Notes under the pieces: generated by a model
Database searches by the model: none
The model's input: only the letters and a program-made list of their open reading frames with translations
What the model was told of the DNA's origin: nothing
Program-made: the position numbers and the translations under genes
Source of the DNA: Vulcanimicrobiaceae bacterium
GTDB taxonomy: Bacteria; Vulcanimicrobiota; Vulcanimicrobiia; Vulcanimicrobiales; Vulcanimicrobiaceae
Direction of reading: 5' to 3'
DNA length: 19,793 nucleotides
NCBI GenBank assembly: GCA_046262595.1
Contig: JBHEMM010000039.1
Location: forward strand, 1 to 19,793
In this document: in pieces, positions 1 through 19,793 of the stretch
Position numbering within the stretch: position 1 is the first letter of the stretch
How the letters are laid out: each line of letters opens with the position of its first letter

Positions 1-12
1 GGCGTTGAGGCG

Positions 13-1182
13 TTAAGCGCGTACGAAAAACGCTTTCAGGTACTCGGTTTGCGGCATCGCGGGATGAACGGGATGGTCGGGGCCGTGCGCGTGATGTTCG
101 AGGATCTGCGCACGCCTGCCGGCATCTTTTGCGGCGCCCAAAATGGCGCGTTGGAGCATGGCGGGCTCGAGGTGGTGCGAGCACGAGCATGAAACGAGCG
201 TGCCCGAACCGGCGAGAACCCGCAGCGCAGAACGGTTCAAACGCTCGTAAATTTTTTGCCCTGCGGCTGTGTCCTTACGCCGCTTGATCAATGCGGGCGG
301 GTCCACGATCACCACGTCGAACGCGCGCCGCTGCGCCGCAAACGACTCGAGCACTTCGAGCGCATCGCCGCGCACCGTTTCAATAGCCACGCCGTTCTGC
401 GCAGCGTTCGCATCCGCACACTCGAGCGCCGATGCGGAGCTGTCGCTGCATACGACGCTCGCGGCTCCGAAAAGCGCTGCCCGCACGCCCCACGAGCCGA
501 TATACGAATAAAGGTCGAGCACCCGTTTGCCGCGCACGTACCGTTCCAGCCGCGAACGGTTATCGCGCTGATCGTAAAAGTAGCCGGTCTTTTGCCCGGC
601 GCGCAGGGGCGCGGAAAAGCGCGCATTGTCCTCGATCACCTCGGCGAACTCCGGCACCTCGCCGATCGTTTCATCGAACGCCTCAATGCCTTCGATTTGC
701 CGCACGGAGCCGGCGCTGCGCACGAGAATGCCGCGCGCGCCGGTAAGCGCCTGCAGCGCGCCGAGCACGTCGTCTCGCATCTTGACGATGCCGGCGGTGT
801 TGAGCTGCGCGACGAGCACGTCGCCGTACCGGTCGACGATCAAACCCGGACAGCCGTCCGACTCGCCGTAGACCGCGCGGTAATGCGGCGTGGAGTAGAT
901 CGATTCGCGCAGGGCAAACGCGCGGCGCAGACGCGCTGTCCACCACGCCCGGCCGATCTCCGCCTTTGCGTCGGCCGTGAGAATGCGTGCGCAAATCAGC
1001 GCGCCAGGATTCACGTACGCCTTGCCCACCGTCTTGCCGTACGAGTCGCGCACGACCGCAAGTTCGCCCGCGCCGAATGCGGAAAGCGGCGATTTACCGA
1101 CGTCGACTTCATTGCTGAACACCCACGCATGGCCCAGACGCACGCGGCGGTCCGTGCGGGGCAAAAGCACTAAGTCGGGCAT
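13..1182 (-). CDS. rlmI: RlmI-like class I SAM-dependent rRNA methyltransferase (23S m5C1962 family)
   Basis: N-terminal PUA-like GHAWVFSNEV, then GESDGCPGLIVDRYG, GQKTGYFYDQRDNR, VLDLYSYIG, DVVIVDPP, SCSCS and C-terminal EYLK. Start moved to the ATG at 1182 (MPDLVLL) behind GAGGG; the longer ORF start lies inside the upstream gene. Confidence 0.85.
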   Translation of the reverse strand: MPDLVLLPRTDRRVRLGHAWVFSNEVDVGKSPLSAFGAGELAVVRDSYGKTVGKAYVNPGALICARILTADAKAEIGRAWWTARLRRAFALRESIYSTPHYRAVYGESDGCPGLIVDRYGDVLVAQLNTAGIVKMRDDVLGALQALTGARGILVRSAGSVRQIEGIEAFDETIGEVPEFAEVIEDNARFSAPLRAGQKTGYFYDQRDNRSRLERYVRGKRVLDLYSYIGSWGVRAALFGAASVVCSDSSASALECADANAAQNGVAIETVRGDALEVLESFAAQRRAFDVVIVDPPALIKRRKDTAAGQKIYERLNRSALRVLAGSGTLVSCSCSHHLEPAMLQRAILGAAKDAGRRAQILEHHAHGPDHPVHPAMPQTEYLKAFFVRA

Positions 1183-2242
1183 CGTCCCTCGAACTCCTCG
1201 AGCGCGCGCGCCAGCGCGAGCTGCGCGCGGGCGCGCTCGAGATTGTGGTTCGGGCGATGCACCCGAAAGTACGTGTCGCCCTGCAGATGGTCGGTCAGGA
1301 AGCGCAGCGCATTTTCGTACGCGAGCACGCGTCCCGCAAGAACGAACGCACGGATCTCCGCAGCGCTCACAACCTCCGCCGCGCCGCGCGCGAGCCTGCC
1401 AGTACCGCATCCAGCAGTTCGGGTTCCACGACGACGTTGCGAGCATCGGGCTCATCTTCCGCCGAGCGCGTGGCGGCCGTGCGGATGAGCTCACCCGCAT
1501 CGTAGAGCGTCAGGCCCGGCATCACGGTATCCAAATCCACGACGCATACCGCATCGCCGCTGCGTGCATCGAACAGCACGTTCGTAATCTTCGTGTCGTT
1601 ATGCGTAGCGCGAAGCGGCACGCCGTTTTCTGCCGCGAATCGTATCAGTGCCGGTGCGAGGTGTGCCAGGTGATGCGCCTGCGCCGCCTCTGCCTGGGCG
1701 GCCTTCGCGCGGCCGCACACATCGTCTGCAGCGGCCTGCGCGAAACGCGCGTAGCGTGCGGGTGTATCGTGAAAGCCGGGGATCGTTTCGTGCAGGCGGG
1801 AGACCGGCAAATCGGCGAGCAACGCCGCAAATTCGCCGAACGCAAACGCTGCGGCGTACGCATCGCCTGCCGATTCTACGCGCGTGCGCGAGGCGGTTCC
1901 CTCAACGAACACATACGTGCGCCAGTGTTCGCCTTGCTTCGTGACAAGCAGATCGTGCCCGTCGCGCGTGCGGACAATCTGCAGGACACGCCGCTCGACA
2001 TCGCCGATACCGCGCGCAAGCAGCTTTGAGCGCATGTGCGCCGTGACATATGAGACGTTGCGCGCCAGTGCATGCGCGTCTTGAAAGACGCGCGTATTGA
2101 TGCGCTGATGCACGTACCGGGTTACCGAGCCGTTCAGGCGGTACGAGGCGAAATACGTATCGTTGATGTGGCCGCCGTCATAACGCTCGGCGCCCAGGTA
2201 TTCGCCTTCGAGCGCGAACCGGCCGGCGATCGCGGCGAGCAG
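1170..2242 (-). pseudogene. N-acetylhexosamine 1-kinase (NahK)/aminoglycoside-phosphotransferase-like kinase, interrupted by a 1-nt frameshift near 1393 (pseudogene or sequencing error)
   Basis: GGHINDTY, QRINTRVF, LHETIPGFHDT, HNDTKITN and DLDTVMPG lie in the 1367..2242 frame. RFLTDHLQGDTYF and HNLERARAQ lie in the 1170..1370 frame. Adding one base at 1393 joins them (LAG-F-ARGAAEVVSAAE). Confidence 0.75.
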
Positions 2243-3811
2243 TTAGCCGGCCTTTCGCGAGATCGACTTCGCCTGCAGAAACAGCAGCAGATAATCCGAT
2301 CCGCCCGCCTTGCTGTCCGTGCCCGACATATTGAAACCGCCGAATGGATTGCCGCCCACCAGCGCACCGGTGCACTTGCGGTTCAGGTAGAGATTGCCGA
2401 CGAAGAATTCGTCCTTTGCGCGCTCGAGTTTTTGCGGATCGCTGCTGTATACGGCTCCGGTGAGCCCGAACTCGGTGTTGTTCGCGATCTCCAGCGCGTG
2501 ATCGTAATCGCGCGCTTTGATCACCGCAAGCACCGGACCAAAAATCTCTTCTTGAGCGATTGCCGCATCGGGCGCGACGTCCGCGATAACGGTCGGCTGC
2601 AAAAAGTACCCGTCGCCGCCCGCGCGGTTTCCGCCGGCGATGAGCCGGCCTTGTTCTTTGCCCTTCTCGATGTACCCCTGAATCGTTTTCATGGCGCGCT
2701 CGTTCACGACGGGTCCCATCCAGTTCGCGCGATCGGAGGGATCGCCCACGCTGATTTTTGCAACGCGTGCTTGCAGCTTTTCCAAAAACGCATCGTAGAT
2801 CGACGCATCGACGATAGCGCGCGAGCACGCGGAGCATTTCTGTCCTTGAAAACCGAAAGCCGACACGGCAACGCCGTCCGCGGCGGCATCCACGTCGGCA
2901 TCGGCTGCTACCACGATGGAGTCTTTACCGCCCATCTCCGCAACGACGCGCTTGATCCATTTTTGGCCCGGTTGCGCTTTGGCGGCGCGCTCGTTCACGC
3001 GCAGACCAACTTCTTTGCTCCCGGTGAACGAGACGAAGCGCGTGAGCGGGTGATCGACGATCGCATCGCCGATGACGCTGCCGCTGCCCGGTATGAAGTT
3101 GACGACGCCGGCGGGCACGCCCACCTCGTGCAGCAGATCCACGAACCATGCGGCGATCACGGCGGAATCGCTCGAAGGCTTGAGCACGACGGTGTTCCCC
3201 GTCACGATCGCTGCCGACGTCATTCCGGCCATGATCGCAAAGGCGAAGTTCCACGGCGGAATCACCACGCCGGCGCCGAGCGGAATGTAGCGCAGTTCGT
3301 TCTCTTCTCCGGGGATCGGCGTAACGGATTGCGGCCCGTCATAGCGCAACGCTTCGCGAGCATAGAATTCGAGGAAGTCGATCGCCTCGGCGGTGTCCGC
3401 GTCCGCTTCGATCCAGCTCTTGCCCACTTCGTACACCATCAGCGCATCGTAGTCAAAGCGGCGCTCCCGCGCGAGTTCGGCTGCGCGGAATAAAAAGCCG
3501 GCGCGCTCTTGCGCACTGGTGTTCTTCCAGGAGCTGAAGCGCTCGTGCGCGATTTCGATCGCGCGCGCGGCCTGTTCGAGCGAGGCGGAGGCCACCTCGC
3601 CGACCACTTCGCCTGGACGAGAGGGATTGATCGAGGGGATCGTTTTCTGCGTTTCGATGCGCTCGCCGCCGATGACCAGCGGGTACGGTTTGCCGAAGCC
3701 GGCTCTTACGGCGGCCAGCGCCTTCTGCATCGCGGCGATGTCGGCGGGGTCGCTAAACGTCTTGATCGGCTCGTTGGCAAAGGGCGCGATGCGCTCGATA
3801 GTAGTGCTCAT
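2243..3811 (-). CDS. pruA: L-glutamate gamma-semialdehyde (1-pyrroline-5-carboxylate) dehydrogenase, RocA/PruA type
   Basis: FANEP N-terminus, EADADTAEAIDFLEFYAR, IPPWNF, FTGSKEVG, EMGGKD, GQKCSACSR, EEIFGPV, NRKCTGALVG and PFGGFNMSGTDSKAGG. Start set at ATG 3811 (MSTTIERI). Confidence 0.92.
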   Translation of the reverse strand: MSTTIERIAPFANEPIKTFSDPADIAAMQKALAAVRAGFGKPYPLVIGGERIETQKTIPSINPSRPGEVVGEVASASLEQAARAIEIAHERFSSWKNTSAQERAGFLFRAAELARERRFDYDALMVYEVGKSWIEADADTAEAIDFLEFYAREALRYDGPQSVTPIPGEENELRYIPLGAGVVIPPWNFAFAIMAGMTSAAIVTGNTVVLKPSSDSAVIAAWFVDLLHEVGVPAGVVNFIPGSGSVIGDAIVDHPLTRFVSFTGSKEVGLRVNERAAKAQPGQKWIKRVVAEMGGKDSIVVAADADVDAAADGVAVSAFGFQGQKCSACSRAIVDASIYDAFLEKLQARVAKISVGDPSDRANWMGPVVNERAMKTIQGYIEKGKEQGRLIAGGNRAGGDGYFLQPTVIADVAPDAAIAQEEIFGPVLAVIKARDYDHALEIANNTEFGLTGAVYSSDPQKLERAKDEFFVGNLYLNRKCTGALVGGNPFGGFNMSGTDSKAGGSDYLLLFLQAKSISRKAG

Positions 3812-3817
3812 GCCGCT

Positions 3818-3847
3818 AGCATAAGGGTTGGGCGCGGCCGCCCGCAA
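3818..3847 (-). promoter_or_regulatory. Candidate promoter for a leaderless pruA mRNA
   Basis: Minus strand TTGCGG (3847-3842), 18 nt, TATGCT (3823-3818), 6 nt, ATG (3811). No Shine-Dalgarno sequence. Confidence 0.45.
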
Positions 3848-3911
3848 CCACCGTTCTCTTACGACTCCTGGCCTAGCCGGGCTCGCTTGCCGCATGAGAG
3901 AATCCGAACGT

Positions 3912-5132
3912 ATGACCTACGATATCGCGATCGTGGGCGGCGGCATCGTCGGCCTGGCCACCGGCCGCGAGCTGCTGCTGCGCCACCCCCGGCTCAAACT
4001 CGCCGTCCTCGAAAAAGAAGAAGCCGTCAGCCGGCACCAGACCGGCCATAACAGCGGCGTGATTCATTCGGGCATCTACTACACGCCCGGCTCGCTCAAA
4101 GCCCGGCTCTGCACCGAAGGGCGGCGCGCGCTTTGGGCCTACTGCGAGCGCAAAGGCATCGAATACCGGCAGGTCGGCAAACTGATCGTCGCCACCGAAG
4201 AGCACGAGCTGCCCGCACTGCAAGCGCTCTGGGAACGCGGGCACGCAAACGGCATTGAAAACCTGGAGATGCTCGATGCGGCCGGAATTCGCGCACGCGA
4301 ACCGCACTGCGCCGGGATCAAGGCGATCTTCTCGCCGGTTACGGGCATCGTCGACTACGGAGTGGTTGCCCGCTCGTATGCCGCGGACATTGAAGAAATG
4401 GGCGGTGAGATTTTAACCGGGCGCAAAGTGAGCGACATCCAGCGGCGCGCCGGAATCACGCTTATCACGACCGGCAAAGGCGACATCGAGGCGCGCGCCG
4501 TGATCACCTGCGGCGGCCTGCAGTCGGACCGGCTGGCAAAAATGACCGGCGGCGGCGCGGATCCAAAGATCGTACCGTTTCGCGGTGACTATCTGATTCT
4601 CAAACCGGAAAAGCGCGGGCTCGTTAAAGGCAACATCTACCCCGTCCCGGACCCCGCGTTTCCGTTCCTCGGCGTGCACTTCACGCCGCGCATGAACGGC
4701 GACGTGTGGCTCGGCCCGAACGCCGTGCTCGCGTTCGCTCGCGAGGGCTACAGTTTTACCACCGTCAATCTGGGCGACCTCGTTGAATCGCTGACCTATG
4801 CCGGCTTCATCAAGATGGCGGGCAAGTACATGGCGGTCGGCATGGGGGAGATGTACCGCGACATCGTGCGTGCGGCATACGTGAAAGCGCTGCAGCGCTA
4901 CATTCCCGAATTGAAAGTCGAAGATACGCTCTCCGGGCCGTCGGGTGTGCGCGCGCAGGCGATGAACGCCGACGGATCGATGGTCGATGACTTTGTTTTC
5001 GAGGGATCGGAGGGCGTCGTGCACGTGCGCAACGCACCCTCGCCCGCGGCGACATCGTCACTCGCGATCGGCGCTTACATCGCCGATGACGCCGACGCCC
5101 GTTTCGGCTTGGAAACGGCGCTCTCACGATAA
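3912..5132 (+). CDS. lhgO: L-2-hydroxyglutarate oxidase (FAD-dependent)
   Basis: IVGGGIVG FAD motif, HQTGHNSGVIHSGIYYTPGSLKA, PFRGDY, IYPVPDPAFPFLGVHFT, GPNAV, SGVRAQA and NAPSPAATSSLAIG. Start ATG 3912 (alternative ATG 3894). Confidence 0.9.
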   Translation: MTYDIAIVGGGIVGLATGRELLLRHPRLKLAVLEKEEAVSRHQTGHNSGVIHSGIYYTPGSLKARLCTEGRRALWAYCERKGIEYRQVGKLIVATEEHELPALQALWERGHANGIENLEMLDAAGIRAREPHCAGIKAIFSPVTGIVDYGVVARSYAADIEEMGGEILTGRKVSDIQRRAGITLITTGKGDIEARAVITCGGLQSDRLAKMTGGGADPKIVPFRGDYLILKPEKRGLVKGNIYPVPDPAFPFLGVHFTPRMNGDVWLGPNAVLAFAREGYSFTTVNLGDLVESLTYAGFIKMAGKYMAVGMGEMYRDIVRAAYVKALQRYIPELKVEDTLSGPSGVRAQAMNADGSMVDDFVFEGSEGVVHVRNAPSPAATSSLAIGAYIADDADARFGLETALSR

Positions 5133-5143
5133 GGCGCCTTGGC

Positions 5144-5177
5144 GGAGCCGATGTTGGTCCGAACCAAGCCCGGCTTC
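5144..5177. other. Interrupted hairpin between the convergent lhgO and trpA 3' ends
   Basis: GGAGCCG/CGGCTTC outer stem with an inner TTGGT-CCGA-ACCAA stem. No U-tract on either side, so it is not a canonical intrinsic terminator. Confidence 0.4.
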
Positions 5178-5190
5178 GATTGTCGCCCGG

Positions 5191-5955
5191 CTACCTCAGG
5201 GACCGTGCGAACGCGCCGGCGCGCTGCGCCGCCTGTTCGCCGCGCGCCGATCCGTATGCGTCGATCAACGCGCTGCCGACGATGAATCCGTCGGCGAGAT
5301 CGCTTACCGCGGCGACGTGCGCACTGCTGCTGATGCCGAACCCGACGGCGAGCGGCTTGTCCGTTACGTCGCGCAAGGCGCCGAGCTGCTCGCGCAGCGG
5401 CGCGAAATCCGGCGTGCTGGCTGCGCCCGTCACGCCCAAACGCGAAACGACATAGACGAAACCGCCGGATTGCGCGGCAATACGCGCGGCGCGCTCGTGC
5501 GGCGTCGAGGGGGCGATGAGCAGCGGCATGCACAAGCCTTCGCGTTCGAGCGCCGCGCGCAACTGCGCGCCTTCCTCCAGCGCAACGTCGGGCACGATGA
5601 CGCCCGCCGCGCCGGCCCGTGCGGCCGCGCGCGCGAATCGCTCGATGCCGTACCGGTAAACCGGATTGAAATAGGTGAACAGCACGATGGGCGGCGCATG
5701 TGCGGCAACGCGCTGTACCAGTTCCAAAGTTTGGCTCATGCCGGTGCCGCGAGCGAGAGCGCGCGCGCCGGCCGCCGCAATCGTGGGTCCGTCGGCAAGC
5801 GGGTCACCGTACGGAACGCCAAGCTCGATCGCCGCTGCGCCCGCGTGCGTAAGCGCGTCCACGAGCATGACGGTTGTTTCCATGTCGGGATCGCCTGCCA
5901 TCACGTAGGGGATGAAGGCGGGCTTGTCTTTTTTGAAGATATGTTCGAGGGTCAA
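5191..5955 (-). CDS. trpA: Tryptophan synthase alpha subunit
   Basis: [43 protein letters not shown] and GFIVGSA. The TTG start overlaps the trpB TGA stop. Confidence 0.95.
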
Positions 5956-7148
5956 GGCGACGCCGGCGGGCGCAGCGTGCGGATTTGCGCAATGTCTTTG
6001 TCGCCGCGTCCACTGAGGTTCACAAGGATCAGGTCGTCCGCTCCGCGATCCGCGGCGAGCTTTCGAGCGAACGCAATGGCGTGCGCGCTCTCGAGCGCGG
6101 GAATGATGCCTTCTGTTTTTGCGAACGCCAAGAATGCTTCGAGCGCTTGCACGTCCGTCACGGGAACATAAGTCGCGCGGCCCGTTTCTTTCAAGTGCGC
6201 GTGCTCCGGGCCGACTCCCGGATAATCTAAACCGGCGCTGATCGAATGCGTGTCGATCACTTGGCCCCCATCGGTTTGCAGCAGATACGAGCGCGAACCG
6301 TGCAGCACGCCCACGCTGCCTGCGGAAAGCGCCGCCGCGGTGCGTCCGCTCGCAATGCCTTCGCCCGCGGCTTCAACGCCCCACAGACGCACGCCGGCGT
6401 CCTCGAGGAATCCGGCAAAGATACCCATTGCGTTGCTGCCGCCGCCCACGCACGCGACAACGTCGGTGGGCAGGCGGCCGAATTGTTCCAAACACTGCCG
6501 GCGCGATTCGATGCCGATCACTTTCTGGAATTCACGCACGATGTATGGGTACGGATGCGCGCCGACGACGCTGCCGATGACGTAAAACGTGTCGTCGATG
6601 CGTGCCGCCCACTGCCGGAACGCCTCGTTCGTCGCATCCTTGAGCGTCTGCGTCCCGCCCGCAACGGGATGCACCCGCGCACCGAGCAATTTCATGATAT
6701 AGACGTTGAGCGCTTGCCGTTCGACGTCGAGCGCGCCCATGTACACGTCGACGGGGATGCCGAACTTCGCACCGACGGTTGCGGTCGCAACGCCGTGCTG
6801 CCCGGCGCCCGTCTCGGCGATGATGCGCGTCTTGCCCATGCGCCGCGCGAGCAGCGCCTGTCCGACCGTGTTGTTGATCTTGTGCGCGCCCGTGTGATTC
6901 AGGTCTTCGCGTTTGAACGCGAGCCTCGCGGCGGAAACGTCCGCCGCATAGTTCAGCGCCTGATACACCGGCGATGGGCGCCCGACAAAATCGCGCAGCA
7001 TGGCGTGGTACTCATCCCAGAACTGCGCGTCCGCAAATGCCGTCTGCACCGCGCGTTCTAATTCCGCGAGCGCCTCAACGAGCACTTCGGGTACGAACCG
7101 GCCGCCGAATTCCCCGAAATAGCCGCGCGCGTCAGGCTGCATCGGCAT
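5952..7148 (-). CDS. trpB: Tryptophan synthase beta subunit
   Basis: [28 protein letters not shown] (PLP lysine), [30 protein letters not shown] and NLSGRGDKD. Start ATG 7148 or 7142. Confidence 0.96.
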
Positions 7149-7764
7149 CCCGCACCGCTTGCACGAATGCCCGCATTTTCGCAGCGTCTTTTGCGCCGGC
7201 CGTCTCGATGCCGCTGCGCACGTCAACGGCAAACGGCCGTACGGTACGCACGCAGTCCGCAACGTTCTCGGGGGTTAGGCCGCCGCTCACGACGATTCGC
7301 CGTTTGCGCGCGATTGGTGCGAGCGCACTCCAATCGAACGCAACGCCCGTGCCGCCGTGCTTGCCGCCGGCGGACGTATCGAACAGCAGCATGGCGTTGG
7401 GGTGTCGCGCGGCAGCGTCTTGCATCTCGGCTGCATCTTCCTGTCCGGGACGCACGTGAACCGCTTTGATGACGCGCGCGCCGGCCTCGTTCACGAAGTG
7501 CGGCGCTTCATCGCCATGCAACTGCACGACAAGGCCGGGAAAAATCGCTTGCATTCGCTCGATATCGGCGAGCGCCGGATCGGCGAAAACGCCGACGGCG
7601 GTAACGAACGGCGGCAGCTCATGCGCGATCTCGCGCGCCGTACGCTCGTCAATGCGCCGCGGCGAATCCGCGAAAATCATACCGATCGCATCTGCGCCCG
7701 CGTGCGCGGCGAGCAATGCATCGCGCGCGCTCGTGCACCCGCAGAACTTTATTCGCGTGCGCAT
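7132..7764 (-). CDS. trpF: Phosphoribosylanthranilate isomerase
   Basis: [36 protein letters not shown] and VDVRSGIE. Confidence 0.93.
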
Positions 7765-7770
7765 GAAAGG

Positions 7771-8571
7771 TTACGCGGGCGTGTGGACGGCGGTTTTGAG
7801 CGAAGCGATCAGGCCGGCCGGATCGTCGGAACGCATGAGAGCCTCGCCGATCAGAAAACCGCGCGCGCCGGCCGCATGCAGCCGCAGAATGTCCGTGGGC
7901 CCCTGCATGCCGCTCTCGCTTACCGCCGTCACGCCGGCTGCGACGCGCGGCAGCAGCATTTCGCTCACGCCGAGATCCGTTTCGAACGTGTGCAGATTCC
8001 GGTTGTTTATTCCCACCAGGCGCGCGCTGAGCGCCGATGCGCGTTCAAGTTCAGCGGCATCGTGCACTTCAACCAGGACGTCAAGGTCATAAGCGCTCGC
8101 TTCGGCCATGCATTCGCGCAGTGTGTCGTCGTTCAAACCTGCGACGATCAAGAGCACCGCATCGGCACCGTAAGCGGCGGACTGCGCGATCTCGTACGGC
8201 GTGCTCAGAAAATCTTTGCGCAGCAGCGGACGTGTGCTGCTCGCGCGAGCCAGCGAAAGGTAGGCAAGCTCTCCCAAGAAGTGATCGGATTCGGTCAGCA
8301 CGCTGATGCAGTCAACGCCGGCGCCGTCATAGACGCGCGCAACGTTGGCCGGCTCGAAATTGCGCGCGATAAGGCCCACCGAAGGTGAAGCGCGTTTTAT
8401 CTCACCGATGATCGCCGGTCCGTTGGAAGCGTTCAACGCCGCGAGGAAAGGGCGCCGCGCGCTTTTGCACGCGAGCGCCAAGGCGCGCACCGTATCGTAA
8501 GGTTCGATCGCCTCCTCGCGTTTCCTGACAACCGATTTGGCGGCATAGATGCGCGAAAGGATGTCAGCCAT
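7771..8571 (-). CDS. trpC: Indole-3-glycerol phosphate synthase
   Basis: EIKRASPS, ISVLT, LRKDF, GADAVLLI, LVEVHD, GINNRNL, VSESG and LIGEALMR. Start ATG 8571 overlaps the trpD stop (ATGGCTGA). Confidence 0.95.
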   Translation of the reverse strand: MADILSRIYAAKSVVRKREEAIEPYDTVRALALACKSARRPFLAALNASNGPAIIGEIKRASPSVGLIARNFEPANVARVYDGAGVDCISVLTESDHFLGELAYLSLARASSTRPLLRKDFLSTPYEIAQSAAYGADAVLLIVAGLNDDTLRECMAEASAYDLDVLVEVHDAAELERASALSARLVGINNRNLHTFETDLGVSEMLLPRVAAGVTAVSESGMQGPTDILRLHAAGARGFLIGEALMRSDDPAGLIASLKTAVHTPA

Positions 8572-9571
8572 GCGAAAACCGCCTGGCACGTTCGAAGATG
8601 GCCGACGCGCCGCCCTCGCGCAGTTGCGTGCGAGCCAGTTCGAGGCCCTCTGGTATCGTGCGCGTGCGGCCGCAAACCGTGAAGACCAGTGCTGCGTTCA
8701 GCGCAACGACGTCTGCGCGCGGCGAACGCTCACCGGCAAGAATGTTTTCAAAGGCGGCGCGACAAGCCTCGGTGCTGCCGCCGCGCAGCGCGTCGAGCGG
8801 CGCGCTGACGCCATAGTCTTGCGGATTGAGGGTCCAGCGCTCGCGCCGGTCGCCTTCGAATGCGTACACGGACGTGGGCCCTTCGCCGCCCACCTCGTCG
8901 ATACCGCTGGATGCATGGACCACCGCGCCGCTCACTCCCAGGCCGCACAGAACGTCGCCGACGAGCTGGACATGTTCCTCGCGCGCGACGCCGACGACCT
9001 GGTGCGTTGCAAAGGCAGGGTTCGTGAGCGGCCCCAGCACGTTGAAGATGGTACGCACGCCGAGCTCGCGGCGCACGGGTGCGACGTTCTTCATCGCAGG
9101 GTGGTAGCGCGGCGCAAACATGAACGCAAAGCCTGCCTCCCGCAGCATCGCCGCCGCACGTTCCGGCGCGACGTCGATCCGCATTCCCTGCGCTTCTAAA
9201 ACGTCGGCGCTGCCGCACGCGCTCGAAGCGGCGCGGTTGCCATGTTTGGCAACGGGCACGCCGGCCGCGGCTACAGTAAGTGCGGTCATCGTCGAAATGT
9301 TGATCGTGTTGGCGCCGTCACCGCCGGTGCCCACCACGTCGACAACCAGCGGCAGCCCGTGCTCGACGCGTAAGCTGCGATCGCGCATGGCTTGCGCAGC
9401 GCCGGTAACTTCTTCGAGCGCCTCACCTTTGGAAGCGAGCGCCGCGAGCAATCCGGCGGCTTGTATCTGCGTGAACGCGCCATCCATGATTTCGCCGATC
9501 ATGGCGGCCGCCGCTTCACGCGAAAGATCTTCGCGCGCGATTAGTCCTCGAAGTAAAGAGGCGTACTCCAT
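8564..9571 (-). CDS. trpD: Anthranilate phosphoribosyltransferase
   Basis: DVVGTGGDG, NIST, AKHGNRAASS..GSADVLEA, FAPRYHPAMK and RTIFNVLGPLTNP. Confidence 0.95.
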   Translation of the reverse strand: MEYASLLRGLIAREDLSREAAAAMIGEIMDGAFTQIQAAGLLAALASKGEALEEVTGAAQAMRDRSLRVEHGLPLVVDVVGTGGDGANTINISTMTALTVAAAGVPVAKHGNRAASSACGSADVLEAQGMRIDVAPERAAAMLREAGFAFMFAPRYHPAMKNVAPVRRELGVRTIFNVLGPLTNPAFATHQVVGVAREEHVQLVGDVLCGLGVSGAVVHASSGIDEVGGEGPTSVYAFEGDRRERWTLNPQDYGVSAPLDALRGGSTEACRAAFENILAGERSPRADVVALNAALVFTVCGRTRTIPEGLELARTQLREGGASAIFERARRFSHG

Positions 9572-9580
9572 GTTAAGCGG

Positions 9581-9600
9581 GCCGGGCGTTGAAGCCCGGC
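9581..9600 (-). other. GC-rich hairpin without a U-tract in the 31-nt rplQ-trpD spacer
   Basis: GCCGGGC-TTCAAC-GCCCGGC (7-bp perfect stem), followed by CCGCTTAAC and the trpD ATG. Confidence 0.6.
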
Positions 9601-9602
9601 GC

Positions 9603-9956
9603 CTATCGAACGAGTTCGATAACCGATAATTCGGCGGCGTCGCCGGGGCGCACGCGCGTTTTCGTGATGCGCGTGTAGCCGCCGCTGCGGTCCTTGAGCG
9701 CCGGCGCGATTTGCTCGACCAGCTTCTTCACGACCGCGGGTTCGGTCAGATACTCCGCGATTTGCCGGCGCGCGTGCAGGTCGCCGCGCGAAGCGGTGGT
9801 GATCAGACGCTCGACCACCTTACTGATCTCCTTGGCCTTGGTCGAAGTGGTCTCGATTTTCTCGTGTTTGAAGAACGAGGTCGCAAGGTTGCGCAGAAGC
9901 GCCTTGCGGTGCCCGTCGGTGCGGGAAAGTCGTTTGTAAGCGATTTGATGCGGCAT
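9603..9956 (-). CDS. rplQ: 50S ribosomal protein L17
   Basis: LSRTDGHRKALLRNLA, IETTSTKAKE, ERLIT, GGYTRI and RPGDAA; lies directly after rpoA. Confidence 0.97.
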   Translation of the reverse strand: MPHQIAYKRLSRTDGHRKALLRNLATSFFKHEKIETTSTKAKEISKVVERLITTASRGDLHARRQIAEYLTEPAVVKKLVEQIAPALKDRSGGYTRITKTRVRPGDAAELSVIELVR

Positions 9957-9968
9957 TGAAATCTCGCG

Positions 9969-10895
9969 CTACGGCTGGCGCAGCGAGAGTCCCCTCTCTT
10001 CCAAAACTTGTTTGATTTCGTCGAGCGACTTCTTGCCGAAGTTACGCATCTTGATAATTTCGTCTTCAGTCATATCGAGCAACTCGGAGACCTTGGAGAT
10101 GCCCGCGCGTTTCAAGCAGTTGAACGAGCGAACCGAAAGATTGAGCGATTCCACCGGAATATCCCACTCGCTCGCCGGCGCGGCGGCAACCGGCTTTTCC
10201 TCGTTGGTAAAATTGACGAACAGATCGAGCTGGTCTTGCATAATCGTCGCCGCGGTCGAGAGCGCTTCGTCCGGCGTAACGGATCCGTTGGTTTCCATCT
10301 CCACGGTGAGGCGATCGTAATCGACGTTTTGGCCGACGCGCGTATCATCCACGCTGAAGTTCACCTTGCGGATCGGTGAGAAAATCGAATCGAGCGGGAT
10401 CAGCCCAATCATATGCTCCACGTTGCGCTGGCGATCCGCCGTGACGTAGCCGCGGCCTTGTTCGATGCCGATTTCCATTGAGAGCTTGGCGCTCTTCGAG
10501 GTGAGCGTCGCAATGTGGTAGCCCGGATCCAGAATCTCGACGTCCCCGTCCGGCACGATGTCGGCCGCGGTGACTTCGCGCTCGCCGCTCACGTTGAGGG
10601 TGAGCACTTTGGGTTCGTCGGAATTGAGTTTGACCGGAAGGCCTTTGAGGTTGAGCATCAGCGCGATCGTGTCTTCGACCAGCCCGGGGATGGTCGAGAA
10701 CTCGTGCAGCACGCCGTCGATCTTCATGTATGTAACGGCGGCTCCCGGAATGGAGCTGAGTAAAATGCGCCGCAGCGCGTTGCCCAGGGTAATGCCGAAG
10801 CCGCGCTCGAGCGGCTCGATGATGAACTTGGCATAATTCTCACGCCGCTCGCGGACTTCGATATTGGATCCGGTGGGCGAATCAAGGACGGTCAT
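9969..10895 (-). CDS. rpoA: RNA polymerase alpha subunit
   Basis: EPLERGFGITLGNALRRILLSSIPG, VLHEFSTIPG, LSVRSFNCLKRAGI and RNFGKKSLDEI. Confidence 0.98.
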   Translation of the reverse strand: MTVLDSPTGSNIEVRERRENYAKFIIEPLERGFGITLGNALRRILLSSIPGAAVTYMKIDGVLHEFSTIPGLVEDTIALMLNLKGLPVKLNSDEPKVLTLNVSGEREVTAADIVPDGDVEILDPGYHIATLTSKSAKLSMEIGIEQGRGYVTADRQRNVEHMIGLIPLDSIFSPIRKVNFSVDDTRVGQNVDYDRLTVEMETNGSVTPDEALSTAATIMQDQLDLFVNFTNEEKPVAAAPASEWDIPVESLNLSVRSFNCLKRAGISKVSELLDMTEDEIIKMRNFGKKSLDEIKQVLEERGLSLRQP

Positions 10896-10932
10896 GTGTT
10901 CTTCTGTTTCCTTTGTGGCCTCTTACGTTATC

Positions 10933-10953
10933 CGCAAGAACACCGTTCTTGCG
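10933..10953 (-). other. Hairpin in the rpsD-rpoA spacer
   Basis: CGCAAGAAC-GGT-GTTCTTGCG: 9-bp perfect stem with a 3-nt loop and no U-tract. Confidence 0.6.
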
Positions 10954-10984
10954 ATCGCACGCCTAGAGGCGGGGTGGCGGGTTA

Positions 10985-11644
10985 TTAGCGGCTGTAGTAT
11001 TCGACGATAAGCTGCTCGTCGACCGGAGTGTCGATTTGCTCGCGGCTTGGCAGCTGCACGATGCGCGCGGTTTGTTCGCCGTCGTTCCATTCCAGCCACT
11101 CGGGTGCGCGGCGGTTTTTCGCCACTTCGAAATTCGCTTCAAAAATCGTCGACTTCTTGCTGTTCTCACCGATCGTGATCACATCGCCCGACTTCACGAT
11201 GAACGACGGAATATTCACCAGACGTCCGTTCACGCGGAAATGCCGGTGCGTCACGAGCTGGCGCGCCTGCGCGCGGCTGTTCGCGAGATTCAAGCGATAG
11301 ATGACGTTGTCCAAACGACGCTCGAGCAGCTGCAGAAACGTGCGCCCGGTTTGTCCGGGGACGCGTGCAGCTTCACGGAAATAATTCTCGAACTGCGTTT
11401 CGTGCACGCCGTAGTAACGGCGCATCTTCTGCTTCTCGCGCAGCTGGCGCCCATATTCGGAGATCTTCTGACGCGTGGGTTTACCTTGCGTCTTCTGACC
11501 CGGCGCGGTGCCGCGGCGTTCGACGGCGCACTTTTTAGAAAGGCAGCGGTCGCCCTTCAGAAACAGCTTGATCTTCTCGCCCATTTTGTTGGATGCCGTT
11601 TCGCGGCGGCAAAGGCGGCAGACCGGTCCCGTATATCGTGACAT
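10985..11644 (-). CDS. rpsD: 30S ribosomal protein S4 (zinc-ribbon type)
   Basis: MSRYTGPVCRLCRRE, KLFLKG, SEYGRQLREKQK, LERRLDNV, QARQLVTH and EQLIVEYYSR. Confidence 0.98.
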   Translation of the reverse strand: MSRYTGPVCRLCRRETASNKMGEKIKLFLKGDRCLSKKCAVERRGTAPGQKTQGKPTRQKISEYGRQLREKQKMRRYYGVHETQFENYFREAARVPGQTGRTFLQLLERRLDNVIYRLNLANSRAQARQLVTHRHFRVNGRLVNIPSFIVKSGDVITIGENSKKSTIFEANFEVAKNRRAPEWLEWNDGEQTARIVQLPSREQIDTPVDEQLIVEYYSR

Positions 11645-11666
11645 AAATTGAAATGCTCTCTCTTGG

Positions 11667-12062
11667 TTACACGCGGCGCCGTTTTGGCGGACGGCAGCCG
11701 TTATGCGGAATCGGCGTTACATCTTTGATGAGGGTTATTTCAAGGCCGGCGGCCTGCAGCGAACGGATCGCCGCTTCGCGACCGGCGCCCGGGCCTTTGA
11801 CCAACACTTCGGTCGACTTCATTCCGTGCTCCATCGCTTTGCGCGCGACGGACTCCGCGGCCATCTGCGCGGCGAACGGCGTCGATTTCTTGCTTCCCTT
11901 GAAGCCCAGATTTCCGGCCGACGCCCATGCGAGGACGTTGCCCATGTTGTCCGACATCGAGACAATCGTGTTGTTGAACGAGGCGTGAATGTGCGCAACG
12001 CCCGATTGAACGTTCTTAAATTCACGCTTTTTGCGTGTTTTGGCCTGTTTCTTCGCTGCCAT
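11667..12062 (-). CDS. rpsK: 30S ribosomal protein S11
   Basis: [36 protein letters not shown] and [18 protein letters not shown]. Start ATG 12062 (MAAKK). Confidence 0.97.
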
Positions 12063-12241
12063 CGGTCCCCAAAGTGTTTCTTTATCCTGGCCGCTCAACG
12101 AGAACGGTGTCGTCGCCTCGACTGATCAATGGTGAAACCATCGCTTCATCTGATACGCGGGTCCGCGGCGAGAGGATCCGGGCTGCGCTCGTGCGGCTAA
12201 AGCACTGCGCGGCACGCCCGAAGAGAGATGACGGGCGCCAA
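12063..12241 (-). ncRNA. Candidate structured cis-regulatory leader of rpsK-rpsD-rpoA-rplQ (family not recognised)
   Basis: About 180 nt between the predicted TSS and the rpsK ATG, with five hand-folded hairpins: 12214-12238, 12185-12210, 12158-12180, 12127-12143 and 12096-12115. Confidence 0.5.
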
Positions 12242-12247
12242 GGCGTT

Positions 12248-12276
12248 ATTCTACCGGAGCCGGCCGCCCGGGTCAA
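12248..12276 (-). promoter_or_regulatory. sigma70-type promoter for rpsK-rpsD-rpoA-rplQ(-trp)
   Basis: TTGACC (12276-12271), 17 nt, TAGAAT (12253-12248): near-consensus with optimal spacing. Confidence 0.8.
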
Positions 12277-12388
12277 GCCCATTTGTGTCACCCGAGATCG
12301 AAGCACCGACGGCTCACACGGACCGCTGAAATGCTTCGCCCGGCGAAACCGCTTGCATGCTTCGACCAGCCCAGCAGACCGCTCGCAC

Positions 12389-12425
12389 AAAAAGGCAAGG
12401 GCCCCGGCCGAAGCCGGAGCCCTTG
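12389..12425 (-). terminator. Intrinsic terminator after the outer-membrane protein gene
   Basis: CAAGGGCUCCGGC-UUCG-GCCGGGGCCCUUG: 13-bp stem with a C(UUCG)G tetraloop, then CCUUUUUGU. Confidence 0.8.
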
Positions 12426-12472
12426 TTCCCGATCTGTTAGCCTGCGCGATCCGCGGGGGCCGAAGGCCGGGA

Positions 12473-12507
12473 GGCGTGGAGCGCGAAGCGCGCATACGCC
12501 TTTTTTT
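12473..12507 (+). terminator. Plus-strand terminator-like hairpin at the 3' end of the OMP gene
   Basis: GGCGT..GCGCG-AAG-CGCGC..ACGCC followed by T7 on the plus strand. Confidence 0.4.
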
Positions 12508-13903
12508 AGAAGTGAATGCCTAACCCAATGTACGGGCCATTGTGCGTGACATCCGACGGAGCGTTGGTCTTGTTATTCAGGCGGTCGCCCAAATAGCCGA
12601 AGTCCAGGAACACGCCGCCCGGGGTACCAAAGTTCAGCGCGCCGCCGATTTGGTACTTGAGCATGCGGTACGAGAGATCGAACGGGCCCGTGGGGCAAAC
12701 CGTTACATCACACGTGCCTTTGATGCTCGGGTAATAGTACGCGCTGCCGTACAGCGAGAACGGTTTGTCGAGGTCGGGCAGTTTTTCAAGCCCGAAGCCA
12801 ACACCGGTTTGACGCGGATAGCCGTAGTTGCTGCTGCGCCACAGGTAGCCCACGCCGACGTAGATGCGCGGTTCTGCGATGCGCAGGCCAACGCGTGCGT
12901 CGATGTCGCGATCGCGGCCGATGAACGCCGGCACATACGTGGAGCCGGCACCGCCGATGACCGTAACGTTACACTGGGAACCCGCCGGAGCAGGAGCCAA
13001 GTCGGAACAGTTGTGCGCGAACGCGTAGTTGCGGAAGTCGCCTGCGACCATCCAGGGCAAGTTGAACAGATTGAACTCGAGTGCACCGCGAAGCGCGTAC
13101 GAGCCGCCCTTCTGACGGTTGCCCGGGCTGAACTCGTTATAGACCTGCGGGTTGAACAGGTAGTCGCCCGCGATGAAGTGGTCCTGATACGGCGCTGCGG
13201 CCGGAGCAGGCGTCGCGGTAGCTGCCGGCGTCGTCGGCGTCGGTGCGGTGACCGGAGCCGGCGGCGGAGTCGGCGGTGCGTAACGCACGACGACGACGTG
13301 CTGATCGGGAACCCATTGAACGTATGCGCCCATGCCCTCGGAAATGACGCGCACCGGGACCAGAATCTGGCCGCGGTACATCATCGGGGGCACATCCAGC
13401 GGACGCGTCTCGCCGTTGATCGTGACTTCCGCTTTCCCGAGCGTCACTTTGACGTCGGAGCCCGGTTTGGTCACGTCGACGGTACGCGTTGCCGGATCGA
13501 ACGCAACGGTTGCGCCCATTTGTTCGAACATCGAACGCAGGGGCACGAGGATCGTTCCGCCGCGCACGAGCGCAGCAAGAACGCGCCCTTGCCTAAGGAC
13601 ATCGGGTTTTGCATACACGTGGTGATCGTTGAACAAGATCGGCACTGTGCCCGAGGGCGGCGCACCGAATTGCATCGGCGGAGCCGATACGGTGTTGGTC
13701 GTTGTCGGGGTCGTTGTCGGGGTCGTTGTCGAAGCCGGTGCCGTCGTTGCGGCGGCAGCCGGAGATGCGCTTGGCGTAGCCTGCGCGATCACGTTGTGTC
13801 CTACGTTTCCAAGTGATGCGTGACTTGCCGGAGCAGCGACTGCAGTGAGCCCTAGACCAGCTGCGATCAGCGTGGCCAAGAGTGCGGTGCTCAGTCGATT
13901 CAA
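12506..13903 (-). CDS. Secreted protein: signal peptide, Thr/Pro linker, copper amine oxidase-like N-terminal (stalk) domain and probable C-terminal outer-membrane beta-barrel
   Basis: TTG start with AGGAGG. Hydrophobic signal peptide; ILVPLRSMFEQMGATVAFD and LDVPPMMYRGQILVPVRVISEGMGAYVQW typical of the Cu-amine-oxidase N-terminal domain; alternating aromatic/Gly strands ending YIGLGIHF. Confidence 0.75.
   Translation of the reverse strand: MNRLSTALLATLIAAGLGLTAVAAPASHASLGNVGHNVIAQATPSASPAAAATTAPASTTTPTTTPTTTNTVSAPPMQFGAPPSGTVPILFNDHHVYAKPDVLRQGRVLAALVRGGTILVPLRSMFEQMGATVAFDPATRTVDVTKPGSDVKVTLGKAEVTINGETRPLDVPPMMYRGQILVPVRVISEGMGAYVQWVPDQHVVVVRYAPPTPPPAPVTAPTPTTPAATATPAPAAAPYQDHFIAGDYLFNPQVYNEFSPGNRQKGGSYALRGALEFNLFNLPWMVAGDFRNYAFAHNCSDLAPAPAGSQCNVTVIGGAGSTYVPAFIGRDRDIDARVGLRIAEPRIYVGVGYLWRSSNYGYPRQTGVGFGLEKLPDLDKPFSLYGSAYYYPSIKGTCDVTVCPTGPFDLSYRMLKYQIGGALNFGTPGGVFLDFGYLGDRLNNKTNAPSDVTHNGPYIGLGIHF
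13697..13731. repeat. 12-nt tandem repeat (about 3 copies) encoding the TTTP linker
   Basis: GGTCGTTGTCGG at 13697 and 13709, with a truncated copy at 13721; in frame. Confidence 0.85.
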
Positions 13904-13920
13904 ATTAAATGCCTCCTAAT

Positions 13921-13950
13921 AATACTGGGGCATGAGCCCTAGGCAGTATT
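13921..13950. promoter_or_regulatory. Inverted repeat/hairpin upstream of the OMP ribosome-binding site
   Basis: AATACTG (13921-13927) and CAGTATT (13944-13950) enclose GGGC-ATGA-GCCC. Confidence 0.45.
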
Positions 13951-13966
13951 CCCAGGTTCGGCGCTC

Positions 13967-15142
13967 CTAAAGCGGGAGCGGTAACCCGGGTAGACGCCAT
14001 ATCCAGGCCACGCCACCCAACACCTCAACGCAAGAAAGCACAAAAGCGATGCGCCCGGCGAAATTATTTTGCAAACCAGGCAAGCAGCCGATAGCCAGAG
14101 TGGCGAGGGTCGGTGCCGCCACCTGAGCGAGCAGGAGCGCGAGGTTCCACACACCGAGTGCCGTTGCCGCGTGCGCCCGCGGCACGAAGCGGCAGCCGAG
14201 CGCCCAGTCGGCGGTAAGGAAGATGCCCCATCCGCCGCCGGCAAGCGCTGCCGCCAGCGCCATGCCGGGCCATGTCTGCCGCGTCACCAGCAGTGCAATG
14301 CTTGCCGCAAAAATGCCGCCGCCGATGCTCACCAGCGCCCGCCGATCCCAGCGGTCGGCCGCACGCGCGCAAAGGGCCGCTCCGGCGGCACCTGCGGCCG
14401 TCACGATGAGCAGCAGATAACCCGTCTGCGATCGCGCCGCCGGTTTCCCTAGCACTTCTTGCATGAAGAAAAACACATAACCCAGCAGGGTGTAGAATCC
14501 CACATACATCAGCGTGCGGGAAAGGAAGAGGTCGACGTAAGCGCGGTTCGCAGGCAAGCGGTCCTGCGGCTGCAGCGCCGGCGGCTTGAGCCCTTGCGTA
14601 TATGTTGCCGTTACGGCGCACGTGATGAGCAGCCCGGCGATAAGCAGCGCGGCGACCGCTCGGGCGTTGGCGACGAGTGAGGCGGCGATTGCTCCGGCGG
14701 CGTTACCGGCACTTTGGAGGCCCGCCATCCAGGACGAAGCCGCGCCCGCGCGTTCGTCGGTGACAAAATCCGGAATGACTGCTTGGTACGGGCCAACCGC
14801 CAGATTCATGCCGATCTGCACGAACAGCACCGCCGCGAAGAGTTGGGCGTATGAAGCGGCGGTGTAAAACCAAAAAATCGCAGCCGATGCGACCAGCGTA
14901 CCTGCGGCATAAAACGGTGCGCGCGTCCGCAGACGGTCCGAGGCAAAGCCGGCGCCGATCTGCGTGAAGCCGGCTGCAATTGCGCCCGACGATGCGAGCA
15001 GCGCGTACGCGCCCAGTTCCCATCCCGGAGCGATCTGCGCCGAGCGCGCCTGCATCGAAACGCCGAGCAGCGCTGCCCAGACCGCTTGAACGCCGAACCA
15101 AAATACGCCGAGGCGCGCAGCGTCAGGCGTGCGCCGCTGCAT
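13967..15142 (-). CDS. MFS transporter
   Basis: Many hydrophobic helices, GFASDRLRTRAPF and ADRWDRR motif-A-like loops, and PYQAVIPD. Start ATG 15142 overlaps the upstream gene by 20 nt. Confidence 0.85.
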   Translation of the reverse strand: MQRRTPDAARLGVFWFGVQAVWAALLGVSMQARSAQIAPGWELGAYALLASSGAIAAGFTQIGAGFASDRLRTRAPFYAAGTLVASAAIFWFYTAASYAQLFAAVLFVQIGMNLAVGPYQAVIPDFVTDERAGAASSWMAGLQSAGNAAGAIAASLVANARAVAALLIAGLLITCAVTATYTQGLKPPALQPQDRLPANRAYVDLFLSRTLMYVGFYTLLGYVFFFMQEVLGKPAARSQTGYLLLIVTAAGAAGAALCARAADRWDRRALVSIGGGIFAASIALLVTRQTWPGMALAAALAGGGWGIFLTADWALGCRFVPRAHAATALGVWNLALLLAQVAAPTLATLAIGCLPGLQNNFAGRIAFVLSCVEVLGGVAWIWRLPGLPLPL

Positions 15143-15860
15143 ACCGGTATTCGGGGAGGTTGTCCACGTCGTACGCAAGCTCGGGGCTCGCGCCGCGAAC
15201 CGCGCACGCGGGAATGCCGAGCAGGCGCTGCGCGTGCGTCTCCGCATGCCGCACGCTCAAGCGTCCGAGCAGAAAACGCAGCAGCAAAGGGAGCCCGGCA
15301 AGCCGCACCATGTGCACCGGGCGTTTGCGCGCGTCGAACAATTTTACCGAGAGGCCCTCGATCAGCGGCCCCGCGCCGGACGGAATGGCGAACACGCCGC
15401 CGTTCACGACCTTTTCGCCGTCAAGCGTTATACCGAACGGCGGCGCACCGGGAAACCGCCGCACGAAATCCGCATGTTCGGTAAGCGGAACCGCCAGCGA
15501 ATCCGGCGGCACGCGGCGCAAGAACTCTTGCAGCGGACGCGTCCCGATGTACGGCATGTCGCTGGTAAGATAAAGCAAAGGCGATTCCGGTCCCCACGCA
15601 CGCAGCGCAAGCCGCTGATTCGCCGCGCCGTTTGCCGTTTCGGGAATAAACCGCTCAATGCGCGCGGCTGTCAACTGCCGCGCTTGGGCGCCGCCTACGA
15701 CCGCGATTCGCTCCACGCCTGCGCCGCGCAAGCTCTCTATCGCCGCTTCGAGCATCGTCGTGCCGCGAATGCGCGCGAGCGCTTTCACGTCCGTTCCAAT
15801 GGCCGCGGCGAACGGTCCGTCCACGCGGCCGCCCGCAGTAATAACCGCGCAGTACGTCAA
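15123..15860 (-). CDS. MobA-like NTP transferase (nucleotidyltransferase) family protein
   Basis: AVITAGG, KALARIRG, TSDMPYI and C-terminal AYDVD. The TTG start overlaps the DUF72 TGA stop. Confidence 0.8.
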   Translation of the reverse strand: MTYCAVITAGGRVDGPFAAAIGTDVKALARIRGTTMLEAAIESLRGAGVERIAVVGGAQARQLTAARIERFIPETANGAANQRLALRAWGPESPLLYLTSDMPYIGTRPLQEFLRRVPPDSLAVPLTEHADFVRRFPGAPPFGITLDGEKVVNGGVFAIPSGAGPLIEGLSVKLFDARKRPVHMVRLAGLPLLLRFLLGRLSVRHAETHAQRLLGIPACAVRGASPELAYDVDNLPEYRYAAAHA

Positions 15861-16702
15861 TCGAACAGGCCGGGCTGCTCGGGTAAACGAACTTTCGGCC
15901 GCGCGAGGGGCGCGCCCGGTCCGTAGCGCGCTTGCAGCATCTCGAGCAGTGTTCCGGCATTTCGCGCTGCATTGCCCCGCGCGTGATTATTGAAAAAGGC
16001 GTACGTTGCTTCAATGCGTTCGTCGATTTCGGCGATGCGGTCGGTCCACGGAGCCAGCTCTTCGGGCGAGTAGTCGTAGTCGTACCGCGTCGTGTTATCG
16101 CCCGTCCACCACTGCGCGGAATTGCGTCCGTGAAAGCGCACGTAGCCCGCAACGCCCGTCACGTCGGAACTGGGATGCATGAGTGTTTCGTATGACGGCA
16201 TGTCGACGTTGCACCAACCCGCATTCATCTCCGTGAGCAGCTCGAACGTCTGCGGCGTTTGCCACTCGCGGTTGCGGAATTCAACGACGAGCGGCAGCGG
16301 CTCGAGCGCTGCGAGCATCGCCCGGAGGTGACGGCGCGTTTCGGCGTTCGGGCGGAATCCGTTGGGCAGTTGGACGAGCGCGGCGCCGAACTTTTTTGCG
16401 GCCGCGATGGGGAGCACGCTTTCAACGAACGTTTTAGCATCCGTGTGCACGGCGCCCGAAGCAGCGGCCGTATGCGTCACTGTTTGCGGTACTTTGAAGC
16501 AGAAGCGGAACTCCGAAGGCGTAACCTTGAGCAGGCGCGCAACGGTTTGCGGCGCCGGTACGCCGTAGAACGACGAATCGATTTCGACGGCTGAAAAATG
16601 TGCGGAATAGAACGGCAGCATCTCGCTGCCGCGCGCCGTCGCGGGATAAAACGTTCCCAGCCAATCCTTGTAAGAAAAGCCGCATGTCCCGACGTAAATC
16701 AC
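15857..16702 (-). CDS. DUF72 (YecE-like) domain protein
   Basis: IYVGTCGFSYKDWLGTFYP, AVEIDSSFY, FCFKVPQTVTH, LVQLP, VEFRNREW, YVRFHGRN, RYDYDYS and FFNNH. GTG start at 16702 behind GAAAGGGG. Confidence 0.9.
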   Translation of the reverse strand: MIYVGTCGFSYKDWLGTFYPATARGSEMLPFYSAHFSAVEIDSSFYGVPAPQTVARLLKVTPSEFRFCFKVPQTVTHTAAASGAVHTDAKTFVESVLPIAAAKKFGAALVQLPNGFRPNAETRRHLRAMLAALEPLPLVVEFRNREWQTPQTFELLTEMNAGWCNVDMPSYETLMHPSSDVTGVAGYVRFHGRNSAQWWTGDNTTRYDYDYSPEELAPWTDRIAEIDERIEATYAFFNNHARGNAARNAGTLLEMLQARYGPGAPLARPKVRLPEQPGLFD

Positions 16703-16723
16703 CGTGCCCCTTTCTTCGCGCGC

Positions 16724-16752
16724 AAAGAAAAGGCCCGGCGATATGCCGGGCC
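16724..16752 (-). terminator. Intrinsic terminator after rpsM
   Basis: GGCCCGGC-AUAUC-GCCGGGCC (8-bp stem) followed by UUUUCUUU. Confidence 0.85.
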
Positions 16753-16783
16753 CATAACTGTCCATCCGTCTGTGTGGGAGGGC

Positions 16784-17170
16784 TTATTTCTTCGCGGCGA
16801 CCTTTTTCTTGTTGCCGACGGTCTTTTTCGGACCTTTGCGAGTGCGCGCGTTGGTCTTCGTGCGCTGGCCGCGCACGGGAAGGCCCCGCCGGTGACGAAT
16901 GCCGCGATAGCAGCCGATGTCCATCAACCGCTTGATGTGGCCGCCGACTTCGCGGCGCAAGTCGCCCTCGAGTTTGATCCCTTCGGCGTCGATTGCCTCG
17001 CGGATCTTCTTCTCATGCTCTTCGGTCAGCTCTCTGACGCGAAGGTCGGGGCTCAGACCGGCGCGCGCAAGGATGCGCTGCGAGGTGGGCAGGCCGATGC
17101 CGAAGATGTACGTGAGCGCGATCTCGATGCGCTTTTCGCGCGGAAGATCGATACCGGAAATACGTGCCAT
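16784..17170 (-). CDS. rpsM: 30S ribosomal protein S13
   Basis: [30 protein letters not shown] and [28 protein letters not shown]. Start ATG 17170. Confidence 0.98.
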
Positions 17171-17187
17171 ATTGTTATGCTTCCTCG

Positions 17188-17304
17188 TTATCCTTGCACT
17201 TGTTTGTGCTTGGGATTGACCTCGCAGATCACGCGCACTTTGCCTTCGCGGCGGATGATCTTGCATTTTTCACAGATTCTTTTGACGGACGGACGGACTT
17301 TCAT
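17188..17304 (-). CDS. rpmJ: 50S ribosomal protein L36 (zinc-binding type); too short for the ORF track
   Basis: Manual translation [38 protein letters not shown], located between infA and rpsM. Confidence 0.96.
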
Positions 17305-17341
17305 GATCGATCACTTTCTTTTTCGAATAAGACCTTCGAGG

Positions 17342-17635
17342 CTACTTGTAGCGGTAGGTGATTCTGCCGTGGGTCAGATCGTACGGCGAGAGCTCTACCA
17401 GGACGCGGTCGCCGGGAAGGATGCGGATGAAGTTCATCCGGATCTTGCCCGACACATGGGCTAACACTTTGTGGCCGTTCGCGAGTTCCACCCGGAACAT
17501 GGCGTTTGGCAGCGGCTCGACGATCGTGCCTTCAACCTCAATCGCTTCTTCCTTAGGCGTCGCGCTCTGCGCCGCTTTCTCGGCTTTCTTGCGTGCACGG
17601 TCGGGACGCGGTTTGCCGCGCCGGCCTCTTGCCAT
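17342..17635 (-). CDS. infA: Translation initiation factor IF-1 with a basic N-terminal extension
   Basis: [36 protein letters not shown] and ELSPYDL..GRITYR. ATG 17635 with GGAG 8 nt upstream. Confidence 0.93.
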
Positions 17636-17648
17636 TACTGCAGCTCCA

Positions 17649-18452
17649 TCAAGCGGCCATTTCCTCTTTCGGGGTGTATTTAGCGACATCGGGGTGTTCC
17701 CCGATGTTGCGCAGAGTCAGAATTTTGGGGCCGTCGTCCGTAATGGCAATGGTGTGCTCGAAGTGCGCTGCGAGTTTACCATCTGCCGTCACGACTGTCC
17801 AGCCGTCCTTAAGCGTGTTCACGGCATGATGCCCCTGCGTGATCATCGGCTCGATCGCTAAAACCAAGCCGTTGCGCAGTTCCAGCCCTGCGCCGGCCTT
17901 GCCGTAGTTGGGCACCTGCGGCTCCTCGTGCATCTTCGTTCCGACGCCGTGACCGACGAGTTCGCGGACAACGCCGTAGCCGCTTCGCTCCGCGTGCGTC
18001 TGGACAGCGTGACCGATGTCGCCTAGGCGCTTGCCGTCGAGCATCTGCGCGATGCCAAGCATCAAGCATTCCTGCGTCACGCTCATCAACCGCTTTGCAT
18101 TCTCGCTGACGTTCCCGATCGGCAGCGTGACCGCCGAATCGCTCACATATCCCTCGAACGTCGTTCCGATGTCGATCGAGAGCAGATCGCCTTCGCGCAG
18201 CAGTGCCTCGCCTGGGATACCGTGCACGATTTGCTCGTTCACGGAAGCGCAAATGGAGGCCGGGTAACCATGATAACCTTTGAATGTCGGCTCGCCGCCC
18301 ATGGCGCGAATGCCGCTTTCCGCCATCTCGTCGAGTGCCTTCGTCGTCATTCCCGGTTTCGCGGCACGCATTAAATCGCCGAGCACGCGCGCGGTGATTT
18401 TTCCGCTGCGGCGCATGGTTTCAATTTCGCGGGCCGATTTAATCGAAATCAT
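17649..18452 (-). CDS. map: Type I methionine aminopeptidase
   Basis: [46 protein letters not shown] and [11 protein letters not shown] overlap with adk. Confidence 0.96.
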
Positions 18453-19099
18453 ACCGCGCGGTCCCCGCCGATTTTTTCGACGATCTGCCGCGTGACGTCG
18501 TCCACGGGAGCCAGAGCGTTTACTTCAACGAGGTTGCCCGTCGAGCGGTAGTAATCCACCAGGGGCGCCGTTTGGCGTTCGTACACGTCCAGGCGCTTGC
18601 GCACCGTTTCCGGTTTGTCGTCTTCGCGCTGAATCAGTTCGCCGCCGTCTTCATCGCAGATGCGCGCGCGGCGCGGCGGATTCGTGACGGAATTGTACGA
18701 TTTCCCGGTGCGCGGGTTCGTCCAGCGGCCCGTCACGCGTGTAAATAAACTCTCGCGATCGGCGGAAAAAAGCACGACGCCGTCCAGCGTCATCTGCTTG
18801 TGCTGCAGCAGCGCATCGAACGCTTCAGCCTGGGCCACGGTGCGCGGAAAACCATCCATGATGAAACCTGCGCCGTTCTTTCCGAGCTCGGCTTCGATCA
18901 TTTTGATGATCACTTCATCGGGCACCAGCGCGCCGGCGATCATGTAGCTTTCCGCAAGCTTGCCAAGCTCCGTGCCTTTGGAGCGGTTCTCGCGCAAAAT
19001 GTCGCCCGTCGAGATCTGCTCGGCGCCAAAGCGCTCCTGCAGAATCTGCGCCTGCGTCCCCTTGCCCGCGCCCGGCGCGCCCAGGAAAATCAGCCGCAT
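18449..19099 (-). CDS. adk: Adenylate kinase
   Basis: GAPGAGKGTQA P-loop, ISTGDILR, LVPD, DGFPRTVAQA and QREDD; lies after secY. Confidence 0.97.
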   Translation of the reverse strand: MRLIFLGAPGAGKGTQAQILQERFGAEQISTGDILRENRSKGTELGKLAESYMIAGALVPDEVIIKMIEAELGKNGAGFIMDGFPRTVAQAEAFDALLQHKQMTLDGVVLFSADRESLFTRVTGRWTNPRTGKSYNSVTNPPRRARICDEDGGELIQREDDKPETVRKRLDVYERQTAPLVDYYRSTGNLVEVNALAPVDDVTRQIVEKIGGDRAV

Positions 19100-19115
19100 G
19101 AAGCCGGACCGGTCA

Positions 19116-19793
19116 TCAGCGCTTGATGAACCCGCGGTAATCGCGCATCGCTAAACGCGCTTCGATCTGCGTGATCGTGTCGAGCGCGACGCCGACGACG
19201 ATGAGCAGCGAGGTAGAACCCAGATAAAACGTAGTGACGGAAAGCCCCCGCTGCGCGATGCTCGGGACGACCGCGAGCAACCCGAGGTAAATTGCCGCAG
19301 CGGTCGTGATGCGAAGCAGAATGCGGTTGATGTATTCGATCGTCGGCTGGCCGGGGCGGATACCCGGAATGAACGACCCGCTCTTTTTGAGGTTGTCGGC
19401 GATGTCTTTCGTGTTCACGACGATAGCGCTGTAGAAGAACGTGAAGATCACGACGAGAAGGAAATACACGAGATTGTACAACGAGGAGTTCGGATTGAAG
19501 TATACCGCGAAAAAGTCCGACACGCCGGCCATGATGCCCACATGCGCGCCCTTGTTGAACCACGAGAGGGCTTGCTGGGGCAGCAGCAGCAGCGAAATCG
19601 CGAAAATGATCGAGATAACGCCGGCATTGTTCAAGCGCAGCGGAATATAGGTGGAGCGCCCCGCGAACATCTTGCGTCCGACCACGCGGCGTGCCTGCTG
19701 CACCGGTATGCGCCGCTGCCCTTGATAGAGAAAAATGATCGACACGATGACGCCCAGCGCGATGAGCACGTAGAGGATGATGTTGAGCGCAGA
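19116..19793 (-). CDS. secY: Preprotein translocase SecY (3' part; runs off the window edge)
   Basis: QRRIPVQ, YIPLRLNNAGVISIIFA, IADNLKKSGSFIPGIRPG and STSLLIVVGVALDT. Confidence 0.97.
   Translation of the reverse strand, partial: SALNIILYVLIALGVIVSIIFLYQGQRRIPVQQARRVVGRKMFAGRSTYIPLRLNNAGVISIIFAISLLLLPQQALSWFNKGAHVGIMAGVSDFFAVYFNPNSSLYNLVYFLLVVIFTFFYSAIVVNTKDIADNLKKSGSFIPGIRPGQPTIEYINRILLRITTAAAIYLGLLAVVPSIAQRGLSVTTFYLGSTSLLIVVGVALDTITQIEARLAMRDYRGFIKR

Follow-up and report, generated by a model that had tools for sequence, protein, structure and literature searches.

A conserved pseudoknotted leader RNA before rpsK in Vulcanimicrobiales, most likely a new translational ribosomal protein leader, with a second motif before rpoA

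In E. coli, ribosomal protein S4 represses rpsM, rpsK, rpsD, and rplQ but not rpoA, and its operator is a double pseudoknot which does not resemble rRNA (PMC3616713; PMC10931766). A second S4 site before rplQ has also been suggested for E. coli, on evidence which is not strong in the account given by PMC10931766. Four predicted leaders located before rpsM or rpsD have been assigned to S4, and resemblance to rRNA was reported for only a quarter of the new leaders in the same survey (PMC7247131). The Bacillus S4 leader is marked by a GUAA sequence (PMC3849166), and S4 is known to contact helix 16 (PMC2665224). A leader directly before rpsK appears in neither Table S1 nor Table 1 of PMC7247131. 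The two RNAs described below, a leader before rpsK and a motif before rpoA (motif 2), have no description in Rfam 15 or in the literature searched, which covered few subscription journals.

The window (the whole stretch of DNA analyzed, 19,793 nt) carries on its minus strand, in order, secY, adk, map, infA, rpmJ, rpsM, four unrelated genes, a terminator, a promoter, the leader, and rpsK-rpsD-rpoA-rplQ. The identities of secY, adk, map, and rpmJ are presumed from their translations. The features needed here are as follows.

9603..9956, minus strand: rplQ (L17)
9969..10895, minus strand: rpoA
10911..10974, minus strand: motif 2, a conserved structured RNA in the rpsD-rpoA spacer (covariation)
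10985..11644, minus strand: rpsD (S4; PF00163/PF01479), single copy in the assembly
11657..11664, minus strand: AAGAGAGA, the rpsD RBS between rpsK and rpsD, with which the P1 loop is predicted to pair (complementarity)
11667..12062, minus strand: rpsK (S11; PF00411), first gene
12066..12070, minus strand: SD-like GGGGA ahead of rpsK (sequence)
12081..12088, minus strand: conserved single-stranded tail RRGAWAAA (alignment of relatives)
12091..12107, minus strand: P5 stem with conserved UCG(U) in the loop at 12097-12101 (covariation; loop conservation)
12107..12119, minus strand: core strand N-A-GGCGA-CGACA-S, in which GGCGA (12113-12117) closes pseudoknot 1
12120..12151, minus strand: invariant A and P4, with a conserved base (G-C, A-U, U.G) and a variable tip (alignment, covariation)
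12158..12180, minus strand: P3 stem with the 9-nt loop NN-UCGCC-G-N, in which UCGCC (12167-12171) supplies the 5' strand of pseudoknot 1
12185..12210, minus strand: P2 hairpin, variable, found mainly in close relatives
12214..12238, minus strand: P1 hairpin with the CU-rich loop UCUCUCUU at 12221-12228, complementary to the rpsD RBS
12248..12276, minus strand: sigma70-type promoter TTGACC-17-TAGAAT (pattern match), with a probable start site near 12241
12396..12425, minus strand: hairpin resembling an intrinsic terminator, with a 13-bp stem and U-rich tail, at the end of the upstream unit (CuAO-N-domain gene)
16784..17164, minus strand: rpsM (S13)

The detachment of rpsM from rpsK, claimed in the original prediction, was borne out: rpsM lies 4.7 kb upstream of rpsK, and the four genes between them (12506-16765, minus strand) are non-ribosomal and encode a DUF72 protein, an NTP transferase, an MFS protein, and a CuAO-N-domain protein. 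The CuAO-N gene is found directly ahead of rpsK in many family members, and the rpsM-rpsK gap measures only ~600-750 nt in family f2 and genome G007. Right behind rpsM, at about 16725-16755 (minus strand), a terminator-like hairpin with a U-rich tail overlaps the start of the listed DUF72 ORF, whose true start may be later than listed. At the other end of the operon, a trp-like cluster at 5191-9571 (minus strand) trails rplQ after a spacer of only ~30 nt; from their translations we take its genes to be trpD, trpC, trpF, trpB, and trpA. Four closed genomes (G007, G009, G012, and G018; 16S loci L149-L152) each have just one 16S gene, located on the rpsK strand and 7-20 kb downstream of that gene; the three rRNA regions scanned yielded no tRNA. 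Apparent frameshifts in rpsD or rpsK at L008, L009, L044, and L144 are probably assembly errors.

The near-consensus promoter proposed before rpsK was found as described. It is the sole match within 11500-13000, where shuffled sequences give 0.5 +/- 0.8, and the pattern is kept upstream of rpsK in 84/107 relatives compared with 45/2140 shuffles. As judged from this conserved motif, rpsK would have its own promoter after the split from rpsM. The distance from the -10 box to the rpsK start at 12062 is 185 nt. No terminator was found between promoter and rpsK, and the leader holds no conserved reading frame, the spacings being spread evenly over the three frames. A leader peptide or attenuator was ruled out on these two grounds.

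The suggestion that this RNA belongs to no known family also held, with no Rfam 15 match at the gathering threshold in the window and nine weak matches, none of which overlaps 12063-12276. RF00140 (Alpha_RBS) had no match in the organism's own genome even at E<=1. The leader resembles the E. coli operator described by RF00140 in its operon genes, its pseudoknotted 5' position, and its expected translational control (PMC3616713; PMC10931766). However, the E. coli operator lies before rpsM, overlaps that gene, and includes the start codon, whereas the leader lies before rpsK and stops short of the SD. The Bacillus/Firmicutes and S4-Fusobacteriales leaders are loosely similar by eye, with a stem lying between a YGA and an A-rich run, here of the form (G)NAA (PMC7247131; PMC3849166). 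In those leaders the stem follows GUAA and is followed by YGA; the leader described here has the opposite order, with the word GAWAA 3' of P5. Moreover, they sit before rpsD or rpmJ-rpsM rather than rpsK, and PMC3849166 found pseudoknots unsupported for the Bacillus RNA, while the leader here is pseudoknotted. S4-Clostridia, S4-Bacteroidia, and S4-Flavobacteria (Eckert and Weinberg, 2020) are likewise lineage-restricted alpha-operon leaders assigned to S4 by precedent and lacking clear rRNA mimicry; these precede rpsM or rpsD, and the leader is set apart from them by its location and by having no Rfam match.

For comparative analysis, 107 rpsK-anchored loci were collected (23 from one search, the 24 top matches of another, and 60 hand-picked, so as to spread the genera, from the 150 matches listed in the latter), which makes the sample not random. 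The core AGGYGACGAC was present in 89 of the 107 loci, and is invariant among these by construction; 18 loci were without it. Some rows in the alignments, counts, and tree come from five unpublished genomes, G011 (L017), G186 (L164), G193 (L173), G195 (L172), and G030 (L026), and no conclusion depends solely on them. From the 79 rpsK-anchored cores of <=125 nt, 52 were aligned with MAFFT. Across P3, pseudoknot 1, and P4, 90.9% of cells were paired compared with 76.7% in shuffled alignments, and 108 cells showed double changes compared with 29; slid controls gave 30-49% paired. The number of pairs with a double change in these 52 sequences (11) was not above shuffles (72/500). RNAalifold recovers P3 and P4 unaided. 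In a larger set of 96 sequences, which leans towards the model because it was fitted to it, double changes were found at 7/7 pairs of P3, 4/6 of P4, and 4/4 modelled pairs of P5. The covariation that had been looked for in relatives' rpsK upstream regions is therefore present in P3, P4, and P5. On this comparative evidence, the leader is a real, conserved, lineage-specific, pseudoknotted structured RNA of Vulcanimicrobiales (Eremiobacterota).

Structural support comes from covariation among relatives rather than from the single sequence. Folded alone, the window sequence reaches an MFE of -65.4 kcal/mol (z -0.37), and 63/200 shuffles were equally good, so that a list of hairpins is not by itself evidence. 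All arms of the five hairpins originally proposed are present; the second, fourth, and fifth needed correction. Hairpin 2 (P2) looks, by eye, limited to close relatives. Hairpin 4 turned out to be only the variable tip of P4, and the conserved GAU/GUC base below it had been overlooked. Hairpin 5 (CGACGA/UCGUUG, -5.5 kcal/mol) competes with the covarying P5 (CCGUUC/GAGCGG, -8.7 kcal/mol) and is better read as a possible second pseudoknot, seen without P5, between CGAC and the P5 loop. The alternative GCCGC/GCGGC pairing has no comparative support, as the GCGGC word at 12094 sits in a variable arm of P5. Also missing from that first account were the pseudoknot candidate of the P5 loop, the pairing of P1 with an RBS, and the second motif before rpoA.

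The proposed UCGCC/GGCGA pseudoknot was supported: both words are present, and the middle pair switches in step among relatives. Pseudoknot 1 is paired in 52/52 aligned sequences, with four of its five pairs invariant and the middle G-C pair replaced by A-U in 2/52. Among 111 distinct leaders the middle pair is A-U in 6 and G.U in 1. On the rpsK tree (142 rows, 270 columns, many forks open) the five A-U rows (UCACC/GGUGA) need five changes, at least three of which are forced by supported branches. The apex of P5 reads UCG in 83/89 loci and CCG in 5, compared with 30% in shuffles. UCG is also kept in 8/8 GGUGA variants, from which it follows that the P5 loop would pair with the second CGA of the core and not the first. 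This second pseudoknot, core CGA(C) with the P5 loop, is possible, and its pairing is read from conservation because the partner is invariant.

Motif 2 is a separate structured RNA in the rpsD-rpoA spacer. Across 47 of the 54 distinct copies, paired cells make up 94.0% compared with 78.9% in shuffles, and double changes were found at 12/18 pairs. In its lower stem, exchanges of G.U to A.C and A.A to G.G were seen by eye. A motif 2 model matched 79/80 genomes of family f1, 0/2 of f2, and none elsewhere among 151 genomes. Among metagenome loci, 8 of 80 searched (120 fetched) carried motif 2, all 8 between rpsD and rpoA. It has no Rfam match. Its 5' strand has a perfect match in a 16S-23S spacer which beats the null (0/30); as this match is present in only 1/4 genomes, it was treated as chance. 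A 16S match reached 1/40 in the profile scan against shuffles, at a site which, from the helix layout, is presumably not a paired helix. By eye, GAUCG-hairpin-CGG and GAUAA are common to motif 2 and the leader, and the distributions differ, family f2 having just the leader and genus g26 just motif 2.

The distribution of the leader was examined further. A pattern scan of GTDB genomes gave at least 118 loci, and rpsK was downstream in 105 of the 118 matches listed; among the other 13, two inspected were cut-short true leaders and four inspected were unrelated. A covariance model gave strong matches (>=48 bits; next best 24.7) in 49/151 genomes of the phylum, namely the organism's own genome, 46/80 in f1, and 2/2 in f2; family f3 and the rest of the families searched had none, nor did genera g26 (30 genomes) and g42 (3). 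The own genome has one strong copy of 73 bits, the next match scoring 17.9. In f3, rpsM runs straight into rpsK and the leader is absent (7/7 loci). The leader is confined to loci at which rpsK stands apart from rpsM, a link that amounts to one evolutionary event and not many. Records L032, L037, L058, L067, and L081, which are titled as other phyla, have an rpsK nested within Vulcanimicrobiales; for this reason these likely mislabelled bins are not evidence of wider spread.

On the rpsK tree, five changes (at least two forced) account for loss of the core. Where a promoter was called at a core-less locus, the leader measures just 55-91 nt in 15/16 cases. With 18/107 loci lacking the core, and the four such genomes checked each keeping a single rpsD, the core is dispensable. 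An extra copy of rpsD as the cause of core loss was not found in 5/5 genomes. The median rpsK-rpsD gap is 12 nt in core-bearing loci (n=40) and 2 nt in core-less ones (n=14), leaving out 5 duplicates, 2 frameshifted loci, and 1 locus without rpsD. One complete genome with neither motif (L006/L264, G018) has very short rpsK-rpsD and rpsD-rpoA spacers.

Several features point to translation as the step affected. The distance from the tail to the rpsK start is 11-28 nt in 76/89 loci (3 nt in one, which is probably mis-parsed), and all 12 longer spacers (34-51 nt) fold a hairpin which leaves 16-22 nt. The start codon is TTG in 98/107 loci. By these sequence measures, the effective spacing of the leader to a mostly UUG start is kept. 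At the other end, P1 begins <=11 nt from the -10 box in 84/84 loci where a promoter was called and both genes are present (mean z -1.57); P1-like hairpins also occur where the core is lost. The P1 loop is CU-rich in 35/84 loci. In the window, its predicted pairing with the rpsD RBS, 560 nt away, reaches -10.4 kcal/mol compared with -7.8 at the best site elsewhere (1333 nt scanned). A GA-rich word precedes rpsD in 27/35 CU-loop loci compared with 23/49 loci without such a loop, 8/35 CU-rich loops have no partner word at rpsD, and before rpsK the word was found in 0/35. Complementarity of cognate loops and RBSs was 4.68 compared with 3.99 +/- 0.11 for permuted pairs (0/500 as high), and for the 27 double positives 7.0 compared with 6.63 +/- 0.13 (3/500), statistics which are inflated by kinship and by the preference of any CU loop for purine-rich sites. 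The automatic P1-loop call is also wrong in some rows. Within 1.2-1.4 kb the rpsD RBS is the best partner of the loop in 15/25 scannable loci, including the window, and a better site exists elsewhere in 10/25. Relatives with matched flanks around this complementarity include L007, L014, L057, and L156. The complementarity suggests translational coupling in only part of the lineage. A related arrangement is known from E. coli L20, where a long-range mRNA pseudoknot and translational coupling serve operon control by an r-protein (PMC3616713); in contrast, the pairing predicted here joins a 5' hairpin loop with the RBS of the second gene.

The best explanation is a lineage-specific r-protein leader acting on translation initiation with S4 as its effector, to which we give a probability of about 0.6. 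That the leader is a cis-acting translational element is very probable; the choice of S4, made by precedent only, is somewhat better than an even bet. The covariation shows that, in the ~180-nt UTR, P3 forms with pseudoknot 1 and the inserted P4; from conservation, the pseudoknot of CGAC and the P5 loop would probably follow, and then the A-rich tail. By analogy with described leaders, surplus S4, the product of the second gene, would bind this compact fold ~11-28 nt upstream of the weak UUG start, and bound S4 may block or trap the 30S subunit. With rpsK untranslated, the CU-rich P1 loop could, in part of the lineage and as its complementarity suggests, silence rpsD as well by pairing with its RBS. 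Motif 2 may give rpoA-rplQ separate control.

An unlikely alternative is that the leader serves no feedback at all, and instead enhances translation from the weak UUG start, provides a 30S standby site for it, or is a structure for mRNA stability or processing. The conserved effective distance to the start fits such a role, as do the roughly five losses of the core, at least two of them forced, which mostly leave short leaders. However, core-less lineages mostly use TTG too, and the invariant unpaired bases would point to a specific ligand.

The identity of the ligand was approached through rRNA and protein comparisons. Profile scans of one relative's rRNA operon (16S/23S) gave look-alikes below the shuffled maxima (39/40, 40/40; 22-30/30), and rRNA mimicry is therefore not supported; the own genome has no assembled 16S. 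Likenesses seen by eye in relatives' 16S, of the P5 flanks to what we take to be h16 and of P4 to what we take to be h23/Kt-23, failed these scans. Residues that track core loss number 4 in S4 and 2 in S11; as the changes are mostly conservative and confounded by clade, no ligand was inferred from them.

It is quite unlikely that S11 is the ligand, with P4 and its flanking adenines read as a permuted copy of 16S helix 23/Kt-23. The P4 consensus GAUCGG/CCGGUC shares 5/6 pairs, including the U.G, with UAUCGG/CCGGUG of relatives' 16S, a segment we assume to be helix 23, the S11 site. Invariant A's flank P4 as in a k-turn, and the 2n-like position is G in 81/89 loci; Kt-23 tolerates G or U there (PMC2790904). 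However, this position is C in 4/89, which blocks Kt-23 folding (PMC2790904), and the 1b-like position of P4 is not conserved (A41/G34/C33/U3). Helix 23 ranks only 12/127, at 7.4 bits compared with a null maximum of 14.4, and an S11 leader is absent from Table S1 and Table 1 of PMC7247131. A fuller form of the proposal is just as doubtful: a tandem double-pseudoknot leader would sense S11 and not S4, relay repression to rpsD through loop/RBS pairing across rpsK, and a related module would put rpoA-rplQ under r-protein feedback.

L17, RpoA, or another protein as the ligand of the leader, of motif 2, or of both is improbable. Motif 2 does sit immediately 5' of rpoA-rplQ and shares its GAUCG-hairpin-CGG and GAUAA with the leader, but the two differ in distribution (f2 versus g26), and no match to Rfam L17 families was found. 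A metabolite riboswitch aptamer just ahead of the RBS would suit the compact pseudoknotted core, the A-rich tail, and the many invariant unpaired bases, but is highly improbable for an RNA found only before rpsK, with no conserved anti-SD for rpsK (0/35 CU loops match) and no terminator.

The leader is most probably a new r-leader that acts on translation, and the operon carries a second new motif ahead of rpoA. Finding new r-leaders is in itself an incremental step, 20 having been reported in one paper; here, two well-supported RNA families are added for a phylum in which the literature searched showed no r-leader. The locus also offers a natural experiment, in which the operon was split, a leader was gained, and the leader was repeatedly lost alongside tighter rpsK-rpsD spacing. 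Leader and motif 2 together bear on the way in which repression passes along the alpha operon, and on whether rpoA-rplQ has its own site. If the unlikely S11-sensing, two-element reading were true, this would be a control system undescribed so far, and rpoA-rplQ would be under a feedback that rpoA escapes in E. coli.
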